NCBI GenBank assembly: GCA_016867815.1
Contig: VGIR01000005.1
Coordinates: 779 to 64,778 of the forward strand
DNA from: a candidate division WOR-3 bacterium
GTDB lineage: Bacteria > Hydrothermota > Tepidihabitantia > Tepidihabitantales > Tepidihabitantaceae
Length of the DNA: 64,000 nt
Reading direction: 5' to 3'
Below the pieces are notes generated by a model. That model did not search any database. It had not been told where the DNA came from and worked only from the letters and a program-made list of their open reading frames with translations. Positions 1 through 64,000 of this stretch are shown one piece after another. Positions within the stretch are counted from its first letter, which is position 1. Each line of letters starts with the position of its first letter. The position numbers were made by a program, and so were the translations under genes.

Positions 1-226
1 CCGAGTACTCCTTCCGTAATGGAACCAGCCACGAGTTCAGGTCGTGCTGCGATTCACGTTTGTAGCCGAACCCAACCAGGGCGATACTGCCGCTGGCGGA
101 GTCCGGCAGTACCAGCCGACTGCCGTCCAGCAACCCCGCGTCCAAACGCGGCAGCTTCGACCAAAGCAAAGGCGCAGCGCTAGCACCTATGAAGCTGGCA
201 AGCAAGATGGAGCTGATGCGAATCAC
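1..226 (-). CDS. Partial exported hypothetical protein, possibly ATP10/thioredoxin-like; runs off the left edge
   Basis: Not in the ORF track. GTG at 226 opens a frame to position 1: MIRISSILLASFIGASAAPLLWSKLPRLDAGLLDGSRLVLPDSASGSIALVGFGYKRESQHDLNSWLVPLRKEYS. It has a signal-peptide-like N-terminus and is divergent from the symporter gene. Confidence 0.55.
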   Translation of the reverse strand, partial: MIRISSILLASFIGASAAPLLWSKLPRLDAGLLDGSRLVLPDSASGSIALVGFGYKRESQHDLNSWLVPLRKEYS

Positions 227-318
227 CCTTGTATTCGACCTTAGTCCCTGCGCAATCGGTTCCTGTCACCAGATGGCCGCACCAGCTCCGTCGCTTGCGT
301 TGTGGCAGTGTGCGCAGC

Positions 319-346
319 TTGACCCCGCGGCCAGGGATTCTAGACT
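319..346 (+). promoter_or_regulatory. Sigma70-like promoter TTGACC-N16-TAGACT
   Basis: Directly upstream of the symporter ATG at 357; the same form recurs at three other + strand sites. Confidence 0.55.
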
Positions 347-356
347 GGCGTTCGTG

Positions 357-1460
357 ATGAAGCTCCCCGACTACCGGAAACTCCATACGGTCCCGCGCAT
401 CATCATCTTCCTCGTCGGGGTCTACGTCTTCCTTTTCTCAATCGAGCTTATGGGCAAAGGCTTCAACGGGCTGGGCGCCGGGTTCACCCGAACGCTCTTT
501 TCGCTGACCGCCACCCCGCTTACCGGCCTCTTCATCGGCCTGCTGGTCACCTCCATTTGCCAGAGCTCGTCCTCGACGACTTCGGTCGTGGTCGGACTGG
601 TTGCCTGCGGCTCGCTCGATATCACCCACGCCATCCCCATCGTGATGGGTGCGAACATCGGAACGACTGTCACGAGCACGATCGTCTCGTTTGCCCACGT
701 CGGACGCAGACAGGAGTTCGAACGGGCATTCCCGGCCGCCATGGTCCACGATATCTTCAACATCCTGACGGTCATGACCCTGATGCCACTGGAGGCCCTC
801 TTCCACCCGCTGGCGCGTGGGTCGGCCCTGCTCGCCCGGGCGTTCCAAGGCGTCGGAGGGCTCTCCGTTTCCAGTCCCTTGCAGTTCGTCACCGGACCGC
901 CGCTCCACGCTGTCAGCCGGCTCGTGGGTCGCATTGCGTGGATCGAGCTTGCCGTAGCTCTCTTCCTGCTTTTCTCCGCCCTCAAGGTGATGGTGGACAT
1001 GCTCCGCTCGCTCATCAGCCGGCGCTTCGAGGTCATCCTCGACAAGTACCTGTTCGGCAACGCGGGCCGGGCGTTCCTGCTCGGCCTCTTCTTCACTGCA
1101 CTCATCCAGTCCAGCTCGGTCACCATATCCATGGCCGTGCCGCTGGCGGGCGCGGGCCTGCTGACACTCCGCCAGCTCTTCCCCTACGCCCTCGGCGCCA
1201 ACATCGGCACGACGGTCACTGCGGTTCTCGCTGCGCTCGTTACCGGCTCGATTTCGGCCGTGCAAGTCGCGTTCGCCCACACCCTCTTCAACAGCTTCGG
1301 CACAGCAATATGGTATCCGCTGCGCATCGTGCCGCTGTCGATTGCCGGCTGGCTGGGCGGCTTCTGTGCCCGGCACCGCGTGTTCGCCGTGCTTTTCGTG
1401 ATAGTCGTGTTCTTTGCCATACCGCTGGTTGCGGTTATACTTTTGAGGAGGACAGTATGA
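357..1460 (+). CDS. Na+/phosphate cotransporter family protein (NptA/NaPi-II type)
   Basis: Two copies of the QSSS...GANIGTT signature (QSSSSTTS/GANIGTTVT and QSSSVT/GANIGTTVT) and many hydrophobic segments. Start moved to ATG 357. Confidence 0.9.
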   Translation: MKLPDYRKLHTVPRIIIFLVGVYVFLFSIELMGKGFNGLGAGFTRTLFSLTATPLTGLFIGLLVTSICQSSSSTTSVVVGLVACGSLDITHAIPIVMGANIGTTVTSTIVSFAHVGRRQEFERAFPAAMVHDIFNILTVMTLMPLEALFHPLARGSALLARAFQGVGGLSVSSPLQFVTGPPLHAVSRLVGRIAWIELAVALFLLFSALKVMVDMLRSLISRRFEVILDKYLFGNAGRAFLLGLFFTALIQSSSVTISMAVPLAGAGLLTLRQLFPYALGANIGTTVTAVLAALVTGSISAVQVAFAHTLFNSFGTAIWYPLRIVPLSIAGWLGGFCARHRVFAVLFVIVVFFAIPLVAVILLRRTV

Positions 1461-2134
1461 TATTGACCGACCTCCTGAAGCTCTGGAAGAAAACGTCGCT
1501 GGTTGACGAAGCCACCGCGCAGTGTGTCGAGATGCTGCGCATCGGCCAGCAGATGTTCGCCTACTCGCTCGGCGTCCTGATGGACAACGAGTGCGAGGTC
1601 GAGGACATCTACGCGATGGACCGCACCCTGAACCATGGCGAGATTGCGGTTCGCCGCATGATAGCCGAGCACCTCGCGGTCAATCCGCAGGAAGATGCGA
1701 TTCCGGCGCTGTTCCTTGCAACGATTGTCGGCGACATCGAACGGATCGGCGACTACTGCAAGAACCTGATCGAGCTGGCCCACCACTACCCGGAGAAGCT
1801 CGAGGGCCCGTACATCGACCGCATCCGAGCGGTCAAACTGGACGTTGCCAGGATGTACGATGATACCATGAAAGCCTACGCTGAAAACGACGCCTCGCTT
1901 GCCGCCTCGGTGATGGAGCGGCACGCCGAACTCGCCCGGACCTGCGACGGACTGACCGACCGGCTGCTGGCCGAGCAGCAGATGTGCGGACGCGACGCCA
2001 TCATCCGGGCGCTACTGATCCGCTTCCTGAAGCGTGTGTCCGCCCACCTGAAGAACGTCGCCTCGTCGCTGGTGAACCCGTACCACAAGCTCGGCTACAA
2101 GCCGGACGGGACACCCGACGACCGCGACGAATGA
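1457..2134 (+). CDS. PhoU-domain protein
   Basis: ATGA overlap with the symporter stop and RBS GAGGAG at 1445-1450; PhoU repeat motifs DIERIGDYCKN and FLKRVSAHLKNVA. This is the 3' part of track ORF 557..2134. Confidence 0.85.
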   Translation: MILTDLLKLWKKTSLVDEATAQCVEMLRIGQQMFAYSLGVLMDNECEVEDIYAMDRTLNHGEIAVRRMIAEHLAVNPQEDAIPALFLATIVGDIERIGDYCKNLIELAHHYPEKLEGPYIDRIRAVKLDVARMYDDTMKAYAENDASLAASVMERHAELARTCDGLTDRLLAEQQMCGRDAIIRALLIRFLKRVSAHLKNVASSLVNPYHKLGYKPDGTPDDRDE

Positions 2135-2436
2135 CGCGCCCCTGCTGAGAACATAGCCCGCGTCGGCGGGCCTTCGCACGCGCCCGCTCTCACTGTCCCG
2201 CCACACGCCTCCGGGTATCGGCATCTGCACCCCGGCTTCCAGATTCGTCCTCCGCGCCGACTAGCCGAATCCTGACAATTGGCCTATCCGCGCCTGGCAG
2301 ATCGGCCCTAGGCTGTTGCCGCATGTTTGCGGCGGCGCCATCCAGCAGAAGAGCGTGCGTCAGCACACCCAGCAATATTTCGCTTGAATCTGTCAAGGAA
2401 TTGGCCATAATGGTGAGCCTACCAAGGAACGCGGTC

Positions 2437-3120
2437 TTGACTACAGTACTTGAAGACAAAATCGCCGGATTGAAGCAGCAGCTCTTCACGATGGCCGGTA
2501 TCGTGGAAGAGATGATCGGCAACAGCGTCAAGGCGCTGGTCCACAGGGAACCGGCGCTGGCCGAGCAGGTGATCGGCCCGGACGAAGACCGCGTCAACCG
2601 GCTGGAAATCGAGAACGAGGACGCGGCCATCAACCTGATGGCGCTCTACCAGCCCGAGGCTTCGAACCTGCGCGCCATTGCCATGATCATCAAGATCAAC
2701 AACGACCTTGAGCGGCTTGGCGACCATGCGGTCAACATCGCTGAGGCGGCCCAGTTCCTGATGACGCGGCCTGCGGTGAAGCCGCTGGTCGACATCCCGA
2801 AGATGGCCGACTACGCCATCGCCATGCTCAAGGACTCGCTCGACGCCTTCACGCGCACTGATGCCGAACTGGCACGTTCGGTCTGTGGCCGCGACAACAT
2901 CGTCGACGAGCTGAACGACACGGTGAAGACCGATCTCGCCCGGGTCATGAGCGCCGACGCCGCGACCATCGAGCGGGCCCTCAAACTGATGATGGTGTCG
3001 CTGAACCTCGAACGGATCGCCGACCTTGCCACCAACATAGCCGAGGACACCATCTACATCGCGACCGGACAAGTGATTAAGCACCACTGCAAGAACGAGG
3101 CACAGAACCCCGACCATTGA
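2437..3120 (+). CDS. phoU: Phosphate signalling protein PhoU
   Basis: Motifs INNDLERLGDHAVNIAE and NLERIADLATNIAEDTIY; TTG start after AAGGA is probable. Confidence 0.92.
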   Translation: MTTVLEDKIAGLKQQLFTMAGIVEEMIGNSVKALVHREPALAEQVIGPDEDRVNRLEIENEDAAINLMALYQPEASNLRAIAMIIKINNDLERLGDHAVNIAEAAQFLMTRPAVKPLVDIPKMADYAIAMLKDSLDAFTRTDAELARSVCGRDNIVDELNDTVKTDLARVMSADAATIERALKLMMVSLNLERIADLATNIAEDTIYIATGQVIKHHCKNEAQNPDH

Positions 3121-3797
3121 GTCGTCTGATAGCGGTCGTAGACGACGAGCCGGATATCCGTGACCTGGTTGCTCTCCATCTAAAGGGGGCCGGCTTCAGC
3201 GTCCGCGCCTTCCCCGACGCCACGCAGTTCCAGAAGTCGCTCGCCGGCAGCCTGCCGGACTTGGTCATCCTTGACCTGATGCTGCCCGATGCCGACGGAA
3301 TCGATGTCTGCAAGGACATGAAACGCGGCGCCCGTACTACCGACATTCCCATCGTCATGCTGACAGCACGGGGCGACGAACTCGACCGTGTGCTGGGCCT
3401 GGAAATCGGCGCCGACGACTACATCACCAAGCCGTTCTCGCCCAAAGAGCTGGTCGCCCGCGTGAAAGCCGTTCTCCGCCGCCGCGACAAGGGCGGCCGG
3501 CAGGCTACGGTTGAGCTGACCGAAGGCGTAGTCATGGACCCGAACCGCTACGAAGTCTCGGTTAACGGCCGGAAGCTGGAGCTGACGACTACCGAGTTCA
3601 AGCTCCTCGCAATCCTGGCGGAGCGCCGCGGCTGGGTTTTCTCCCGCGACGAGATCTTGGGCCGCCTGTGGGGTGACGAGAAGGCGGTTATCGACCGCAC
3701 GATTGACGTCCACGTGACGAACCTGCGAAGGAAGCTGGGGAAGGCGGGCCGGCTCATCGAGAACGTACGCGGCGTCGGCTACAAGCTTACCGACTGA
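3117..3797 (+). CDS. phoB: OmpR/PhoB-family response regulator
   Basis: Receiver (VVDDE, LDLMLP, LTA, KPF) plus winged helix (RTIDVHVTNLRRKL, VRGVGY); overlaps the phoU stop. The symbol is inferred from context. Confidence 0.85.
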   Translation: MSRLIAVVDDEPDIRDLVALHLKGAGFSVRAFPDATQFQKSLAGSLPDLVILDLMLPDADGIDVCKDMKRGARTTDIPIVMLTARGDELDRVLGLEIGADDYITKPFSPKELVARVKAVLRRRDKGGRQATVELTEGVVMDPNRYEVSVNGRKLELTTTEFKLLAILAERRGWVFSRDEILGRLWGDEKAVIDRTIDVHVTNLRRKLGKAGRLIENVRGVGYKLTD

Positions 3798-3799
3798 AC

Positions 3800-3897
3800 A
3801 GGAATCAAGGAATCGAGGATTCAAGGAACCCAGTGAACGGATTGCCCGAGTCAGGCTCTCACATGAATCCTGGAATCCTGGGATCCTCGTATCCTCT
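3800..3897. repeat. Inverted pair of 8-mer micro-repeat tracts, AGGAATC(A/G)-like on the left and GAATCCTG-like on the right
   Basis: aggaatcaaggaatcgaggattcaaggaacc ... gaatcctggaatcctgggatcctcgtatcct, between the regulator and kinase genes. Confidence 0.7.
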
Positions 3898-3906
3898 GCC
3901 CCGTCT

Positions 3907-5238
3907 TTGAAGCGCTACATCCTGCTGCGGTTGCTCGCCCTCCAGCTGGCGATAGTCATTGTGCTGCTCGTCGCAGGCCTGGCCGCGCGCGGCACGCGGC
4001 ACAACACGATCCTCTGGGTCACAGCCGCGGTTGTCACGGTGGCCACCGGCGCGGTGTCATATCTGGTCGCCCGCAGCACGGTGCGGCCGCTTCGTGACCT
4101 GACTGCGGCGTTTCGCCGGCTGAGTGCCGGCGACTTCGACGTCCGCGTGCTTCCCGCCAAGCGTGGCCGGCTGCGCGAACTTGGCGATGACTTCAACCAG
4201 ATGGTATTCAGGACCAAGACGCTGGTAGACGAACTGCGCCAGCAGCGCGAGGCTCTGGACGCAATCGTTGCGTCGATCCAAGAAGGCCTGGCCGTGGTGG
4301 ACGGGCAGGGCCGAATCGTCCTTGCCAACGCCAGCTTCCGCCGCCTGGCTGGTGAATCCAAGATCGAAGGCCGCTACTACTGGGAGATAATCCGCGAGCC
4401 GGATTTCGTCGAACTCGTTCGCTCAGTGACGGCCGGGGCCCCGTTGGCTACCCGACAGATCGAGATCGCCGACCGTATCTACGCCTGCAGCGCTAACTAC
4501 CTCGCGACCGCGCAACAGGTCGTTCTGACCCTCCACGACGACACCGAGGTCGCGCGGGCCGCGCAGATGAAGAAGGACTTCGTCCAGAACGTTTCCCACG
4601 AACTCCGAACGCCGCTCACCGCCATCAAGGGCTTCGCCGAGACCATGGAAGCGACCATTGACAACGGCAGCCGGCCGTACCTCGAGACCATCATCCGCAA
4701 CACTGACCGGCTCGTCAGTCTCGTGCAGGACCTGCTCACGCTCTCTGAACTGGAGGAACGCGGAGCCGGGCTCCAACTTGAGGACGTCGATCTGCGGGCC
4801 ATCGCCGCGCAGATGCTTCCGCTCTTCGACAAGGCGGCAAAAGACAAAGGACTCGAACTGAAGCTCTCGTTGTCCGGGGACGGTGTCCCGCTCCGCGCCG
4901 ACCGGTTCAAGCTTGAGCAGGTCTTCATCAACCTGCTCGACAACGCGGTCAAGTACACCGACAAAGGAGAGGTCGAACTCGCCATCAGTCGTGAGGACGG
5001 CAAGATCGTTATCGAGGTCCGCGACACCGGACCCGGTATTGCGGCCGAGCACCTGCCCCGGCTGTTCGAGCGCTTCTACGTGGTGGATAAAGGCCGCTCC
5101 CGCCGGCTCGGAGGCACCGGGCTCGGCCTGTCGATAGTGAAACACATCGTCCTCCTTCACTCTGGCGACATCTCGGTGCGTAGTACGCCCGGTGCGGGCA
5201 CGGCTTTCACCATCTCGCTACCGATCGGGACAACATAG
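3907..5238 (+). CDS. phoR: PhoR-like sensor histidine kinase (2 TM, HAMP, PAS, HisKA, HATPase)
   Basis: H-box NVSHELRTPLTAIKG, N-box NLLDNAVKY, G-boxes DTGPGI and GTGLGLSIVKH, and the PhoR-typical RFYVVDKGRSR. Confidence 0.88.
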   Translation: MKRYILLRLLALQLAIVIVLLVAGLAARGTRHNTILWVTAAVVTVATGAVSYLVARSTVRPLRDLTAAFRRLSAGDFDVRVLPAKRGRLRELGDDFNQMVFRTKTLVDELRQQREALDAIVASIQEGLAVVDGQGRIVLANASFRRLAGESKIEGRYYWEIIREPDFVELVRSVTAGAPLATRQIEIADRIYACSANYLATAQQVVLTLHDDTEVARAAQMKKDFVQNVSHELRTPLTAIKGFAETMEATIDNGSRPYLETIIRNTDRLVSLVQDLLTLSELEERGAGLQLEDVDLRAIAAQMLPLFDKAAKDKGLELKLSLSGDGVPLRADRFKLEQVFINLLDNAVKYTDKGEVELAISREDGKIVIEVRDTGPGIAAEHLPRLFERFYVVDKGRSRRLGGTGLGLSIVKHIVLLHSGDISVRSTPGAGTAFTISLPIGTT

Positions 5239-5395
5239 CCCGGCCACCGGATAGAAGCCGTATTGGCTGCGCGCTGCCCGGAATCGACGGTCACCATTCC
5301 GGACAAGCGACCACGACTGCAACGAAGGCGCTTGGGCGGCAGTTCCGGCCGCAACCATATCCGGAGTAGCCTCCGAGTCGCTACCTTCTCCGTCG

Positions 5396-5423
5396 TTGAC
5401 AAACAGAGGGGGAGGGCTAGACT
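5396..5423 (+). promoter_or_regulatory. Sigma70-like promoter TTGACA-N16-TAGACT
   Basis: Intergenic, upstream of the kinase at 5660. Confidence 0.5.
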
Positions 5424-5659
5424 TCCCGATACTGATGCTGGGTCGCATCCTCGGTCACGACTGGCCGTGTGCTCCGGGTTTGCGTCTCAACATAGGGAGC
5501 ATCTAACGACTTGTGATTAATGCAGATACCGTTGACTGACGCGACGAAGTGCAACCCGGAGCTCGCGCTGAAGCTGCAAGCGGGCATCTGGATGGCTGAG
5601 GACCTCACTCCCCATGACGCCGACGCGAGCGCGCCGCTCGTCGGCTCAACCTCGTAGAC

Positions 5660-6436
5660 ATGCTAGCAGGATCTCAGGCCCCGCCAGCGGGACTGCCCGG
5701 GCAGCCGGAACCTGCGTACGCCGACTCGCTGGCTATGGTCTGCCACGACCTGCGTACGCCGCTGGCGGCAATCAAAGAGGCACTGGCGCTGCTGACGGAG
5801 ACCGCAACCAGCCAGCTCGACGACCGTCAGCACCGCTACCTGGCCGTTGCCCGCGAGGAGATCAACCGGCTCAACCGGATGATCGACGACCTTGTTGAAG
5901 TTTCCCGAATGGAATCAGGCAAGGTTGTCCTGCATCCCAAGGCGGTGGACTTGTCCGAACTGCTCTCCGCTGCGACTGAGAGCCTGTCGCCGCTTGCGGG
6001 CAAGCGCAACCTGACAATCCGGCGCGACGTGCCGTCACTCCTGCCGCAGGTGACCGGTGACCGCGATCAACTGCTCCGCGTCTTCGGCAACCTCCTCGAC
6101 AATGCCATTAAGCATTCGCCTGTGGGCGGGACGGTTCGCGTGGGGATAACCCCTGTAGACCCGCGCTCGGGCGCACCTGCCGGAGATGGTAGCACTGCTC
6201 GCGACGGCTACGTCCAGGTCACGGTTTCGAACGACGGCCCCGGTATCCCGCCAGAGGCAATCGACCGGATCTTCGAGAAGTTCGAGCGTGCGGACTCGCG
6301 CTGCCCGGGAAGCGGGTTGGGCCTGGCAGTAGTCCGCTCGATAGTTGAGATGCACCACGGCAGGGTCTGGGCGGAAAGCACCTCAGGCCAGGGGGCGCGG
6401 TTCCAGTTCACGCTGCCCATCAGGGAGGCTTCGTGA
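5660..6436 (+). CDS. Cytoplasmic histidine kinase with no recognisable sensor domain
   Basis: HDLRTPL H-box about 25 aa from the start; NLLDNAIKH, NDGPGI, GSGLGL; no TM segment. An in-frame stop at 5615 limits N-terminal extension. Confidence 0.85.
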   Translation: MLAGSQAPPAGLPGQPEPAYADSLAMVCHDLRTPLAAIKEALALLTETATSQLDDRQHRYLAVAREEINRLNRMIDDLVEVSRMESGKVVLHPKAVDLSELLSAATESLSPLAGKRNLTIRRDVPSLLPQVTGDRDQLLRVFGNLLDNAIKHSPVGGTVRVGITPVDPRSGAPAGDGSTARDGYVQVTVSNDGPGIPPEAIDRIFEKFERADSRCPGSGLGLAVVRSIVEMHHGRVWAESTSGQGARFQFTLPIREAS

Positions 6437-6480
6437 ACACAGCCCGAGACCTTTGCGCCGGCGGCGGCCTTGCGCAGAGT

Positions 6481-6510
6481 TTGACTATCCCACTGGCCGC
6501 ACGGTATACT
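6481..6510 (+). promoter_or_regulatory. Sigma70-like promoter TTGACT-N18-TATACT
   Basis: Upstream of the response regulator at 6652. Confidence 0.5.
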
Positions 6511-6651
6511 GCAGTCGATGCAGCCGTGCCGAAGTCAGGACCTGACCGCAGGCGGTTCAATGACTAAGATGCGCCGCCGCAAGTTTGGGGTTCGGAGCAA
6601 CTCAGGCGAGACAGCCTTGTTCGATTTCATCCTGCCAGTCAAGGAGGACGC

Positions 6652-8901
6652 GTGACCAACACCAAGAAGAAGATACTCGTAGTTGAGGACGATGCCGGCC
6701 TGCGTGAAATGGTCAAGAGTAGGCTCGAGAAGGAAGGGTTTGACGTAGTCACCGCGACCGATGGGTTCCAGGCCGTCGTCACGGCACGCCAGGGCGACCT
6801 CGACCTGATTGTTCTCGATTTGATACTCCCCAAGATGGACGGCTACTCGGTATGCCAGCTGCTCAAGTCGAGCGGGGCAAAGACCCCGATCATCATCCTC
6901 AGTGCCCGTTCGTCGCCGGAGGACATACGCCGAGCCCTCGACATGGGAGCGAACGCCTTTGTTCCCAAGCCGTACGACGCGCCGGTGCTGGTGAGCAAGG
7001 TCCGCGAGATCCTGTTCCCCGGGGAACAGGCCAAGACGTCGGTGGCCGCACCCGTAGCAGCTCCTCCGAAACCGGCGCCGGTAGTTGAGGCGCCGAAACC
7101 GGCTCCAGCAGCGGCGGTTATGACGCCCCCCGCCCTGGACAAAGCGAAGGCGGAACGCGAGGCGGCGGAACGGCGGGCGAAAGAGGAAGCCGAAGCCAGG
7201 GCACGTGCCGCCGACGCTGAACGCAGGCGGCAGGAAGAAGCCCGGAAGACAACGCCGACACCCACCAAGGAAGAGCTCGAACTCATAGAAGAAGAGAAGA
7301 GACTCGCCCAGAAACGAGCCAAGCTGCAGGCTGAGGCCCAGGCTCGCGCCGAAGCGGAACGGAAGCGGCAGGAAGAAGAACAGAAACTCGCGGCGCAGCG
7401 CGCCCGCGAGGAAGCCGAAGCCAAGGCTCGCGCCGAAGCCGAACGTAAGCGCAGGGAAGAGGAAGAGAGACTTGCCGCGCAGCGCGCCAAGGAAGAGGCC
7501 GATGCCAAGGCTCGCGCCGAGGCCGAACGCAAACGCCGGGAAGAAGAACAGAAGATCGCGGCGCAGCGCGCTCGCGAGGAAGCTGAAGCCAAGGCCCGCG
7601 CCGAAGCCGAGCGCAGGAAGCGTGAGGAAGAGGAACGCAGAATCGCCGCCCAGCGGGCCAAGGAAGAAGCCGAAGCCAGGGCTCGCGCCGAGGCCGAACG
7701 CAAACGCCGGGAAGAAGAACAGAGGATCGCGGCGCAGCGCGCCAAGGAAGAAGCCGAGGCCAAAGCGCGCGTTGAGGCGGAACGCAGGAAGAAGGAAGAG
7801 GAACGAAGACTCGCCGAGCAACGCGCCCGCGAGGAAGCCGAAGCCAAGGCTCGCGCCGAAGCCGAACGCAAGCGGAAAGAAGAAGAAGCTCGCCGACTCG
7901 CCGAGCAGCGAGCCCGCGAGGAAGCCGAGGCTCGGGCACGCTCAGAGGCCGAGATCAAGCGGCTCGATGAGCAGGAACGCAGACTCGCCCAGCAACGCGA
8001 GAAGGACGACGCCAAGACCAAATCCCGCTTCGACGGAGAACGGCGAAAACTCGAGGAAGAGGAGCGAAAGCTCGCCGAGAGACGGGCGCAGTTTGAAGCC
8101 CAGGTGAAAGCCTACGCTGATGAGGATCGCAAGCGCAAGGATGAGGAACGGAAACTCGCCGAGAAGCGCGGGCAACTTGAAGCCCAGGTGAAGGCCTACG
8201 CCGAAGCGGAACGCAAACGGAGAGAAGAGGAACAGCGGATCGCTGCGCAGCGCGCCAAGGAAGAAGCTGAGGCCAGAGCACGGGCCGAAGCAGAACGCAA
8301 GCGGAAAGAGGAAGAGGAGCGCCGGAGACGGGAAGAGGAGCAGCGAGCCAAAGAGGAAGCCGAGGCCAGGGCACGCGCCGAAGCAGAACGGAAGCGAATC
8401 GAGGAAGAGGAGCACAAACTGGCCGAGAAGCGTGCCCGCCTCCAGGCCGATGCCAAGGCACGCGCTGATGAGGAGCGCAAGGTGGCCGAGCGGCGAGCCA
8501 AAGAGGAAACCGAGGCCAAGGCACGCGCCGAAGCGGAACGCAAGCGACTCGAGGAAGAGGAACGTTTGCTGGCCGAGCACCGCGCCAAGGAGGAGGCGGA
8601 AGCGAAGGCCCGCGCCGAGGCGGAGCGCAAGCTGGCCGAAATGCGCGCCAATGAGACAGCCAAGGCCAAGGCTCGGGCCGAAAAGGAGCGCCAGGTTGCC
8701 GAGCAGCGTGCCAAGCTCGAAGCCGAAACCAAGGCCCGCACCGAGGCCCAACGCAAGCGCACGCAGGAGGAAGCCGAAGCCAAGGCCCGCGCCGAAGCGC
8801 TGCAACGGGAATGCGAAGAAGAGGAACGCAAGCTCGCCGAACGGAAAGCCCGGCTGGAGGCCGAAGCCAAGGCCCGCGCCGACAAGAACCGCAAAGCATA
8901 G
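6652..8901 (+). CDS. Response-regulator receiver fused to a P/A linker and a very long E/R/K/A charged helical repeat
   Basis: Intact receiver residues (EDD, LDLILP, LSA, PKPY), then ~590 aa of 28-29-aa repeats such as EEEQRIAAQRAKEEAEARARAEAERKRR; RBS AGGAGG before the GTG. Confidence 0.85.
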   Translation: MTNTKKKILVVEDDAGLREMVKSRLEKEGFDVVTATDGFQAVVTARQGDLDLIVLDLILPKMDGYSVCQLLKSSGAKTPIIILSARSSPEDIRRALDMGANAFVPKPYDAPVLVSKVREILFPGEQAKTSVAAPVAAPPKPAPVVEAPKPAPAAAVMTPPALDKAKAEREAAERRAKEEAEARARAADAERRRQEEARKTTPTPTKEELELIEEEKRLAQKRAKLQAEAQARAEAERKRQEEEQKLAAQRAREEAEAKARAEAERKRREEEERLAAQRAKEEADAKARAEAERKRREEEQKIAAQRAREEAEAKARAEAERRKREEEERRIAAQRAKEEAEARARAEAERKRREEEQRIAAQRAKEEAEAKARVEAERRKKEEERRLAEQRAREEAEAKARAEAERKRKEEEARRLAEQRAREEAEARARSEAEIKRLDEQERRLAQQREKDDAKTKSRFDGERRKLEEEERKLAERRAQFEAQVKAYADEDRKRKDEERKLAEKRGQLEAQVKAYAEAERKRREEEQRIAAQRAKEEAEARARAEAERKRKEEEERRRREEEQRAKEEAEARARAEAERKRIEEEEHKLAEKRARLQADAKARADEERKVAERRAKEETEAKARAEAERKRLEEEERLLAEHRAKEEAEAKARAEAERKLAEMRANETAKAKARAEKERQVAEQRAKLEAETKARTEAQRKRTQEEAEAKARAEALQRECEEEERKLAERKARLEAEAKARADKNRKA

Positions 8902-8955
8902 CGCTCCCCACGGCAGATCTTCGCCGCCTGCCGAGCAACCGTTAGCCCGCAGACC

Positions 8956-9771
8956 GTGACAACACCACAGTTGATCAGATTCGCGCTGGCGGAAGATGTC
9001 GGCACGGGTGACGTCACCTCCCGACTTGCGGTTCCTGCTCGCCGGCTTGCCTCTGCCCGGCTGGTCGCTCGCGCAGCCGGAGTAATTGCCGGCCTCGATG
9101 TGTGCTGCCGGGTCTTCCTTACCGTTGACTCGTCTGTCCGCTTCGCGCCCAGGTTGGAGGATGGCGCTCGGTACCGCAGGAACCAGGTGCTTGCTGTCGT
9201 CAGCGGCCGGGCCCGGTCGATTCTCACCGCCGAACGCACCGCCCTCAACTTCATCCAGCGGCTGTCCGGCATCGCCACGGCAACCCGCAGATTCGTCGAC
9301 GCAGCCCGCGGGACCAAGGCCGTCATCCTCGATACGCGCAAGACGACGCCGGGCTGGAGAGTGCTGGAGAAGTTCGCGGTCCGCTGCGGCGGCGGCACCA
9401 ATCACCGTGCCGGCCTCTACGACATGATTCTCATCAAGGATAACCACATCGCGGCTGCCGGCTCGATCACGGCGGCCCTCGAGCGTTGCCGCTCCAGCCG
9501 ACTATCGACTGAGGTCGAGACGCAGACCCTGGCTGATGTCAAAGAGGCCCTGGCCGGTGGAGCGAAGCGCATACTGCTCGACAACATGACTGTGGCAGAG
9601 ATGAAGAAAGCGGTTGCGCTCGCCCGCGGCAAGGCGCAGCTCGAGGCCTCGGGCGGAGTCACTTTGCGGAACGTGCGCCGGGTTGCGCACACCGGGGTTG
9701 ACTACATCTCAGTCGGAGCCATAACCCATTCGGCTCCGGCCGCGGACATCGCGCTCGATTTCGAAGGGTGA
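8956..9771 (+). CDS. nadC: Nicotinate-nucleotide diphosphorylase (quinolinate phosphoribosyltransferase)
   Basis: Motifs LAEDVGTGDVT, LDTRKTTPG, NHRAGLYDMILIKDNH, LLDNM, EASGG, DYISVGAITHS. Confidence 0.96.
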   Translation: MTTPQLIRFALAEDVGTGDVTSRLAVPARRLASARLVARAAGVIAGLDVCCRVFLTVDSSVRFAPRLEDGARYRRNQVLAVVSGRARSILTAERTALNFIQRLSGIATATRRFVDAARGTKAVILDTRKTTPGWRVLEKFAVRCGGGTNHRAGLYDMILIKDNHIAAAGSITAALERCRSSRLSTEVETQTLADVKEALAGGAKRILLDNMTVAEMKKAVALARGKAQLEASGGVTLRNVRRVAHTGVDYISVGAITHSAPAADIALDFEG

Positions 9772-9850
9772 TCGAGTGTCCCAGTGATCCAGTGCGCGAC
9801 GCTGGACGCCGGTTCCTCCACTCGATCACTAGACCACTAGACCACTGGTC
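9768..9850. repeat. Inverted micro-repeat tracts between the convergent nadC and dprA
   Basis: gtgatcgagtgtcccagtgatccagtg ... cactcgatcactagaccactagaccactgg. Confidence 0.6.
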
Positions 9851-9859
9851 CTGTCCCGG

Positions 9860-10930
9860 TCAGATCTCCTTCACGAAGTACTTGCCCGGCAATTGCCGTA
9901 CCAGGCCCTTGATCTCGAGCTGCATTAATACGGAAAGCAGGCCTGCCATCGGTATCCCAAGCCCCTCACAGATCTCGTCCACGTGCGCCGGTTCAGCGGT
10001 CAGAAACTCCATCACCGGCTTCTCCTCAGCCGCGACCTCAACCTTCGACCGCTCCTCGGCTCGCTTCGCCACTCCCAGTTGGCGCAGGACATCGTCGACC
10101 GAGAGCATCGGCCTTGCCCCGTTCTTCAGCAGCCGATTGATACCGAGGCTCTGCTCTGACGTGATGTTGCCCGGCACCGCGAACACGGCCCTGCCCTGAT
10201 CGGCCGCCCAGGCCACGGTGTTCAGGACGCCTGACTTCTCCCCTGCCTCGACGGCCACGACTGCCTGAGACAGGCCGGATACGACCCGGTTACGCTTCGG
10301 GAAATTCATCGCCAGCGGCTCGACCCCGAGCGAGAACTCGGAGATGACCGCGCCCTGAGCGCTGACGGCGTCGTACAACTTCCGATTCTCCGGCGGGTAG
10401 TAGACGTCAATGCCGCAGCCGAGCACGGCCACTGTCCGGCCGCCGCCATCAAGCGCACCTTTGTGCGCGAACGTATCAACACCCCGCGCCAGCCCGCTCA
10501 CGACCGTGACGCCATGCTGGGCCAGTTCGCGTCCCAGCTTCTCCGCCACTTGCCGGCCGTAGTGCGACGGCACGCGCGTACCCACGACCGCGGCGGCGGT
10601 CGTATCCTGGGGCCGAATCTCGCCCCGCAAGAACAGCACCGGTGGCATATGCGCAAGCTGCTTCAGATTCTCCGGGTAGTCTTCATCGGTGTAGCCGATG
10701 GTCCGGATACCAAGCGCCTGCGCCGCCTTCAAACGGCGCTCGGTCTCGTCGCTCCGCCGGTACGAGCGGATGGCCGTGGCAAGCTCTTTGTCTATCCCTT
10801 TCACCTCGAGCAGGTCATCCTGGCCCGCCTTGAACACGGCTTCGGGAGTCCGGAACCGGGCCAGCAGATTCTTCAGCCGCGTCTCGTTCATCCGCGGCAC
10901 TGCATACAGGTCGACGAACCCCGCGTTCAT
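9860..10930 (-). CDS. dprA: DNA-processing protein DprA
   Basis: AVVGTR, VVSGLARGVDTFAH, AVLGCGID, FPKRNRVVSGLS, VEAGEKSG; C-terminal winged helix. Confidence 0.95.
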   Translation of the reverse strand: MNAGFVDLYAVPRMNETRLKNLLARFRTPEAVFKAGQDDLLEVKGIDKELATAIRSYRRSDETERRLKAAQALGIRTIGYTDEDYPENLKQLAHMPPVLFLRGEIRPQDTTAAAVVGTRVPSHYGRQVAEKLGRELAQHGVTVVSGLARGVDTFAHKGALDGGGRTVAVLGCGIDVYYPPENRKLYDAVSAQGAVISEFSLGVEPLAMNFPKRNRVVSGLSQAVVAVEAGEKSGVLNTVAWAADQGRAVFAVPGNITSEQSLGINRLLKNGARPMLSVDDVLRQLGVAKRAEERSKVEVAAEEKPVMEFLTAEPAHVDEICEGLGIPMAGLLSVLMQLEIKGLVRQLPGKYFVKEI

Positions 10931-10936
10931 GCCGGC

Positions 10937-11908
10937 CTAGGTTGTCCTTGGGAACAGCCGGTTGATCGACTCCCGCAGTTCCTCGATCCCCTGCCCGGTC
11001 AAACCCGACACCCAGACCCGCTCGGCGTCCCAGCGGGCGGTAGACTTGCGCCCGGCCAGAAGGTCCACCTTGTTGAGAGCAATGATCCGCGGCCGCTTCA
11101 GGATCTCCCCGTTGTAGTCGCCGATCTCGCCCACCAACTCGTCGTAGTCACGCTTGGGGTGCCCCGCCGACGCGTCAATGACGAACACGAGCATCCGCGT
11201 CCGTTCGATGTGCCGCAGGAACGCGAGGCCCAGTCCTTTGCCTTCGTGCGCACCCTTGATGATACCGGGCATGTCTGCGACCGTGAACCGCACGTCCTTG
11301 GTCTGCATCACGCCGAGGTTCGGAGTCAGCGTGGTGAACGGGTAGCTCGCGACCTTGGGATTGGCCCGCGTCAGCCGCGACAACAGCGTTGACTTGCCGG
11401 CATTGGGAAGCCCGACGATTCCGACATCGGCCACCAGTCTCAGGACCAGCCTGATCTTGCGCTCCTCGGCGGCTTCACCCGGATCGAAACGGCGGGGCGC
11501 CTGGTCGGTCGAGGATGCGAACCTGGCGTTACCCCGGCCACCTCTGCCACCGCGCGCCACGACCAGTTCCTGATTCGACCTCAGGATCTCCCCCAACTTC
11601 GCGCCGGTGCCGGCATCGAATACGTCGGTGCCCAGCGGCACGGGCACGCGCACACCTTCTCCATTCCGGCCGTGTCGGTTCGCGCCCCTGCCGTGGCCCC
11701 CCGCGCCTGCCTTGTAGAATCGGTGATACTCGAGGTCGGCCAGCGTCTGGAGATAGTGGTTACCCCAGAGCACGACCGAGCCACCGTCGCCGCCGTCGCC
11801 GCCATCCGGCCCGCCCTTGGGCACGAACTTCTCTCGTCGAAACGAGACGCAGCCGTCGCCGCCTGAACCGGCCCGCACCTGGATTGTTACTACGTCAATG
11901 AATCGCAT
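10937..11908 (-). CDS. obgE: GTPase Obg/CgtA
   Basis: Gly-rich Obg domain (FRREKFVPKGGPDGGDGG), G1 GLPNAGKST, YPFTTL, DMPG, NKVD. Confidence 0.96.
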   Translation of the reverse strand: MRFIDVVTIQVRAGSGGDGCVSFRREKFVPKGGPDGGDGGDGGSVVLWGNHYLQTLADLEYHRFYKAGAGGHGRGANRHGRNGEGVRVPVPLGTDVFDAGTGAKLGEILRSNQELVVARGGRGGRGNARFASSTDQAPRRFDPGEAAEERKIRLVLRLVADVGIVGLPNAGKSTLLSRLTRANPKVASYPFTTLTPNLGVMQTKDVRFTVADMPGIIKGAHEGKGLGLAFLRHIERTRMLVFVIDASAGHPKRDYDELVGEIGDYNGEILKRPRIIALNKVDLLAGRKSTARWDAERVWVSGLTGQGIEELRESINRLFPRTT

Positions 11909-11954
11909 GTCCGCAGAGGGATGAAGTGCGACGAGTAGCGGTCACTCTTTAGCC

Positions 11955-12512
11955 CTATCCGCTGCTCCGCGTCTCCCCGACCTTCCGTCGCAGCGCACTT
12001 ATCACCTGTTCAGGTACGAAACAGGCAAGTTCGCCGCCCTTGGCAGCGAGTTCGCGCACCAGCGACGAACTGAGGTAGAAGTATCGTTCCGACGGAACGA
12101 AGAAGATAGTCTCGACTGCCGGGGCGAGCTTGCGGTTGGTGAGCGCCATCTGGAACTCGTAGTCAAAGTCCATCACGGCCCGCATGCCGCGGATGATGGC
12201 TTGCGCGCGTTGCTGCTGCACGAAGTCCACGAGCAGGCAATCGAATCCCTGCACGACGACTCGATCCATACCCCTCGTGACGTCCTTTGCCAGCTGCATG
12301 CGCTCCTTCCAGGAGAACAGGGGATTCTTCTCCTGCCGGCTCGCAACACCGACGACCACCTTGTCGAATAGATGCGCTGCCCGTTTGACCACATCCAGGT
12401 GCCCGAGTGTGATCGGGTCAAAGCTGCCGGGATACACGGCAATCCTCTGCCCACCCGCAGCCTGTGTTTCCGTATTCGTCATTCGAGCTTCGGCCTTCGT
12501 CAGTCTCCTCAC
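11955..12512 (-). CDS. coaD: Phosphopantetheine adenylyltransferase
   Basis: YPGSFDPITLGHLD, IRGMRAVMDFDYE, LSSSLVRE. Start is GTG 12512 (overlapping the rsmD stop) or ATG 12482. Confidence 0.96.
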   Translation of the reverse strand: MRRLTKAEARMTNTETQAAGGQRIAVYPGSFDPITLGHLDVVKRAAHLFDKVVVGVASRQEKNPLFSWKERMQLAKDVTRGMDRVVVQGFDCLLVDFVQQQRAQAIIRGMRAVMDFDYEFQMALTNRKLAPAVETIFFVPSERYFYLSSSLVRELAAKGGELACFVPEQVISALRRKVGETRSSG

Positions 12513-13042
12513 GCCATCCTCCTCATCACACTCACCATGGTGTCGCCGTAGTCTCCCTGCTTCACCATCTCCCAGCCAGCCGGAGCCAGCGGCATCTCGC
12601 GCCGGTGGTGCTCCGCAACAAACCAGCCGTCCGGACCCAGAACGCCGAACTCGGCTGACCGGTCGATGGTCGCCTGCACCAGCTCGTGCAGGTAGGGAGG
12701 GTCGGCCAGAACCAGATCGAAGCCGGCGTCAGCCAGCTTCTTCAGGACCCGCAGCACGTCGCCTCGTATCACCGTCGCATCCGGCAGACCCCTCACGTTT
12801 GCGCGCAGGAACCGCAGCACCGTCGCCTGCTGCTCTATGAAGACCACCGATGCCGCGCCCCGCGACAGCGCCTCGATGCCAAGCGATCCGCCGCCGGCGT
12901 ACAGGTCACACGCCCTGGCCCCGCGCACCCGCGTCCCGATGATGTTGAACATTGCCTGTCGCGTTATCGCCTTGGTCGGCCGCAGGCCGGCGCGTGGATA
13001 CTCAAGCTCTCTACCCTTGTACCGGCCGCTACTAACACGCAT
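12509..13042 (-). CDS. rsmD: 16S rRNA m2G966 methyltransferase RsmD
   Basis: GRYKGREL..LRPT, DLYAGGGSLGIEALSRGA, DPPY; usual position next to coaD. Confidence 0.9.
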   Translation of the reverse strand: MRVSSGRYKGRELEYPRAGLRPTKAITRQAMFNIIGTRVRGARACDLYAGGGSLGIEALSRGAASVVFIEQQATVLRFLRANVRGLPDATVIRGDVLRVLKKLADAGFDLVLADPPYLHELVQATIDRSAEFGVLGPDGWFVAEHHRREMPLAPAGWEMVKQGDYGDTMVSVMRRMA

Positions 13043-13092
13043 TACAGGACTATACCGCCCGACCTCAGTCTGTCAAACTAGGACTGGGGTAA

Positions 13093-13140
13093 CCCTCCTC
13101 ACCCTGGCGCCGCTCGCCCTCTCCCCGCCAGGGAGAGGGT
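13093..13140. repeat. Palindromic element family A (CCCTCACCC..CCCTCTCCC..GGGAGAGGG), intergenic copy
   Basis: ccctcctcaccctggcgccgctcgccctctccccgccagggagaggg; related copies at 60008 and 62439. Confidence 0.7.
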
Positions 13141-13161
13141 CGGCGTGAAGAGCTGGAGTGC

Positions 13162-13202
13162 GGGACACGACCCAGTTCCGTTGGGCAGATGGAGTCGTGC
13201 CC
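13162..13202. repeat. Palindromic element family B (GGGACACGA..TCRTGYCCC), intergenic copy
   Basis: gggacacgacccagttccgttgggcagatggagtcgtgccc; related copies at 53869 and 59023. Confidence 0.55.
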
Positions 13203-13292
13203 AATCCCGACTTGGTCGCCTGATCGAGAGCTCCGGCTCAGGCTTGGCTGGAGTCTCTTCGAATCAGTCGAGGCAATAGAACGTGCAAAGAA

Positions 13293-13316
13293 CGGCGGGG
13301 AGTAACCTCCCCGCCG
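13293..13316 (-). terminator. Stem-loop downstream of secreted paralog 1
   Basis: Perfect 10-bp stem cggcggggag-taac-ctccccgccg, 20 bp past the stop; only a short T-run follows on the - strand. Confidence 0.6.
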
Positions 13317-13336
13317 CAGTGTGTAGGACCAGCTCC

Positions 13337-15160
13337 TCAGTGCGTCACGATGACCTTGGCGACAGGCGCCTCGGCCTCGGCGACGCGCGCGAAGTAGACT
13401 CCGTCTGCCAGCTGCCGGCCGTCGAGGATGGCCCGGTCGCGGCTGAGGACTAGCGTACGGACGACGCTACCGGTTGCGTCATAGAGCTCGATCGCTTTCT
13501 CCGCCCCGGTCGGGTTGAGCAGACGTAGCGTCGTCAGGCCCCGGAACGGACTCGGACTGACGTCGATGCGCGCCGGCGCCGGGGCCGGGGTCGGCTCTAC
13601 CGACTCGAAGATCCCGACCGGACCCGAGATCGTTGCGTTCGCCATGAAATCGCGCACCCCGGCGTCCCGGTCCAGGCTCCAGCCTCCGAAGTGCTCCCAT
13701 TTCTGGAACGACAGTGGCGGGACCGAATCCATGCCGAACGTCGGTTCGCTGTCCGCGACGGATATCGCGGCCACGAAGAAAGCGCCCTCACCGATGACCA
13801 CCGGGCTTGACGGAGTCACAGTAAACCAGCTATCGCCCGCCACGTTGACTGTCGCTTTGTACAGCGTGTCCCCGGGTGTGCCGGCCGGACCATTGTCATC
13901 GAAGATAGCGATGTAGGGACTCGAAGGTACCGACCGCATGCCCAGATAGACCCGTGCGCTCTGCACCGAGCAAGGATAGACCGGCGGTACGAAACGGTTG
14001 CCCCACCCTCCGCCGGCGGAGTAGAAGTACCACATGCTGCCCGGTGTGCCGCCGTCGTAGGAGAGCAACGCCGGCATCGTGACCACGCGGAGTTCAAGCT
14101 TCACCGTGTCGTTTGCGGCCAGCATGTCACCGGCTAACCTGGTGTAGATCTTGAGGATGTATGTGCCGTTGGTGACCGGGCGCCAGGTGCTGCCAAGTGC
14201 CAGTGATTCGGTTTCGCCCGGGGCCGACGCCATCGTCATCATCGAATCGGAGAAGACGACGGCATTGTTCTGCCGCGTGACCTTGAAATGGGTCTGGTAG
14301 GCAGCTTCGGATTGGTTGCCGTAGTTCTTGACAACTGCCCAGAACGAAAGCGGGCGGCCATTGACGGCGAACAGGCCACCGCTGCGGTCGTTCATCGCGT
14401 TGCGAATGCCCACGTCATGGATCTGCAGCGTACTGGAGTCGGGCGGGAAGAAGCGGACCGCCAGGTCGGGATGGAGCAGGTTGCCCGACGGAGTTGCGCC
14501 CGAAAGGTAGTTGAGACCGATGGCACCGGATATGTTCTCGATGCCGGTCTGGTTGTTGGTCGCACCCCAGCCTTGGTAGGGAGCGCCGCTCTGCTCCTTG
14601 TACTGGAACGTGATGGACGAGTCCGCCTTGGTCAGGATGACCTGAAAGGTGTTGTTGCCACCCGTGCTCCAGAACGCGATGCTGTCGTACTCGACGATGA
14701 AGCTGTCAGCGCCGTTGGACCAGTACCAGATGGAACCGTTGGGCGAAGCGCCCGTGGTGCAGTCAAGGTCACTGAGGAGCATGGCAAGCTGGTTATTCGG
14801 CTTCTGAGTACTCGGAACGGCCTTGAACGGCGAAGCGTTGGCGGTAGCATCGCCGAATGTGATGTAGCCGTTTGACCCGACGATGACCGAATTGACATTG
14901 TACCAGTAGTAGGGGAAGTTGAATCCGACGGAGAACGGCCCGGCGGTATTGTCATCCAGGAGTGTCGTTATCTCGGTACCAACTCCTTTGATGCTCACCC
15001 AGTTGTAGGTCGGAGCGCCCGAACCGGTGGTATCCGAGTCCAGGTACTTGTAGCCATAGGTATCCGGCCCGCCGCCACCGAGCACCGCGGGCGCACTCGA
15101 CGGAGCAATGCCGCCCGGGGTGAACGCTACCAACGCGATCGACAGAATCGCCACCAACAT
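13337..15160 (-). CDS. Secreted multidomain beta-rich protein (GPD-x-YGY/nidogen-like domain, CARDB-like Ig, variable domain, T9SS-CTD-like C-terminus), paralog 1
   Basis: Start moved to ATG 15160 (RBS AAAGGAGG); signal peptide MLVAILSIALVA; C-terminus DGVYFARV...KVIVTH. Confidence 0.85.
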   Translation of the reverse strand: MLVAILSIALVAFTPGGIAPSSAPAVLGGGGPDTYGYKYLDSDTTGSGAPTYNWVSIKGVGTEITTLLDDNTAGPFSVGFNFPYYWYNVNSVIVGSNGYITFGDATANASPFKAVPSTQKPNNQLAMLLSDLDCTTGASPNGSIWYWSNGADSFIVEYDSIAFWSTGGNNTFQVILTKADSSITFQYKEQSGAPYQGWGATNNQTGIENISGAIGLNYLSGATPSGNLLHPDLAVRFFPPDSSTLQIHDVGIRNAMNDRSGGLFAVNGRPLSFWAVVKNYGNQSEAAYQTHFKVTRQNNAVVFSDSMMTMASAPGETESLALGSTWRPVTNGTYILKIYTRLAGDMLAANDTVKLELRVVTMPALLSYDGGTPGSMWYFYSAGGGWGNRFVPPVYPCSVQSARVYLGMRSVPSSPYIAIFDDNGPAGTPGDTLYKATVNVAGDSWFTVTPSSPVVIGEGAFFVAAISVADSEPTFGMDSVPPLSFQKWEHFGGWSLDRDAGVRDFMANATISGPVGIFESVEPTPAPAPARIDVSPSPFRGLTTLRLLNPTGAEKAIELYDATGSVVRTLVLSRDRAILDGRQLADGVYFARVAEAEAPVAKVIVTH

Positions 15161-15342
15161 CAGACCTCCTTTGGACCCTGCTCTGGCAGGGCCCTGGTTC
15201 TCTTGGCTCCTAACGTTGCGCGGCATCCGACCCGGAACAACGACGGTGCCTGGTCGTGACCGCAGCTTTGGGATTCTACCCCGTCCGCGGCTCTGGTCAA
15301 GGAGGCGGGAAGGCGGGCGACAGACGTCGAGGCAACAAAGGA

Positions 15343-15368
15343 GCGGCGGGGATTCTCCTCCCCGCCGC
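15343..15368 (-). terminator. Stem-loop downstream of secreted paralog 2
   Basis: gcggcgggga-ttctcc-tccccgccgc, homologous to the hairpin at 13293. Confidence 0.55.
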
Positions 15369-15387
15369 AATCTGCAAAGCCGTCGGC

Positions 15388-17202
15388 CTAGTGCGTAACG
15401 ATGACCTTGGCCACGGGCGCATCGGTACCGGCGACCCGCGCGAAGTAGATCCCGTCAGCGAGCAGCCGACCATCAAGGACAACCTGGTCGCGGCTGAGGT
15501 CCAGCGTGCGCACGACGCTGCCGGTCGCGTCGTAGAGATCGATCGCCCTCTCCGCCCCGGTCGGGTTGAGTAGACGAAGAGTGGTGACGCTGCCGAACGG
15601 GTTGGGATTGACGTCAATCCGTACCGGCACGCGCGCCGGCGCCGGCTCCAGCCACTCCAGGATACCGACTGGCCCGGAAACCGTCGCATTAGCGCAGACA
15701 TCACGCACCACTGCGTCGCGGCTCGGTCCCCAGACGCCGGTGTTCTCCCAGCCCTGGTAGCAGAGCGGCGGCACTGAGTCCATACCGTACGACGGGTCGC
15801 TGGCCGTCTCAGAGGTCGAGCCGACGAAGAACGCGCCTTCCGTAACGACGACCGGCGTCGCCAGATTGACTGAGTACCAGTTGGCCGCGGAGACGGAAAC
15901 CGTGTCCGCGAACAGGATAGTCCCAGGGCCTTCGCCCGGACCGTCGTCGTCGTATATCGCCATCAGGACGTCGACCGTGCCGGCCGAGGTCATGTGCTGG
16001 CGGATGGCGCTGATCGAGCATGGATAGACCGGCGGCACGAAACGATTGCCGAACCCGCCCGGACCGTTCCAGGACATGGAGTTGCCAGGCGTACCGCTGT
16101 CAAAGGTAAGCATCCCCGGCAGGGTGACCACGCGGAGTTCGATCATCGCGGTGTCGTTCGCGGCCAGCATATCGCCGGTCATCTTGGTGATTATCTTGAT
16201 GATGTACGTGCCGTTGGTGACCGGACGCCAGGTGCTGCCGAGGGCGAGCGATTCGGTCTCGCCCGGGCCCGTTGCCATCGCTGTCATCGAGTCGGAGAAG
16301 ACAACCGCGTTGTTCTGCCTGGTTACCTTGAAGTACGTGGTGTAGGATGCTTCCGGCTGATTGCCGAAGTTCTTGACCACCGCCCAGAATGAAAGCGGCC
16401 GGTCGTTGATGGCGAACAGGCCGCCGCTACGGTCGTTCATCGCGTTGCGGACGCCCACGTCATGGATCTGCAGCGAGGTTGACTCGGGCGGGAAGAAACG
16501 AACCGCAAGATCGGGGTGGAGCACATTGCCCGACGGGGTCGTACCCGAAAGGTAGTTCAGACCTATCGCGCCCGATATGTTCTCGATGCCGGTCTGGTTG
16601 GCATCCGGCCCCCAGCCGTTGAACGGCGCGCCACTCTGTTCCTTGTACTGGAACGTGACCGAGGAGTCGGCCTTGGTCAGAATCATCTGGAATGTGTTGT
16701 TCCCGCCGGTACTCCAGAAAGTGATGCTGTCGTACTCCACGATGAAGCTGTCCGTCCCATTCGACCAGTACCAAACCGAACCGTTCGGGGAGCCGGTCGC
16801 GCTGCAGTCGAGGTCACTCAGCAGCGCCGCCAACTGGTTGTTCGGCTTGCCCGTGCCCGGGACCGGCTTGAACGGCGACGCGTTCGCCGACTTGTCACCG
16901 AACGCTATGTAGCCGTTGGACCCGACAATTACCGAGTTGACCTTATACCAGTAGTACGGGAAATCGAATCCGATCGGGAACGGCCCGGCATTGTTGTCAT
17001 CACCGAGGGTCGTTATCTCGGTACCGACACCCTTGATGCTCACCCAATTGTAGGTTGGAGCGCCCGAGCCGGTGGTGTCCGAGTCCAGATACTTGTAGCC
17101 ATATGTATCCGGGCCACCGCCACCAAGCACGGGAGCGCTGGACGGCAACATGCCCCCCGGGGTCAGCGCCACCAGCACGATTGACAGAATAGTTACGAAC
17201 AT
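15388..17202 (-). CDS. Secreted multidomain protein, paralog 2 (tandem duplicate of 13337..15160)
   Basis: RBS AAAAGGAGG; N-terminal ~360 aa nearly identical to paralog 1; same C-terminal KVIVTH. Confidence 0.88.
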   Translation of the reverse strand: MFVTILSIVLVALTPGGMLPSSAPVLGGGGPDTYGYKYLDSDTTGSGAPTYNWVSIKGVGTEITTLGDDNNAGPFPIGFDFPYYWYKVNSVIVGSNGYIAFGDKSANASPFKPVPGTGKPNNQLAALLSDLDCSATGSPNGSVWYWSNGTDSFIVEYDSITFWSTGGNNTFQMILTKADSSVTFQYKEQSGAPFNGWGPDANQTGIENISGAIGLNYLSGTTPSGNVLHPDLAVRFFPPESTSLQIHDVGVRNAMNDRSGGLFAINDRPLSFWAVVKNFGNQPEASYTTYFKVTRQNNAVVFSDSMTAMATGPGETESLALGSTWRPVTNGTYIIKIITKMTGDMLAANDTAMIELRVVTLPGMLTFDSGTPGNSMSWNGPGGFGNRFVPPVYPCSISAIRQHMTSAGTVDVLMAIYDDDGPGEGPGTILFADTVSVSAANWYSVNLATPVVVTEGAFFVGSTSETASDPSYGMDSVPPLCYQGWENTGVWGPSRDAVVRDVCANATVSGPVGILEWLEPAPARVPVRIDVNPNPFGSVTTLRLLNPTGAERAIDLYDATGSVVRTLDLSRDQVVLDGRLLADGIYFARVAGTDAPVAKVIVTH

Positions 17203-17457
17203 CAGTCCTCCTTTTCAGCCCCGCCTGGGCAGGGCTGTAGTTCGCTCTACTTGATGACTGCCCGGCCGCTAACCGGGCAGCACCGTATCATCTGCGGGCT
17301 CTTAGCAGAGTTGAATATAGGCCGTCCGTCCCGGAAGTCAAGGAGAAGTGGACACGGGTAACGACGTTGAGGACCATGCCACGGCACTGCCGCCGTCACT
17401 CACGCTCGCGAGGCTACTACTTGACTTTGCGCGATAAGGACCAAGAATATCACGCAA

Positions 17458-18717
17458 ATGGACAAGTTCATCGTCCGCGGCCCGACCAGGCTTGAAGGAA
17501 CGGTCTCGACCGCAGCCGCCAAGAACGCGGTACTGCCCATCCTCGCCGCCTGTCTGCTGACCGAGGAACCTTGCGTTATCCGGGACGTGCCCCTGCTCGA
17601 AGACGTTAAGACAATGGCCCGGCTCCTGCGGTCATTGGGCGTGCAGGTTGAGCAGCGGAAGCATACCATCAAGCTCGCGGCTGCTGGCAAGATAGAACGG
17701 ACCGCGACCTATGACATCGTGCGCAAGATGCGGGCCAGCTACTACGTGCTCGGACCCCTGCTCGGTCGATTCGGGGACGCGCGAGTCTCGCTGCCCGGCG
17801 GCTGCGCCATCGGCCCGCGGCCGGTTGACCTCCATCTCAAAGGCATCGCGGCGCTGGGTGCCGAAGTCGATCTTGAGCACGGCTATATCCATGCTACCGG
17901 CCGCCTGCGCGGCGGCACCATGCTGCTGGAAGGGACTTCTGGCCCGAGTGTCGGCGCCACTGCGAACACGATGATGGCCGCCGTGCTCGCCGAGGGCGAA
18001 ACCGTCATCCAGGGAGCGGCCTGCGAGCCCGAGGTTTCAGACCTCGCCGGCTTCCTCACTGTCATGGGCGCGAAGATCGAGGGCTGCGGCACGCCGGTCG
18101 TGAGAATCAGAGGCGTGAAGCGCCTGCACGGTGCCGACTACCGGCCGATCCCAGACCGGATTGAAGCCGGGACGCTCGCCGTTGCCGCCGCCATCACGCG
18201 CGGCCAACTGGAGATCACCGGCTGCGAACCCGCGCACCTCGTCGCGGCAATCGACTGCCTGCGCCAGGCCGGCGTGACCGTCGAGACGGGCAAACGTCGA
18301 ATGGTCGTCAGCGCCGAACGACGCCCCGAGGCAGTCACGGTCGCAACCGCGCCGTACCCGGGATTTCCTACCGATCTGCAGGCGCAGTTCACCGCGCTGC
18401 TGGCGACCGGCCATGGCACCAGCATCGTCACCGAGAACGTATTCGAATCGCGCTTCCTGCACGCGTTGGAACTGAACCGCATGGGTGCGAAGATCGACAT
18501 CAACGGGCGGATGGCGGTTATCCAGGGATCGGAGTACCTGTCCGGTGCTCAGGTGATGGCCTCGGACTTGCGGGCATCGGCCGCGCTGGTGCTGGCCGGG
18601 CTCGCCGCAAGGGGCGAGACCGAAGTCCAGCGCATCTACCACCTGGACCGGGGATATGAATCGATGGAGCTGAAGCTGGGCGGGGTCGGAGCGAAGATCG
18701 AGCGCGTCAGTTACTGA
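17458..18717 (+). CDS. murA: UDP-N-acetylglucosamine 1-carboxyvinyltransferase
   Basis: AKNAVLPILAA, MRAS, SLPGGCAIGPRPVDLH (catalytic Cys), PYPGFPTDLQAQ, DLRASAAL, HLDRGY. Confidence 0.97.
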   Translation: MDKFIVRGPTRLEGTVSTAAAKNAVLPILAACLLTEEPCVIRDVPLLEDVKTMARLLRSLGVQVEQRKHTIKLAAAGKIERTATYDIVRKMRASYYVLGPLLGRFGDARVSLPGGCAIGPRPVDLHLKGIAALGAEVDLEHGYIHATGRLRGGTMLLEGTSGPSVGATANTMMAAVLAEGETVIQGAACEPEVSDLAGFLTVMGAKIEGCGTPVVRIRGVKRLHGADYRPIPDRIEAGTLAVAAAITRGQLEITGCEPAHLVAAIDCLRQAGVTVETGKRRMVVSAERRPEAVTVATAPYPGFPTDLQAQFTALLATGHGTSIVTENVFESRFLHALELNRMGAKIDINGRMAVIQGSEYLSGAQVMASDLRASAALVLAGLAARGETEVQRIYHLDRGYESMELKLGGVGAKIERVSY

Positions 18718-18733
18718 AGAAGCTGAACGCTTC

Positions 18734-19825
18734 ATGCTTCACGCATCACGCAATGAACGGCCGGCGTCAAGCCTAGGACGCAGAGCTTCGTCCGTCCGTG
18801 TGGGCTCGCTCGTCATTGGCGGGGGCTCGCCGGTATCAGTTCAATCCATGACCAAGACCCGCACCGACGATGTCAGGGCAACCGTCCGCCAGATAAGACG
18901 ACTCGAACGAGCCGGCTGCGAAATGGTGCGCCTGGCAGTCCCGGACACCGCGGCTGCCGCGGCCCTGCCGGAGATCCGCAAGCGCATCGCCCTGCCGCTT
19001 GTTGCCGACGTCCACTTCGACTATCGCCTGGCGCTGAACGCGCTCAAGGCCGGTTTCGACAAAGTACGCATCAACCCCGGCAACATCGGCGCGGTCTGGA
19101 AGGTGCGCGAGATCATCAGCGCGGCTGAGAGCTCCGGTGCGGCGATACGGGTCGGAGTCAACGCCGGTTCCGTCGAGAAATCGATACTGCGCAGACACCG
19201 CCGCCCATCGGTCGCGGCCATGGTCGAAAGCATGGCCGTCTGCCTTGCGCCGTTCGAGAAGCTACGGTTCAAGAACATCGTGCTGTCGGCCAAGTCCACC
19301 GATGTGTCCGAGACTATTGCCGTGTATCGTGAGCTGTCACGGCACTGGTCGTACCCGCTTCACCTCGGGTTGACCGAGGCCGGACCGCCCTTCGAGGGCG
19401 CAATCCGTTCCGCCGCCGCGCTCGCGGTTCTGCTTCTGGAGGGCATCGGCGACACGATTCGCATCTCACTGACCGGAGACCCGGTGCAGGAGGTCACGGC
19501 CGCGTACGAACTGCTGGGGGCTCTGGGCCTGCGCCGCCGCGGCCCGCTGGTCTACTCCTGCCCCACCTGCGGCCGGACCGGTATCAACATTGTTAGACTA
19601 ACGCGGGACGTGAAGCAGGCGCTACGCGATCACCCCTCGCCGCTCAAGGTCGCGGTGATGGGCTGCGTGGTGAACGGGCCGGGCGAGGCGCGAGAGGCGG
19701 ACTTCGGGATTGCCGGCGGCAAGGGCCGCGGCATTGTCTTCGCTCATGGCCGTGTGGTCAAGACCTGCGCCGAAGACCAGCTGGTTCAGTCCCTGCTGCA
19801 CGAAGTCCGGAAGTCCCGTCCCTAG
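18734..19825 (+). CDS. ispG: 4-hydroxy-3-methylbut-2-en-1-yl diphosphate synthase
   Basis: VQSMT, LVADVHFDY, RINPGNIG, IRVGVNAGS, LHLGLTEAG, SCPTCGRT, AVMGCVVNGPGE. Confidence 0.96.
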   Translation: MLHASRNERPASSLGRRASSVRVGSLVIGGGSPVSVQSMTKTRTDDVRATVRQIRRLERAGCEMVRLAVPDTAAAAALPEIRKRIALPLVADVHFDYRLALNALKAGFDKVRINPGNIGAVWKVREIISAAESSGAAIRVGVNAGSVEKSILRRHRRPSVAAMVESMAVCLAPFEKLRFKNIVLSAKSTDVSETIAVYRELSRHWSYPLHLGLTEAGPPFEGAIRSAAALAVLLLEGIGDTIRISLTGDPVQEVTAAYELLGALGLRRRGPLVYSCPTCGRTGINIVRLTRDVKQALRDHPSPLKVAVMGCVVNGPGEAREADFGIAGGKGRGIVFAHGRVVKTCAEDQLVQSLLHEVRKSRP

Positions 19826-20592
19826 TCCGCGGCTGACAGCGCCGCACCGAGCGCCGCAGCCAGCAGCGGCTTACGGGCAACCGTGATCGGCATACCGAGC
19901 GCCTTCTCCAAAGCTGCCCCCATCCCCGGGTTCTGCGCGACTCCACCCGTGAAGACGACGTCAGGCTCAACCCGTAGCCGCGCTGCCATGTTGGCGACCC
20001 GTCTGGCAAGCGCCTCGTGCAGACCGGCAATCACGTCCGCAACCGGAGTGTCGGCTGCAAGCAGCGACAGTATCTCCGACTCGGCCATCACCACACAGAG
20101 GCTGGAGACCGGCACGGGCCTTCGCGACTCAAGGCTCAGCCGGCCGAAATCCTCGAGCGGAACTGACAGTGTCCTTGACAGCACCGACAGAAAATGCCCG
20201 GTCCCGGCTGCGCAGCGGTCGTTCATTACGAAGTCACGCACCTTGCCCGACTCTTCGAGGCTGAGGACCTTTGAGTCCTGTCCACCGATGTCGATGACGG
20301 TGCGGCACGTCGGGTGCCAGTAGCGGATACCCAGGGCCGCGGCCTTGATCTCGGTGATGGTCCCTTCGACCTTGTCCACGACGTGTCGGGCATACCCGGT
20401 CGCTACCACTCCCCGCACATGTCCGGAGAGATCTCTGTGCTCGCTGCGGCACTCAGCCATGACCTGGTGAGCAGTCTCCTTCGGCCTCGGCCCGGTCGGG
20501 ACGACCTTCTCGCAGAAGACCTGTTGGCTCGCGCGGTCGAACACAACCAGCTTGGTGTTGACCGAACCCACGTCTATTCCTGCAGTGATCAC
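19822..20592 (-). CDS. Acyl-CoA dehydratase activase (HgdC/BcrAD/BadFG ASKHA ATPase)
   Basis: GIDVGSVNTK, ATGYAR, IDIGGQDSK, MNDRCAAGTG, SSLCVVMAESE (two cluster Cys), TGGVAQN. Confidence 0.92.
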   Translation of the reverse strand: MITAGIDVGSVNTKLVVFDRASQQVFCEKVVPTGPRPKETAHQVMAECRSEHRDLSGHVRGVVATGYARHVVDKVEGTITEIKAAALGIRYWHPTCRTVIDIGGQDSKVLSLEESGKVRDFVMNDRCAAGTGHFLSVLSRTLSVPLEDFGRLSLESRRPVPVSSLCVVMAESEILSLLAADTPVADVIAGLHEALARRVANMAARLRVEPDVVFTGGVAQNPGMGAALEKALGMPITVARKPLLAAALGAALSAAD

Positions 20593-21641
20593 GCTCTCCT
20601 CCTCCGGCCGTAGTCGGGGTTGACTCCGACCTGCCTGGCCGCACGCACGAACGCCCGGACGTTCTCGGGTGGAGTCTCGACCGGTACTTCACATCCCGTG
20701 GCGGCGACGAACCCCCTCGGACACTTCCGCCCGGCCATGACCATCTCCGCTACTGCGGACTCAATGGTCGTCGGGCCCGAGAGCAGGATGGCCGAAGTAT
20801 CGTAGTTACCGATGATGCGGCACGTATCACCAGCACCGGCCTCGGCGTCGGCCATCTCGATCCGGTCGATGCTCAGCAGGTCGGCGCCGGTCTCAGCCAT
20901 CATGCCGATAGTTGCGCGGGTGTCGCCGCAGATGTGCAGGACGACGTCGAGGTCGTACCGATGCAGGTAGCGAATCACCTCCGCCTCGGAAGGAAGAGCG
21001 AACTCGCGGTAGTGCTCGGCCGAGATGACGCTGCCCGAGGCCAGCGGGTCGACGAGAATCGGCAGGCCGCCCGCGCCGATAATCGCCCGGCAGAATCGAA
21101 CGATGGAGCGCGTCGCGTAGGCAAGCAGGCCCTTCACCCGTTCCGGCTCGGTCAGCAGACCAAGCAGGAAAGCCTCCTGGTCTACCAGCTGCTGGGCGGT
21201 TGTGAATGGTGCCGGAACGTAGGCGAGAATCGGCACCGTGTCTCCCCTGGCCTCGTAGGCGTAGGCTACGGCGTCGAGGTAGACTCGCAGCCGTCCGTCT
21301 CGCAGCGGGTCAGCCAGGCGGTCGTCCAACGTGGTGAGATCCGTCCACTTCGGTTTCGCCAGCAGCGGCAGGTCGTCCTCGGGGTAGTCGAACCGGGAAC
21401 CCAGCGCCTCGGCAACCATCCCCACCTCGGAGAAGAACGAGATGAAGTCGATGCCATAGGTCTCCTGCGCGACGAGCTGGCTCCGCGCCATTGCCATCCC
21501 GTCGGTGTAGTATTCACGTACGGGGATGCCGGCGATCCGCGCCGCGTGGGCAGTGACCAGCGGGAACACCGGCACCCGGTCCTGCGGTTCGTCGATGACG
21601 AGCAGGCCGAAGCGCTCGCGCGGGGTCAGCAGGTCTTTCAG
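20589..21641 (-). CDS. UroD/MtaA-family methylcobamide:acceptor methyltransferase, copy 2
   Basis: DRVPVFP, EVGMVAEALG, Zn motif LHICG...GCEVP. The frame extends to CTG 21641, which overlaps the upstream TGA and has GAGGAG upstream; the track start is GTG 21575. Confidence 0.85.
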   Translation of the reverse strand: MKDLLTPRERFGLLVIDEPQDRVPVFPLVTAHAARIAGIPVREYYTDGMAMARSQLVAQETYGIDFISFFSEVGMVAEALGSRFDYPEDDLPLLAKPKWTDLTTLDDRLADPLRDGRLRVYLDAVAYAYEARGDTVPILAYVPAPFTTAQQLVDQEAFLLGLLTEPERVKGLLAYATRSIVRFCRAIIGAGGLPILVDPLASGSVISAEHYREFALPSEAEVIRYLHRYDLDVVLHICGDTRATIGMMAETGADLLSIDRIEMADAEAGAGDTCRIIGNYDTSAILLSGPTTIESAVAEMVMAGRKCPRGFVAATGCEVPVETPPENVRAFVRAARQVGVNPDYGRRRRA

Positions 21642-23041
21642 CGGCGGCTCCTCAGCACTTCGAGGAAAGCCTCGATCCGGGTTTGCAGCTGCAGCCCAAT
21701 CTCGTTTGAGGGCGGCGCGACGTCGAACTCCAGTACCGGCAGATCGAGTTCCTGCTTCACGAAGTCGGATATCAGCCGCGCTTCCATCGCACAGTGCGAG
21801 CCGCCAAGGATACCGGAGATGATCACACCTTCGGCCTGTCGCTCCCGCGCCTGCCGTATCACCGACGCGGCCCGCTGCCGCGAGGTGCCGATCAGCGAAG
21901 CGGCCAGGAACGACCCGGCAATCGCCTGGAGTGGCGGCCTCGCTTCGTCCATCACTTCGAGCGCCTGATTGATGACGTACTCGGTGCCGACGACGCGCGC
22001 CCCCGCGTCTTCGACGTAGGTGAGTAGCAGCGGGTCGGCCGGCGGCGTGACCCAGACCAACCGAAGCGCATCCTCAGGAAGCACCCTCTGCCCACTTGCC
22101 AAGCGGCGCTCGGCCGTGGCCAGCAGGTGCTCCAGCACCTCCGTCCACTCCTCCATATCCGAGTAGTAGTGCAGATTGCCAAACTCGACAACCATCATCT
22201 CAAGAGCAGCCAGCGCCGCGTCCCGGAACGATAACTCGCGCAGCCTCGCGACCAGTCTCCTCACTCGGTTCGCCCGCCGCACGCCTTCGCGCAGTTCGTC
22301 CTCAGTGATCGAGTGATCCGTGAGCTTCTCCAACCGCTCGACGACACGCTCGTACTCCTTCACCAGCAACTCTTCCAGCGGTCCCGTGGGCCTTGCGTCG
22401 CAGCGCATCGGCTCCTCGACCCACAGCATGTCGGACGCGAATGACTCCACCAATTGCTCGACCCCGGAGTAGTCGTCGCAGGACGCGCCGGTAGAGGCAA
22501 TGACCAGGTCTGGATTGGGGAAGTACGAGTGCTTGGAGAACGCGCCCAGGGCGGCACGCGAGAAGCAGGTTGCATCGCCGACGCCCAGTTCGGCGGCAGC
22601 ATCAAAGAGCACGCGGCTCTCCATCGCGAACGGAGTCCACCAGATGCAGTCGGGGTAGAACGCCACCGAGTTTGGAAACGAATTGACTATCACCGGCACT
22701 GCGCCAAGGTCGCCCATCGTCGCGATGACCCGCCGCCCGGTCTGCCGGGCGCGGAACAACCGCTCGGTCTCATTCTGCACAAACCCCCACATCCGCAGGG
22801 CCGCCAGGGAGTTGTCGAACTTGAGACGGCGCAGGTGACGCGTACCATAGATGGCGAATGTCTGGGGAGGGAACAGGTACTTGGACCAGGCCTCGCCGTT
22901 GCCATAGTAGTGGTAGCGTTCAATCAGCTCGTCCGGCACGCGGTCGAACAAGTCCATCCACTCATCGAACCCGACCCGCGCCGGCTGCGGGTCGCTGTAC
23001 CCGACATTCGACATTCGACATTCGGACTTCGGACTTCGCAT
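21638..23041 (-). CDS. 2-hydroxyacyl-CoA dehydratase-family Fe-S subunit (HgdA/BcrB-like)
   Basis: ATG 23041 follows the upstream stop directly; PDCIWW, DATCFSRA, GASCDDY, SHCAME, LPVLEFD...QTRIEAFLE C-terminus. Confidence 0.8.
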   Translation of the reverse strand: MRSPKSECRMSNVGYSDPQPARVGFDEWMDLFDRVPDELIERYHYYGNGEAWSKYLFPPQTFAIYGTRHLRRLKFDNSLAALRMWGFVQNETERLFRARQTGRRVIATMGDLGAVPVIVNSFPNSVAFYPDCIWWTPFAMESRVLFDAAAELGVGDATCFSRAALGAFSKHSYFPNPDLVIASTGASCDDYSGVEQLVESFASDMLWVEEPMRCDARPTGPLEELLVKEYERVVERLEKLTDHSITEDELREGVRRANRVRRLVARLRELSFRDAALAALEMMVVEFGNLHYYSDMEEWTEVLEHLLATAERRLASGQRVLPEDALRLVWVTPPADPLLLTYVEDAGARVVGTEYVINQALEVMDEARPPLQAIAGSFLAASLIGTSRQRAASVIRQARERQAEGVIISGILGGSHCAMEARLISDFVKQELDLPVLEFDVAPPSNEIGLQLQTRIEAFLEVLRSRR

Positions 23042-23042
23042 G

Positions 23043-24155
23043 CTAAAGCGTCTCCAGGAACGCCTCGACCCGGGTGCGCATCTGCTCCCGGTTCTCGGTC
23101 GAGTAGTCAGTGTCAAGATGCAGCATGGGCAGACCGAGCGCCTCCTGCAGTCGCCTGACCTCGAAACTCCATGGGTCGCAGTAGAGCAAGGTCTTGTACA
23201 CAAGCCCCACTACCCGGAACTCGCGGGCGAGCTTCTGCGCGTACTCGTACGTGGCCGAGTTCGGTCGGCGATGCATGCAGGGCCGGCTGAAGTAGAAGCG
23301 GGCGATCCGGTTTATCGGCGCACCGTCTGCAGGCACGTCCTCCGAGAACCAGCGCGTCCCCGTGCAGAGTATGTCGGTCACGATGTCCGCCCTCTCTTCG
23401 ACGAGGTCCAGCAGCCATCGGTCATCCTCGGTCAACATGCTGCCGCCGAGCATAAGTCGCGGCCGTCGTCCTTCCGGTCGCGGCCGAGCGGCTACCATCC
23501 GCAGCACCTCCTCGACAAGCGAGACCGCCTTGACCGGGCCCAGCAGCCACGCAGTCGCCGCAAGGTCGAGCATCGTGCTGCCGGAGAGCAACGGCCCGTT
23601 CATCCGTCGCGTGTCGCTTGCCTGCCGCAGCATTCCCCGCATCCGGTTGAACGCGGCAATCTCGGATTCCAGCCGATCTGTGACGATGGCGGTGCCGGTC
23701 AGGGTTTCCATCTTCCCGGTCAGCAACTCCAATTGCCGCCTGAACTCCGCTACCCGATGCGGCAGAGGCTCGGACGTTCGCGGCAGGTAGAGCTGGAACA
23801 CCGGGATGCCGAAGTGCTTTTCAATCGACTCCGGCAGCCGGCGCATCATGTCGCACGTGTTTACGCTGAGCACGGCGTCCACCTGCTGGTACAACCGGTC
23901 GCGACCGAAGTTGCCCATGCACGCATTGCAGAATGAACAGGCGTCGGCCCGCAGGTACTGCTCTCCCGCCTCCTCGGCCGCTTGCCCCCCACGCATCAAG
24001 CGGACTGGAATGGCACCGGCCGCCTGAACCAGTTCCACCGGCGCGTAGATGCAGAAGTAGCCGACAACCTTCACGCCTGCTTTCCGGGCGGCGGATATCT
24101 CCTCTATCCTCTCCTGCCGTATCTGTTCGAGGGTCGCGCGCGGTATCAGTTCCAT
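23043..24155 (-). CDS. 2-hydroxyacyl-CoA dehydratase-family protein with Cys in both halves (double-cubane-like)
   Basis: GYFCIYAPVEL, ACSFC, NTCDMMRR, ILCTGTR, RPC, YCDPW, LHLDTDYS...RTRVEAFLE; start ATG 24155. Confidence 0.85.
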   Translation of the reverse strand: MELIPRATLEQIRQERIEEISAARKAGVKVVGYFCIYAPVELVQAAGAIPVRLMRGGQAAEEAGEQYLRADACSFCNACMGNFGRDRLYQQVDAVLSVNTCDMMRRLPESIEKHFGIPVFQLYLPRTSEPLPHRVAEFRRQLELLTGKMETLTGTAIVTDRLESEIAAFNRMRGMLRQASDTRRMNGPLLSGSTMLDLAATAWLLGPVKAVSLVEEVLRMVAARPRPEGRRPRLMLGGSMLTEDDRWLLDLVEERADIVTDILCTGTRWFSEDVPADGAPINRIARFYFSRPCMHRRPNSATYEYAQKLAREFRVVGLVYKTLLYCDPWSFEVRRLQEALGLPMLHLDTDYSTENREQMRTRVEAFLETL

Positions 24156-25555
24156 GATTCGAGCCCCATCGATTCGACGAATATCTGCTCGAACTGCGGG
24201 TGACTGCTCAGCACCACTTCGCGGCACTTGGCGGCGAACCGTTCCGCTTCCGTGAACAGACTGGTGTCCAGTGTGGCCCGGACAGCCCCGAGCAAAGCCA
24301 AGTTGCCGTGCTGGCGAATGCGGTCAAGCGGTGTCCGCGGCAGCAATCCGATTCTCACGGCCGCGCCGGGGTTCATCGCGGCGCCGAACTTCCCCGTCAC
24401 GTGCACACGTTCGATATCCGAGGCGGCCGCACCCCACTCAGCCAGCAGCACTCTGATGGCTGCGGCAATCGCGCCCTTGGCAAGCTGCATCTCACGCAGG
24501 TCGGCCTGGGTGAGGTAGATAGGCTTGTGTCCCTGCTTCAGTTCCAGACGGTCGTGGCCGGCAATCCTGCCGGAAGGATCCACCTTGCCGACCCGGACCG
24601 CTTCGGCCACGGCGTCGAGTACGCCCGAACCGCAGATGCTCTTCGGCTCTCCGCCGCCGATGACGTCCAGTTTGAATCTGCCGCGGCTGAACCGCGCCGC
24701 CTTCACCGCACCGGCCTGTGCCAGGCTACCGCACTCCAGGGTCGCGCCCTCGAATGCCGGGCCGGCTGCGGTCGAGGTCACGAGCATCCGCTCCCGGCTA
24801 CCCAGTACCACCTCGCCGTTGGTCCCGGCGTCAACCAGCAGCGACAGACGCCTGGTCCGATGCATGCCGGCGGCCAGGATCGCCGCAGCGCAGTCCGAGC
24901 CGACGAAGCTGCCGAGCAGCGGCAGCATCCTCGTCCAACGGCCGTCCCGCTGGCTCGTGAGGGACTCGCGCAGCGTCAGCTCCGGCTCATAGGGGAACTC
25001 ACCCAGCGTCGCCGCGCTCTTGCCCATCAGGAAGTGAGCCATCGCGGTATTGCCCACCGCGATGATCGGGCGCTCCCGCGGGATTCCCGCATCGTCGATG
25101 AACCTGTGCAGCACCGGCGTCAGCGGAGTCCGGCTGAGCTTTGCGCCGGCGGCGATCCGGCTCATCACATCCGCGCCAAAGACAATCTGCGGGTTCAGCT
25201 CCTCACGACGGGCCGCGATCCGGCGCCGCTCCACGTCGACTGCGGCGAGCGAGATCGTCGTAGTGCCGATGTCAACGGCAAGGCGGAGACTTGCCGAGTT
25301 TCCGGTGCGCCTGACACCTCTGCCCCGTACGACCGGTACGTCTCTCGCTACCTTCACCGAGACGGGCAAAGCCGGCGCATACTGACAGGCAAGAACGCTG
25401 CTCCAGCCTCCGACATCTAGAACCTGGGCTCTGCACTTGCCACAGGTGCCCGCGCCCCCACAGTCCGAAGGAAGCCGCACACCGGCGCCGAGGAGAAGTT
25501 CACGCAGGTTCTGTCCGCCATGCGGCGCGATCGTCACCCTCAAGCCGACCTCCAC
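24146..25555 (-). CDS. ASKHA-domain corrinoid reductive activator with N-terminal 2Fe-2S domain (RACo/RamA-like)
   Basis: SDCGGAGTCGKC...LACQ, AVDIGTTT, FGADVMSRI, GSFVGSD, DAGTNGE, STAAGPAFEG, SICGSG, LTQADLREMQLAKGAI. Confidence 0.92.
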   Translation of the reverse strand: MEVGLRVTIAPHGGQNLRELLLGAGVRLPSDCGGAGTCGKCRAQVLDVGGWSSVLACQYAPALPVSVKVARDVPVVRGRGVRRTGNSASLRLAVDIGTTTISLAAVDVERRRIAARREELNPQIVFGADVMSRIAAGAKLSRTPLTPVLHRFIDDAGIPRERPIIAVGNTAMAHFLMGKSAATLGEFPYEPELTLRESLTSQRDGRWTRMLPLLGSFVGSDCAAAILAAGMHRTRRLSLLVDAGTNGEVVLGSRERMLVTSTAAGPAFEGATLECGSLAQAGAVKAARFSRGRFKLDVIGGGEPKSICGSGVLDAVAEAVRVGKVDPSGRIAGHDRLELKQGHKPIYLTQADLREMQLAKGAIAAAIRVLLAEWGAAASDIERVHVTGKFGAAMNPGAAVRIGLLPRTPLDRIRQHGNLALLGAVRATLDTSLFTEAERFAAKCREVVLSSHPQFEQIFVESMGLESWN

Positions 25556-26544
25556 TCTCTCGCCGTTGCCACCAGTGCCCGGACATTCTCCTTCGGGCTC
25601 TCGGTCGGCACATCACAACTCGATGAGAGGATAAGACTCTGTCCGCCGCGATCGAGGCACGTTGTCGCCGCGGCCGTGACCTGTTCCGGCGGGCCTTCCA
25701 GCAGGAGATTGGTCGAGACGTTGCCCATGAGAACCACGCGGTCGCCGACTTCCTGTCTCGCCAGCGCCAGGTCCATTTCGTCGATGCTCAGAAAGTCCGC
25801 CCCGGTGGCGGCCATGTCGCGAAGCAGGCCTTTGGTCTCGCCGCAGATGTGTAGCCCGGCCTTGGCGCCGGCCTCGTGGATCGAGCGGACCAACTGCTCA
25901 AGGTACGGACGGGCGAATTCGCGAAACATCTCCGGGCTCACCAGGCTGCCGGACGCCACCGGGTCGCCGATGAACGGAATCCCACCCGCCTTCACGACGG
26001 CGTCGGCGTAGGCGAGCTGGTTGTCGGTTGCGATTCGAAGGAACTGGTGTGCCCGTCCGGGGTCGGTTAGCAGATCCTCCAGGAACTTGTCGATGCCGTG
26101 CAAGAAGGATGCGAGGGAGAAGGGGCCTTTGAGAGAGGTCAGAATCGGCGCTTCGTCTTCGAGCAACGCCTTGAGCCGACTGGTGGCCTCGAGTACGACC
26201 GGCATTCGGCCATCCTTCTCCGGGTCTGCCGGTTCGAGCCTGGAAAGACGCGGCGGCTCGAGCAGGAACGGGTCATCATCCTCGGGAATCAGCACCTGCG
26301 CCCCCATCGCCTCCGCCTCAACCATCGTATCGGTGAAAACCATGATGAGGTCGTAGCCATAGAACCGATACGCCGAGTAGAGCACCCGCGCCAGTGTGTC
26401 CGGCTGGGTCACGGCCTCGGAGATGGAGAACCCCTCCAGCCGCGCGGCATGGTTCGCCGCAACCATCGGGAAGACCACGGGCCGGGCCGGCTTCTCGCCG
26501 CGCATCAGCGCGGCAAACCGCCTGCTCCGGTTCTGCTCGCCCAC
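25540..26544 (-). CDS. UroD/MtaA-family methylcobamide:acceptor methyltransferase, copy 1
   Basis: DTMVEAEAMGA, GPFSLA, DPVASGSLVSP, Zn motif LHICG...SSSCDVP. Confidence 0.9.
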   Translation of the reverse strand: MGEQNRSRRFAALMRGEKPARPVVFPMVAANHAARLEGFSISEAVTQPDTLARVLYSAYRFYGYDLIMVFTDTMVEAEAMGAQVLIPEDDDPFLLEPPRLSRLEPADPEKDGRMPVVLEATSRLKALLEDEAPILTSLKGPFSLASFLHGIDKFLEDLLTDPGRAHQFLRIATDNQLAYADAVVKAGGIPFIGDPVASGSLVSPEMFREFARPYLEQLVRSIHEAGAKAGLHICGETKGLLRDMAATGADFLSIDEMDLALARQEVGDRVVLMGNVSTNLLLEGPPEQVTAAATTCLDRGGQSLILSSSCDVPTESPKENVRALVATAREWRSA

Positions 26545-26560
26545 GCCTAACTCCTAACTG

Positions 26561-27211
26561 CTACCTGCTGGCCTGCCCTGCCAGCCGCTCTATCTCCAGC
26601 ACCGCTGTGTGCGCGTCGGGTGCGAACGCGTCCGCGCCGATGTTACCGGCAAACTGCGCAGTGACCGGCGCACCCCCGACGATCACCTTCACGCCGGGGC
26701 GCAGTCCTACCTTGTCCAGCGCTTCGACCACCTTGCCCATCCTTGGCATGGTGGTGGTCATCAGCGACGAAACGCCGAGCACTGCGGCACCGTTCTCAGC
26801 CGCCTTGACGAACTCCGGCAGCGGGACATTTCGGCCGAGGTCGACAACCTCGAATCCGGCCGCCTGAACCATCACCTTCACTATGTTCTTGCCGATGTCG
26901 TGGATATCGCCCTGCACCACGCCCAGAATGACCTTGCCCTTTGTAGCCTGCGGCTTGTAGCTTGCGGCCTTCGACAGTATGTCGAACCCGGCGTACATCG
27001 CCTTGGAGGCGAGCAGCACCTCCGGGACGAAGCACTCCTTGGCCGCGAACTTCTCCCCCATCCGGCGCATGCCGGCGGCAAGGCCTTGCGTCATTGCGTC
27101 CTGCGGCGACAAACCCTGCTCAAGCACCTTGCGCGCCAGCTCGGCCACCAGTTCCGGCTTCATCGTAGTGACGGCATCAGCCAGTCGGGCGAAGAGATCT
27201 TTCTCAGCCAT
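26561..27211 (-). CDS. Cognate corrinoid protein (MtbC/MttC/MtaC-like; four-helix cap plus Rossmann B12 domain)
   Basis: GLAAGMRRMGEKF...FVPEVL cap; B12 motif GDIHDIGKNIV, VDLGRNVP, SSLMTTT, VGGAP; start ATG 27211 with RBS GAAGG. Confidence 0.93.
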   Translation of the reverse strand: MAEKDLFARLADAVTTMKPELVAELARKVLEQGLSPQDAMTQGLAAGMRRMGEKFAAKECFVPEVLLASKAMYAGFDILSKAASYKPQATKGKVILGVVQGDIHDIGKNIVKVMVQAAGFEVVDLGRNVPLPEFVKAAENGAAVLGVSSLMTTTMPRMGKVVEALDKVGLRPGVKVIVGGAPVTAQFAGNIGADAFAPDAHTAVLEIERLAGQASR

Positions 27212-27319
27212 ACCTTCTATGATAGTTGTCCGGATAGCTTCGGGCAAAGGAAACCGCGGGCGAGCCACAATCGCGTGCAGCCCGCCCGCAGACTGACCGT
27301 CGCTAGCCCGTCCTATGCA

Positions 27320-28114
27320 CTATTTCTCGGCCATGTACCAGCCGCGACCAACCTGGTGAGCATGAGCCGCGTCGCGCCACAGGTTCACCAGCCCGGTAGC
27401 GAAGCCGAACAGGTCCGGCCCGAAGTTCTTCAGGATGGTCGGCTTCAGATCCACCTCCACCATCTTCTTGTACTCGTCGAAGCACTTCGCGTACTCCGCC
27501 GTCTGGTCCTCGACCTTGATGTTCACGAACCCGTGCTTCTTCATCAGGTCGCCCCAGCCCTGCAAGGTCTCCATGTACGGGAAGGCCATCGACTCGTTCA
27601 GCTTGGCCATAAGCGGCTCGTCAACCTTGCCAGTAACGACCCAGTCGGTGAAGATGATCTTCCCGCCCGGGGCCAGCACGCGAAAGGCCTCGGCCATGAG
27701 CTGGTCCTTGTCGGTGACATAGCACCACGCTTCCTGGCCCCAGACCACACAGAACGTGTCCTTCTTGAATGGCATATCGAGCGCCGTGCCGTCGACGAAG
27801 GACACCAGGTTATCGAGACCCGCCACCTTGGTGCGCTCAATCGCCTTGGTGAGCATCGTCTTGGTGAAGTCGAGCCCGGTCACTTTCACGCCGTACTTCT
27901 TCGCGATGTGCCGCGCCGGCGCGCCCAGGGCCGAGCAGACGTCGAGCACGTGCATGCCCGGCTTCAGCCCGACCGCTGCGGCCATTCGGTCGGTCACCTC
28001 ATCCTTGCCCGAGTGAATCTGCTCGGACATAACTGCTTCCCACAGCAAGCCGCCCGGCCCGTCATAAACGTCCTGAACGTCCTTGCCTGTATAGTCGTAA
28101 CGTTTCGGCATCAT
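27320..28114 (-). CDS. Class I SAM-dependent methyltransferase, sarcosine/dimethylglycine N-methyltransferase-like
   Basis: Start ATG 28114 with RBS GAGGAGG; W...EQIHSG, VLDVCSALGAPAR (atypical motif I), TGLDF, DMPF...F, FRVLAPGGKIIFTDW. Confidence 0.85.
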   Translation of the reverse strand: MMPKRYDYTGKDVQDVYDGPGGLLWEAVMSEQIHSGKDEVTDRMAAAVGLKPGMHVLDVCSALGAPARHIAKKYGVKVTGLDFTKTMLTKAIERTKVAGLDNLVSFVDGTALDMPFKKDTFCVVWGQEAWCYVTDKDQLMAEAFRVLAPGGKIIFTDWVVTGKVDEPLMAKLNESMAFPYMETLQGWGDLMKKHGFVNIKVEDQTAEYAKCFDEYKKMVEVDLKPTILKNFGPDLFGFATGLVNLWRDAAHAHQVGRGWYMAEK

Positions 28115-28631
28115 GCCTCCTCGTGGAAACGGCGAACTCCGAGGTCCGAACGCCGAACTCCGGATCCGCCGTTTGTTGCTCCGCGGCGACGCTTGAAGCT
28201 CCAAAGGTCTCTTACCGAGCCTTGGCGCTCTTGGCGTCCTTGGCGGTTCTCTTCTAGTCTGGCCGGCAAACTGCCGGCACAAAGCCGGTCAATCATACCG
28301 CTTGTCTACCTAAGGTTGTGGTTGTGGTTCTGTAACAGCAAACTGGTAACTGGAAACTGGTAACTGAGTCCGTCTCGTCCGGTCTCCGAGGCGCACGGCC
28401 CCGGCACAAGTGCCGAGTCATGGCACGCGCCTCCGGCGCGTCACAAGAGACCTATCAACATTCACCGTACGATGATAGACACTCCCCCCGGACGAGTCAA
28501 ATGCCGCCGCGGCGTGACATCATCTGCAAGAATGTGGACCGCAGTGGATAGGTGTCTCTGGGCCTCGCGAGCCCCCCAGCGGTCAGTCCAGATTCTAGCC
28601 CCGTGGCAAGACTGAAGAGACTCGGCGGATT

Positions 28632-29741
28632 TCAGCGAAGTGAAAGAAGGCCGGAACTCGCAGGCACTCCGGCTTCCGGCTTCCCGCTCTTGGCGCGCGA
28701 GAGGCTCAAGCTGCATCTCCCCTGGAGGATTCCATTGAAGCCATCCATTGCCAGAATCGCGTGACGGCCTGTCGAAGCCAACCTCACTGTGTCGATTCTC
28801 GCATTGGTGGGATCTGTAACTCCCGCGATTCTAGTGCCGGCCGTATTGTAAAGTTCGACCCTGGGCCACAGGTTTCCCGAGTCTGCCGCCACGATTATCG
28901 TGACGACGTCGTCCGCGTTCCCGTCAAACGTATACGCATCAATCTGAGCCGTACTATCGATCAGTAGTCCGACCTTCGCCCCATAGGCAATAGAAGTGGC
29001 GTTTCCCGGGTCGGCGGTACGCTGCAAAGACAAGCCATACCTTCCTGTCATTTTGCCATCGAACCCGTCGGTAACCAAGATGGCATGGCGGCCTGTCGTC
29101 GCCAACCCTACGCCGTCGACCCGCGCATCGGACGGATCGATGGCTTCCGCGATTCTGGTTCCCGACGGATCGTAGATCTCGATCCCGCACCACAGAGTCC
29201 CCGAATCTACGGCCATGAGCATCGTGACGATGTCGCCCGCATTCCCCTCGAAAGTATAGGCGGCAATCTGGGCCGTACTGTCGATGGAGGATTGTACTCC
29301 TGACCCGTAGGTAATGGGAATCGCACTCCCGGGGTCTGCCGTCCGCTGAACGGACAGGCCGTATCTGCCCGTCCGCGTACTATCGAACCCATCCATCGCC
29401 AGGACCGCATAGCGACCCGTCTCTGTCAACCTGACGGTGTCTATCCTCGCCCGGGTCGGATGCCTGGCGTCGGTGATCTTCGTGCCGGACGGATCGAGGA
29501 GGTCGATCCGGGACCACATGGTCCCCGAGTCCACCACCATCACTAGCGTGACTACTTCGCCCGCGTTCCCATCAAACCCATACTCGTCTACCTCCGCCGC
29601 CATGCCGATAGACGCATGAGTGTTGTCGCCGTAGTGAATCAGTTGCTGTTCGGGCGGGTCCGGCGTCGTAACACAACCCGCAATGAACAGAGAAGCTGCC
29701 AGACAAAGATTACGCACTGCTATCCTCCTTGCCGATGTCAC
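28632..29741 (-). CDS. Lipoprotein with three ~103-aa PPC-like beta-sandwich repeats
   Basis: Lipobox LFIAGC; three repeats of Y.FDGNAG.VVT...DSG..W..I..YDPSGT.I....TGR.AIL..DGF; promoter TTGACA-N16-TATGAT on the - strand near 29945-29970. Confidence 0.8.
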   Translation of the reverse strand: MTSARRIAVRNLCLAASLFIAGCVTTPDPPEQQLIHYGDNTHASIGMAAEVDEYGFDGNAGEVVTLVMVVDSGTMWSRIDLLDPSGTKITDARHPTRARIDTVRLTETGRYAVLAMDGFDSTRTGRYGLSVQRTADPGSAIPITYGSGVQSSIDSTAQIAAYTFEGNAGDIVTMLMAVDSGTLWCGIEIYDPSGTRIAEAIDPSDARVDGVGLATTGRHAILVTDGFDGKMTGRYGLSLQRTADPGNATSIAYGAKVGLLIDSTAQIDAYTFDGNADDVVTIIVAADSGNLWPRVELYNTAGTRIAGVTDPTNARIDTVRLASTGRHAILAMDGFNGILQGRCSLSLSRAKSGKPEAGVPASSGLLSLR

Positions 29742-30046
29742 GGCTGACGCCTGCCGGCTTCGGTCCGTACCACCGCGCCGGTCCGAAACGACGTACTACT
29801 GCCTGTGGTTCGACCCGCAGTAGCCACGCCGCCAGGCGCATGAGGCATCGGTTCCCGAGCGGGAAGTCTCTCAGCCAAGGCCGGCGTCACGGTCTCCTCA
29901 AGTCAGGAACACCAAACCGAGAATCCACTTTCGACGGCAATCATAGTTCCTACAGCAACCGTGTCAAGCCTGCTGGAAGCGAGAGGGCCCGCCCCTGCTC
30001 TCATGACGCCTGCCGCGACCAGCGGGCCCGGATTGACCGGCCGCAA

Positions 30047-30140
30047 GCTGTCGGCCGCCCTCATCCGCTCCGCCTATCGGCAATCGACATCCGCTCTCGA
30101 CTTACAGCTCACGGCTTGCCGCTCCGGCAATCTACAATGG
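30047..30140. repeat. Direct repeat, left copy, flanking the GNAT gene
   Basis: gctgtcggccg...ccgctccgcctatcggcaatcgacatccgctctcg; core 30065-30099 matches 30837-30871 at 33 of 35 positions. Confidence 0.75.
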
Positions 30141-30151
30141 ACTAACGGCCG

Positions 30152-30775
30152 TCATCCCGCCGAGTCAGTGATCGTCTGCGTCTCCCGAATGTCATTGCGG
30201 AGATCGAGATACCAGAGCAGCATCACTTCGTGAGCGACGGCCGGGCAGGCGGCGTAGCCGAAGAGGTTAATGCCTCCGAGCACGCAACCCTGCCGCGCGT
30301 AGAAGCGGCAAGCCGGCACGTTCGTGTTCTGCGTCTCGACCTTGAGCTGATGGCAGCCTCTGCGGTGCGCCCAGTCTGCGGCACGCTGGAACAGGGCGGT
30401 GCCGACGCCATGTCTACGCCTATCCGGACGGACCCGAATGTCCCACAGGACCGCGAGGTCTGAGCGCCCCTCAAGCATGTGCACTGCAGGCGTGTGCACA
30501 GCTACGGTTGCCGCCCCGAGATCATCGCTACCTTCGCGGGCAATGAAGAAGCCCCACTTCGAGACGTCGAAGTGCGCGGGCCAATTCAGGACACGGCCAT
30601 CAGGGTCTTCAGAAGCGTCGTAGTCCTTCACGTAGGGTTCTGGCACGGGTTCCTCGACCAGGCGAAACCCAGGGTCGAGTGGTTCGACACGGTATGCCGA
30701 ACGCACTTCGAATGCGATTGGGATCCGCGCGTACTCGGGCAGCCGGTCCGCACCGACCTCCTGTATGTCAATCAT
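30152..30775 (-). CDS. GNAT-family N-acetyltransferase (streptothricin acetyltransferase-like)
   Basis: LWDIRVRPDRRRHGVGTALF (motif A), KVETQNTNVPACRFYARQG. Confidence 0.85.
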   Translation of the reverse strand: MIDIQEVGADRLPEYARIPIAFEVRSAYRVEPLDPGFRLVEEPVPEPYVKDYDASEDPDGRVLNWPAHFDVSKWGFFIAREGSDDLGAATVAVHTPAVHMLEGRSDLAVLWDIRVRPDRRRHGVGTALFQRAADWAHRRGCHQLKVETQNTNVPACRFYARQGCVLGGINLFGYAACPAVAHEVMLLWYLDLRNDIRETQTITDSAG

Positions 30776-30820
30776 GCCGTCCGGCCCGTGCCGCTAGCTG
30801 TAGGCTGTAGACCCTCATCG

Positions 30821-30920
30821 CTGTCGGCCGTCAGAACCGCTCCGCCAATCAGCAATCGACATCCGCTCTCGGCTTGAGGCTTGAGGCCCGCGGGCAGCGC
30901 CCGCGTCGATCGGCAATCTG
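30821..30920. repeat. Direct repeat, right copy, flanking the GNAT gene
   Basis: gctgtcggccg...ccgctccgccaatcagcaatcgacatccgctctcgg. Confidence 0.75.
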
Positions 30921-31028
30921 GAATCGTCAATCCAAAGTGACTTGGGCCGTGTCAATAGCCATTTGCAGCCCACCGAATTCCCAGTCCGGATGCGACAGGG
31001 CATACAGGACAGACAAGCCGTACGGATG

Positions 31029-31574
31029 CTATCTCCTTTCCTGACGCATGCGGTACAGGCGTTCGGTCATTCCGCCCTCTTCGAGGAAACGACGGTCGAG
31101 TTGGCGCAGTTGCTGGTCGAGCAGGTAGTTGGTCTGGTTGACCAGGCAGACCAGGCAGTTGGCGGCAGTCTCCGCGTCACCGTCCTCAACGTACGTCCGG
31201 TATGTCCCGTACGACCTTTCCGGCGCCTGAGCCAACCTCCTGATGGCCTGTTTGCGTGGGTCGTCCTTCAACCACTCCGGCAGGTCGCGCTGCCGCAGGA
31301 AGTCCAGGTAGTCCTGAAGCAACTCCTCGAAGCTGGCTCTGGCCACGCCAACCAGCTTGAGCTCGGTCTTGCGCGAGGTCCCGGAGGCCATGCTTCCTTC
31401 CGCGATGTTCTGCTTCCCAGAACGGGCGGCCTGCACCATCTGGTCGTGCGTGCGCGAGCGCTTGTCGATGAACCGGTTGCAGAACGCCACGGTGGCATCA
31501 TAGGCGATGGTGGCGTTCTGGAACGACCTTAGGTCGCGATACCCGCCGTGCTTCGGAATCAGTGACTCTGACAC
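31029..31574 (-). CDS. Four-helix-bundle (IVP-like) protein, four helix bundle suffix family
   Basis: HGGYRDLRSF, RTHDQMVQAARSGKQNIAEGS, ELKLVGVARASFEELLQDY, AANCLVCLVNQTNYLLDQQ. Confidence 0.88.
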   Translation of the reverse strand: MSESLIPKHGGYRDLRSFQNATIAYDATVAFCNRFIDKRSRTHDQMVQAARSGKQNIAEGSMASGTSRKTELKLVGVARASFEELLQDYLDFLRQRDLPEWLKDDPRKQAIRRLAQAPERSYGTYRTYVEDGDAETAANCLVCLVNQTNYLLDQQLRQLDRRFLEEGGMTERLYRMRQERR

Positions 31575-31807
31575 CAGCCGCCCTCTCTTATCCGAATCTC
31601 GTCCTCCGTCAGTCCGTACAACTCATACACGAGCACGTCGATCTGGTTGTCGGTTGCCTCTATCGTCCGCTTGAGGGATTCTTGCTCTTGCGGGGTCTTG
31701 GCCTTGGGCAACTGCTCGTCCTTGTCGTCAAGGGACTGGAAGACCTCGCGGTCGCGGGAGAAGTGCTCGACAAGGTCAGCCACCAATGCGGGAGGAGAAG
31801 CTCCCAT
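31559..31807 (-). pseudogene. 82-aa remnant joining the N- and C-terminal ends of a type IIG restriction-modification-like protein
   Basis: N-terminal ALVADLVEHFSRDREVF and C-terminal KAKTPQEQESLKRTIEATDNQIDVLVYELYGLTEDEIRI resemble the termini of Eco57I/TaqI-like RM fusions; no methyltransferase motifs. Confidence 0.6.
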
Positions 31808-31876
31808 GGACGTCTAGAATATGCCTGCCTTGCCCCGAGTCAAGCCGAGGGCCGCAGCCCCAGAACCGAGATTGAT

Positions 31877-31960
31877 GGCCACGAAGACACGAGAGCGGAG
31901 TGAAACGGACATGTCGTATCCCGCACCCATTCGTTTCGTGTCCTTCGTGCTTTCGTGGCT
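31877..31960. repeat. MITE-like element family C (GCCACGAA..CACGA ... TTCGTG..TTCGTGGC inverted ends)
   Basis: Homologous copies at 54963 and, inverted, at 62864. Confidence 0.7.
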
Positions 31961-32164
31961 CCAAAGTCGGATCCAGGACCGCAGCCGCTGGACGGTTCTG
32001 CGGGCGGGGTGGGGCAAGATCCTTGCTCACCTGAAGCAGACGCAATGGCGGGCTGGTTCTGTCGTGCGCAGCCGCATCGCACGCACTTGCTGGAACAACT
32101 GATACACCAGGTCACCCCCCCTGCCCGAGTTTGCGGCCTGCTGTTTGAGCCTTGCGGCTTGCGT

Positions 32165-32404
32165 TTATCCACACGCTTCCGGAACAACAACAAAACTAGT
32201 TAGAAGAACCTGTTGCTGCTGTTGGGATGTGGATGGATGTGGATAGCTCCTCAGCCTGCACAACATCTTCCTCGGTGTGTCCGGGGGTCTCCACTACAGG
32301 TTGTGGTTAGTTATCCACATAGTTATCCACATTCTATCCACACTTTCCACACCCGCCGTGACTTGGGCGAACTACTATACGCTGTATCCACCGAGTTGTC
32401 CACA
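32165..32404. promoter_or_regulatory. DnaA-box cluster, candidate replication origin (oriC)
   Basis: Perfect TTATCCACA at 32165, 32311 and 32323; one-mismatch boxes at 32238 (reverse), 32334, 32343 and 32396; AT-richer non-coding context. Confidence 0.7.
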
Positions 32405-32685
32405 CCACTACATATAGGTGTTGACATTGAAATCCTGTCCGGCATCTTGAGTAGATGGCCGACAAAGACTCTGCTTCTTACGGCGGGCTACTCCCCGGGC
32501 AGTCCCGGGGCTTGCCCTCCCTGCGGACGGAAGTTCGAAGGTCGAAGCTCGAATGACGAATGGAAGTGCCCGAAAAGAACCGAGGAGTTAGTGCAAGACG
32601 CCCAGCAGGCGTAACTACCATATTATTGAAGCTTTAGGCCAGGTCGCAAGCCCGGGAGTTCGCATATAGGGGTCGCCTGGGGGCT

Positions 32686-32826
32686 AGCCCTTTGAGGAGC
32701 TTTCGACGAAGCCATGAGACGAGCCTTGAAATGAGCTTTGAGTTGAGCTTTCAGAGGAGCTTTGACCCGAGCTTTGCGTCGAGCTTTGAAGCAAGCAATC
32801 AAAGAAGCGACGCACTGAGCTTCTAG
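32686..32826 (+). repeat. 12-bp-period array with invariant AGC (GAGCTTT-N5 core)
   Basis: AGC recurs every 12 nt from 32686 to 32818; GAGCTTT at 32697, 32733, 32745, 32757, 32769 and 32781. Confidence 0.8.
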
Positions 32827-32925
32827 ATGAGCGATGCGGCGAGCGATGGACTATGGAGATTGAGGTCGAGGTTAAGGTCGAGTGCAGGATGAAGTTGCCG
32901 ACGCAGTCCAGTACACGGCGAGCGA

Positions 32926-32980
32926 TACTTCTGCCGGTGCTTCGAGCCGTGCTTCGGCTCCTGCTTCGCCGCGTGCTTCG
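32926..32980 (-). repeat. Second 12-bp-period array on the opposite strand (TGCTTCG-N5)
   Basis: TGCTTCG at 32938, 32950, 32962 and 32974; degenerate unit at 32926. Confidence 0.75.
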
Positions 32981-33074
32981 CGACGTCGTACGAGAGGCTG
33001 GAGAATCCGTCAGCCGACAACCGAAACGGCGCGGCAGAGCCGCGCCGTCACGAGTGAGTGGTTGCTCTTTGCGG

Positions 33075-35264
33075 CTACAGCTTGAGCAGGACGGCGGTCG
33101 CGCGGCGGTCGCCCGCGTCGAGCCGGCAGAAGTAGGCGCCGGAAGGCACGGCTCGGCCCTGGCCGTCGCGGCCGTCCCAGGTCAACCGGTGATCTCCGGC
33201 CGCCGCGGTACCGTTCCTGAGCTGTCTGACCAGCTTGCCGGCAGCATCGTAGAGAGACAAGGAGACGTCGGCCGCTTTCGGCAGCGCGAACGCGATGGCA
33301 ACGCTGCGGTCGAAGACGCTCGGGCGCGGCACATCGAGTCGGAACGGGGGCGGCGTTTGTTTCCCTTCCGCTATTCCGACCGGCACCACGAATGTCGTGC
33401 CGCCCATCGTGTCGTTGACGGGGTCAGCATCACCGGCGAAGTTCAGGCTGCACCGCAGCACGTGGCTGCCCAGCTCTTTGGGGACCCAGGTGGCAAACGT
33501 CACCGACATCTCTCCGTTGGACGGAACCGTGACGCGCGACTGCCTGAGGTAGCCCGCGTCGGGAATGCGGAAGGTGGCGGTCACGTATTCCGCCTGCGTG
33601 CCGTTGTTCCGAATTCTTACCGAGGGGTAGATGATCCTGCCGGAGTCGACGGTGTCGGCCGGGACGAGAATGTCGACCAGTCCCGCGTCGTGGTAGCGGG
33701 CCCACACCAGCGACGTAGCGACGTCATCCCCGTGGTACTCGTCGTTGCTGAGCGCGGTCGAGCACCGGACCACGGCGGTACAGCGGGCGGGAACAACCCA
33801 GGGCGCGAACTCGAGCGTCTCCGCGCTGGCCGGAGCGAGGCTGTTCACCTGTACGGTATCGGCGTAGCCGGCGCCGATGGAGACCATTGCCGGGAAGCTG
33901 GCCGTGGCCGTGCCGAAGTTACGCACCTCGGCGGTCGGCACGTAGGAGCTGTCCGGTTCGAGGATTCCCCTCGGGGCGAGGATTACGGTCGTGGAAACGT
34001 TGTTGTCCAGCTGGACCAGGCGATGGCCGAACGGGACCGCATTCCCGTTGTCGGGAATGGAACGCGGGCAGGACTCCGCGTAGAAGAGGGTGCCCCAGTC
34101 AAGCAATTGCACAGACGAACTGAGGACCGAGCCGGTCTTGCTGTCGCGCCTACCGTCCGTGGCGACGAAGTAGATGGAGTCGGTCTGTTTGCTCTCGATA
34201 AACGAGGCGGCGTCGGTGAGATCAAACACGATCTTGTTGTCCGGGAACGGCTGATCGGTTCTCGCGCGGGCCCAGGAGCGGAAGTTGTACAGCCAGAGCG
34301 CGCTCCAGCGCTTGCCGACCGAGAACTGGAGCCCGAACCGGTCACGCGTCGGATGGTCGATGTTCGCGCGCGCGAGCAGCCTGGGCACGTACCCGACGGT
34401 ATCGGTCAGGTACGCGACCTCCCGACCGGGACAGAGGAAGCTGTCCATCACCGCCTCGTAGGACATCCAGAAGTAGCCCGCCTGGCCCCAGCCCGGACCC
34501 CACGAATTGACCATCCGGAACGCGCCGGTTCCGTCGACCGTAGTCAGGGTATCGTTGTACCCGACAAAGGTTATCAGGTGCCCGCCCCGGTTCTCGCCTT
34601 CCCGGTCGGCGGAGCAGTACATGTAGTTGTGCGCGGCGATGTTGTCGAAATTGCCCCAGACGCCGATGGAGAGACACGACGTGCTGCCGTTGGCCAGCAA
34701 CTGCTTGATCATGTTCACGCCGGTCGTGTCGTCCGTATGGAACCACGCCCAGTCCTTGGTGCGGTACGGGGTGGCTTTCGAGTACGCTGATTCGGACGGC
34801 CAGCTGACCGGGTCGCCGTCGTTGTACGGACAGTCGGCCAAGCTGGCGACACCCGACTCGCAGATGAGCGGCATGTTGTTACCGAAGCCTGAGCCGTTGT
34901 CACCGCCGCCGTTCACCTGGTTGTAGCAGAAGGCCGGGCTGAACTGGTGGTGCGGGTCGTTCAGGTCCCAGTGCCGCTCGTGGTATTCGAGTTGGGTGCG
35001 GTGATAGTAGGCTATCGACCACGAAGCACAGGAACCCTGACCGCCCTGATTGCCGACCGGTGGCATCTCGCTGGTCAGGTCCACCACCGGCAGGTCAAGG
35101 AAGGACTTCGCGCCCAGCGCGGGCGGAATGCTCTTCACCTCGTGTTCGGGCGCGACCTTGCTCAGGTCCTCCCGGACAAAACCCAGGCGGTGCAATTCGG
35201 CTCGCGCGCCTGCGGCCCCCACCAGAAGACAGCAGCCCAATAGTACGGTCAACATTCGCGACAT
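33075..35264 (-). CDS. Secreted C1A (papain-family) cysteine peptidase with CARDB-like Ig domains and FlgD/T9SS-CTD-like C-terminus
   Basis: Start moved to ATG 35264; catalytic motifs NQGGQGSCASW, GGHLITFVGY, VNSWG. Confidence 0.9.
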   Translation of the reverse strand: MSRMLTVLLGCCLLVGAAGARAELHRLGFVREDLSKVAPEHEVKSIPPALGAKSFLDLPVVDLTSEMPPVGNQGGQGSCASWSIAYYHRTQLEYHERHWDLNDPHHQFSPAFCYNQVNGGGDNGSGFGNNMPLICESGVASLADCPYNDGDPVSWPSESAYSKATPYRTKDWAWFHTDDTTGVNMIKQLLANGSTSCLSIGVWGNFDNIAAHNYMYCSADREGENRGGHLITFVGYNDTLTTVDGTGAFRMVNSWGPGWGQAGYFWMSYEAVMDSFLCPGREVAYLTDTVGYVPRLLARANIDHPTRDRFGLQFSVGKRWSALWLYNFRSWARARTDQPFPDNKIVFDLTDAASFIESKQTDSIYFVATDGRRDSKTGSVLSSSVQLLDWGTLFYAESCPRSIPDNGNAVPFGHRLVQLDNNVSTTVILAPRGILEPDSSYVPTAEVRNFGTATASFPAMVSIGAGYADTVQVNSLAPASAETLEFAPWVVPARCTAVVRCSTALSNDEYHGDDVATSLVWARYHDAGLVDILVPADTVDSGRIIYPSVRIRNNGTQAEYVTATFRIPDAGYLRQSRVTVPSNGEMSVTFATWVPKELGSHVLRCSLNFAGDADPVNDTMGGTTFVVPVGIAEGKQTPPPFRLDVPRPSVFDRSVAIAFALPKAADVSLSLYDAAGKLVRQLRNGTAAAGDHRLTWDGRDGQGRAVPSGAYFCRLDAGDRRATAVLLKL

Positions 35265-35621
35265 CTTTTCTCCTTTAGAACGAATTCGCGGGTCGGCTCG
35301 ACCCCGGGGGCGGACCGGCCCGACATCATCACCTACGAGTGTATTTCGCCGCCGCAGCAAGTCAAGGATGCGGCAAGGAAGAAGTATGGAGGACTTGTCT
35401 ACTCGCCCGGCTCCGTAGGGACCGAGTCCGAGATCGAATCACTCAGCCGGGTTCAATCGACCTCTCAATTCGTGTGCATGCGTGGTTCGTCATACCGGGT
35501 TCGCAGTTCTGCAATCTGGCTTCTGACCTCGGCTGCGGCCTGTGCCCCGAGTTGACCCGCGCGCAGTTGGGAGTTAGCATCCCTTTGGTCCGGCCGCACA
35601 TGCGGAAGCGGAACACCGACA

Positions 35622-36638
35622 GTGAACGAACAACCCGCACCGACACCAAGCCTTACGCGCCGCACCATCGCCCGTGGGGTGCGGGTGTTTGTATTCATCG
35701 CGGTTGCTGCCGCGGTATTGTTGCTGGCGTTCACCGCCAGCAGCGAGACCCTGACCGGACTCGCCCACGTCAAGTGGTACTGGCTGGCCGCGACCTGCGC
35801 GCTCTGGCTGGTCGCGTCCATCTTCGACGGCCTGCGCCTCGCCGTGTTCTCCCGGGCGACCGAGCACCGGCTGTCGCTTCGCGCCTCAATCGAGATTATC
35901 TTCATCGGCTACTTCATGGCTGCCGTGACCCCGTTCCAGGTCGGCGGCCTGCCCCTCCAGCTCTACATCATGAACAGCCGTGGCATCTCCCCGGGCAAAG
36001 CGACCTCGCTGCTGCTGATGCGCGGCGTGGTATTCTACGGCCTGCTCTTCGCGGCCGCGCCGGTTGTCGCCATCCGGCTCAACGCCTCGACCGCAATCGT
36101 CAGGGTGCTGGCCGGCTACATCGGGGTGATTATCGCCGCCGGGGCGGCGCTGGTCATAGCGAGCGTGGCGTTTCCGGCCCGGTTCCGGCGGTGGCACGCC
36201 CGGCTGTCACAGACAGCGAAACCGGGGCTGATTCGTCGCGGCGTGATCTGGGTGCTGGATGAATTCGACGAGTTCGTGGACGGGCTCAAGGTCTACCGCC
36301 AGTCGCACAATCTCGGCTGGCTCGCCTTGGGCCTGCTGGTGACCGTGGTCTGCATCGTCTCGCTGTTCGGGATGAGCGCGACCCTGCTGGCCGGGCTAGG
36401 CGTGCAGACCGATGCGCTACGGGTGATGGCGCTCAACCTGCTGCTCACCGCGGTACTCTTGTTCGTACCCACTCCGGGCGCGAGCGGCGTGGCCGAGGTC
36501 GGCGCGGCGGGGCTGTACGCGGCGGTCTGCCCGAAGGCGATGCTCGGCGTCTACGTCGTGCTCTGGCGGCTCTTCAGCTTCTACGGCGGGGCGCTGGTCG
36601 GCGGCATCCTCGCCCTGCGCCATATCTCCAAGCGCTAG
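35622..36638 (+). CDS. Lysylphosphatidylglycerol-synthase TM / flippase-like (UPF0104) membrane protein
   Basis: GYFMAAVTPFQVGGLPLQLY, PTPGASGVAE, VLWRLFSFY; multiple TM segments. Confidence 0.88.
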   Translation: MNEQPAPTPSLTRRTIARGVRVFVFIAVAAAVLLLAFTASSETLTGLAHVKWYWLAATCALWLVASIFDGLRLAVFSRATEHRLSLRASIEIIFIGYFMAAVTPFQVGGLPLQLYIMNSRGISPGKATSLLLMRGVVFYGLLFAAAPVVAIRLNASTAIVRVLAGYIGVIIAAGAALVIASVAFPARFRRWHARLSQTAKPGLIRRGVIWVLDEFDEFVDGLKVYRQSHNLGWLALGLLVTVVCIVSLFGMSATLLAGLGVQTDALRVMALNLLLTAVLLFVPTPGASGVAEVGAAGLYAAVCPKAMLGVYVVLWRLFSFYGGALVGGILALRHISKR

Positions 36639-36804
36639 CCCGCTCCGGCCCCTGAACCGACGCTGCAGGCACGAGGCGAAACAGAAGAAGGGAATGGGTA
36701 CGCCCCCCTTGACACGCTGCCGGTCCGCGCTGTAACATTGTTCAGGTGCGGCCGAGGACCACAGGCTCGCCGCCCTTCTCTGTTTCTGTATCAATTGGAG
36801 GACT

Positions 36805-39411
36805 ATGCTGCGGAAATCCCTGTTCCTGATTATCGCGGTCGGGCTCTCTTTGTGCCTGGCCGGTGAATTCCTCGCCCTCGTTCCGAACACGGCCCCGGAC
36901 GACCTCGCCGGGCAATACACCGTCGTCGGCGTCACCGGCCGCGGCACGCTGGTGCTGGGGGACGAATCCGAGCTCGCCGACCTCTTCGCGCGCGACGGGT
37001 CCTGGCTCGCCGCTGACCCGAAGGACCACCTGTACTTCACCGTTCGCCTGTTCGCCCAGGCTTCGCGCACCGACCTGGCGGCGGTTTCCCGCATCCTTGA
37101 CTTCGACGGCGAGCAGTACCTGGTCGAAGTCGAGTCCGATGCCGTCGAGCGCTTCATCGCCGTGCCGGCAATGCGCGGCCGCATCAGCCTGAACGGCTGG
37201 GTCATGGACCGCCCGACACCGAAGCTACCTGTTGTTCTCTCCAACCCGTCGGTCGAGCAGATCGTGGCGCGCGTCTCGTCCGACTCGGTGCTCGCATTCG
37301 TACGCCGGCTGCAACAGTACCGCAACCGCTACTCGACCGGTGACTCCTGCAAAGCCGCCGCCCAGTGGATTGCGGCGACGTTCCGGGCTTACGGCTGCGA
37401 CACGGTCATCCTGCAGAACCATACTACCAACCACGCGCCCAACGTCGTCGGGGTCCGCTACGGCACTTCAGGACAACGTAGTCCGTATGCAATCATCGAC
37501 GGCCACTTCGATGCCTACGCCGCGTCGAACGCGCCCGGCGCGGACGACAACGCCTCGGGCACGGTGTCCGCAATCGAGGCCTGCCGGGTAACACAGGGCT
37601 TCCAGTTTCGGCACGACCTCAGGTTCATCGCTTTCTCGGGCGAGGAGTTCGGCCTGCTCGGCAGCGAGTACTACGCCGGGCGGGCGCGCAGCCAGGGAGA
37701 CTCGATTCTCGGCGTGCTGAACTTCGATATGATCGCCTACGAAGACAGCGCTCCCGAGGACCTCGAGGTGATAGGGAAGATCGCCAGCCCGGCCTGCGGG
37801 CCGTTCGTTGACTGGTTCATCGCGGTCGCCGACACCTACACGAGCCTGCCCTGCAGCAAAGAGATGGTCTCCGACATGCAGAGCTCCGACCAGGGGCCGT
37901 TCTGGAACAACGGCTACCTGGGATTCTGCGGCATCGAAGACTATTGGCCCGGCAACCCGTACTACCACACACCCGGCGACTCGATTGGCGCCGGGTACAA
38001 CAACAACAACTTCTGCACCGAAGTCATCCGGGCCGGCGTCGCTGCCCTCGCCACGATGGGCGAGCCGGTGCCGCAGAACGTGCCCTCGGTCGGCCTGCTG
38101 CACAAGCTGCTCGACGACTCTGCGGGCAACGACAACGGCAAGTGGGACGCGGGCGAATCGGTCGCCGTCTTTCTGACGCTGAAGAACTTCGGTATGGCCG
38201 GTGCCACCGGTGTGAGCGCTGCGGTCAGCTCCACCGATCCGTATGTCACGCTCTACAACGTGGACGCGGCCTACGGCGACATCGCCGGGCTGGACACAGC
38301 GGTCAACGCGGTGCCCTTCACGATGAAAGCCGCCCCCAACACTCCCCGCGAGCACGTGGCCGACTTCGACCTGACGATCTCCTCTGCCGAGTCGAGTTGG
38401 CAGACGACCTTCTCCTTCCCCATCGGCGAGTACCTGAACACGGACCCGATACCGGACGGGCCGCGCGTGCCCGCGCGCTACTGGGCCTACGACGACGTCG
38501 ATACGCTCTATCCCGAGCACCCGAACTACGAGTGGGTCGAAGTAAACGCGCAGGGTACGAGGCTCACATTCTCGGACAACGACGACGTCGTCCCGGTCAG
38601 CCTGCCGGCAGCATTCGGCCCGTTCCGGTACTACGGCCGGAGTTACAGCCAGATATCGGTATCTGCCGACGGCTGGATTGCGGCCGGAAACTACACCACG
38701 TCCAACTTCGACAACACCATCCTGCCCAGCACCTCGGCCCCGCGCGCCACGGTCTTCGCCAACTGGGACGACCTCTACCCGGTGTCGGGCAGCGGAGGAG
38801 CCGGCTACGTGTACTGGTTCCACGACTCGGCCAATCACCGCTTCATCGTTGAGTACGACAGCGTCAAGTACTACTCGGGCTCGAACCGAGACAAGTTCGA
38901 GGTCATCTTCTACGACACCACGGTTACGACTCCGACCGGCGACAACGTCATCGTCGCGCAATACAAGACCGCGGCCGGGTTCACGAGTTCCACAGTCGGT
39001 ATCCAGGACTCGACCCGGGCCATCGCGATCCAGGACCTTTTCAACGGCACGCTGGCCCACGGAGCATCGCCGATTGTCCCCGGCCGGGCCATCAAGTACA
39101 CGACGGCCCCCGGCACCGGGGTCGCCGAGCCGACCCGCCGCCTCACGCCGGACGCCTTTCACCTCACGCTCGACAGGAACCCGGTATGCGGGAGCGCACA
39201 AGTCCGGTTCAGCTTGCGTCAGGCGTCAAGCGTCAGGCTTGAGGCCTTTGACCGGACCGGCAGAAAGCTCACGACCCTGGTTTCCAGTTTCGCATCCGCC
39301 GGCTCGCACGCAACGACCTGGGACACCCGTGAAGTCCCGACCGGCATCTACTTCCTCCGGCTGACCGCTGCAGGCGGACAACGTTCGCTCAAAGTGGTAG
39401 TCGGCCGCTAG
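36805..39411 (+). CDS. Secreted M28 metallopeptidase with extra beta domains and T9SS-CTD-like C-terminus (long paralog)
   Basis: Signal peptide; IDGHFD, PGADDNASG, FSGEEFGLLGS, NFDMIAY, YYHTPGDS. Confidence 0.92.
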   Translation: MLRKSLFLIIAVGLSLCLAGEFLALVPNTAPDDLAGQYTVVGVTGRGTLVLGDESELADLFARDGSWLAADPKDHLYFTVRLFAQASRTDLAAVSRILDFDGEQYLVEVESDAVERFIAVPAMRGRISLNGWVMDRPTPKLPVVLSNPSVEQIVARVSSDSVLAFVRRLQQYRNRYSTGDSCKAAAQWIAATFRAYGCDTVILQNHTTNHAPNVVGVRYGTSGQRSPYAIIDGHFDAYAASNAPGADDNASGTVSAIEACRVTQGFQFRHDLRFIAFSGEEFGLLGSEYYAGRARSQGDSILGVLNFDMIAYEDSAPEDLEVIGKIASPACGPFVDWFIAVADTYTSLPCSKEMVSDMQSSDQGPFWNNGYLGFCGIEDYWPGNPYYHTPGDSIGAGYNNNNFCTEVIRAGVAALATMGEPVPQNVPSVGLLHKLLDDSAGNDNGKWDAGESVAVFLTLKNFGMAGATGVSAAVSSTDPYVTLYNVDAAYGDIAGLDTAVNAVPFTMKAAPNTPREHVADFDLTISSAESSWQTTFSFPIGEYLNTDPIPDGPRVPARYWAYDDVDTLYPEHPNYEWVEVNAQGTRLTFSDNDDVVPVSLPAAFGPFRYYGRSYSQISVSADGWIAAGNYTTSNFDNTILPSTSAPRATVFANWDDLYPVSGSGGAGYVYWFHDSANHRFIVEYDSVKYYSGSNRDKFEVIFYDTTVTTPTGDNVIVAQYKTAAGFTSSTVGIQDSTRAIAIQDLFNGTLAHGASPIVPGRAIKYTTAPGTGVAEPTRRLTPDAFHLTLDRNPVCGSAQVRFSLRQASSVRLEAFDRTGRKLTTLVSSFASAGSHATTWDTREVPTGIYFLRLTAAGGQRSLKVVVGR

Positions 39412-39425
39412 ACCGAGCCAAGCAC

Positions 39426-39453
39426 AGCGGGCGGGCGCAAGCGCCCGCCCGCT
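39426..39453. terminator. GC-rich hairpin between the convergent M28 and beta-barrel genes
   Basis: agcgggcgggcgc-aa-gcgcccgcccgct. Confidence 0.65.
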
Positions 39454-39528
39454 ACATCTTTACGGGACCGTCAGACGTCAAGAACCGGAGGAAAGGAAGA
39501 GGCAGCCGCCCGGTTGCGTCTAACCCTT

Positions 39529-40410
39529 TCAGTTTCTGCCGAACAGATTCTCGAACTGCCAGCCCACGTCAATCGCCAGGCGGCCGAACCTCTCCTCTCC
39601 GGAGTGAATCAGCCCCTCCAGCTTGCATACCGATACCTGTACGCTGACGGGACCATAGAATCCCTTGATCCCGGCGTTCGCGTCACGGCTGTTCGCTTCG
39701 ACACACAGGGCAATCTCAGGCGTGACGTACAACTCGAAGCCACCGAACAGCCCGAAAGTCCACTGGTGGTAGTCGTCAAAGAAGACGTCCGTATTCAGGT
39801 AGTCGTTGATGCCATCGTATCCGACAAACCGCCCGCGGCCGAGTCCCACGCTGACGCGGGCGGAACCGGTAATCGGAATGCTCGTCACGACGAACGCGGA
39901 GAGGTTTTCAAGCGGCCGGATGTACTTGCTGCCGTCATTGGAGTAGTACTGCCAGTCCGACCAGGCGACGGTGTCGCGCCCGATCGGAGAGACGTGGCCG
40001 TGGGTGCCGACATCGTAGACACCGAATGCGAGCGACAAGTGCTGGGCCGTTTCAACGGCCTGCCTCGTTTTCCAGGGGTCAAGTACATGGAACAGCTTGA
40101 GCAGACCGACCCGGTCGAACCGGCCGCTGACCAGCTGATAGGTCAGCCCCAGGACGTAGTCTCGTGGAGTGTAGGCGGTGAGGGCGACCTCCAGGCCTTT
40201 CAACGGCGCCACCCGCACGCTGCTGCCCCCTTCCCATCCGGGGTCCCGCGGTGAATCCACCAGCGAGAATGTCACGTTCGGGGCGATGGCGAGCGCGCCG
40301 GCCGGCATCACGTCCGCGGTCGGCGTATCCATCAGCAGCGTTGTACGATTGAAGTCGGCCCATGCCGGCGCGATTAGCGCCAGGAGCACGGCTGCGAGTA
40401 CGGGCTTCAC
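39529..40410 (-). CDS. Putative outer-membrane beta-barrel protein, YjbH-domain-like
   Basis: GTG 40410 with signal peptide MKPVLAAVLLALIAPAWA; MDTPTADV motif; alternating aromatic strands; C-terminal VGWQF. This is the 3' part of track ORF 39529..41361. Confidence 0.7.
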   Translation of the reverse strand: MKPVLAAVLLALIAPAWADFNRTTLLMDTPTADVMPAGALAIAPNVTFSLVDSPRDPGWEGGSSVRVAPLKGLEVALTAYTPRDYVLGLTYQLVSGRFDRVGLLKLFHVLDPWKTRQAVETAQHLSLAFGVYDVGTHGHVSPIGRDTVAWSDWQYYSNDGSKYIRPLENLSAFVVTSIPITGSARVSVGLGRGRFVGYDGINDYLNTDVFFDDYHQWTFGLFGGFELYVTPEIALCVEANSRDANAGIKGFYGPVSVQVSVCKLEGLIHSGEERFGRLAIDVGWQFENLFGRN

Positions 40411-40491
40411 AGGAGATGGCTTTGTCAACACTCTCGTCCCCAGAGTATAGCCGCGCCTCTGCGGCGCGCAAGCCAGGGAAGGGACCTCAAC

Positions 40492-40520
40492 TTGACACGC
40501 CGTCGGTGTCCAACTAGACT
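40492..40520 (+). promoter_or_regulatory. Sigma70-like promoter TTGACA-N17-TAGACT
   Basis: Upstream of the short M28 paralog. Confidence 0.55.
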
Positions 40521-40659
40521 GCTCCTCAAAGGAACGCCACTTGCGAAGAACTCTCGCAGTTGCGGCACCTGCGGCAGCGATTGCCTGCAGGATGACCCGG
40601 CTGCGGCTGAAGATCGCTGACCCGCCGTCCTTCTCATATGCAGAATCGCCTGGAGGGCT

Positions 40660-42222
40660 GTGCTGCGGAAGTCGTTTCTGCTGATCGTCACCGTCGCGGC
40701 TTCTCTGGCCGGGGCCGCTGAGTTCCTCGGACTGGTGCCGAACTCGACTCCGGAAGACCTGGCCGGCCGCTACACCATCGTCGGCGTCACCAGCCACGGC
40801 GTGCTGATCCTGTCCGGCGAAGCCGCCGACGGCGACTTCGCGGCGCTGCACGGGCGGCTCCTGGCCGAAAACCCGAAGGCACACCGCTACCACACCGTGC
40901 GCCTGCTCGCTGATTCGTCCCGCGCCGACCTTGCCGCGGTCTCCCGCATCCTCGACTTCGACGGCGAGCAGTACCTTGTCGAGGTCGATCCCGACGCGAT
41001 CGAGAGCTTCCTTGCCGTGCCGGCGATGCGCGGCCGAATCAGCCTGGACGGCTGGGTAATGGGCACGCCCGCACCCGAGCTGCCTCGCGTCCTGTCCAAT
41101 CCGACAATTGAACGGATCGTGGCGCGGGTCTCCCCGGACTCGGTGCTCGCGTTCGTGCAGCGGCTCCAGGATTTCGGCAACCGCTATGCGCTCGGAGAAT
41201 CGGGCAAGGCAGCTGCCCGGTGGATTGCCGGGAGGTTTCGAGACTGGGGATGCGACACGGTCATCCTCCAGGACCACGATGCGGACTACGCGCCCAACGT
41301 CGTCGGCGTCCGCTACGGCTCTGACGGCCGGCGCCAGACCTACGCGGTCATCGACGGTCACTTCGACGGCATCCCCTGGTCGCCCGGCGCCGACGACAAC
41401 GCCTCGGGCGCGGTCTCAGCAATCGAGGCTTGCCGCGTGACACAGGGCTTCCAGTTCCGTCGCGACCTCCGCTTCATCGCCTTCTCCGCCGAAGAACTGG
41501 GATTGGGTAGCCCCTACTATGCCGGCCAGGCGCGGAACCGGGGCGACTCTATCCTCGGCGTCCTCAACTTCGACATGATTGGCTACGCGGACTCCGTGCC
41601 CGAGGACCTCGAGGTCATCGGCAAGATCGCGAACCCGGCCTGCGAACCGCTGTGCGACTTGTTCATGGCAGCCGCCGACACGTACACCACACTCAACTGC
41701 AACAAACGGATGATGACGGACATGCCGTATTCGGATCATGCTTCGTTCTGGAACAACGGCTACGTGGCGCTCTGCGGCAGCGAGGACTTCTGGCCACCGA
41801 ACCCGTACTATCACTCACCCGGCGACTCGATTGGCGCCGGGTACAACGACAACGGCTTCTGCACCGAAGTCATCCGGGCCGGCGTCGCGGCCCTGGCGAC
41901 TCTGGGTGAGCCCTTGCCGGCGGGCGTGTCGTCATCCGCGCCCTTCGACCTCTTGTCCGGCAGCACTTATGGGCTCGTTCTCCAGCCGAACCCGGTACGC
42001 GGGACCGCACAAGTTCGATTCAGCTTGCGTCAGGCGTCAAGCGTCAAGCTGGAAGCTTATGACCGCTCCGGACGAGGACTGGCGACATTGGCTTCCGGCT
42101 CAGCTTCCGCCGGCGCGCACTCCGCGACCTGGGACACCCGTGACGTCCCGACCGGCATCTACTTTCTCCGGCTGACCGCTGCAGGCGGACAACGTTCGCT
42201 CAAGGTGGTAGTCGGCCGCTAG
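40660..42222 (+). CDS. Secreted M28 metallopeptidase with T9SS-CTD-like C-terminus (short paralog)
   Basis: IDGHFD, PGADDNASG, FSAEELGL, NFDMIGY, SDHASFW, YYHSPGDS; lacks the central domains of the long paralog. Confidence 0.9.
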   Translation: MLRKSFLLIVTVAASLAGAAEFLGLVPNSTPEDLAGRYTIVGVTSHGVLILSGEAADGDFAALHGRLLAENPKAHRYHTVRLLADSSRADLAAVSRILDFDGEQYLVEVDPDAIESFLAVPAMRGRISLDGWVMGTPAPELPRVLSNPTIERIVARVSPDSVLAFVQRLQDFGNRYALGESGKAAARWIAGRFRDWGCDTVILQDHDADYAPNVVGVRYGSDGRRQTYAVIDGHFDGIPWSPGADDNASGAVSAIEACRVTQGFQFRRDLRFIAFSAEELGLGSPYYAGQARNRGDSILGVLNFDMIGYADSVPEDLEVIGKIANPACEPLCDLFMAAADTYTTLNCNKRMMTDMPYSDHASFWNNGYVALCGSEDFWPPNPYYHSPGDSIGAGYNDNGFCTEVIRAGVAALATLGEPLPAGVSSSAPFDLLSGSTYGLVLQPNPVRGTAQVRFSLRQASSVKLEAYDRSGRGLATLASGSASAGAHSATWDTRDVPTGIYFLRLTAAGGQRSLKVVVGR

Positions 42223-42350
42223 ACCGAGCCGAACACAGGATGCGGGCGCAAGCGTCCGCCCGCTACTCTTCCGCGGAACAGGACATCCCCAGTCCGCGTG
42301 AACAACGGTCTGTCCATCGCGATCGCAGAGCGCAAACGCCGTCCGCTGCA

Positions 42351-42379
42351 TTGACTCGCGGGCAGGACCCCGCTAGACT
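42351..42379 (+). promoter_or_regulatory. Sigma70-like promoter TTGACT-N17-TAGACT
   Basis: Ends 9 bp before ATG 42389, so the transcript would be leaderless or nearly so. Confidence 0.55.
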
Positions 42380-42388
42380 GCCTCCCAA

Positions 42389-43033
42389 ATGAACTCACCC
42401 GTGAGAGGAATGTTCATCGTCGCAGCGACTGCAGCCGCAGTTCTGACCGGGATGAACTGCGATCCGAATGCCGGCTCCGTCTTCCCGCTGACACTCGGCA
42501 GCACCTGGAATACTGAATCCCGCAGTCTTGGGGGGCCATCCGGCGGCGTCCTGGATACGTCTCAGACGGCAGTGACCACGACCACTGCTCTGGAGAAAGC
42601 CGTCTTAACCAACGGCAAGGAGGTCGTGAGGTTCAGACACGAAAGCGCGGTCCACGAGTTCGATCCCGATTCCAGCTACTCTAGCACCACGGAGACGCTC
42701 CTGCGCGAAGAGAACGAGGTAATCATGGTGTACGCCGCGCTGGACGATACCACTGGTGATACCCTGATGTTGCTCAATCCCGCGGTCGGTCAGAACTGGG
42801 GCCAGGGCACCGCGACTGCCATCGTCATCGGCCAGGAGACCGTAACCGTTCCCGCCGGGACCTACAAGAAGGCGTGGAAGGTGAAAACCGTCGCCAACCT
42901 GGGGGTGATGACTGTCGAAGTCCACACCTGGTATGCCAGGGGTGTCGGCAACGTGAAGATGCACAGCGAAGCCGAGTTCATGGGATCCGTCGAGGTCATC
43001 GACGAGGAACTAACCTCGGCCACCATCAAGTAG
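42389..43033 (+). CDS. Hypothetical exported or lipoprotein, beta-rich
   Basis: Hydrophobic leader ending LTGMNC; FPLTLGSTW and TVPAGTY...WYARGVG motifs typical of such exported proteins. Confidence 0.75.
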   Translation: MNSPVRGMFIVAATAAAVLTGMNCDPNAGSVFPLTLGSTWNTESRSLGGPSGGVLDTSQTAVTTTTALEKAVLTNGKEVVRFRHESAVHEFDPDSSYSSTTETLLREENEVIMVYAALDDTTGDTLMLLNPAVGQNWGQGTATAIVIGQETVTVPAGTYKKAWKVKTVANLGVMTVEVHTWYARGVGNVKMHSEAEFMGSVEVIDEELTSATIK

Positions 43034-43100
43034 CCGCTCGCCCGTTCCGCTTTCGATGCCCTCCTCCGTGGAGGGCATCGCTGTTCTACGGCTGCGGGCC

Positions 43101-44441
43101 TTAGAAGACCGAAAGTTGGCTGGACTTGTAGTACTTGGCGGCGCGGCCCCAACCGCGGAGCACGAGCCGCTTCTTCCTGACCAGGCCGGACAGCACGTAC
43201 CCGGCCTGGGCCGGGCTTACCCGCAGCAGCGTGCGGACGATCTCGTTGGTGACGAACCGTTTCTCCTCGGGGCCGGGAAGCTCCTCGATGTAGCCCAGTA
43301 TCGCGGTCTCGGCAAACGCGGCCTCGGCCCGACGGAAGAGTGAGTAGCTCACGCTCTTCTTGAGCTGGTTGTACACCGCCTTGGACAGACGATAGACCCT
43401 GCCCTTCTTCTGGCCGAACGGCTCCAGAAGCCCGCGCAGCACCATCGAACTCAGTGTCTCACGCGCCTCGTTCTCGCTCCGCTGGAGTATCCGCTCCGCC
43501 TCGGACAGGTCGATCTCTCGGTTCCGCTTGAGGAAGGAGAAGACGAGCAGGTCGTGCAGTGTCAGTTCGCGCCCCTCCTGGTGCCGGTTGACAACAAACC
43601 GGGCGAAGTTCTCGTCGAAACCGGACTCGTCGCGGTTGCCCGGCGCAGCCTCGACCCGGCCGTTGCGCAGGATGAGCCGGACATAATCAGGTCCTGACTC
43701 GTAGCTGGGCGGCTCCTTCCCGTACGATAGCAGGATGTGAAACATGCGCTTCACTCCCATGCCGGCGCGCTCGACCATCCTGGTCTTCTGCAGGCTCTCG
43801 GCCAGCAGCCGGTTGCGCGACGCCGGTTCGTGCCCGAGTATGTTCTGCGGGTTGACGTCGCCGAAGAACCCACCCGGGTTTGAAATCTCGAGCCGGTCCG
43901 GGAAGTGACGCACGTAGATGGGCCCGCTCACACTATAGTCACGGTGGACGAACGCGTTCAGGAGCGCCTCGCGGCAGACTTCCTCCGGGAAGTCGGGGAT
44001 CTCGAAGTGAAACAGCCCGAGCTTCAGGGTATAGATGCGGTTGTGTGGTTCGAGCGCCTGCGTGAATTGCTCGAGTATCGCGAGCAGAGGTCTGGCCGAG
44101 TCGACCCGCTTGTCGTACTCGGTGTCGCTCTTCATGTGCAGGTAGATGGCCTCGTGCCCGGGCAGTTGCTGTTTGAGCACGTCCTCCTTGCCAACGAGCA
44201 GGAGCCCGGCCACCGTCAGCCGCAGCACTCCCGACCCCCCACTCCCGACTCCCTCTGCCCTCACCAGCACTCCAAGCCGCTCCAGCAGCTCGTCGTTTGA
44301 GAACCCGAGCAGGGACGAAGCCGGCTCCTTGGCTGCGAGGATGCGACGGAGCCGCTCGACCTCCAGGCCGTCCACGCCTTCCGGCCCAAGATCGAGGATT
44401 CGTGCAGAGAAGTCGGGGTTGGGCTCGAGCATCGCCGTCAT
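43101..44441 (-). CDS. ATP-binding/RecG-C-like protein (HATPase_c_4 plus winged helices), apparently lacking its N-terminal AlbA_2 domain
   Basis: REALLNAFVHRDY, RLEISNPGGF, SRNRLLA, VERAGMGV; begins near the PDFSA linker motif. Confidence 0.75.
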   Translation of the reverse strand: MTAMLEPNPDFSARILDLGPEGVDGLEVERLRRILAAKEPASSLLGFSNDELLERLGVLVRAEGVGSGGSGVLRLTVAGLLLVGKEDVLKQQLPGHEAIYLHMKSDTEYDKRVDSARPLLAILEQFTQALEPHNRIYTLKLGLFHFEIPDFPEEVCREALLNAFVHRDYSVSGPIYVRHFPDRLEISNPGGFFGDVNPQNILGHEPASRNRLLAESLQKTRMVERAGMGVKRMFHILLSYGKEPPSYESGPDYVRLILRNGRVEAAPGNRDESGFDENFARFVVNRHQEGRELTLHDLLVFSFLKRNREIDLSEAERILQRSENEARETLSSMVLRGLLEPFGQKKGRVYRLSKAVYNQLKKSVSYSLFRRAEAAFAETAILGYIEELPGPEEKRFVTNEIVRTLLRVSPAQAGYVLSGLVRKKRLVLRGWGRAAKYYKSSQLSVF

Positions 44442-44548
44442 CTTAGCCCGGGTGGCTCCCCAGTCAAGCGTCTGCAGCCCGGCTGACTCCCGTTCCCCGC
44501 TAGACCACTTCTCCGGCCCGCTGTAGAATCTCCTCCGCTCAGACACGC

Positions 44549-45418
44549 ATGCGCTACATAGGCAACATCTTCCGCCCGCCCTCTGAAGCCGATTCCCTGC
44601 TCCTGCAGGCGACCATCGGCTGTTCGCACAATCGCTGCACGTTCTGCGCGATGTATCGGGACAAGCAGTTCCGCGTGCGCGCGATTGAAGACGTACTGGA
44701 AGATATCGAGGCAGCGCGCGCGTACTACGGCCCCGAGGTCAGGCGTGTGTTCCTCTGCGACGGCAACGCACTCATCCTGCCGACGCCGCATTTGCTCAAG
44801 ATCCTTGCCACCCTCGAGCAAACGTTCCCTGACCTGCAGCGCGTCGGAGTGTATGCCAACGCTCGCGACCTTGTCTCGAAGTCGGTCGCGGAGCTGCAGG
44901 AAATGGTGGCGCACCGGCTTGCCATTTTCTATCTCGGGCTCGAGTCCGGCTCGGATGAGATACTCAAGCAGATTGACAAGGAGGCTGCTGCCGACGAGAT
45001 GATCGCCGCCGTCCGGCACGGTATGTCGGCCGGGATGAAGTCATCGGTCATCTTCCTGCTCGGACTGGGCGGCAGGAAACTCTGGCGCGAGAACGCTATC
45101 GAGTCAGCCCGGGCCGTATCGCAGATGAACCCGAACTACCTGTCAGCCCTGACCGTGACGGTGGTTCCCGGCACCCCGCTTGCCCGGCAGCTCAAGTCCG
45201 GGGAGTTCGAACTGCCCGAGCCGCACGAATTCGCGGCCGAGCTCAGACTGTTCCTCGAACAGGTTGACGTGAAGGCAACCGTCTTCCGCTCCAACCACGC
45301 CTCCAACTACGTACCGCTTGAGGGCCGCCTGCCAAAGGACAAAGAACGCATGGTCGCCGAACTGACCGAGGCAATCAAACACCACCGCTTCAAGCCTGAA
45401 TACCTGCGCGGCCTCTAG
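44549..45418 (+). CDS. Radical SAM protein of unknown function
   Basis: RPPSEA...QATIGCSHNRCTFC (CxxxCxxC), YLGLESG, FRSNHASNY. Confidence 0.9.
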   Translation: MRYIGNIFRPPSEADSLLLQATIGCSHNRCTFCAMYRDKQFRVRAIEDVLEDIEAARAYYGPEVRRVFLCDGNALILPTPHLLKILATLEQTFPDLQRVGVYANARDLVSKSVAELQEMVAHRLAIFYLGLESGSDEILKQIDKEAAADEMIAAVRHGMSAGMKSSVIFLLGLGGRKLWRENAIESARAVSQMNPNYLSALTVTVVPGTPLARQLKSGEFELPEPHEFAAELRLFLEQVDVKATVFRSNHASNYVPLEGRLPKDKERMVAELTEAIKHHRFKPEYLRGL

Positions 45419-45533
45419 CGACGGGCCAGGCATCCGACCACCAAGACACAAAGACACCAAGTGTGCGGACTGCTGGACACACGTCTGACGACGACCTAGA
45501 ATCTGGGGTCTTCTCCTAACGAAAGGAAGTTTC

Positions 45534-46865
45534 TTGAGAACCGCCATCGTACTAGCTTTCCTTGCCGTAGCGTTGGCATGCCCGGCCCGCGCCGCGATCT
45601 GGCCTGTCGTGCCGCTTGATTCCGTCCACCCGCTCGGCAACAACTGGGGGAACTACCAGGACTACGGCGGCAGCCCGTACTTCCACAACGGCATCGACGT
45701 CATCACACCTGATGTCCAGGGACGCCGAGTTCACGCAGTCCGGCACGGATGGGTGAAGGGCTGGGGCACAATCCAGGCTGAACTCCACTACCGGCTCGCG
45801 ATCTGCGACACCAACTCCGACTTCACCGAGCGGGCCGAGGGTTGGCTCTACGCCCACATCGACCCCTATCGCTGGCACCGCAGCCTCGGCGACGAAGTCC
45901 AGGAAGGCGACTCCATCGGCTACCTGGTAGCGTGGCCGATCGCCTCGACGTTCGACCACCTCCACTTCGCGCGCATCTCCGACACGGGCGCGACCTGGAT
46001 GCGTTTCCCGGACGTTACCTGGTGGTTCATCCAGAATCCTCTCACCATCATCCAGCCCAACACCGATCTGCTCGCACCGGTAATCGAGAACGCTCGTACG
46101 AATCAGAAGTTCGCCTTCTGCCGAAACAACCGGAACAACCGCTACCTTGGCTATGACAGCTTGGTCGGTGAAGTCGACATCATCGCCAAGGTCTATGACA
46201 AGACCGGGTACACGACCGGACAGGACACCTGGGACAAGCTCGCCCCATTCCAGGTCGACTACTCCATCAAGCGGGAGGACGGACTGGTGGTGGTGCCCTG
46301 GACCATCGGCGTCCAGTTCTCGAACCGACTCGACGGCGCGCTCGTTCACGTCGTCTATAAGAACGACAATACCTGCAATACGCAGGGCGACTACGAGTAC
46401 CGGGAGTACTACTATGTCGTCACCAACACCGACGCTGACTCGGTAATCGAGGCATCAGACACGAGCGGCATGTGGAACACCGGGCTCGTGGGCGATACAA
46501 CCTACTGGGTATATGTACGCGCGAGCGACGTCTACGGCAATACGACGCTAGATTCGATGCAGGTCAGGACCCGCAACGGCGTGGCGGTCGCTGAGCCGCC
46601 GTTTGCGGTGCTGTCGCGGCCCCTGCGTGCGGTGCAGACTGCGGCCCGCAGCGGACTGATTAGCTTCGGCACCAGCGGTTCCGGGCTGGCCCGGCTGCGC
46701 GTACTTGACCCGTCCGGCCGCGTCGTGGCGAACCTGATGGATGGCAGGCTCAGCGCGGGAGAACACAGCTTCCCGTACACGCCGCCGGCCAACGGCGTGT
46801 ACATCGTCAAGCTGACGCTCGCCGGCAGGGACGACTACAACACCAAGTTGGTGGTTCTCAGATAG
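45534..46865 (+). CDS. Secreted M23-like metallopeptidase-domain protein with T9SS-CTD-like C-terminus
   Basis: TTG start and signal peptide; HNGID (HxxxD) and HLHF (HxH) Zn motifs; C-terminus NGVYIVKL...TKLVVLR. Confidence 0.75.
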   Translation: MRTAIVLAFLAVALACPARAAIWPVVPLDSVHPLGNNWGNYQDYGGSPYFHNGIDVITPDVQGRRVHAVRHGWVKGWGTIQAELHYRLAICDTNSDFTERAEGWLYAHIDPYRWHRSLGDEVQEGDSIGYLVAWPIASTFDHLHFARISDTGATWMRFPDVTWWFIQNPLTIIQPNTDLLAPVIENARTNQKFAFCRNNRNNRYLGYDSLVGEVDIIAKVYDKTGYTTGQDTWDKLAPFQVDYSIKREDGLVVVPWTIGVQFSNRLDGALVHVVYKNDNTCNTQGDYEYREYYYVVTNTDADSVIEASDTSGMWNTGLVGDTTYWVYVRASDVYGNTTLDSMQVRTRNGVAVAEPPFAVLSRPLRAVQTAARSGLISFGTSGSGLARLRVLDPSGRVVANLMDGRLSAGEHSFPYTPPANGVYIVKLTLAGRDDYNTKLVVLR

Positions 46866-48111
46866 AGGAAACCCGGCCCAGGCTGGCGGCGACCGATTCC
46901 GCAACCGTGATTCCGGTCGCCCAGGCGAAGTGCAGGTTGTACCCGCCGGTTTCGGCCCATACGTCAAGCACCTCTCCCGCGAAGTAGAGCCCGGAAAAGC
47001 GCCGCGCCGCCATCGTCTTCAGGTCAACCTCGTCCAAGCTCACACCACCACCGGTCACAGTTGCTCGCTCAATCGGCTCGGTGCCGACGATGGCGAACTC
47101 GGTCGAGCCAAGCTGACGGATGATACTCTCCTGCTCTGCCCGGCTCAGGTCGGTGAGGATGCGGCCAGACGGAACTCCGGCAAGCACGCAAAGCCGTGTT
47201 GCCAGTCGCCGGGCGACGAACGAACCGAGGAACGTACCAAGCTGCCTCTTGGGATGTCCGGCGCGGGCAGCTGCAAACTCCTCGGACAGCTTTGACTCGC
47301 TCCTGTCCGGCGCCCAGTTGATTCGCAGAACCACCTGCCTCTTCTCCGCCAGGGCTCGCGCCGCGTGCCCGCACAGATTGAGTACGCTCGAACCCGACAC
47401 GTGGGCATGGGCAAAGATGAAGTGCCCGGTCGCAGTCCTGGGTTCATCCCCGGCGACAAGCAACGTCATCTCCACTCGAGGTTGGGTGACCCCGGCCAGT
47501 TCGCTCAGGTCGTCCTTTGTCCGCAAAGAAGCAAGTGCAGGAAACCACTCTACCGTCGCGAGGCCGAGGCCACGGCAGAGCGCCAGTCCATCACCGGTCG
47601 AACCGGTCCGAGGATAGCTCGCACCACCAGTCGCAACGCAGACGTTACGTGCGGCTACGATGCTGCCATCCACCAGCCGAACTCGCCAGCCCGGCTCAAG
47701 ACCGGCTACCCGGCAACCGACTCTCACATTCCCGCCATGCTCCGCTATCTCCCTCAGAAGCGCATCCCTGATACCGGCCGCATCGGTCCCCTTCGGCCAG
47801 ACGCACCCTTCGTCGTCGGTCCAAGCCTCGATTCCCAGGCTCGAGAAGAACTGAGTGATGCGCTGGTAGGGGAACCCACGCAGCAGCGGCATGATGAGCC
47901 GGACATCGCAGTCGAACCGGCCAGCCATCATCCTCGGCGATTCAGCATGGGTGAAGTTGCCCTTCCCGCCGCCGGTCACCATGAGCTTCTTGCCGCACCG
48001 GTCGGTGCGCTCCAGGACCGTCACCTTCATGCCCAGCCTGCCCGCCGCAACCGCGCAGGCCAGACCCGCGGCCCCGCCGCCGATGACCACCAGATCGGCA
48101 ACCTCTTGCAC
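46858..48111 (-). CDS. HI0933/YhiN/BaiN-family flavoprotein
   Basis: GGGAAG, GKKLMVTGGG.GNFT, ATGGASYPRTGSTGDG, GLYFAGEVLDV...GGYNL. Confidence 0.92.
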   Translation of the reverse strand: MQEVADLVVIGGGAAGLACAVAAGRLGMKVTVLERTDRCGKKLMVTGGGKGNFTHAESPRMMAGRFDCDVRLIMPLLRGFPYQRITQFFSSLGIEAWTDDEGCVWPKGTDAAGIRDALLREIAEHGGNVRVGCRVAGLEPGWRVRLVDGSIVAARNVCVATGGASYPRTGSTGDGLALCRGLGLATVEWFPALASLRTKDDLSELAGVTQPRVEMTLLVAGDEPRTATGHFIFAHAHVSGSSVLNLCGHAARALAEKRQVVLRINWAPDRSESKLSEEFAAARAGHPKRQLGTFLGSFVARRLATRLCVLAGVPSGRILTDLSRAEQESIIRQLGSTEFAIVGTEPIERATVTGGGVSLDEVDLKTMAARRFSGLYFAGEVLDVWAETGGYNLHFAWATGITVAESVAASLGRVSSI

Positions 48112-48286
48112 TACATAGACCTAGCTACAATCTTGTGAAGCAGCACCGCGGACAAGGAGATTCAGCCGGACCCTTCTGAACCCCTACGCACCTAGACTGA
48201 CTGAGAGCACGGCAGTTCGGTATCATGAACCGTTTCGGTCAACACATTGCCGCCACACTGGTCTGCCCGTGACTCTCTCTTTCTTG

Positions 48287-49510
48287 CTACTTCCAGAATC
48301 TCGCCCAATCCAAGTGGTCCTTGTAGGCTACGGCATCGACACCGAGTGGTAGGCCTGCCGTGTCAGCGTAGATAGTATCGCTCGTCCATCCCAGTCTCTT
48401 CCAGAATATCGGGCGTCCGCCGAGGTCCGGGTCAAGATAGACGAGGATCGAATCGAGCGGTGAGCAAGCTATGGCTGCAGATGGTACTGGCAGCCCCGTG
48501 ATCGCGTGCCCGCTCATGTTGGCCGCACACACACCATGGGGGTTGTGGCCCGTTCCCACTCGAAACATGACCCACTTGCCGTCGAACGTCCAAGTGAAAC
48601 TCGAGAATTCGGCATCGTCCACGCCCGCGGTCAGGTTGAGCGGGTTGCCGCCGTCGCTGTTCATCACGAACGCATCCTTCCGGGTCTCGAGATGGTGCGG
48701 GTCCCCCGATACGAGACACTTGCTCCTGCGGAAGTAGGCGAGCTTCGTACCATCCGGTGAGAACACCGGCGCCGAGTTCTCGATGCAGGTGAAACGACTG
48801 GAGTCGATGATGACGTAGTCACTGTCATGCGTCAGCTGGGACTGGTTGCCGGAGCCGTCCACCGTGAACAAGTGCCCGGTTCCGGCCGGGTAGCCCACGA
48901 ATGCGACCAGATCGGATACCGGTGACGCGTCACAGCCATAGATGCCGTTGGCGACCCGGGCGAGCAACTGCGCTTGTCGACCGACTACCAGTGATTCCCT
49001 GTAGAGTTCGTGGTCCGCTATGTAGACAATCGACCGGGAGCCGGGGCCTAGCCTGGGAGATGACGGGTTCACATCCTGTATCGGGCTGATTGTTTGTTCC
49101 AGCTTGCCATCGGGTAGATAGGCATAGAAGGAATCGTCCAGCCCGTCGACGATCAGCCGGGATCGAAACCCGACCCAGACCTGCAGTTCGGGCGAGACGT
49201 ACTCGCGGCTGCCGGAAATCGCCTTGCCCTGCAGTTTGTGCATGCTGGCCTCAGGCAACTGCCTCAAGTCCCACTCGAAGCCTGATACCGGACCCGGAAA
49301 AGTATCCGCGCCCGCGAGCACTCCATCAATCCACAGCTCCACGAAGTTGACGTTGCGGAAAGGCCTGCACGACACCAAGACCGTCTCCACTCCATCTGCG
49401 GCATATCGGCCCTCCACGACATCCCATGAGCCGCATTGGACACGGACTTCGACTTTCTCACCACAAGCGACGGGCAGGAGAAGCAACAGCAACGGGAGCA
49501 GGCGTTTCAT
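48287..49510 (-). CDS. Lipoprotein with Ig-like N-domain and TolB/PD40-like beta-propeller
   Basis: Start ATG 49510, lipobox LPVAC; PVFSPDGTKLAY, FTWTFDGKWV, MNSDGGNP. Confidence 0.75.
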   Translation of the reverse strand: MKRLLPLLLLLLPVACGEKVEVRVQCGSWDVVEGRYAADGVETVLVSCRPFRNVNFVELWIDGVLAGADTFPGPVSGFEWDLRQLPEASMHKLQGKAISGSREYVSPELQVWVGFRSRLIVDGLDDSFYAYLPDGKLEQTISPIQDVNPSSPRLGPGSRSIVYIADHELYRESLVVGRQAQLLARVANGIYGCDASPVSDLVAFVGYPAGTGHLFTVDGSGNQSQLTHDSDYVIIDSSRFTCIENSAPVFSPDGTKLAYFRRSKCLVSGDPHHLETRKDAFVMNSDGGNPLNLTAGVDDAEFSSFTWTFDGKWVMFRVGTGHNPHGVCAANMSGHAITGLPVPSAAIACSPLDSILVYLDPDLGGRPIFWKRLGWTSDTIYADTAGLPLGVDAVAYKDHLDWARFWK

Positions 49511-49614
49511 GCCCACAACGTAGCCCCGCCTCGGCCGTTTGTCAATCCCGGCGGGGGATCGGTTCGGCACGGGTTCGTCTCGGAAATCAGTAGCGAAGGT
49601 CAGGACTCTCCGCG

Positions 49615-50034
49615 TCAGTCGTCGAGGCCCATCTGCATGCGCCAGCGTTTCTCCATCCGTTGCCGCAGCTTATGGTCTTTGATGCTGGGCAGCGCGCGTC
49701 GCGACCGATACAGAAGATCGTACTGCTGCCGGGCTGTGCTCGCGATGCTGTCGAGTGCGAGCCGGTCCCTGGCCGAATCCGGCTGCGGCAGGTAGTTCTG
49801 CCGGTTCAACTCCGCCTTCCAGCGAAGGGCCCGGCCCTCCAGCCATCGCATCTCCGGCACGAAGCTCTCCACGACCACCCTGAGGTGCCATTGTGCCGCA
49901 CCGGTCTGAACCCAGCGGAAGAAGCGGTCCATCTCGCGCCGGCGCCGCCATTCGGCCCGGACATACAGGCCTACTTCCACGAGGTTCGCGGCAAGGGAAA
50001 CCACCAGCAGAAGCGCGAGCCACTTCGGCTTCAC
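49615..50034 (-). CDS. Membrane-anchored periplasmic helical protein (CnrX/ZraP-like), copy 2
   Basis: N-terminal LLVVSLAANL anchor, similar to that of the upstream gene; 4-nt overlap. Confidence 0.6.
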   Translation of the reverse strand: MKPKWLALLLVVSLAANLVEVGLYVRAEWRRRREMDRFFRWVQTGAAQWHLRVVVESFVPEMRWLEGRALRWKAELNRQNYLPQPDSARDRLALDSIASTARQQYDLLYRSRRALPSIKDHKLRQRMEKRWRMQMGLDD

Positions 50035-50495
50035 CGCTTGCCCCCGGTTACCTCGGCCGCACTGGATTCGGCCCGGAGAATCGAGTCGAGCTCGGCCTCG
50101 GACATTCTCCTGTAGAACTCAAGCCGCTCCGGCTGGTAGAGCCGCCCGAACTCGCGCGTGTTCTCGTGCAGGAGCCGTTGCTGCTCCCGCGCCGCCCGGG
50201 CAATCCGGTCGAGGGCCGCGTTCACCTGCGCCGAATCCGGGCTCGGCTCAGTGGCCAGCATGCCAAGCTCCCTGGTCGCCGTGCGCAGGGAATCGAACCA
50301 CGGCTTGCGGGTCTTTGTCAGGTCGGAGAAGAGCCGGTCGATCTGAGCCGGCGTGGTCCCGGGCTTGAACCACTTGCCGACATAGCTTCGGAAGTGACGA
50401 TCGTCCCTGTACTTCTTCACGCCGTAGAATCCGATCGCCCCGGCGTTCACCGCGAGCGACAGGATCAGGACCGCGTAGAGCCACCGCTGTTTCAC
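50031..50495 (-). CDS. Membrane-anchored periplasmic heavy-metal-sensor-like protein (CnrX/ZraP/Spy-like), copy 1
   Basis: LILSLAVNAG anchor; EPSPDSAQVNAALDRIA helix pattern; PERLEFY. Confidence 0.7.
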   Translation of the reverse strand: MKQRWLYAVLILSLAVNAGAIGFYGVKKYRDDRHFRSYVGKWFKPGTTPAQIDRLFSDLTKTRKPWFDSLRTATRELGMLATEPSPDSAQVNAALDRIARAAREQQRLLHENTREFGRLYQPERLEFYRRMSEAELDSILRAESSAAEVTGGKR

Positions 50496-50914
50496 AGGCC
50501 TTGCTCCGCGACCCGGATTCCGTACGCCGCCAACTGCTGGTCCAGGCTCGGCTGGTTACCCATTATGCCACGGCCCAGCGCGACCCCGAGCCAGATTCCG
50601 ACCGCGACCAGCACTACAGCCGCGACCCGGGCCAGTGCCGGGCTCGGGCCGGACCAGAGCTCGGCTCGCCGCTCACGGGCTCTGACCTCGGCCATTATCC
50701 TGGTCGCAAGCCCGTCCGTAGCTTCCGGAGCCGGCTCCCGGCGCAGCAACTCGGCGTCGGCTCGAAGCTGCTCCAGCAGCCTCCGGCAGCCCTCGCAGCC
50801 GGCCAGGTGCCCACGCACCTCTTCAGCCTCGCCTGCACTGAGTGCGCCATCGGCCAGGCTCACGAGCCGGAGTCTCACCTCGTCGCAGTTCATACTCATC
50901 ACCTTCATAGACAC
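50492..50914 (-). CDS. zf-HC2 anti-sigma factor with one TM helix
   Basis: CDEV...HLAGCEGC (HxxxCxxC); TM segment AAVVLVAVGIWLGVALG. Confidence 0.85.
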   Translation of the reverse strand: MSMKVMSMNCDEVRLRLVSLADGALSAGEAEEVRGHLAGCEGCRRLLEQLRADAELLRREPAPEATDGLATRIMAEVRARERRAELWSGPSPALARVAAVVLVAVGIWLGVALGRGIMGNQPSLDQQLAAYGIRVAEQGL

Positions 50915-50942
50915 GGCCGGGCCTCCCAGCTTTCGCCCGACA

Positions 50943-51494
50943 TCATATCAGTCCCCGTTTTCTGAAATCCTCGAGCGTCTGCCGCACGCTCATGCGTGCC
51001 CGGTAGAGCAACATGTTAACGGAGGCCAGGGAACGGCCCATTACCGCGGCGATCTCTTCGTGGCTCATCTCATCGTAGATGGAAAGCACGAGCGCCGACC
51101 GTTGATCAGCAGGGAGCACCGCCAGCGCATGCGAAATGGACTCTGCCAAAGCCCGCCTACGGAACACCTCCTCCGGTTCATCCCGGCGCGCCGCGGGGAT
51201 TTCGTCGCTTAGCGGGTCATTGGGCCTCCGCCGCGACAGCCGATTGATACAGAGGTTCGTGGCGATCCGGTACAGCCAGGTCTTGAAACTCGCCGCGCCC
51301 CGGAAGCGGCCCAGCCCATCCCACGCCTTCACAAAAGCCTCCTGTGTCATCTCCTCGGCTTCGGCCGCGTTACGGCACGTCCTATAGAGGTAGCAGTAGA
51401 GCCGGTATTGGTGCTCCCGAACCAGTGCGTCGAACGCAGCCAGGTCTCCGGCCTGTGCCTGCTCGACCAGCAGCCGGTCCTCGCTCTGGATCAC
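50943..51494 (-). CDS. ECF RNA polymerase sigma factor
   Basis: GDLAAFDALV, AEEMTQEAFVKAW, FKTWLYRIATN, LPADQRSAL, MSHEEIA, YRAR. Confidence 0.93.
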   Translation of the reverse strand: MIQSEDRLLVEQAQAGDLAAFDALVREHQYRLYCYLYRTCRNAAEAEEMTQEAFVKAWDGLGRFRGAASFKTWLYRIATNLCINRLSRRRPNDPLSDEIPAARRDEPEEVFRRRALAESISHALAVLPADQRSALVLSIYDEMSHEEIAAVMGRSLASVNMLLYRARMSVRQTLEDFRKRGLI

Positions 51495-51742
51495 ATCACT
51501 GTAGACACGCAGCCCCGCCGCACCTCTCGCCGGGTCAGACCATTGCGCCGCGTTGTCGCTTCCGAACCCTGGAATCCGCGACCGCTCTTTCCCTCCGCAG
51601 CCCCGTACTCAGGTACCTGGCTTGTGATTTCTACTCTCCCCGCCCTTTGCGTCCTGATGCTTCTGTGGCGAGCTCCGCGTCCGCAACCCTGATTTCCGGT
51701 CTCTGGTTTCTGAATTCTCCTCTGTCCGATTCCTCTTGTTGC

Positions 51743-52159
51743 CTACTCGCCGACGACAGACACGACGAGTTTCCGGCTGCGCGGGCGGTTGTCGAAATCG
51801 AGCAGCACGATCTGCTGCCACGTTCCCAGCGCAACCTTGCCTTCGCGTACCGGGAAAGACTGCGATGCTCCGATCAGGGCGCTACGGAGATGGGCAAAGC
51901 CGTTGCCGTCGTCCCAGGTATCGTTGTGGCGGTAGTGCCCGTCCTCGGGCGCAAGCTTCTCCAACGCAGCCTTCAGATCACCGACCGCCCCCGGCTCGAA
52001 CTCAATTGTCGTGATGCCGGCTGTTGACCCCGGGTTCGCGATGCATACGATCCCGCTCTTGATGCCTGACTTCTCGACGACAGCAATGACCTGGGGCGTG
52101 ACGTCAATCACGTCGCAGAACCCCTGCGTCGAGACCTCAATCGTAATGCTGTGCACCAT
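51743..52159 (-). CDS. yjbQ: YjbQ/UPF0047 family protein
   Basis: GSTAGITTIE, YRHN, NGFAHLRSALIG, LGTWQQIVLLDFD; start ATG 52159. Confidence 0.9.
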   Translation of the reverse strand: MVHSITIEVSTQGFCDVIDVTPQVIAVVEKSGIKSGIVCIANPGSTAGITTIEFEPGAVGDLKAALEKLAPEDGHYRHNDTWDDGNGFAHLRSALIGASQSFPVREGKVALGTWQQIVLLDFDNRPRSRKLVVSVVGE

Positions 52160-52532
52160 CGGTAGAAGCAAGGGTTCTTGGGTTCAGAGGTTCTGGATTC
52201 CTGGTCGCTCTTCCGCCGGAGCGGCAATCCTCGGCGCTCTTGACTATTTCCCGATGTCCGGAGGTCAGCAATTCCGGATTCCGGTATCCTAGTTCTGACT
52301 TCTGAATGCTCCGGTCAAAGGGAAAAGGGGTCACGCTTGGTCGCGAGTCTGGCTGCAATCTTGTAGATGACCGAGCCTTTGGCGAGTACGCTTCCATCGT
52401 GCCCCGGCGCGAAGAATACCAACCCCTCTTTCGATGTCAAGTAGCAGCCGTCGTCTCGAGCAGCGACGGCAACATGTCCGGTGCCAACTGAAGCAAGGAC
52501 CGGTCGCGGCTGCGGCCCGCAGCCAAGAGCGG

Positions 52533-53771
52533 CTAGCGGCTGAGGTACGAAGCGGGGTCGCGCAGGAAGTCGGTGGCGAGAGTCACCAGCGCTTTGGTGC
52601 CCGTGGCCAGCACCGCCTCGTCCATGTCGAACCGGTCGGAGTGGTTCATCGCGGTGATGCCGCGCTCGGGGTTCGCGCCGCCGAGGAAAAGGAACATGCC
52701 GGGAACCTTGTCGAGGTAGCAGGCGAAGTCCTCGGCCCCGAGGTTGGGCTCCATGTCATCGTCCACGTCCGGGAAGCTCCTTTTCAGCACTTCCGAGGCC
52801 CGCTTGGTGAACGCCGGGTTGTTCACCAGCGGCGGATAGGCCGGCTCGGCGTCGAGAGTATAGGAAGGGACGGGGGACGAGGGGTGAGGGGTGAGCGATG
52901 AACCGAAAGAGAGCATCAGGCCGTCGAGGTTGGACTTGATTGCGCCCGCGATTGTCTCCGAGTCACGTAGATCGTACGCACGAAAGGTCCCGACGACCTC
53001 GGCCTCGGCCGGAGTCTGGTTGTGCTGCATCCCTGAGTGCACTTCGCCGAACCCCAACACGTATCTGGCGTTCGGATTCAACCGTTGACGGATGTCGGTC
53101 TGAATGGTGCTGATGAACCGGGCTGCAATCTGGATAGGGTCGATGTTCTCCTGCGGGCACATATGGTGTCCCGGCTTGCCCTTGATACTCACCTTGAATG
53201 TACGGCTGGAAGCCATGAACGGACCGGGCCTGAAACCGATTCGCGAAAGGGGCATGTTGCCGAAAATGTGAGCGGCGATGATGGCATCGACGCCATCAAG
53301 GCAACCGTCGGCAATCATGGAGACGGCGCCGCCGGGCGGTACCTCCTCGGCCGGCTGGAAGATGAGGCGGACATTGCCCGCCAGCTTGTCCCAGTGTTCC
53401 TGCAGCCAGCGAGCCGCACCTAGGAGCATCGCCATATGCCCGTCGTGCCCGCACGCGTGCATCACGCCGGCGTTCTGCGATCGGTACTCGCCGTTGAGTT
53501 CGGTCTCGGCCTCCTGGATACGGAGCGCGTCCATGTCGCTCCTGAGCGCAATCGTCCTGCCCGTGCCGTTGCCGCGGATGTCGGCAATCACGCCGGTCTC
53601 CCCTGCCCGCCGGTTTTCGATGCCGAGCCCATTCAGTACTTCCACGATTCTGTCCTGCGTCTTGCGCTCCTCGAAGCTCGGCTCCGGGTGCTGGTGGAAC
53701 CAGCGCCTCAGGTTCTTGACCCCCGACACAAGACTATCGTCAAGCTCGATCATCGTTGGACCTCCACTCAC
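52533..53771 (-). CDS. M20D-family amidohydrolase
   Basis: HQHPEPSFEE, ALRSDMDAL, MHACGHDGH, IFQPAEE, AEDFACY, HSDRFDMDE. Confidence 0.93.
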   Translation of the reverse strand: MSGGPTMIELDDSLVSGVKNLRRWFHQHPEPSFEERKTQDRIVEVLNGLGIENRRAGETGVIADIRGNGTGRTIALRSDMDALRIQEAETELNGEYRSQNAGVMHACGHDGHMAMLLGAARWLQEHWDKLAGNVRLIFQPAEEVPPGGAVSMIADGCLDGVDAIIAAHIFGNMPLSRIGFRPGPFMASSRTFKVSIKGKPGHHMCPQENIDPIQIAARFISTIQTDIRQRLNPNARYVLGFGEVHSGMQHNQTPAEAEVVGTFRAYDLRDSETIAGAIKSNLDGLMLSFGSSLTPHPSSPVPSYTLDAEPAYPPLVNNPAFTKRASEVLKRSFPDVDDDMEPNLGAEDFACYLDKVPGMFLFLGGANPERGITAMNHSDRFDMDEAVLATGTKALVTLATDFLRDPASYLSR

Positions 53772-53868
53772 TGATGTCGTGACTTCGGCCTGCGAAAAGG
53801 GAGACAGCCCCCGGCCGCGAGAACGCGACCGCAGTCAGGTACAGTCACCCATTTTCGGGCGTCGGCTT

Positions 53869-53914
53869 GGTACACGATCCGGATTGAGGGCAATTGGGTC
53901 ATGTCCCCGCCGGC
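53869..53914. repeat. Palindromic element family B copy overlapping the Fpg-like stop codon
   Basis: 24 nt caattgggtcatgtccccgccggc (53891-53914) are identical to 59045-59068. Confidence 0.75.
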
Positions 53915-54738
53915 TGGCACTTCGGGCAGAAATAGCACGCTCCGCCGAGAAAGGCAATCTTCTGTATCTTGGCGCCGCAAGCTGGACAGGGCTTGCCCGC
54001 CGTCTTCACCGACATGATGCGCTCGTATCCGCCCGGCTTGCCGAAGAGGTCGAGTTCGTCACTCCGGCCGCCCCGGGCCGCGACCTCGCGCACCGTCTTG
54101 ATAATCGCCTCGTGCAGATTCCGGCGCTGGACCGGCGAAAGGTCGGATATTGGTCGGCGTGGGTGCAGACGGGCGCGGAACATGATATCCTGCACAACCG
54201 AGTTACCCAGGCCGGCGACTAACTGGTCCTGCGTCAATAGCCCCTTCACGCTTCGCTTCTCCCCTGCGAGCAGTTCATCCACCAACCCGGAGAAGTACCG
54301 GAACGTGAACTCCTTGTCCACCGGAGTCGGCCGCATCCCTTTGATGTACTTCCGCTCCTGCTCTCTGCCCTTCTCGAACAGCTCCATCGCGCCCCACATC
54401 TGGGTTGTCACCGACAGGGCCGACTTGTCTTCGAACTCGATGAACAGGTGGTACTTCTGCGGCAGGTCGCTGCCCGGTTGGTGGTACAGCAATCGGCCAC
54501 CGCACTCGCCAAGCACGAGCACGTAGCCCGGCTCAAACGGAATGAACATCCAGCGTCCCTTGGCAACGGCGGCCCCTACCTTCCTACTCCTGGTCAGGCG
54601 CTCGAACTCGGCCGGCTTGCGGTTGTACCAGACGAACTTGTGCGGCGAGTTGCCCAGCCGGCCGCGCTCGATGGTCTTGCCGCGCACGGTGTCGTTCATC
54701 TGCCGGACGAGCGTGGCGCACTCGGGTAGCTCGAACAT
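53899..54738 (-). CDS. Fpg/Nei-family H2TH and zinc-finger protein with non-canonical catalytic residues
   Basis: Start ATG 54738 (MFELPE); AGLGNSVVQDIMFRARLHP H2TH; CPAC...CPKC zinc finger. Confidence 0.85.
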   Translation of the reverse strand: MFELPECATLVRQMNDTVRGKTIERGRLGNSPHKFVWYNRKPAEFERLTRSRKVGAAVAKGRWMFIPFEPGYVLVLGECGGRLLYHQPGSDLPQKYHLFIEFEDKSALSVTTQMWGAMELFEKGREQERKYIKGMRPTPVDKEFTFRYFSGLVDELLAGEKRSVKGLLTQDQLVAGLGNSVVQDIMFRARLHPRRPISDLSPVQRRNLHEAIIKTVREVAARGGRSDELDLFGKPGGYERIMSVKTAGKPCPACGAKIQKIAFLGGACYFCPKCQPAGT

Positions 54739-54742
54739 GTTT

Positions 54743-54925
54743 CTACTTCGAGCTGCCCCGCTTTGCGGTCCAGGCGGGCAGCCGGTCGTCGCAGCGGACG
54801 TCCTCGGCCGTGTACGCCTGTTGGCCGAACAGCTTGCGCCAGCCGTCAACCAGCTTGTGCCGCACGGCCGGGTCATCCGACCGCGCCGCACACGCATCGC
54901 TGTTGTACCCGCAGTAGCCAATCAT
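54743..54925 (-). pseudogene. Degenerate DUF3795-family fragment
   Basis: IGYCGYN start and EDVRCD, but the following GC lies in another frame; removing 4 nt (gacc) restores CDGC. An expected Cys is missing. Confidence 0.55.
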
Positions 54926-54962
54926 CTTCTCCGTGTCTGCCTCCTGCCCTGATTCCTAATCA

Positions 54963-55034
54963 GATGGCCACGAAACCACCGAGACGGATGAAACGGGCCC
55001 GGACTCCTCTTCGCGTCTTTCGTGCTTTCGTGGC
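54963..55034. repeat. MITE-like element family C copy
   Basis: gatggccacgaaaccacc ... tttcgtgctttcgtggct. Confidence 0.65.
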
Positions 55035-55060
55035 TTCGCTCTCTACTCCGTGTTCCGGTC

Positions 55061-55435
55061 CTACTTTGCCCGGGCACCGAGCTTCGCCCGCAGCTTCTCA
55101 AGGCGCGGCTGCGCGTCCTTGAACACAGTTATCTTCCAGATGTCCTGCAGCCGCTCGCACGGGAACTTGTCGCAGTGCGCGCAGTTCTCAACTCCCGTCT
55201 CCATCGCGCAACAGCGCACCGGACAGGTCAGACAGTGCTGTACGCATCGTGCATCAATCGTTGTGCATCCATCACAAATGATGTAACCCTCAGGCTTCGA
55301 GTTCATCCGGCTCTTGAGCAGCCATTGGAAGAACCGCTTCATATGCAGCTTCTCCCCCAGCCGCGGGAACCGATAGGCCGGGCACTTTGCGCAGTCTATG
55401 CCACAGTAGGCAATTGCCTTTCTAGCCATCTCCAA
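55061..55435 (-). CDS. DUF3795-domain Cys-rich protein
   Basis: IAYCGIDCAKCPAY, CDGC, CPVRCCA, NCAHCDKFPC. Confidence 0.85.
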   Translation of the reverse strand: MEMARKAIAYCGIDCAKCPAYRFPRLGEKLHMKRFFQWLLKSRMNSKPEGYIICDGCTTIDARCVQHCLTCPVRCCAMETGVENCAHCDKFPCERLQDIWKITVFKDAQPRLEKLRAKLGARAK

Positions 55436-55515
55436 AGCATCGGCGCGGGCCGCCGCAAGTCAAGTCAGTCGCAGATGGGGAGCAACCGCAGATTGTTGCC
55501 GACGGCCCGGGCGGC

Positions 55516-55926
55516 TCAGGGCCGGCCCGGCTGTGCCAGCTTGCGGCATATAAACGCGGCGCCGAGGGCCTCCACGAAGCTGAATGGAACCGCAATCGGG
55601 AGGATTCCGAGAGGCAGGACCGAGAGGTTCCCGATGACGACCCACATCATCACGAAGCCCATTACCCAGGCGATGAGCGCAGTCTGCCACAGACTGAACC
55701 GCCGCGAGATGGCAAAGGTCGTTCCCGCCATCAAGAACGACCAGACCATCCACATCATTCCGTTCACCGGCTTGGACGGAAACTCGAGGTCCATCCCCCG
55801 GTAATGGTTCTGCCACCACGATACCAGCACCAACTGGTTCCGCACGAACTCGCAAAGCCCGACCCAGATCCCCGCCACCACGACGGGCAGAACTGTCTTG
55901 CCCATCCCCGACTTCGCTGCGCTCAC
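55516..55926 (-). CDS. Small four-TM hypothetical membrane protein
   Basis: GTG 55926 after AGGAG (alternative ATG 55905); four hydrophobic segments. Confidence 0.7.
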   Translation of the reverse strand: MSAAKSGMGKTVLPVVVAGIWVGLCEFVRNQLVLVSWWQNHYRGMDLEFPSKPVNGMMWMVWSFLMAGTTFAISRRFSLWQTALIAWVMGFVMMWVVIGNLSVLPLGILPIAVPFSFVEALGAAFICRKLAQPGRP

Positions 55927-56137
55927 TTTCTTCTCCTGTTGTTTCGGGTGCTTGCTGCGTTGCTGAGCAGGCACGCTGCCCGGCAGCGTTCTCGGGCGAT
56001 TGTAGGCAACCGCAAAGAACGGGTCAAGGAAGGCTCGCAACGGCCGGAGCCGCCAAACCTGTGGTCACGGACGCAACTTGACCGGCGATGATTGCGTCCT
56101 ATGCTCTGCTGAGTCACAAAGATGAAGAGGAGGTCGT

Positions 56138-57502
56138 GTGTTTGACCGATTGGATAAAATGCTCGGACTCGTTCGGGCCGACTATGCGGACCTACGCTAC
56201 GAACTGGCGCGCGCGACCAGCATCGATTTCAGCGGCCGCGAACTCACCGGGCTCTCGGCCAGTTCGACTGACGGATTTGTCTGGCGCGTGCTCAAGAACG
56301 GCGGCTGGTCCCAGGTCTCCTTCACCAAGCCCGAGGACGCGGAGCGGGCTGCCCGCTCGGCCGTGGAGAACGCGGATCTGCTGGCGCGCGGCGGGGCCCG
56401 GCCGGTCCGGCTTGCCCCGGTACCGCCGGCCAGAGATGAGGTCCATCCCGGGCTGAACGAGGACCCGCGCACGGTTCCGGCTGAGGAGAAACTGGACCTG
56501 CTGCGCAAGTACAACGATATTGCGCTCGACAATTCCAGAGTGGCGACAACTCAGGCAGCCTATTGGGACCTGACGCGCGACAAGTACTTTGTGTCGACCG
56601 AGGGAGCTCGGCTGCGCGAGGAATTGATTACGACTCGCATATTGGGTTCGATTGTGACCAAGGAGGGCAGCCTGACCCAGACGGTGCGATTCGGTTTCGG
56701 CGGCAGTGACGGGCTTGCCCGGCTGCGCGGACGCGAGGCCGAGATGGCTGACCGGGTCAGAATCTGCGTAGACCTGCTGAAGGCGGAATCGGTCAAAGCC
56801 GGGGAGTACCGTGCCGTGCTCGACCAGTCACTCGCCGGTGTTTTCACCCACGAGGCCTTCGGCCACTTCTCGGAAGCCGACATCATCGAAGATTCGCCGA
56901 CCATGCGGGAGAAGATGCGCATCGGGGCGCAGCTCGGTAGCGCCGTACTCTCGATAACCGACGACCCGACCCGGCCCGGACAACTCGGGTTCTACCGCTA
57001 TGACGACGAGGGCGTGGCGGTGCGTCCGGTGGCACTGATGAAGGACGGCGTGCTCAGCGGCCGCCTCCACTCGCGCCGGACCGCCACTGAGTTCGGCGAG
57101 CCGGTCAGCGGCCATTGCGTGGCTGAGGACTACCGCTACGAGCCCATCATCCGCATGGGCTGCATCTACATCGAACCGCGCGATCAGACCAGAGACGGCC
57201 TCCTCGCCAGGCTCGGTGATGGGCTGTACCTGTGTAACCACATGGGCGGCCAGACCACCGGCGAGAACTTCACGTTCGGCGCCCAGTTCGGGTTCGAGGT
57301 GAAGAACGGCAAGCCGGGCCGGATGCTCCGCGACATCAACATCTCCGGCAACCTGTACGCGACTCTGAAGAACATCAGCGCGGTAGGCAATGACCTTACC
57401 CTGCGCGAAGTGGGCGGCTGCGGCAAGGGCCAGACCAACCCCCGCTCCTGCAACGGTGCGCCCCACGTGCTGGTCGAGAGTCTCGTGGTAGGAGGCAGAT
57501 AA
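56138..57502 (+). CDS. tldD: TldD metalloprotease
   Basis: HEAFGHFSE (HExxxH), DDPT, YDDEGV, IIRMGC.YI, GGCGKGQ C-terminal Cys motif. Confidence 0.9.
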   Translation: MFDRLDKMLGLVRADYADLRYELARATSIDFSGRELTGLSASSTDGFVWRVLKNGGWSQVSFTKPEDAERAARSAVENADLLARGGARPVRLAPVPPARDEVHPGLNEDPRTVPAEEKLDLLRKYNDIALDNSRVATTQAAYWDLTRDKYFVSTEGARLREELITTRILGSIVTKEGSLTQTVRFGFGGSDGLARLRGREAEMADRVRICVDLLKAESVKAGEYRAVLDQSLAGVFTHEAFGHFSEADIIEDSPTMREKMRIGAQLGSAVLSITDDPTRPGQLGFYRYDDEGVAVRPVALMKDGVLSGRLHSRRTATEFGEPVSGHCVAEDYRYEPIIRMGCIYIEPRDQTRDGLLARLGDGLYLCNHMGGQTTGENFTFGAQFGFEVKNGKPGRMLRDINISGNLYATLKNISAVGNDLTLREVGGCGKGQTNPRSCNGAPHVLVESLVVGGR

Positions 57503-58788
57503 TGGAACGCCTGCTGGATATCGCCCGCAAGCACGCCGATGCCGTAACCGTGTACCAGGTTGACGGAACCCAGGACGGCGTCGGGTTCGAAAACGGCCGG
57601 TTGAAGAACGCGGACAGCGCGATGAGTTCGGGAACGGCCCTCACCATCATCAAGGACGGCAGACAGGGCTTCGCCTACACCCGCAATCTCATCGACCGCG
57701 AAGGCCTCGTGCGGGATGCTCTCGCGGCGCTCGCTGGCGGAGTCGAGGCCCCGGGTGAGCTGCCGCAGCCGGTCAAGCTGCCGCAACTCGACACGACGGC
57801 GGAACAGGTCGGCGGCAATGCTCTTCTGGCCGAAGAGTGCCGCCGCATGACCGACTACCTGTCGAACCGCGTGAAGGGACAGGTCAACGTCGGGGCCAGC
57901 CGAAGCGAGGACGAAGTCCGCCTGCTCACCAGCAGCGGCGTGGACGCGCGGTCGCGTTCGACCCAGTATTTCGCGATGGCCGGCGTGCTCTACCCCGGCA
58001 CCTACTCAGGCATCAACCGTGTGTTCGAGGCCAAGAGGCTGACGCCTTTCCCTGACGCCGACCTCAAGTTCATTGCCGACACCTACAACGTTTCGCTGAA
58101 TGAGGCGAAAGGGGTACCGGGCCGCAGCCGGGTCTTGTTCCTGCCGGGCGCGGTCTATGCGCTCGCGTGGCGACTGACCGCCGCGACCAATGCCAGGGCA
58201 GTCTACCAGAAGGTGTCGCCGCTGGTCGGCCGGATCGGAGAGAAGATACTGAGCGACAAGCTGACGCTCGCGGACGAACCACTGAACGACCGTCTGCCGG
58301 GCGCGCGTGCTTTCGACGACGAAGGAACTCCCTGCCGCGACTCCCGCCTGTTCGAACGCGGCGTGCTCGAAGGCTTCTACAATGACCGGTTCTATGCCCG
58401 CAAGACCGGAACCCGGCCCACCGGGCATGGCTACCGTGACACGGTAACCTCGCGGCCTATGCCGTCGCTCCGCCATCTGACGATCGCTCCGGGCGACCGG
58501 TCTCTGGACGGCCTGCTCAAGTTGATGGGCCGCGGCGTCGTCGTGGCGGGAGTGATGGGCGCGCACTCGGGCAACATCCTGCACGGCGACTACTCGGTCG
58601 GACTCGCGCCCGGGCTCTGGGTGGAGAACGGCGAGATTGTCGGCGTGGTCAAAGACGCGATGGTCGCGGGGAATGTCTACGAGGATCTGACAAACATCAT
58701 CGCTGTCGGCGACACCGTGTACCCCGGGCCTATGGGCCGTTTTCCCGCTCTGCTCCTCGACAACATCAGCTTCTCGGCCCGAGCTTAG
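57502..58788 (+). CDS. pmbA: TldE/PmbA family partner
   Basis: Coupled to tldD; FDDEGTP, TGHG, GAHSGN..GDYS, MVAGNVY; no HExxH. Confidence 0.88.
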   Translation: MERLLDIARKHADAVTVYQVDGTQDGVGFENGRLKNADSAMSSGTALTIIKDGRQGFAYTRNLIDREGLVRDALAALAGGVEAPGELPQPVKLPQLDTTAEQVGGNALLAEECRRMTDYLSNRVKGQVNVGASRSEDEVRLLTSSGVDARSRSTQYFAMAGVLYPGTYSGINRVFEAKRLTPFPDADLKFIADTYNVSLNEAKGVPGRSRVLFLPGAVYALAWRLTAATNARAVYQKVSPLVGRIGEKILSDKLTLADEPLNDRLPGARAFDDEGTPCRDSRLFERGVLEGFYNDRFYARKTGTRPTGHGYRDTVTSRPMPSLRHLTIAPGDRSLDGLLKLMGRGVVVAGVMGAHSGNILHGDYSVGLAPGLWVENGEIVGVVKDAMVAGNVYEDLTNIIAVGDTVYPGPMGRFPALLLDNISFSARA

Positions 58789-58807
58789 ACGGAGTTCGTG
58801 AGAGAAA

Positions 58808-58833
58808 CGAGGGGCGGCCTGCGCCGCCCCTCG
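58808..58833. terminator. Hairpin between the convergent pmbA and trmB-like genes
   Basis: cgaggggcggc-ctgc-gccgcccctcg. Confidence 0.65.
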
Positions 58834-58858
58834 CGCCGTCGAAACTCTGAGCGCGTCC

Positions 58859-59950
58859 TCAGTATAGCGGTTCGATGTAGGCGTCCGGATCCAGCGGAAG
58901 CTGCTTGACCTTTTCCGCCTGCTGACTCGGCCCGGTGATGTCCGCCGACTCCATGACTACCGTGCGCGAAGTTGCCACCATGATGTACTCGATCTCGCGC
59001 AACGTTACCCGCCTGCCGGCCTGGGACACGATCCCAGTTGGGGACAATTGGGTCATGTCCCCGCCGGCCAGCGCCTTCCGCCGCTTCGGAATTCCCTTTC
59101 TCGCGTCGGTCAGCACCCACTCTCGCGGCAGGAGTTCCGGCAGGGCCGGCACCTCGGCCATGCGTGTCAGCCGGTTCATCTCCCGGCCGATCTCCTTGAC
59201 CTCCTTGCCGGCCTGAACCAGCGCTCGGACCTTGGTCAGGGTGAAGTCGCTCTGGAACAGGTAGCAGACCTGCCGAGCCAGGCGGGGTTGCCGGACCCAG
59301 ATGGCTTCCTCGACGCCTGAGCCGTCGCTCTTGATGAACGCCTGCACGTACTCCCGGTAGTCGACGGCGACACCGAGCTCGTCGCCGCTCTGGGCGTCGG
59401 CTTGGATCGCCTTGTCCGGCGCCATGACTCCGCACCCGGGAACCCTGGCCGGCGCGCGAGTCTTGACGAGCACCTTGACGCCACGGTCTGCTGCCGCCAC
59501 CAGCTCGCTGCGGAGTTCTTCCAGGGGCCGCGCGTCGACGTTGAGCAGGACAACGTCTTTCGCTCCGCGCAGCAGGTTCCGGCAGCGTTCGTAGACCTGC
59601 GCGATGCTGTCCAGCTCGAAGATGCCGCCGTGCGCGGGCTGGGCCGCCATGTCCTCCATCTCGCGCTCAATCCGTGCCTGGAGGTCTTCGAGGTCGCGCC
59701 TCCGCGCATCCATGTATTCACTGATCGACAGCCCTACGAACGTCGTCGGCCGCGCGGTCTCGTTCGCCACGACAGCGCCCTTGGCCCGCAGCGAGTCCAG
59801 CGCCTTGTAGGTGCTGCCTACCAGCTTTCCGATCTGCTGGGCCACCTGGTACCCGGATGCGTTGGGCTGCTCCAGCAGTGCCAGGTAGACGTCTACCTCC
59901 AGCCCGCTGAAACCAATGCTGCTGAGCAGCGGCCGCATCCGCTCTTTCAT
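58859..59950 (-). CDS. TrmB-family transcriptional regulator with a C-terminal extension
   Basis: Start ATG 59950; IGFSGLEVDVYLALL...SGYQVAQQIG...TYKALDSL HTH, followed by an effector-like domain. Confidence 0.82.
   Translation of the reverse strand: MKERMRPLLSSIGFSGLEVDVYLALLEQPNASGYQVAQQIGKLVGSTYKALDSLRAKGAVVANETARPTTFVGLSISEYMDARRRDLEDLQARIEREMEDMAAQPAHGGIFELDSIAQVYERCRNLLRGAKDVVLLNVDARPLEELRSELVAAADRGVKVLVKTRAPARVPGCGVMAPDKAIQADAQSGDELGVAVDYREYVQAFIKSDGSGVEEAIWVRQPRLARQVCYLFQSDFTLTKVRALVQAGKEVKEIGREMNRLTRMAEVPALPELLPREWVLTDARKGIPKRRKALAGGDMTQLSPTGIVSQAGRRVTLREIEYIMVATSRTVVMESADITGPSQQAEKVKQLPLDPDAYIEPLY
59023..59061. repeat. Palindromic element family B, in frame inside the TrmB-like gene
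   Basis: gggacacgatcccagtt-ggggac-aattgggtcatgtccc, encoding GDMTQLSPTGIVS. Confidence 0.7.
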
Positions 59951-60007
59951 GGCGAAGAACGTCCCTTGTCGCCTGGTCCTTCGTCCCCTACCGCTGGACG
60001 CGCGATT

Positions 60008-60090
60008 CCCCTCACCCCGACCCTCTCCCCATACGCGGGGCGAGGGGGAATCTCCTCTCCCCTTGATGGGGAGAGGAAGAAGGTGAGGGG
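60008..60090. repeat. Palindromic element family A, intergenic double copy
   Basis: ccctcaccccgaccctctcccc...ggggcgaggggg...cctctcccc...ggggagagg...ggtgagggg. Confidence 0.75.
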
Positions 60091-60098
60091 TGCATTCG

Positions 60099-61541
60099 TC
60101 ATCGGTCATTCCCCTCGGGCTGTGACGCTTCAGACGAGGGACGGTGGACGAGACTACGAAGAACCTCGATTCCCTTCTCGAGGATCTCGTCCCGGCCGGC
60201 GCGAACTCCCTCGACAGTCGGCGCGGCCTGAACGTCAGGTATGATGCCGACATTCTGGAACCGGCTGCCATCTCCGAACTTCACCCGCATGCCGGTGAAC
60301 CAGAGGCGCCCGCCGCCCGGCAGGCTAATCCAGGTTCGGTTGCCGTTGCAGCCCGCGGTCGTTCCACCCACGAACGTCCCTCGCCCGGCGTTCTTGAGAT
60401 AGATGCAGACGTCTTCGGCGCTGCCGATGGTCTTCTCGTTGACAAGGACCACGACCGGTCCGCCATAGTGCGCCTTCGCATCCGGCTGGACATCATACTG
60501 ACCGGTGCTTACGACCTGTTCCTGGCTATCAAAGCCGGACACGACGCGTATCTCGTAGATCGCCGACTTCACCGGCCGGTCACTCAGCCTTGAAGCTAGC
60601 GCGAGCTGCATAGTGAATCCCGGATGCCGCCGGATGTCGACGATCAGACCATTTGTTCCGCGCAGCGCCTCGAACGCGCGCTCGAACTCCCGCAGGCTTG
60701 CCAGCCGGCCGAGGTCCATGTAGCCGACGTTCTCTTCCAGAACCCGGTACCCGCTCGACTCACCTCTGCGTGCCGAATAGGCAATCCGCGCCTCGCGGGT
60801 TAAGGTACGCTTCAGACAGAGCGACAAGCAAGGGATCGAGGGATCAAGGGATCGAGGAATCGAGGGGCCGGAGTCCGATACCGGAGCCTCGCCTGACTCT
60901 ATCCCTTTGTCCCTTTGTCCCTTCACTCCCTTCCGTCTGATCACCAGCTTCACTTCGCTACCGGCCTGTCCAAGGACCAGCATTTCGCACATCCGCTGAT
61001 AGAACGCGCCCTCGGTGGAGTACGAAACCTGCAGCCGGTGCTCAGTAACCAGTTCCTGCACCGTCTTCCCGTCGAATTCAACCACTTCGTCGCCGACCTG
61101 CAGAGAAGGGACCGAGGGATCAAGGGATCGAGGGATCAAGTGATCCGGGCCTGAATCCGAAGCCCCAATCTGTGCAATCTGCGAAATCTGTGGATGCTCC
61201 ATCACATCCGTGACAATGATCTTGCCTTCGACCCAGGCGAAGAACACCGGCAGCGACTGCGATTCGGGCAGGTTCGGGAAGAAGTAGAAGACGTTGTTGT
61301 CGTGCAGATGAGCGGTCAGCATCCGGAGCGTGCGCGCGTACGCAAGCAGGCTCTCGGCTTCCTCGACCTTGGGAATCCACTCCGCCAGGCAGGCACTCCA
61401 GTCCATGTCGCACAGCTCGACGTGCGGGTCAAGATAGCGTATCACGCTCCAGACTTTGAACAGGCCCAGTAACCGCTCCTCACGAGACGGAGTCCTGCCG
61501 GTCTCTTGCAGCGGCGCCGGCAGCCTCAGATCCACCAGCAC
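60099..61541 (-). CDS. S41-family peptidase, C-terminal module (helical domain, PDZ, catalytic domain)
   Basis: VWSVIRYLDPH, LQVGDEVVEFDG (PDZ), GYMDLG, LIVDIR, VLVNEKTIGSAE (catalytic Ser), GIIPDV..PT..GVRAGRDEILEKG. Confidence 0.85.
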   Translation of the reverse strand: MLVDLRLPAPLQETGRTPSREERLLGLFKVWSVIRYLDPHVELCDMDWSACLAEWIPKVEEAESLLAYARTLRMLTAHLHDNNVFYFFPNLPESQSLPVFFAWVEGKIIVTDVMEHPQISQIAQIGASDSGPDHLIPRSLDPSVPSLQVGDEVVEFDGKTVQELVTEHRLQVSYSTEGAFYQRMCEMLVLGQAGSEVKLVIRRKGVKGQRDKGIESGEAPVSDSGPSIPRSLDPSIPCLSLCLKRTLTREARIAYSARRGESSGYRVLEENVGYMDLGRLASLREFERAFEALRGTNGLIVDIRRHPGFTMQLALASRLSDRPVKSAIYEIRVVSGFDSQEQVVSTGQYDVQPDAKAHYGGPVVVLVNEKTIGSAEDVCIYLKNAGRGTFVGGTTAGCNGNRTWISLPGGGRLWFTGMRVKFGDGSRFQNVGIIPDVQAAPTVEGVRAGRDEILEKGIEVLRSLVHRPSSEASQPEGNDR

Positions 61542-62629
61542 GGCGGGCGACTCTCGACTCTCGACTCTCGACTTTCTGCCGCCAACGCTCGCTCCGCAAC
61601 CGCAGCAAGTTGGTCTGGAGCAATCGGTCCATCCGTGACAATGTCGGGACGGAATCCGGCCTGCCCACTGTGCCCGACCAGCAGATCCGTGCTGAGCTGC
61701 ACGGCGACGCCCTCAGGGAATGCCAATCGGAACGGCGGCTCTCCCAGTGGCGGGCCGCTCGGTTCGAACACTACTGCAACCCCCGGCTGAGACTGCAGCG
61801 CGTCGAGCGCCCGGTAGTATCTGGATGCGAACGGCCGATTGACCAACAAGACGGTCGGCGTGTCAATTGGCTTCAGCTTTGAAAAGTCTGTGCCGGGAGA
61901 CAGGGCAGCCACGAACCACTCGGCCTGCTGTATCGGACGCAACCCGGTCCCGGCACTCACTTCCCACTTCTGCTGGTATGCGCTGTGGCTGTTGTCCTCA
62001 TTCCAGCCCAGATGGACTCGTCTCATCACCGGGCTCATCTGCAGCCGCCCGCGGACGAAGAACTGAAGCACCGGGTCGATCACGCGGTAGCCGAGCGCGA
62101 CCGGCCAACGCAGGTCCACGATGAGCGTCTTGACATCTCCCAGGCCCTCGACCGTGGCCTGGAAGTCAGCAAGGAACTCGGATCCCCGCGCCGTCGGCGG
62201 CGGAACCCGCACGTAGCCAACCGAGTCCGCAATCCGCTTCGCTTCGAGGCGCCCGTCTTTCACTCTATCCCTTGATCCCTCTATCGCTCTATCCCTTCTC
62301 GCTTCCGCAAACGTCAGCGGATCATCCAGCCCCTGCAGTAACTCCTCGTTGATAGCTGCGGCCAAGTCCTCAGGCGTTTGCGCAGCCTCGACGCGGGGAA
62401 TGGCCCGGACCAAGGCCTGATGCCAGTCTAACTCAGCTCCCTCACCCTCTCTCCCTCTCCCACCGGGAGAGGGACGGTTCTCTTCGCTCTGTTCCCCTCT
62501 CCCTCTGGGAGAGGGTTGGGGTGAGGGCGCAACAACCGCAGGATGGAACAGATAGACCTTGCCCCACAGTTCGGCTAGCGCCTCAAGGCGCTTGAGCCGA
62601 ACTGAGGATTCTGGGGTCCTGGGGCTCAC
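61526..62629 (-). CDS. S41-like peptidase, N-terminal module, probably non-catalytic
   Basis: LWGKVYLFHP, DWHQAL, GYVRV, LIVDLR, LLVN, GFRPDI; no SA(S/G)E motif. Confidence 0.75.
   Translation of the reverse strand: MSPRTPESSVRLKRLEALAELWGKVYLFHPAVVAPSPQPSPRGRGEQSEENRPSPGGRGREGEGAELDWHQALVRAIPRVEAAQTPEDLAAAINEELLQGLDDPLTFAEARRDRAIEGSRDRVKDGRLEAKRIADSVGYVRVPPPTARGSEFLADFQATVEGLGDVKTLIVDLRWPVALGYRVIDPVLQFFVRGRLQMSPVMRRVHLGWNEDNSHSAYQQKWEVSAGTGLRPIQQAEWFVAALSPGTDFSKLKPIDTPTVLLVNRPFASRYYRALDALQSQPGVAVVFEPSGPPLGEPPFRLAFPEGVAVQLSTDLLVGHSGQAGFRPDIVTDGPIAPDQLAAVAERALAAESRESRVESRPPCWWI
61549..61576. repeat. Heptamer tandem repeat (GACTCTC)3-GACTTTC at the junction of the two S41 ORFs
   Basis: Read directly from the sequence: units start at 61549, 61556, 61563 and 61570. 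Confidence 0.9.
62439..62527. repeat. Palindromic element family A, in frame inside the S41 N-module
   Basis: Encodes PSPQPSPRGRGEQSEENRPSPGGRGREGEG between FHP and DW. Confidence 0.8.
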
Positions 62630-62863
62630 GGGTTCAAGTGTCGTGGCAAAGCCATGTTGCGGTCAGGGCCGGGGCACAGACCCTTCCATGCCTGAACCTG
62701 AACCTTGGCCTCTGCCTCTACCTTTGCCTGTCTACTGTTGTTCTCTTCTGCGAGTAACATGGAGATGCGACTATCATAGCGCACCGGCCTGGAATCGGCA
62801 AGCTAGGCAGAAAGCCCTAGAGCCGACGCTAGAGCCACGCGCTGTCAGACAGGGGCCGTTGAA

Positions 62864-62946
62864 GCCAAGGCACGAAGGACACGAAGCGAATCGGTGTAGA
62901 ACGACAGGAATCCGCTTCACTCCGTTTTCGTGCCTTCGTGGCCATC
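62864..62946. repeat. MITE-like element family C, inverted relative to the copy at 31877
   Basis: Track peptides show the homology: RKHEGHETN...RFTPLSCLRGH versus RHEGHEAN...RFTPFSCLRGH. Confidence 0.7.
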
Positions 62947-62964
62947 CAGATCGGAATCAGGAAG

Positions 62965-62996
62965 GAGCGGGCGGGGCGATGGAACCCCGCCCGCTC
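62965..62996 (-). terminator. Hairpin downstream of the repeat-protein gene
   Basis: gagcgggcgggg-cgatggaa-ccccgcccgctc. Confidence 0.6.
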
Positions 62997-63018
62997 TCAG
63001 GGCCTGAGTCGAGCAGGG

Positions 63019-64000
63019 TTACTCGATGACGACCTTTCGGGTCAGGTTGCCGGCGTCGCTCTCCAGCTTCACGATGTAGACGCCACGGGCAAGACGGCTT
63101 GCGTCCACAGTCGCGGCGTAGCGGCCCGGCTCACACCAGCCGTCCCGCAGCACCGCGGCACAGCGGCCCGTGACATCGAAGAGTCTGAGTCGCGTGTCGC
63201 CGGCCTTGGGTAGCGCGTAGCTCACCCGCGCCCGGCTGTTCGTTACACTCGAGCTCACCACCAGCGAGAACTGGATTGGCGTCGGCACCGATGCTGCCTC
63301 CATCGGACCAGTGAAGTTCGAGAGCCGGCCATAGGACCAGAACTCGAGGCAGTTGCCCTTGGTGGCAAACAAGTACCGCGAGTTGCGGCAGTAGACGAGC
63401 GCGCCGCCGTCCTGCACCCGGGTTTTGCGTGGTCCGAGCGTCACGTCCGGGCCCTGCGCCCAAGTCCCCGCGTTGCAGTTGTAGACCCAGAACTCCTGGC
63501 TGTTGCTGCCCTTGATGCAGTAGACGTTGCGCAGGTGGTAGCAGATGGCCGCGCCACCCTTGGCCTTCTTGTTCTTAGGACCCAAGGGCAGGTCTTGCTT
63601 TGCCAGCCACGTGCCGGTGGAGACGACGTAGGCGTAGAACTCACTGTGCTCACCCTTGAGCGCGTATAATGTATCAACGCCGTTGGAGGTCACGCAGGAG
63701 CCCTCAGCCCATTTCTTGTTCTTGTCACCCGGGGCGTCGGCGCAGGCCCACCAGTAGTCGTAATCGACGTCATACGCGTAGAACTCAAAGGTCTCAGACG
63801 CCTTGAGTAGGTAGACGTTGCAGTGCGGACCGTATTGGACCCCGGTCGCGCCCGCGCCGTTGCTCACGCCCTTAGTACCGGGCACATCTGCCTTCTGGGT
63901 CCAGCGGGACCCCGACGTGGCAACCGGGTCGTACTCCCAGAACTCAGGAGAGTTCCCGCCCTTGGTGGCGTAGAACTTACCGCCCACCTGAGCAAGAGTG
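63019..64000 (-). CDS. Partial C-terminal part of a Kelch-like beta-propeller repeat protein with T9SS-CTD-like C-terminus
   Basis: The frame is open to the window edge; repeats YA.KG..T.EF..Y.....W...AD.P; C-terminus RGVYIVKL...RKVVIE. Confidence 0.85.
   Translation of the reverse strand, partial: TLAQVGGKFYATKGGNSPEFWEYDPVATSGSRWTQKADVPGTKGVSNGAGATGVQYGPHCNVYLLKASETFEFYAYDVDYDYWWACADAPGDKNKKWAEGSCVTSNGVDTLYALKGEHSEFYAYVVSTGTWLAKQDLPLGPKNKKAKGGAAICYHLRNVYCIKGSNSQEFWVYNCNAGTWAQGPDVTLGPRKTRVQDGGALVYCRNSRYLFATKGNCLEFWSYGRLSNFTGPMEAASVPTPIQFSLVVSSSVTNSRARVSYALPKAGDTRLRLFDVTGRCAAVLRDGWCEPGRYAATVDASRLARGVYIVKLESDAGNLTRKVVIE

Follow-up and report, generated by a model that had tools for sequence, protein, structure and literature searches.

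The response regulators nearest in layout to the one described here are FrzS and AglZ of Myxococcus xanthus. Both combine an N-terminal CheY-like domain with a very long helical tail and carry no enzymatic or DNA-binding output, and the same holds for the regulator of the candidate division WOR-3 bacterium analysed in this work. In FrzS, the rod localises the protein while the receiver domain docks the TPR protein SgmX (PMC9811614). A TPR protein is found in the WOR-3 genome as well, and there it bears the same rod as the regulator itself. FrzS and AglZ are described as pseudo-receivers without the phospho-accepting Asp (PMC1974792), whereas the WOR-3 receiver retains D56 together with the full catalytic set and has an adjacent kinase. 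The tails also differ in kind, that of FrzS and AglZ being a heptad coiled coil and that of the WOR-3 regulator being of the ER/K single-helix type, with hydrophobic residues at 13% of the heptad a/d positions (34% if Ala is counted). The two systems belong to different phyla, and no sequence relationship was detected past the REC fold in searches that suppress low-complexity tails. RomR, a polar scaffold of M. xanthus, has a phosphorylatable receiver and a non-enzymatic, low-complexity output part used in localisation (PMC2034494). Its arrangement of receiver, Pro-rich region and acidic C-terminus is nearest to the orthologues of sister genera that carry a Pro-rich leash; its long disordered output differs from the predicted 80-nm helix of the WOR-3 protein, and no homology between the tails was detected. 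The WOR-3 regulator is most likely a new variant of the FrzS/AglZ/RomR-like scaffold regulators.

Other described proteins share single elements of this design. Stand-alone receivers that work with HisKA kinases (RR468–HK853 of Thermotoga; CheY, DivK, CpdR) act by protein–protein contact, and most orthologues in the WOR-3 family are likewise single-domain; unlike those systems, the WOR-3 rod adds ~620 residues and the WOR-3 kinase has no sensor. TolA domain II is also a long Ala/Lys/Glu-rich helical region; TolA itself is periplasmic, is anchored in the membrane at its N-terminus and ends in the globular domain III. A TolA-like, membrane-anchored or periplasmic identity was rejected for the regulator, which has no TM segment, no TolA Pfam match and a cytoplasmic receiver head. 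ER/K single-alpha-helix (SAH) domains, such as the levers of myosin VI/X, the CAF-1 KER helix and designed AEEEXXX repeats, resemble the WOR-3 rod in being rich in E, R and K, in forming i/i+4 salt bridges and in having no hydrophobic seam, except that a central patch of the WOR-3 rod departs from this pattern. Known natural SAHs span tens to ~200 residues, whereas the WOR-3 rod comprises ~545 residues, is Ala-rich, is built from 28-aa repeats and is attached to a bacterial receiver. SAH domains serve as semi-rigid spacers (PMC5378345, PMC5347031).

The window, a stretch of 64,000 nt, comes from an uncultured WOR-3 bacterium of lake metagenome origin, and the kinase and regulator ORFs lie precisely where the first-pass annotation had placed them (Table 1). 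The order kinase–regulator–nadC–dprA–obg–coaD is conserved family-wide. Among 20 loci examined in relatives, 19 show synteny of the kinase, the regulator and nadC, the sole exception retaining just a kinase remnant. The adjacent kinase is almost certainly the regulator's partner, as judged from this gene order. A gap of 215 nt separates the two genes here, which are adjoining or overlapping elsewhere in the other genera. Two sigma-70-like sites were observed within 5150–9100 against 0.1 expected, and the GTG start of the regulator is kept at the identical position in five congeners. A search of 5000–9200 against Rfam matched no RNA family. The genes neighbouring the regulator are housekeeping genes and give no hint of function.

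Table 1. Features of the kinase–regulator locus; positions are counted from the first nucleotide of the window
Feature	Position	Strand	Basis
Sigma-70-like promoter site, 5' of the kinase gene	5396..5423	+	TTGACA-16-TAGACT, 10/12; consensus match only
Truncated cytoplasmic histidine kinase, 258 aa, DHp and catalytic core only	5660..6436	+	Pfam, alignment
Codon of the phospho-accepting His29 of the kinase	5744..5746	+	H-box H[DE]xx[TN]P conserved in all orthologues
Sigma-70-like promoter site in the 215-nt kinase–regulator gap	6481..6510	+	TTGACT-18-TATACT, 10/12; consensus match only
Shine-Dalgarno AAGGAGG	6641..6647	+	Sequence read; 4 nt 5' of the GTG start at 6652
Response regulator with rod tail, 749 aa	6652..8901	+	ORF, Pfam, orthologues
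REC domain, aa 8-117; phospho-Asp D56 codon at 6817-6819	6673..7002	+	PF00072, conserved residues, AF2
Disordered Pro/Ala-rich linker, aa 126-163 (~38 aa)	7027..7140	+	AF2 pLDDT ~35, no secondary structure
Short charged helix, aa 164-196, and TTPTPT hinge, aa 197-205	7141..7266	+	AF2; pLDDT <50 at 196-205
Rod, ~545 aa of 28/29-aa E/A/R/K repeats, consensus AEAERKRREEEQRIAAQRAKEEAEAKAR	7267..8898	+	TRF, segmentation, SAH statistics, AF2
Central irregular segment, aa ~430-520, with L/F/V/Y spaced 7, 4 or 3	7939..8211	+	Heptad occupancy

The kinase matches Pfam HisKA at aa 24–87 (63 bits) and HATPase_c at aa 133–255 (108 bits), with no further matches. Its H-box reads CHDLRTP, and boxes N, G1, F and G2 can be recognised, and are conserved, in the orthologue alignment. 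Only 28 aa precede His29, so that the kinase has no sensor or input domain of the kind expected for a HisKA-type kinase. Since the ATG at 5660 is the earliest start possible after the upstream stop, there is no room for a sensor. No TM segment was found (highest Kyte–Doolittle 19-residue mean, 0.87), nor any PAS remnant upstream of the gene. In contrast to this short form, the orthologues of other genera and of one congener (G001) are 481–494 aa long and carry two PAS-like domains (~250 aa) at the N-terminus. On this comparison, the sensorless kinase is a derived truncation and not the ancestral state. The loss of the two PAS domains in this sub-lineage means that the kinase input would no longer be PAS-based. 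In addition, the kinase evolves under somewhat relaxed selection (dN/dS 0.23–0.39 versus congeners) and its gene has been lost in one congener (G004), so phosphorylation by this kinase may be turning dispensable.

The regulator begins with a receiver domain, which is its only Pfam match (Response_reg, PF00072; 96.6 bits against a cut-off of 30.2 bits). Six congeners share E12, D13, D56, S84 and K106 without variation, position 103 is F or Y, and the catalytic motifs are also present in all family orthologues. AF2 models the domain in the beta5-alpha5 fold at pLDDT 80–91. Its closest solved relatives are the receivers of MtrA, PhoP and DrrD, together with RR468, and it resembles OmpR-family receivers most. 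Receivers of the OmpR family dimerise upon phosphorylation. No TM segment is present in the regulator, the highest 19-residue hydropathy mean (1.29) falling within strand beta3 of the receiver. The receiver is joined to the tail by a linker whose length differs between congeners. Because this linker is predicted to be disordered between the receiver and the rod, phosphorylation is unlikely to alter the rod itself.

From residue 176, the tail comprises 574 aa (E154, A136, R114, K65, Q31), of which ~60–61% are charged, 24% are Ala and 7% are LIVMFWY. TRF detects a period of 84 nt, corresponding to 28 aa, with units 70–80% identical as DNA. Opposite charges are paired at i/i+4 far more often than in shuffled sequences (0.40 versus 0.18 per residue, z=+16), whereas like charges are avoided at this spacing (0.02 versus 0.18, z=-12). 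AF2 predicts tail helices at residues 164–196, 206–365 and 376–747 with pLDDT ~80–85, in a monomer model in which a coiled-coil strand would look identical. Assuming full helicity, the rod is ~80 nm long. Local hydrophobic a/d occupancy is 0.1 in the canonical repeats against 0.5–0.6 in the central patch of ~90 aa, and congeners and the TPR-protein tail alike retain the sequence landmarks of this central segment. By its charge pattern, then, the tail is single-alpha-helix-like and not a coiled coil, with the exception of the central heptad patch, which is a possible short coiled-coil or pairing patch. The charge statistics and the AF2 model together suggest that the tail would form a single helix in solution. 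A sequence search of the PDB with the tail as query gave zero matches.

These results bear out the main outline of the first-pass annotation. It had described a receiver with intact phosphorylation residues and no DNA-binding, enzymatic or TM part, as is now seen by Pfam, congener alignment and hydropathy; a Pro/Ala linker, recovered in the AF2 model; and a tail of 28–29-aa E/R/K/A/Q repeats without a TM anchor and with ER/K single-helix character, which agrees with the TRF period, the hydropathy maximum, the i/i+4 statistics and the AF2 helices. Its suggestion that the adjacent kinase is the partner gains weight from the nadC synteny. The kinase that it called sensorless, with ~25 aa before the H-box, does lack a sensor, but the orthologues indicate that the sensor was lost secondarily.

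Comparison with relatives reveals a receiver with a plastic output. Most orthologues in the family and order are single-domain receivers of 130–190 aa adjoining the same kinase. Across other genera, the orthologous receiver is tail-less (139–191 aa), or carries a Pro-rich leash with a MinD-like C-terminus, or bears a long rod. The MinD-like amphipathic C-termini of sister-genus orthologues include AGFLKRLLNRLFGKK, GFFARLFGWGKK and GFFARLFRRLFK, among others, and are MinD-like by sequence resemblance only. They end in the manner of G-F-[FL]-x-[RK]-[LF]-[FL], an ending that the regulator of the window does not have; the membrane-targeting sequence of MinD is KGFLKRLFGG (PMC5471200). On the species tree, rods have three or more origins, and their sequences are of both the SAH and the coiled-coil type. 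The orthologous rods of two other genera (G017 and G051) are heptad-rich, with a/d occupancy of at least 0.5 in 60–72% of windows along the sequence. Most genera of the family have no rod tail, which makes the tail a lineage-specific add-on to a stand-alone receiver. Such variety of tails on one receiver suggests that what the tail determines is location or reach, not chemistry.

Broader searches returned no ER/K-tailed regulator. A word-indexed search with the receiver and linker found only generic multi-domain regulators, and its REC-only matches had Pro/Ala-rich tails, none of the ER/K type. In a full-library phmmer search with the whole regulator, where the composition correction of HMMER hides the tail, multi-receiver proteins dominated and none of the 14 matches inspected had an ER/K tail. 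Nothing scored in a word search with tail residues 420–749. An exact look-up in the protein collection found the kinase sequence present and the regulator and TPR-protein sequences absent.

The whole tail has also been duplicated onto a TPR protein, encoded on contig C29 of the same genome and represented in seven congeners by orthologues of 851–964 aa. Aligned with each other, the regulator tail and the TPR-protein tail of this genome show 66% identity across 597 aa; they are co-linear and have non-repeat landmarks in common. In the tree of tails, sequences group by gene class rather than by species, with branches of 0.03–0.12, and concerted evolution of the two tails within a genome is thereby ruled out. 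A strict length match between regulator and TPR tails was considered and found unsupported on comparison. The TPR-rod gene lies near clpB, glyQ, an HD-domain gene, surE and an aminotransferase gene, which give no hint of function.

Taken as a whole, we give roughly even odds (probability about 0.5) to an account in which a passive, portable ER/K rod is combined with output through receiver contacts and with the adjacent kinase as cognate partner. In this account, a flexible Pro/Ala linker would connect a phosphorylatable receiver of the stand-alone type to a salt-bridged helix of ~545 residues that is for the most part single. The rod would not be an effector but a portable spacer, tether or assembly handle; most likely it serves passively, as a spacer or assembly module, to position the phospho-switch. 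Signal output would be a phosphorylation-dependent protein–protein interaction or dimerisation of the receiver head, while the rod would set the head's place, reach or co-assembly partners, the TPR protein with the same rod being the most plausible partner. The adjacent kinase would act as cognate phosphodonor or phosphatase. With the rod as only output, the same rod on a TPR protein and the kinase sensor lost, the switch probably operates via position or assembly and not via gene control.

This account departs from the first-pass annotation at several points. The "phosphorylation-controlled ruler" proposed there is disfavoured, because the disordered linker of ~38 aa (pLDDT ~35) uncouples the head, and the rod looks passive. 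Homologues lacking the tail, which had been named as evidence against the feature, do exist in most genera of the family, but the feature itself stands, as an add-on gained repeatedly. The earlier view of the tail's role was formed from the window alone, which gave no view of the TPR-fused copy elsewhere in the genome.

Among the alternatives, the one that fares best likens the rod to the coiled coils of FrzS and AglZ, as an element that pairs or polymerises: the tails of two regulators, or one regulator tail and the co-linear tail of the TPR protein, would zip in register, and receiver phosphorylation and dimerisation would control how a cytoskeleton-like scaffold assembles; we regard it as possible but doubtful. 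The central heptad patch, the coiled-coil-like orthologous rods of G017 and G051 and the OmpR-like receiver together imply that the rod could pair. The co-linearity and common landmarks of the regulator and TPR tails point the same way, as does the close similarity that both tail classes have retained since an old duplication. Moreover, the coiled coil of FrzS alone suffices for polar localisation (PMC9811614). Against this, the 28-aa units place charged residues in every a/d register, identical charge patterns arranged in parallel and in register would repel, and regulator and TPR tails do not agree strictly in length, the latter also containing internal prolines. A more specific form, which we consider unlikely, treats the rod as a sequence-specific pairing handle through which the regulator and TPR rods co-assemble into a phosphorylation-gated, ~80-nm two-headed or filamentous scaffold. 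The rods would be staggered or antiparallel so that charges match, the central heptad patch would nucleate pairing, and the scaffold would carry the phospho-switch and a TPR docking platform at different positions. The gain of the TPR rod and the loss of the kinase PAS domains fall in the same sub-lineage, and the TPR partner may therefore have taken over signal input.

A disordered polyampholyte, acting as a condensate driver or entropic bristle without defined length, is improbable. The low-complexity composition and the variation of length by whole units between species are consistent with it, and sister genera carry truly disordered Pro-rich leashes; yet the charge pattern at i/i+4 is non-random and of the helix-stabilising kind, the AF2 helices are continuous, and conservation is position-specific, with dN/dS ~0.1, beyond what composition would need. 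Somewhat less credence still is given to a nucleic-acid- or polyanion-binding single helix that docks the receiver on the nucleoid or RNA, like the K/E/R helix of CAF-1, which is 128 A long, binds DNA and serves as a spacer (PMC10335832). The tail has a basic C-terminus (KNRKA) and a net charge of +13, but over 574 aa this is nearly neutral. In the repeat consensus, acidic and basic residues alternate on the same helix faces, and sister genera substitute a putative membrane-targeting helix, not a DNA-binding element.

The tail is real and is confirmed to lie beyond chance or artefact. Eight lake-metagenome runs contain 94–99% of the regulator gene's words, and contigs from four runs tile it, showing no more than a single difference. 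Tails are co-linear in independent assemblies of at least six congeners, and the comparison of repeat numbers suggested earlier finds them differing by whole units. Selection on the tail (dN/dS 0.10–0.13 versus five congeners, dS ~1–2) is as strong as on the receiver (0.07–0.26). An assembly artefact or decaying non-functional expansion beside a pseudogene remnant of a kinase is scarcely credible, for although k=31 contigs break within 7400–7850, two odd junctions were seen, and the kinase is truncated here and lost in G004, exact DNA repeats within the gene extend to 47 nt at most, unique pieces stand at single-copy depth in the four runs, and the kinase keeps all catalytic boxes intact with a core dN/dS of 0.2–0.39.

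Response regulators are usually sorted by their enzymatic or DNA-binding output. If the pairing-handle reading were true, a cytoskeletal or ruler element gated by phosphorylation would join these as a new kind of response-regulator output; if monomeric, the rod would be one of the longest single alpha-helices in nature. In the truncation and loss of the partner kinase's sensor, pathway rewiring is caught in real time. A single conserved locus of one family encodes this receiver without a tail, with a membrane leash or with an ~80-nm helical rod. On the sequence evidence, the family would thus constitute a natural experiment in which the position or reach of a phospho-switch is tuned, and not its chemistry.

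The 749-aa response regulator ends a run of five same-direction genes (phoU, PhoB-like regulator, PhoR-like kinase, 258-aa histidine kinase, regulator) called from ORFs and Pfam on contig C5 of the source genome G000, a MAG of 3.37 Mb that is 95% complete. The sequence of the window is contained in lake-water metagenomes. The regulator starts with a GTG, kept in congeners and preceded by a strong Shine-Dalgarno sequence (AAGGAGG), and two sigma-70-like sites (0.1 expected) are located upstream of the kinase and inside the 215-nt kinase–regulator gap. Further downstream, dprA, obg and coaD occupy the opposite strand. The phoU/phoB-like/phoR-like genes directly precede the kinase–regulator pair in this genus; for most of the other genera examined, the ~6 kb retrieved upstream of that kinase contain no phoR. 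Conceivably, the PhoR-like kinase also cross-talks to the regulator.

Coordinates of the features (window positions unless a contig or locus is named)
Feature	Position	Strand or direction	Remarks
phoU	2323-3120	same as regulator	
PhoB-like regulator	3117-3797	same as regulator	
PhoR-like kinase	3907-5238	same as regulator	
Truncated histidine kinase, 258 aa	5660-6436	+	ORF, Pfam
Response regulator with rod, 749 aa	6652-8901	+	ORF, Pfam
nadC	8956-9771		downstream of regulator
Shadow ORFs, 211-501 aa	6535-7821, 6843-8021, 7942-9447	minus	other frames of repeat region
Shadow ORFs, 211-501 aa	e.g. 7472-8107	+	other frames of repeat region
TPR-tail protein, 964 aa	G000 contig C29 ~15257-18151 (L149:4258-7152)	minus	downstream of glyQ, convergent with clpB
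Kinase remnant of congener G004, ~50 aa	L034 6060-6212		directly upstream of rod regulator
Tandem receiver genes of congener G009	L036 7292-8183		after kinase
Leash orthologues sharing (L/T)xxEExxAR(V/A)RPP	L040, L041, L045, L129, L131, L132, L135, L136		sister genera

The receiver (aa 8-117), nearest among solved structures to OmpR-family receivers and RR468, is the only Pfam match of the regulator, and neither regulator nor kinase contains a TM segment. ORFs, Pfam and tail statistics confirm the first-pass annotation of a sensorless kinase beside a receiver that lacks DNA-binding or enzymatic output and carries a long, charged, unanchored repeat tail. After residue 125, a Pro/Ala-rich linker leads through a short charged helix and a TTPTPT hinge into the rod, ~545 residues of 28/29-aa units with the consensus AEAERKRREEEQRIAAQRAKEEAEAKAR. 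E, A, R, K and Q account for 87% of tail residues, of which 60% are charged and 7% are large hydrophobics. Opposite-charge i/i+4 pairs occur at 0.40 per residue versus 0.18 in shuffles (z=+16), like-charge i/i+4 pairs are nearly missing (z=-12 against shuffles), and large hydrophobics fill just 13% of a/d positions in the best global heptad register. Judged from sequence, this pattern is the signature of an ER/K-type single alpha-helix (SAH) rather than of a coiled coil. An AlphaFold2 model built with six orthologues is confident for the receiver (pLDDT 80-91), leaves the linker disordered (126-163, pLDDT ~35) and predicts helices at 164-196, 206-365 and 376-747 (pLDDT ~80-85). At the standard helix rise of 0.15 nm per residue, the rod would be ~80 nm long. 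Because the modelled linker is floppy, the receiver is unlikely to control the rod allosterically; the phosphorylation-controlled ruler or scaffold proposed earlier is partly supported, a spacer or assembly-handle role being the more likely part and control of the rod by phosphorylation the less likely one.

The repeat tail could be suspected of being an artefact. DNA identity between units is only 60-80%, and the longest exact repeat within the gene is 47 nt. Each of eight lake-metagenome runs contains 94-99% of the gene's words; k=31 contigs from four runs tile it with at most one difference, their only breaks falling at two shared words of 44-47 nt, and their unique pieces are at single-copy depth. 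In addition, the tails of six congeners align unit for unit with indels of whole units, and tail dN/dS is 0.10-0.13 at dS ~1-2 (receiver, 0.07-0.26), which indicates that the tail is constrained as strongly as the receiver. Mis-assembly or junk expansion is therefore very unlikely, the unit order in 7400-7850 being that of the assembly. Low-depth contig junctions occur in runs X1 and X3 (7241-7402 and 7486-7761). One skips 160 nt, the other runs backwards and adds 27 foreign letters, and both may reflect variation in repeat number, differences between strains or cross-matching with the TPR-protein paralogue described below. The overlapping shadow ORFs were rejected as genes, being by-products of a GC-rich, stop-poor repeat.

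Each of the 40 relatives searched yielded a best match to the receiver, as did 41 of the 44 genomes of its family, with all 15 genera represented. Of the 20 relatives' loci examined, 19 show kinase, regulator and nadC in this order, followed by dprA, obg and coaD where the contig reaches; the lone exception is G004, with a kinase remnant only. By gene order these regulators are positional orthologues, and by the criterion usual in genomics the adjacent kinase counts as their cognate partner. Their C-terminal part is highly variable and falls into three classes. The short class (139-191 aa) has a brief Pro-rich end, in some members with one ER/K-like unit ending as long tails do. The leash class carries 80-190 Pro/Ala/Glu-rich residues with a conserved motif ...EExxAR[VA]RPP and a terminal amphipathic helix (e.g. 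AGFLKRLLNRLFGKK, GFFARLFGWGKK, GFFARLFRRLFK) resembling in sequence the MinD membrane-targeting sequence KGFLKRLFGG (PMC5471200). A fuller form of this motif, (L/T)xxEExxAR(V/A)RPP, lies 30-60 residues before the MinD-like helix. The rod class, with charged helices of 396-769 aa, includes every member of this genus and, outside it, single genera or species (G017, G023, G014, G051); the G051 regulator has 661 aa versus 168-204 aa in its congeners. Well-supported branches of the species tree (concatenated nadC+dprA+obg+kinase core) force at least three rod origins. Rods are SAH-type in this genus and G014 and heptad-rich, coiled-coil-like in G017 and G051, and the long helix as such seems to have been repeatedly selected. 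G009 has two tandem receiver genes, a short one (167-aa open frame) and a rod-bearing one (562 aa).

A whole-genome scan of G000 revealed exactly one other long ER/K-rich stretch, in the TPR-tail protein, where TPR_12-type repeats spanning ~400 aa are joined by a short linker to a ~540-aa tail. This tail is co-linear with that of the regulator, non-repeat landmarks included; the two are 66% identical over 597 aa, and their DNA is 73.5% identical. Seven congeners have an orthologue (851-964 aa): G003, G004, G005, G006, G007, G008 and G010, of which G003 and G005 have it twice. G002 shows only two short pieces of the tail, both on small contigs, and no orthologue turned up in G001, in G009 (both genomes 88% complete) or outside the genus. 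Since the tails group by gene class rather than species, the duplication is old and the likeness has been kept by selection; gene conversion was rejected on the same ground. In the genus, TPR_12-type proteins of ~350-470 aa make up a large family of paralogues (at least 12 per genome; in G000 e.g. on C7, C24, C53, C64, C85), only one or two of which bear the rod.

The species with the TPR-tail protein form the same sub-clade that lost the kinase PAS domains. The G000 kinase contains HisKA (aa 24-87) and HATPase_c (aa 133-255) only, and the first possible start leaves 28 residues ahead of H29. It is indeed sensorless, as annotated, but this state is derived: in other genera and in G001 the orthologous kinase has 481-494 aa, with two PAS-like domains ahead of the H-box. 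The DHp-catalytic core alone (258-306 aa) is left in G000, G003, G005, G007, G008 and G010, with no PAS remnant upstream, and G004 keeps an N-terminal remnant. The G004 regulator is effectively an orphan beside phoU-phoB-phoR genes. As the affected species form one sub-clade of the concatenated tree, G001 and G009 branching first, a single truncation explains the pattern most simply. Every catalytic box survives in the truncated cores, and their dN/dS of 0.2-0.39 indicates constraint looser than that on the regulator though still short of neutrality.

Stand-alone receivers act by protein-protein contact or dimerisation, and this receiver would be a switch of that kind. The truncated kinase would be its phosphodonor/phosphatase. 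The rod would be passive and portable, serving as a spacer or as a handle for assembly that sets the switch's site or joins the switch to the TPR protein. We give this, the most economical reading, roughly even odds. Its main rival, rather unlikely in our judgement, has the rods pairing or polymerising in the manner of FrzS/AglZ. The tail common to regulator and TPR protein, the coiled-coil-type rods among orthologues and an irregular central segment of the regulator tail (aa ~430-520; L/F/V/Y at spacings of 7, 4 or 3, local a/d occupancy 0.5-0.6) favour pairing. Nucleic-acid binding, with the CAF-1 KER helix as precedent (PMC10335832), a condensate or bristle role, and an artefact are minor alternatives.

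Myxococcus offers a striking precedent: FrzS owes its localisation to a coiled coil and uses its receiver domain to dock three TPRs of SgmX (PMC9811614). The combination of receiver, long helical tail and putative TPR partner is similar here, by analogy rather than homology; FrzS has a pseudo-receiver and a true coiled coil. We regard the protein as a probable new form of scaffold-type response regulator, set apart by an unusually clear series of tail evolution, a TPR protein sharing the rod and a sensor kinase in decay.

Follow-up and report, generated by a model that had tools for sequence, protein, structure and literature searches.

A corrinoid methyltransferase and Fe-S reductase gene cluster from candidate division WOR-3, with a possible role in selenium mobilisation

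Related methyl-transfer and reductase systems

The corrinoid genes of the cluster described here match a type known from the literature, the "mlp gene cluster"/SdmABC, that has been linked to the demethylation of methyl selenides. As in the present locus, mlp clusters have co-directional genes for several MtaA-like proteins with a His-Cys-Cys site, for a corrinoid protein and for a bacterial Ram/RACE activase, a THF methylase is not encoded nearby, and some members include a double-cubane protein with its reductase; the role proposed for them is methyl-selenide or methyl-sulfur metabolism. Clusters in which a double-cubane protein/reductase accompanies the MtaA-like proteins, corrinoid protein and Ram/RACE have been described as a type 1 mlp variant and tied to selenium. 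Selenocysteine machinery is found in 87% of the species with a type 1 mlp cluster, and ClMlp2 with selenide demethylates methylcobalamin with an apparent KM of 80 uM (PMC10418091). The SdmABC system of Methanococcus (Niess & Klein 2004; PMC11097638), compared here by description, likewise pairs a corrinoid protein with a substrate-specific and a thiol-methylating methyltransferase, both of the UroD family. It serves selenium gain, being required for the use of dimethylselenide and induced 5.6–7.8 log2-fold by selenium starvation (PMC11097638).

Two further systems resemble the remaining genes. The core of class I benzoyl-CoA reductase, BzdNO/MbdON (PDB codes: 8S02, 9G87), is a heterodimer of HGD-D-fold subunits in which one subunit holds a six-Cys [8Fe-9S] double cubane and the other a three-Cys, open-site catalytic [4Fe-4S] cluster, with electrons supplied by an ATP-hydrolysing BcrAD-family activase; BzdNO is thereby the precedent for an [8Fe-9S] relay paired with a three-Cys catalytic cluster (PMC11971306). 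The double-cubane protein DCCP, with its ATP-dependent homodimeric reductase partner DCCP-R (PDB codes: 6ENO, 7YYL), forms homodimers in which each chain has seven conserved Cys. Its genes are associated with SelD, and 955 of the 970 double-cubane proteins scoring >400 bits to model NF040772 occur in SelD-containing assemblies (Haft, bioRxiv 2022.07.06.499078). The association recurs in our analysis, where canonical DCCP genes adjoin selD in about 17 of 80 loci.

The WOR-3 cluster departs from the published mlp clusters in several respects. There are only two Mlps, and the pair of alpha and beta subunit genes inserted between them puts them 0.5 kb outside the published 2-kb spacing rule; the Fe-S enzyme has the form of a 6-Cys plus 3-Cys heterodimer rather than a canonical 7-Cys DCCP; and a dedicated SAM methyltransferase is attached. 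Part one of the two-part published organism list contains neither WOR-3 nor its allies. SdmABC, as described, is without a RACo-type activase, an Fe-S reductase or a SAM methyltransferase, and its archaeal methyl acceptor is coenzyme M. The sequence-only reading had proposed an uncharacterised pathway. This stands in so far as the exact cluster has no characterised enzyme, but the gene combination had already been described as the selenium-tied type 1 mlp variant.

Gene content of the two modules

The cluster was found in a window, the whole 64-kb stretch of DNA that was analysed, from a candidate division WOR-3 bacterium. All eight ORFs (g1–g8) lie on the minus strand, tightly packed and co-directional, and the coordinates and profile matches bear out both the packing and the family assignments made in the sequence-only reading. 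In the cluster a corrinoid methyl-transfer module (g2, g3, g4 and g7) is joined to a second module, an ATP-driven Fe-S reductase with its own SAM methyltransferase (g5, g6, g8 and g1).

The corrinoid protein g2 (26561–27211) is of the MtbC/MtgC-like cognate type, with B12-binding and B12-binding_2 domains and a DxHxxG motif; it scores 190.5 bits against TIGR02370, under the 215.3 cutoff. Its start is probably at 27211 (JGI gene call, 216 aa), with an alternative GTG at 27268. Both MtaA-like proteins, g3 (A1; 25540–26544) and g7 (A2; 20589–21641), are nearest to the MtaA/CmuA subfamily within URO-D. The former is the closer to MtaA (217.8 bits against TIGR01463, cutoff 235.4; 134.7 bits to MtaA structure 4AY7) and the latter is more divergent. 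As had been noted from the sequence, both keep the HxC...C Zn motif; the ligands are H232, C234 and C310 in g3 and H214, C216 and C295 in g7 (numbered from the GTG at 21575), and the His-x-Cys…Cys motif is retained in 41–48 of 43–50 orthologues of both proteins. The g7 start codon is CTG (21641) and shares the sequence 'CTGA' with the g6 stop; in orthologues the shared sequence is ATGA, and their proteins begin MKDLLTPRERF. The fourth member, g4 (24146–25543), is an ATP-dependent reductive activase for corrinoids, of the RACo/RamA type, whose N-terminal domain is a [2Fe-2S] ferredoxin (RACo_C_ter 213 bits, Raco_middle 92, Fer2 25; 231 bits to an AcsV-like model with a cutoff of 800).

The earlier claim that the operon has no recognisable MT1 is correct in that no MtaB/MttB/MtmB-type MT1, and no pterin-type methyl-THF methyltransferase, is encoded within 20 kb of the cluster. 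It does not amount to a real gap, since UroD-family proteins act as MT1: one is the substrate-specific MT1 in SdmABC (PMC11097638), and the same has been proposed for Mlp clusters (PMC10418091).

In the reductase module, g5 (alpha; 23043–24155) and g6 (beta; 21638–23014) are HGD-D family subunits and g8 (19822–20592) is an HgdC/DCCP-R-type ATP-dependent activase of the BcrAD_BadFG family, scoring 235.8 bits against TIGR00241, above its 125.4 cutoff. The stop codon of g8 overlaps that of the convergent ispG. The start of g5 was placed at 24155 (JGI gene call, 370 aa) because the first 24 codons of a longer ORF hold stop codons in orthologues. Six Cys in alpha match the [8Fe-9S] ligands; on alignment with BzdN, Cys36, 73, 100, 263 and 327 coincide exactly and Cys293 lies within one residue, and the pattern is kept in WOR-3. 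Beta has only three conserved Cys: C150, C179 in 'CDD' and C408 in 'SHC'. The AF2 model of beta (pLDDT 90.9) returned Foldseek matches only to DCCP, HadB, BzdN/O and MbdO (TM 0.65–0.73). With 40 representatives at E<=1e-30 the beta family is small, and it is present in 372 species genomes.

Six BzdN/DCCP-type Cys in alpha and three BzdO/HadB-type Cys in beta predict a BzdNO-like heterodimer, with an [8Fe-9S] site in alpha and a BzdO/HadB-type catalytic [4Fe-4S] cluster in beta. The embedded ATP-dependent low-potential Fe-S reductase of the sequence-only reading is thus upheld by the Cys-ligand patterns and the TIGR00241 activase. Both subunits match DCCP best in sequence and in fold, but they miss the 350-bit cutoff of NF040772 (207.5 and 95.8 bits), and alpha has six of the seven DCCP Cys and beta three. 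A plain DCCP or dehydratase was considered for alpha/beta and rejected on the 6-Cys plus 3-Cys heterodimer pattern. From BzdNO/MbdON the pair differs in a beta subunit of only 16–19% sequence identity, which has the 'CDD' and 'SHC' motifs and a conserved N-terminal extension of about 90 residues.

The benzoyl-CoA reductase/2-hydroxyacyl-CoA dehydratase fold of alpha/beta would suit a form of the first interpretation of the operon in which an organic substrate, either aromatic or an acyl-CoA ester like those of known HGD-D-family enzymes, undergoes methyl transfer and radical or reductive chemistry with no selenium involved. We consider this very improbable: curated BCR and HAD cutoffs are missed widely (101.8 bits versus 453.8 for BCR), there is a single homodimer-type activase gene in place of the BzdP/Q pair, and CoA-ester pathway context is lacking, with neither the window flanks nor the conserved neighbours containing genes for a CoA ligase, a CoA transferase, beta-oxidation or an aromatic pathway.

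The first gene, g1 (M; 27320–28114), encodes a class I SAM-dependent methyltransferase with Methyltransf_11/25/31 and Ubie matches. It is SDMT/ArsM-like yet falls under every curated cutoff, including those of the arsenite methyltransferase models (69 bits, cutoff 263) and of the corrinoid protein-associated methyltransferase CpaM (39.9 bits, cutoff 180). Conserved Cys are located in motif I (DLC[SC]xxGAG) and in 'WGEDAWCYV'. The stop codon is TAG and no Sec extension was found. Between g1 and g2 on the minus strand, a consensus scan gave weak evidence of a terminator-like element at 27254–27291, in which a 16-bp GC-rich hairpin is followed by a T-rich tract, and a promoter-like site at 27247–27219; the hairpin matches no Rfam family. 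Because of these elements g1 may be transcribed separately from g2 onward. Its position differs from relative to relative.

The nearest clade of g1 homologues (45–50% identity) is linked to radical-SAM genes and to TIGR04282/TIGR04283 'arsenosugar biosynthesis' glycosyltransferases, a context that would suit arsenic as well as selenium. Together with the weak arsenite methyltransferase match and the conserved Cys near the SAM site, it raises the possibility of (de)methylation of a metalloid (As, Te, Sb or Hg), with g1 as the ArsM-like enzyme, the Mlps as methylcobamide-dependent methyltransferases for metalloids and a reductase acting on methylated or pentavalent species. This is improbable given how far g1 falls short of all ArsM cutoffs; no ars genes occur among the conserved neighbours, and the repeated neighbours are selenium genes.

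Conservation and selenium gene neighbourhood

The seven-gene core g2–g8 is syntenic in about 50 species-level genomes, in identical order, which answers the question of co-occurrence raised by the sequence-only reading and is far beyond chance. A corrinoid-free form, M with alpha/beta and activase, was found at 30 loci in Planctomycetota, Victivallales, Aminicenantes and others, with M present in 23 of 24 corrinoid-free loci. This form is the older unit of the cluster. The SAM methyltransferase, which had been paired with the corrinoid genes, belongs instead to the Fe-S reductase module, as the 30 loci in other phyla hold it without a corrinoid gene.

The A2 gene always lies between beta and activase, and is kept in minimal variants (M-C-alpha-beta-A2-v, where v is the activase) that have neither A1 nor RACo. 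The loss of RACo from these variants, and the weak CpaM match of g1, could be taken to mean that alpha/beta, activase and SAM methyltransferase reactivate the corrinoid protein by MetH-like reductive methylation of Co(II), duplicating or replacing RACo. This is the least probable of the explanations weighed, as the corrinoid-free loci have no corrinoid protein gene nearby and most WOR-3 loci keep RACo as well.

Both forms of the cluster adjoin selD, selA, selB and tRNA-Sec in relatives. At least one of the three sel genes lies within 5 kb in 35 of the 84 analysed loci; where at least 3 kb of flank is available on both sides, the proportion is 9/11 for corrinoid-free and 10/25 for corrinoid-bearing loci. 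tRNA-Sec was found in 9 of 27 scanned loci. On complete WOR-3 chromosomes (L186, L190, L193) the order is selD-(DCCP-activase)-M-C-A1-alpha-beta-A2-activase-selA, and in a close relative (80–87% identity; L003/L174) a single contig carries M-Omp28x2-selD(Sec)-C-A1-R-alpha-beta-A2-v. The SelD of WOR-3 relatives has TGA at its catalytic Cys, from which use of Sec by these organisms is predicted. The eight families include no selenoprotein, and the sel linkage is therefore not due to a Sec codon in a cluster gene. This decisive context is seen in related loci and lay outside the view of the sequence-only reading.

The 64-kb window itself contains no selD, selA, selB or tRNA-Sec, and either sulfur or selenium would fit the His-Cys-Cys Zn site. 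Both points would be compatible with methyl-sulfur metabolism or anaerobic methionine salvage, in which the Mlps (de)methylate thioethers and thiols and alpha/beta reductively cleaves C-S bonds; a non-selenium mlp clade is indeed associated with MarHDK-like ATP-driven reductases (Kountz & Balskus, PMC10418091). Alpha/beta would then correspond in function to the nitrogenase-like methylthio-alkane reductase beside 'non-selenium' mlp clusters. We regard this as unlikely, because the recurrent neighbours in relatives are sel genes and tRNA-Sec, with no methionine-salvage or sulfur-assimilation genes found among the conserved ones, and WOR-3 relatives appear to use Sec.

The adjacency of selD fits selenide supply and selenophosphate consumption alike. 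The nearest neighbour is selD, which in the corrinoid-free form is joined with an AhpD-like CxxC domain in a fusion, as might be expected if SelD provided selenophosphate for M and alpha/beta to assemble or mature a selenium cofactor or a methylated selenium metabolite. SelD paralogues do feed selenometabolite pathways, such as SenABC. The idea of a selenium cofactor has been raised by Haft, who lists a Se-bridged double cubane as a formal possibility (bioRxiv 2022.07.06.499078). Such downstream use seems similarly unlikely: experimental precedent for the corrinoid/Mlp part concerns only the demethylation of selenium compounds to gain selenium, and selA, selB and tRNA-Sec, genes of the protein-Sec route, are also adjacent.

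A proposed route to selenide

The sel-gene adjacency and the published mlp/SdmABC type together favour the scavenging of selenium over an entirely unknown pathway, and we put the probability that the cluster is a selenium-mobilising system feeding SelD at roughly one half. We infer selenium as the element, and likewise the direction of flux, the MT1 and MT2 roles and the substrate of the reductase. In the proposed scheme, g7 would probably be the substrate-specific MT1, which would move methyl from its substrate, a methyl-selenium or methyl-sulfur compound, onto Co(I) of g2, and this demethylation would release selenol or selenide. The MT2 would probably be g3, transferring the methyl group from methyl-Co(III) to a thiol acceptor, while g4 would repair oxidised Co(II) at the expense of ATP. 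In the second module, the g8 activase would inject electrons into the [8Fe-9S] double cubane of alpha, the site of entry and storage, from which they would pass to the catalytic, site-differentiated [4Fe-4S] cluster of beta, with its three Cys ligands and open iron site. There a small selenium species would be reductively converted; candidates are Se(0)/polyselenide, a diselenide, or a C-Se compound made or modified by g1. The resulting pool would be selenide for use by SelD.

Organization of the cluster and its gene starts

Eight minus-strand open reading frames (g1–g8), overlapping or separated by short gaps, occupy positions 19822–28114 of the window, in keeping with the closely packed one-strand array proposed in the sequence-only reading, and all of the gene families named there were recovered by Pfam and NCBIfam searches. 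The product of g1 has a class I SAM-methyltransferase fold; g2 encodes a B12-binding corrinoid protein; g3 and g7 encode URO-D proteins (hereafter, A1 and A2) for which the nearest subfamily is MtaA/CmuA; and g4 encodes a RACo-type activase with an N-terminal [2Fe-2S] domain. The g5 and g6 products (hereafter, alpha and beta) are HGD-D proteins. The g8 product is a TIGR00241 activase (235.8 bits versus a cutoff of 125.4), with residues 2–252 aligned to profile positions 1–247 of 248.

The start of g5 was placed at 24155, in agreement with the JGI gene call, because orthologues carry stop codons within the first 24 codons of the long reading frame. That of g2 is probably at 27211. The g7 start codon, at 21641, is a CTG sharing bases with the stop of g6; at this point orthologues show ATGA, and their proteins begin MKDLLTPRERF. 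The same CTG (window 21639–21641, minus strand) recurs at 11374–11376 of L021, one of the related loci collected from other genomes (L numbers), while all close orthologues use ATG. Since a contig from a different sample has it too, the CTG is attributed to variation within the population, not to a read error. The g1–g2 interval contains a 16-bp hairpin with a T-rich tail together with a promoter-like site, so that g1 may be transcribed separately. The g1 stop codon is TAG, which rules out a selenocysteine extension 3′ of this gene. At the other end of the cluster, the g8 stop overlaps that of the convergent ispG gene by 4 nt (19822–19825), leaving no room for a terminator between the two. No Rfam family, and hence no riboswitch or other RNA element, was found between 19500 and 29800, and no tRNA gene in the whole window. 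Housekeeping genes unrelated to the cluster make up the flanks; among them are ispG, an EPSP-synthase-family gene, T9SS-tail proteins, obg, dprA, nadC, Pho regulators and peptidases.

The predicted iron–sulfur heterodimer and the methyltransferases

The best sequence match of both alpha and beta is the double-cubane cluster protein, DCCP (PDB code: 6ENO). Alpha has six cysteines: the [8Fe-9S] ligands Cys36, Cys73, Cys100, Cys263 and Cys327 of BzdN align exactly and Cys293 within one residue, and in comparison to the seven-Cys DCCP motif of Haft (bioRxiv 2022.07.06.499078) the second cysteine is replaced by Met and the other six are kept. Beta retains only three invariant cysteines across 16 diverse homologues, namely C150, C179 (in CDD) and C408 (in SHC). 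The catalytic [4Fe-4S] subunits BzdO and HadB have the same pattern, the spacings being 29 and 229 residues in beta versus 33 and 252 in BzdO. AlphaFold gives beta a high-confidence model (pLDDT 90.9), whose only matches in the PDB are DCCP, HadB, BzdN/O and MbdO/N (TM 0.65–0.73, E ≤ 1e-13). The cysteine content of g5 and g6 corresponds, as judged from sequence, to the Bzd-type pattern of a six-Cys N and a three-Cys O subunit, and the pair would be built like BzdNO, the core of class I benzoyl-CoA reductase, which provides a structural precedent for such a division of labour (PMC11971306). Alpha would be a double-cubane electron store and beta would carry a three-Cys catalytic cluster, with one HgdC-type activase feeding the pair.

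Alpha and beta fall far short of all the curated cutoffs for BCR, HAD and DCCP. Against NF040772, which calls for 350 bits and seven cysteines, g5 scores 207.5 bits with 6/7 Cys and g6 95.8 bits with 3/7 Cys. The curated test for the Bzd type is likewise missed (TIGR03190: g5 101.8 bits, cutoff 453.8), and g8 reaches 149.2 bits with the BzdQ model (cutoff 380.2). The Bzd type moreover has a heteromeric BzdP/Q activase, whereas the cluster has a single activase gene. The HadC model (cutoff 700 bits) gives 122.8 bits for g5 and 19.6 bits for g6, placing the pair outside HadBC/HgdAB, in which both subunits are of the [4Fe-4S] type, in contrast to the six-Cys double-cubane pattern of g5. Counting against an organic CoA-ester substrate, a rival reading, no CoA-pathway genes indicating an aromatic CoA-ester context were found around the cluster, and no CoA-transferase near it. 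Two beta-family representatives, P0129 (867 aa) and P0135 (861 aa), are about twice the usual length with two matched stretches each, and could each join beta to a further subunit.

The HxC...C zinc motif claimed for both MtaA-like proteins was confirmed by alignment to M. mazei MtaA, which puts H232/C234/C310 of g3 and H214/C216/C295 of g7 at the MtaA ligand positions; the His-x-Cys and distal Cys are kept in 41–48 of 43–50 orthologues. Both proteins thereby have the His-Cys-Cys zinc sphere of Type 1 MGC (clusters of MtaA-like proteins, Mlp) and of S- or Se-methyltransferases in the UroD superfamily. Type 1 MGC encode both Mlp2 and Mlp3 clade members; with regard to these clades, the similarity to MtaA, 134.7 bits for g3 and 89.1 bits for g7, gives no more than a hint. 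With 217.8 and 166.8 bits, respectively, against a TIGR01463 (MtaA/CmuA) cutoff of 235.4, g3 and g7 are close relatives of the family that are non-members by the NCBI threshold. In g4, PF14574 (213.4), PF17651 (91.8) and PF00111 (25.4) all exceed their gathering scores and compose the three-domain architecture of RACo and bacterial Ram/RACE proteins; g4 is below the equivalog models AcsV and RamA.

The cluster was compared with the 'true MGC' criteria for mlp gene clusters of Kountz & Balskus (PMC10418091), and it agrees with all of those tested except spacing. The core genes g2, g3, g4 and g7 all lie on the minus strand, as do g5 and g6 between them. Pterin-binding and MtrH families are absent from the Pfam annotations of genes covering approximately 0–55 kb of the window, which upholds the reported lack of a methyl-THF methyltransferase and agrees with the published stipulation that no tetrahydrofolate methylase homologue lies within 20 kb. 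However, the 2,504 nt from the g4 end (24146) to the g7 start (21641) exceed the 2 kb allowed between core genes, the alpha and beta genes taking up the space from RACo to A2.

The SAM-methyltransferase family of g1 is marked by the motifs GEQIHxGG, DLC[SC]xxGAG (motif I), WGEDAWCYV and FTDW and by two invariant cysteines. g1 falls below the cutoffs for sarcosine/dimethylglycine methyltransferase, DVU_1556, ArsM and CpaM. In a scan of the family covering at least 600 loci, a crude NJ tree placed the WOR-3 g1 enzymes, among the matches listed, as sister to a stand-alone clade at 45–50% identity that comprises Chlorobiaceae, Thermoplasmatota, Bathyarchaeia, Methanoperedens, Methanoculleus and Chloroflexia (L205–L248; for example L244 4582–5661 with a methyltransferase at 5770, L225 3420–4100 and L215 1996–2700). 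Among the same matches, this clade adjoins a radical SAM/SPASM gene in 43/43 loci, and its archaeal members also adjoin TIGR04282/TIGR04283 'arsenosugar biosynthesis' glycosyltransferases. The context supports a metalloid-directed methyltransferase and does not separate selenium from arsenic. Arsenic or another metalloid as the substrate of the system is a rival that draws on these glycosyltransferase neighbours; g1 itself lies outside the ArsM family (NF008823: 69.3 bits, cutoff 263).

Conservation and linkage to selenocysteine genes

The exact beta protein was also found on JGI metagenome contigs of at most 68 kb, and close relatives are nearly all from candidate division WOR-3. The neighbourhood comparison called for in the sequence-only reading indicates that the genes are conserved together: the first 20 loci all have the order corrinoid-A1-RACo-alpha-beta-A2-activase, and additional WOR-3, Stahlbacteria, KSB1 and related loci repeat it. 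The beta profile finds relatives in 372 species-level genomes; the pattern search was built on a 7-sequence subset, the 16-sequence alignment being too diverse. The family is small, with 40 members at E ≤ 1e-30 among a library of 1.8 billion representatives.

More distant loci, from Planctomycetota, Victivallales, Lentisphaerae, Aminicenantes, Anaerolineales, Armatimonadota and Brocadiia, have no corrinoid, MtaA-like or RACo genes, and the conserved set is reduced to the SAM-methyltransferase, one or more alpha-like subunits, beta and the activase. The SAM-methyltransferase is kept in 23/24 corrinoid-free loci with enough upstream sequence and is for this reason paired with the Fe-S enzyme. 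The corrinoid set is supplementary, being found in lineages of the WOR-3 type and at a single Planctomycetota locus (L062). A rival in which the Fe-S module serves merely to reactivate the corrinoid is ranked low, since the module also occurs without corrinoid genes.

Several loci depart from the common arrangement. The position of the SAM-methyltransferase gene varies in WOR-3: it adjoins the corrinoid gene in some loci, the window included; in others it is found a few kb upstream, separated by two Omp28-like genes and selD, or beside an extra DCCP-activase pair. In Planctomycetota the subunit beside beta has three cysteines only and a full seven-Cys DCCP is encoded separately, and Victivallales loci encode a six-Cys alpha along with an additional seven-Cys DCCP. 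The seven-Cys DCCPs of Planctomycetota loci (L075 7303–8562; L080 7729–9003) have Cys-rich N- and C-terminal tails, for example DCC…DCC…CC and …CGKTCCS, which suggests binding of a soft metal or metalloid. L005 (PMZT01000246.1), labelled Planctomycetia, has a WOR-3-type cluster with 71–88% identity to the window proteins and is probably a mis-binned or mislabelled contig. The locus L017/L180 on a WOR-3 chromosome (CP070680.1) has the order M-DCCP-activase-selD-C-A1-R-alpha-beta, where M, C and R denote the SAM-methyltransferase, corrinoid protein and RACo; its beta match spans residues 6–204 only, A2 and a second activase are absent within 10 kb, and it may be decayed or rearranged.

All reading frames of the related loci were clustered, and recurrent extra genes were named by NCBIfam equivalog models. 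The recurrent neighbours include selD (363 bits, cutoff 125), selA (546, cutoff 268) and selB (372, cutoff 242). Of the corrinoid-free loci, 18/30 have a sel gene no more than 5 kb from the cluster (9/11 when only loci with 3 kb or more of flank on each side are counted); of the corrinoid-bearing loci, 17/54 do (10/25 with that much flank). A tRNA-Sec was found in 9/27 loci scanned. On complete WOR-3 chromosomes (L186, L190 and L193) the whole cluster is situated between selD and selA, and in a relative with 80–87% identity to the window a single contig (L003/L174) reads M-Omp28x2-selD-C-A1-R-alpha-beta-A2-v, v being the activase. The SelD of this relative has TGA at the catalytic G-[C/U]-x-x-K position. 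Searches of the window itself found neither selD, selA or selB nor any Omp28-like gene or additional DCCP copy.

The SelD of the corrinoid-free form carries a fused AhpD-like CxxC domain. The fusion (about 530 aa; L063 12057–13652 and 15 other corrinoid-free loci) also has a Cys-rich N-terminal extension (CICNPxxPCPC…CTCAG), and its C-terminal AhpD-like domain resembles the C-terminal domains of MduS and ArsM/AhpD selenoproteins. Many WOR-3 loci carry two genes for Omp28-like lipoproteins (thioredoxin-like CxxC) and a T9SS-tail protein upstream of selD (Omp28-like pair at L003 1279–4700, L035 811–3391, and upstream of selD in L185, L186 and L190). In the latter three the first Omp28-like cysteine is TGA, and those copies are probably selenoproteins. 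No in-frame TGA at Cys positions was found in the eight cluster families, only in the SelD and Omp28-like neighbours. This search rules out a selenoprotein within the cluster as the cause of the sel linkage, which is therefore not a by-product of one.

Co-occurrence of DCCP and SelD has been reported (bioRxiv 2022.07.06.499078). Canonical DCCP is physically beside selD in about 17/80 loci, and Mlp occurs in 2/80 (L154 and L165), of which L154 is not a full cluster. Seven-Cys DCCPs directly beside selD, with or without an activase, were seen in Bathyarchaeota, Dehalococcoidales, Actinomycetota and Thermodesulfobacteriota (L100, L101, L105, L111–L113, L115, L121, L123, L128, L133, L139, L153 and L167); in the Bathyarchaeota no activase lies between the two. 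Many mlp clusters also hold DCCP and its reductase (DCCP-R), Sec machinery is present in 87% of their carrier species, and ClMlp2 demethylates methylcobalamin with selenide (PMC10418091). SdmABC of Methanococcus, an experimentally supported route to selenium from dimethylselenide that is essential for use of this compound and switched on by selenium starvation, resembles the cluster in gene composition alone, with a corrinoid protein and two UroD-family methyltransferases (PMC11097638).

A candidate route to selenide

It is conceivable, at a probability of roughly 0.3, that the SAM-methyltransferase, alpha/beta and activase form an unrecognized, widespread system for ATP-driven, very-low-potential release of selenide to SelD. 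Such a system would extend to at least 372 species-level genomes, from WOR-3, Stahlbacteria, KSB1, Zixibacteria, Planctomycetota, Victivallales, Aminicenantes, Anaerolineales and Armatimonadota. Its sources could be elemental selenium, poly-selenium, diselenides, or C-Se compounds that SAM-dependent methylation has activated. Salvage of sulfur is a rival to which thiol-type methyl transfer could equally belong, and synthesis of a downstream selenometabolite or cofactor is another, which would share the sel neighbours.

From gene content, context and known systems, we infer six steps for selenide release. A2 (g7) would move a methyl group from a methyl-selenium compound onto Co(I)-g2, and A1 (g3) would pass it onward to a thiol; g7 is assigned as MT1 and g3 as MT2 because g3 is closer to MtaA and because g7 is the Mlp kept in minimal variants (M-C-alpha-beta-A2-v). 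RACo (g4) would re-reduce Co(II). The g8 activase would push electrons via the alpha [8Fe-9S] cluster into the beta [4Fe-4S] cluster, where a selenium species could be reduced or a C-Se/Se-Se bond cleaved. g1 would methylate a selenium nucleophile or activate the substrate, and the selenide product would go to SelD.

The novel pathway first proposed for these genes is partly supported: the set is conserved and uncharacterized, but does not amount to a system wholly new in kind. What is novel is the conserved pairing of SAM-methyltransferase and BzdNO-like heterodimer in the selenocysteine loci of many uncultured phyla. The published mlp clusters also appear to reach beyond Firmicutes, in a rearranged form that the published search criteria would miss.

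To our knowledge, benzoyl-CoA reductase is the only double-cubane-family reductase with a known role so far. Selenide release, if true, would be the first defined non-aromatic function of such a reductase and a missing step of bacterial selenium assimilation. The cellular role of the family becomes testable with a defined gene set, as does the way in which reduced, methylated or elemental selenium is converted by anaerobes into the selenide used by SelD. The candidate pathway is compact, composed of a six-Cys/three-Cys heterodimer, one activase, one SAM-methyltransferase and an optional corrinoid demethylation set, and it sits in the selenocysteine locus of many uncultured phyla.

Follow-up and report, generated by a model that had tools for sequence, protein, structure and literature searches.

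Frameshifts in coding microsatellites are a known means of switching or breaking genes, and to our knowledge the examples on record are nearly all from host-adapted pathogens. Long simple sequence repeats (SSRs) were reportedly the subject of the surveys by Mrazek et al. In Escherichia coli K1, the neuO gene of the CUS-3 prophage has an (AAGACTC)n heptanucleotide repeat in its 5′ coding region, with arrays of 3 to 53 units, 66% of the genomes in the OFF state and mixed counts in a single culture (PMC13001214). Coding SSRs are also found in Haemophilus influenzae, including an (AATTTTG)14 tract with a frameshift in hmw1a, and the detection threshold used there was at least three units (PMC2651432). 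Genome-wide TAACTGA heptamer direct repeats have been described in Beggiatoaceae, cyanobacteria and Bacteroidetes (PMC4679880).

The locus described here lies on a 64,000-nucleotide stretch of DNA (the window) from a candidate division WOR-3 bacterium. In this environmental candidate-phylum bacterium, the loss of one unit from a conserved linker-coding heptamer array would have turned a two-module protein into two ORFs (Table 1), and the two annotated genes are best treated as a single frameshifted gene. The upstream ORF passes through the array and ends in ...ESRESRVESRPPCWWI* at a TGA (61528-61526), its final seven codons (RPPCWWI, 61549-61529) being out of frame. The frame of the downstream ORF starts one base before an upstream codon boundary, in the -1 register; it is open through the array and upstream to about 61712, and the two frames overlap by about 190 nt. 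On either side of the array there is a strong GC3 coding signal (0.80 and 0.81), which moves from phase 0 to phase 1 exactly at the array. TRF reported a period-7 repeat at 61548-61573 with 100% matches and 3.7 copies. In 30 dinucleotide shuffles no exact 7-mer array of at least 2.7 copies appeared, indicating that chance does not account for the array. Since the 7-nt unit is not a multiple of three and lies inside an ORF, the unit count sets the frame. The first-pass annotation had located the array, the stop and the GTG and had calculated that a gain of 7 nt or a loss of 14 nt fuses both frames; all of these positions were confirmed on the minus strand, and the arithmetic was correct. The array is translated as a ...ESRESRVES... 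linker joining modules 1 and 2.

Table 1. Coordinates of the array, the two ORFs and the other repeats of the split S41-like gene (window numbering)
Feature	Coordinates	Strand	Description
Heptanucleotide array	61549..61576	-	GAAAGTC (61576-61570), then three perfect GAGAGTC units at 61569-61549 (61569-61563, 61562-61556, 61555-61549)
Upstream ORF (module 1)	61526..62629	-	367 aa; S41/IRBP-like, probably non-catalytic, without a PDZ domain
Downstream ORF (module 2)	60099..61541	-	480 aa from GTG 61541-61539; helical N-domain, PDZ-like insert, Peptidase_S41 domain
In-frame octamer array, module 2	61106..61145	-	GGGATCRA-type, 5 copies; translated ...PDHLIPRSLDPSVPSL...
In-frame octamer array, module 2	60831..60866	-	GGGATCRA-type, 4.5 copies; translated ...SGPSIPRSLDPSIP...
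In-frame octamer array, module 1	62263..62296	-	GGATAGAG/GGATCAAG, 4.2 copies; translated ...RDRAIEGSRDRV...; AlphaFold pLDDT <50
GC-rich palindromic REP-like element, module 1	62430..62530	-	In-frame insertion; translated PSPQPSPRGRGE...GRGREGEG; AlphaFold pLDDT <50

The locus resembles neuO in its in-ORF 7-nt unit, its heptad-periodic peptide, a full-length product at certain counts only and strand slippage (PMC13001214). However, the neuO arrays are long and highly polymorphic, whereas the array here has four units in every assembly, and nearly all relatives have five. The position also differs from the 5′ end used in neuO, as the array lies in an inter-domain linker and the OFF state therefore leaves a complete first module. 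A mid-ORF heptamer SSR associated with a frameshift is likewise seen in hmw1a of H. influenzae (PMC2651432). H. influenzae is a pathogen adapted to its host, with long tracts and genes for surface adhesins, whereas the WOR-3 bacterium described here is free-living and uncultivated, the tract is short and the protein is probably cytoplasmic and non-catalytic.

The size of the lesion was obtained from the junction length, taken as the distance in nucleotides between a VQLNT anchor and a REERLLGLF anchor. This distance was 225 nt in 14 loci, 228 nt in 10, and 240 and 258 nt in one locus each, compared with 218 nt (225-7) in the window and in two further loci (L001 and L002). The window allele is thus exactly one unit short, with four units against five in the relatives, and the slipped-strand change proposed in the first-pass annotation fits a lesion of this size. 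About 44 orthologous protein clusters from WOR-3 consist of one uninterrupted ORF across the junction (747-892 aa), and the same single ORF was found in three WOR-3 MAGs. All 24 of the other WOR-3 DNA loci with both anchors read through the junction as one protein. Two loci without the upstream anchor (L005 and L010) were likewise in frame, as were P0045 and P0047, the ends of which are set by contig ends. Whether the orthologues are single proteins had been proposed as a check, and they proved to be so, reading through at about 750-890 aa. An array was present at the junction in every orthologue, usually with five units of a 7-mer (an octamer in L006); the five-unit array of the relatives is 35 nt long and encodes a low-complexity spacer of about 12 aa. 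When genome contigs were scanned a second time with the junction alignment, the one addition was a distant homologue from Terriglobia, without an array. A second ORF break, in L004, was considered as another frameshift and rejected, because it lies in a contig that is chimeric or rearranged at an octamer array.

The same allele is fixed in all assemblies of this population. The ...ESRESRVESRPPCWWI end was found in JGI contigs from at least two samples, in the NCBI MAG and in a Logan assembly, and L001 has three SNPs elsewhere relative to the window with the same junction allele. No repeat-number polymorphism was seen among these consensus assemblies, and no in-frame allele of this population was found in the protein database; minority alleles may nevertheless exist. 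De Bruijn assemblers at small k can collapse short tandem repeats, so that a true array of five units might have been shortened by assembly or sequencing. However, independent assemblies that differ in sample and pipeline (several from JGI, the NCBI MAG and the Logan assembly) agree on this allele, although one has SNPs elsewhere, and similarly long arrays of four perfect units plus a partial or imperfect fifth are intact in other JGI contigs, such as L012 and L023. An artefact, which the first-pass annotation had listed as an alternative, is therefore very improbable and effectively excluded.

Module 2 matches PF03572 (E = 1.4e-18), and its best PDB sequence match is IRBP (9frx, E = 5e-15). 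It is collinear with module 1 in hhalign. AlphaFold gives a complete model of module 1 that is confident as far as the linker (pLDDT 80.8), and most of the top 50 Foldseek matches of this model are to S41 proteases and IRBP modules (E about 1e-9). On these alignments and predicted structures, both modules are of the S41/IRBP fold, and the suggestion of two homologous modules made in the first-pass annotation is borne out by hhalign and AlphaFold/Foldseek. Peptidases of family S41 have a catalytic Ser in an S-x-x-E motif and a Lys as general base, or a His in the CPAF/tricorn type. We take the catalytic positions here to be those given by alignment to 4l8k together with general knowledge of the family. 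The core clade that includes the window has Gly at the nucleophile position (NEKT-x-G-x-[AS]-ED) and Asn in place of the His of the LNDSH motif (LHDNN), while the outgroups P0044, P0050-53 and L035 keep S-x-x-E and LND[SN]H. The Ser of GSAED in the window is one residue off the nucleophile position and is not conserved. The clade has thus lost the catalytic Ser and His, and the statement that confined the catalytic Ser to the second module was misleading. The S41 domain is probably IRBP-like and non-catalytic, judging from these residues. No signal peptide was found in the product, and the protein is probably cytoplasmic. The protein resembles IRBP (retinol-binding protein 3) in having the S41 fold, which is also common to the Bacteroides S41 proteins 4l8k and 8vcb, in tandem modules and with the catalytic residues missing. 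It differs from IRBP, which has four modules, in having two, the second with a PDZ-like insert, and in that the outgroup homologues keep Ser and His.

We consider it fairly probable that the split is a sporadic slippage-type frameshift at the domain boundary of a two-module gene and not a tuned high-frequency switch. The ancestral gene of the clade would have encoded an S41/IRBP-like module 1, a linker and a helical/PDZ/S41-like module 2 in one protein, from which one unit was presumably lost by slipped-strand mispairing; a gain of two units by a two-unit array may also have led to four units. Without these 7 nt the frame is shifted: translation of module 1 ends at the TGA after seven out-of-frame codons, and module 2, now in the -1 register, would have just a GTG to start from, without a good Shine-Dalgarno sequence. 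The event was most likely a sporadic and recent mutation. We propose that it was tolerated because the cut falls exactly between two autonomous, probably non-catalytic modules. Reversion is in principle possible, since one added unit would bring the two ORFs back into a single protein. Of 286 near-invariant columns in the family, 6 are altered in the window copy; the intact orthologues have 1-9 such changes, so this number indicates that the event is recent or that selection has continued. Compared with the other arrays, this one is rather pure, with three perfect units and one single-mismatch unit; four perfect units were found in L012/L013 and L023. Three perfect units reach the threshold for heptamer SSRs in Haemophilus, so that slippage is not negligible (PMC2651432). 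The tract lies at the threshold of three units used by Power et al. and far below the typical neuO or hmw tracts (PMC2651432, PMC13001214).

A selected contingency locus, in which slipped-strand mispairing switches reversibly between a fused (ON) and a split (OFF) protein as in neuO and the window is OFF, was also weighed. Such a locus would have an in-ORF array with a non-triplet unit whose count sets the frame, as here, and (AAGACTC)n in neuO is a precedent (PMC13001214). The array is kept at the exact site in all orthologues, the units are homogenised within each array and the unit types are patchy across the protein tree, which suggests that the array site turns over, possibly via out-of-frame intermediates. 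A probable second independent split also speaks for it: P0048, 66% identical to the window, seems to be split at the same junction with the same frame offset; a search for homologues that targeted the ORF preceding P0048 gave no match. The 16-24 times enrichment of 7- and 8-nt arrays in the genome points the same way. However, there are just three to four units, with one count across all assemblies of the population, and about 44 of 46 lineages keep the frame across the junction, with the count nearly fixed at five, in contrast to the 3-53 units and 66% OFF of neuO (PMC13001214). No in-frame variants of ±3 units were seen among the orthologous loci compared, and this near-invariant unit number argues for rare slippage. 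In most arrays the point substitutions are common to relatives, which points to inheritance and not to reshuffling. The product, without a signal peptide and probably non-catalytic, is also unlike typical phase-variable surface or restriction-modification genes. Taken together, the data make a selected switch unlikely, and the phase variation raised in the first-pass annotation finds no support, given the same count in every assembly and the lack of an in-frame allele in the protein database. At synonymous positions the major-allele fraction was 0.86 inside the array and about 0.72 outside, a difference too weak for a claim of DNA-level constraint.

The alternative of a stable gene fission supposes that both modules are made separately and cooperate non-covalently, with termination-reinitiation at GTG 61541 or 61535 yielding module 2. 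These GTGs overlap the upstream stop, with a GTG 13 nt before it, and the break falls exactly at the domain boundary, with the module 1 model complete and the module 2 ORF intact. The conserved columns show no excess of substitutions, and the NCBI annotation has two genes. On the other hand, no AGGAGG-type Shine-Dalgarno sequence was found upstream of GTG 61541, although many genes here have one. The use of GAGAG as the ribosome-binding site for re-initiation had been suggested, but it is a weak one, and elsewhere the genome uses AGGAGG. In the fused frame both GTGs read as ordinary Val codons (SPAVLVDLRLP for GTG 61541), neither is conserved as a start, and the split is limited to this population and perhaps P0048. 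We therefore regard fission as rather improbable. It is far less probable still that programmed -1 ribosomal frameshifting, or slippage during transcription, allows the fused protein to be made from the four-unit template. The shift needed is indeed -1 and the frames overlap by about 190 nt, but the zero frame of the overlap has no X XXY YYZ site, a homopolymer run is absent, and the frameshift is not conserved, the orthologues being in frame. An RNA element or Rfam family at the junction was rejected, as there was no Rfam match and the RNA fold was neither stable nor unusual (z = 0.44).

The frameshift lies in a gene family and a genome full of in-frame 7-/8-nt arrays, of which position and length are conserved and the unit sequence is replaced patchily. 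In the window, TRF found 14 period-7 arrays against 0.85 expected and 11 period-8 arrays against 0.45 expected. Their unit sequences are diverse; about half are coding, as in-frame linkers, and five lie in the S41-like gene, while many 7-/8-nt direct repeats of two to six copies are intergenic and adjoin gene starts. This strong enrichment in short heptamer direct repeats is like that of the TAACTGA genomes, a resemblance in kind only (PMC4679880). Unlike TAACTGA or STRR-like families, in which one dominant and mostly intergenic heptamer forms many short sets of direct repeats, the WOR-3 units include no single dominant heptamer and about half are coding. A wider reading would take non-triplet microsatellites as built-in frame switches that now and then fission and re-fuse multi-module WOR-3 genes, with the window in the split state; we find this doubtful. 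It is similarly unlikely, in our judgement, that as parts of such switches the arrays maintained at fixed linker or gene-start sites are homogenised, or exchanged among lineages, separately from the gene around them. If count heterogeneity existed in the population, contingency-locus biology would extend to free-living uncultivated bacteria.

A copy related to the REP-like element of module 1 lies in the spacer at 59990-60090. The arrays were also considered as clusters of GATC/GANTC methylation sites, and this was dropped because the window contains GATC, GAGTC and GACTC in the numbers expected. For GAATC and GATTC there is an enrichment of about twofold in the window.

The S41-like gene of this candidate division WOR-3 bacterium is split at a heptamer array. 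On the minus strand, the junction reads 5' to 3' GCG GCA GAA AGT CGA GAG TCG AGA GTC GAG AGT CGC CCG CCG TGC TGG TGG ATC TGA. The array has period 7, 3.7 copies and 100% matches by TRF, and no exact array like it was found in 30 shuffles. The final seven codons of the upstream ORF (module 1), RPPCWWI, are without counterpart in relatives. The frame of the downstream ORF (module 2) is set back by one base and stays open across the array as far upstream as ~61712, and a change of +7 nt or -14 nt at the array fuses the two ORFs. The coding signal is strong on both sides, and the GC3 phase switches from 0 to 1 exactly at the array. The array, the two ORFs and their offset, described in the first-pass annotation, were confirmed on the sequence. 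Our data indicate that this is most likely a real one-unit slippage frameshift, which splits a normally single gene at a domain boundary and is fixed in the population.

Features of the split gene and repeat elements in the window
Feature	Position	Strand	Remark
GAAAGTC unit	61576-61570	minus	sequence read-out
GAGAGTC x3, perfect units	61569-61549	minus	sequence read-out; directly 3' of GAAAGTC
Upstream ORF, 367 aa	62629-61526	minus	passes through array; TGA stop at 61528-61526
Downstream ORF, 480 aa	GTG start 61541	minus	PDZ-like + Peptidase_S41 protein
Junction array types in orthologues			(GGGACNA)5; (GGGAGGA)5; (GGGGCGA/GGGACGA)5; (GCCTCAA)4 + GCAGGGAGTCG
GC-rich palindromic REP-like element	62430-62530		CCCTCTCCC-N4-GGGAGAGGG hairpins; in frame in module 1
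Related REP-like copy	59990-60090		spacer ahead of TrmB-like gene
Octamer inverted pair, AGGAATCA-type	3800-3836 / 3859-3895		intergenic
Octamer inverted pair, GTGATCSA-type	9768-9794 / 9819-9845		intergenic
(GCGTCAR)3 heptamer array, twice	39216-39238 and 42027-42049		in 46-nt stretch of 93% identity
CTAACTS x3	26547-26569		gene boundary
TAACTGG/AAACTGG x3.7	28341-28366		gene boundary
Long coding tandem repeats	7336-8798		84, 168 and about 150 nt

In relatives the gene encodes one protein, as had been supposed earlier. Three WOR-3 MAGs carry the orthologue as a single ORF of 786-842 aa and keep the gene order of a T9SS-sorted protein, the S41-like gene, a TrmB-like regulator and then PmbA/TldD. 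When the orthologue carrying the fewest repeats was used to query the protein database, ~44 protein clusters of 747-892 aa were found to span both halves; the only short matches were the window's own P0046, P0004 (643 aa), P0048 and two proteins truncated at the edges of contigs. To size the lesion, the spacing of two conserved anchors, VQLNT and REERLLGLF, was measured. All 24 other DNA loci having both anchors were in frame at the junction, and those with sufficient flanking sequence held a single intact ORF of ~760-900 codons. Spacings of 225 nt (14 loci) and 228 nt (10 loci) predominated, with 240 and 258 nt in one locus each; the window and both of its sister contigs measured 218 nt. A heptamer array occupies the exact junction site in every orthologue except L006, which has an octamer array, so the inter-module linker itself is microsatellite-encoded. 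Relatives typically carry five units; with four, the window falls 7 nt short (225-7 = 218). Five-unit orthologues are in frame and the window is one unit short; the repeat count does set the reading frame, as the first reading had claimed. Loss of one unit through slipped-strand mispairing would be the simplest cause, and a 14-nt gain starting from a two-unit array would be the alternative origin. Two loci showed other irregularities. In L005 the frame breaks within module 1 near TVF/LVNRP (about 880-930) and the junction is in frame. In L004 (about 950-1000) unrelated sequence begins right past an octamer array, suggesting a probably chimeric or rearranged contig.

An assembly error had also been considered as the origin of the split. 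The sister contig L001, from a different sample, differs from the window by 3 SNPs outside the junction (99.9% identity), L002 shows 100% identity, and both carry the same junction allele. The ending ...ESRESRVESRPPCWWI occurs in all members of both protein clusters, which include JGI contigs, an NCBI MAG with two genes annotated, and a Logan assembly. Similar arrays with four perfect units came out intact in other JGI contigs. The same allele across independent samples and assemblies effectively rules out an assembly artefact.

Heptamer direct repeats are an abundant class in some bacteria (PMC4679880), and the first-pass annotation had suggested that the array could act as a frame switch. 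Adaptive phase variation is possible, but the present data, with a uniform allele and a near-invariant count, do not support it. All assemblies of the window's population carry one allele, and its in-frame allele is absent from the protein collection. Over ~45 lineages the count is near-invariant, with no in-frame ±3-unit variants seen; the window tract is also a short one. The heptamer switch described for neuO of E. coli K1 behaves otherwise: its counts vary widely, from 3 to 53 units, with 66% of genomes OFF and mixed counts inside one culture (PMC13001214), whereas we found one count in the window population and near-fixed five units in relatives. Many arrays share substitutions with relatives, which points to inheritance rather than reshuffling. 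No recoding signal was observed at the junction, where neither an X XXY YYZ slippery site nor an Rfam match was found and the RNA fold was not unusual (z = 0.44). The GTG start lacks the AGGAGG-type Shine-Dalgarno present for many window genes.

Some observations would nevertheless fit a switch. The window array, with three perfect units, is among the purer ones (L012/L013 and L023 have four). P0048, from another subclade (66% identity to the window, 85% to P0022), begins with MNLKLPAPL immediately past the junction, and the ORF upstream ends at the first base of that protein's start codon, the two frames being offset as they are in the window. Furthermore, units are uniform inside each array yet differ between lineages. 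On a protein tree of 745 well-aligned columns the types are patchy (P0013 carries type a and P0014 type b, with c and d each scattered over separate clades), which implies that units here have been homogenised or replaced more than once. The unit types GCCTCAA, GGGACNA, GGGAGGA and GAGAGTC were out of step with the protein tree across L003-L030 and P0004-P0047, and the heptamer-coded peptides ASSLKPQASS, RREEGGERRE, GTRDQGPGT and RSQKLEARSQK reappear at further linker sites of the same protein. Judged from sequence, the junction arrays appear to behave like exchangeable fixed-length cassettes.

As for the condition of the two halves, the window copy deviates at 6/286 near-invariant family columns, inside the range of intact orthologues (1-9), which indicates that the split is recent or that both halves are still selected.

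The two modules are homologous, as proposed. Module 1 had no Pfam match and no PDB sequence match; hhalign aligned it collinearly with module 2, where the N-terminal helices matched at 86% probability and weaker matches followed in the same order. Its AlphaFold model (pLDDT 80.8, pTM 0.81) had mostly S41 proteases and IRBP modules among its top 50 PDB matches, and its low-confidence parts are exactly the repeat-derived inserts. The best PDB sequence match of module 2 was IRBP. The catalytic Ser assigned earlier to module 2 did not hold, because the Ser in GSAED is one residue off the nucleophile position and unconserved. In the core clade, to which the window belongs, Gly occupies that position and Asn replaces the LNDSH histidine; Ser and His are both kept in the outgroup homologues P0044 and P0050-53 and in a Terriglobia MAG (L035). 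Given these residues and the IRBP matches, the protein probably lacks catalytic activity and resembles IRBP in having tandem S41 modules. Predicted proteins of the core WOR-3 clade (P0005-P0048 set) mostly start directly at the conserved N-terminus, and the distant homologues P0049-53 have hydrophobic, signal-like N-termini as judged by eye.

Short arrays are frequent throughout this genomic region. The window holds 14 period-7 arrays (0.85 expected) and 11 period-8 arrays (0.45 expected), and 73 kb of related loci centred on the S41-like gene hold 68 and 27, with <1 of each expected. About half of the window arrays, including some inverted pairs, lie at gene boundaries, and the remainder are in frame within coding linkers, five of these inside the S41-like gene. 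The inverted octamer pairs are 70-84% complementary and spaced 22-24 nt, and from their sequence they could form long imperfect intergenic hairpins. The REP-like insert of module 1 is translated as PSPRGRGE...GRGREGEG and is disordered in the model. The stretch shared by the two GCGTCAR arrays reads FSLRQASSVRLEAFD and may resemble C-terminal sorting domains of T9SS-type proteins. The CTAACTS and TAACTGG/AAACTGG arrays resemble the TAACTGA direct repeats of Beggiatoaceae, cyanobacteria and Bacteroidetes. The long coding tandem repeats encode a Glu/Ala/Lys/Arg-rich protein, probably coiled-coil. Over the whole window, GATC occurs at expectation, CTAG is about 4-fold under-represented and TCGA is 2.3-fold over-represented.
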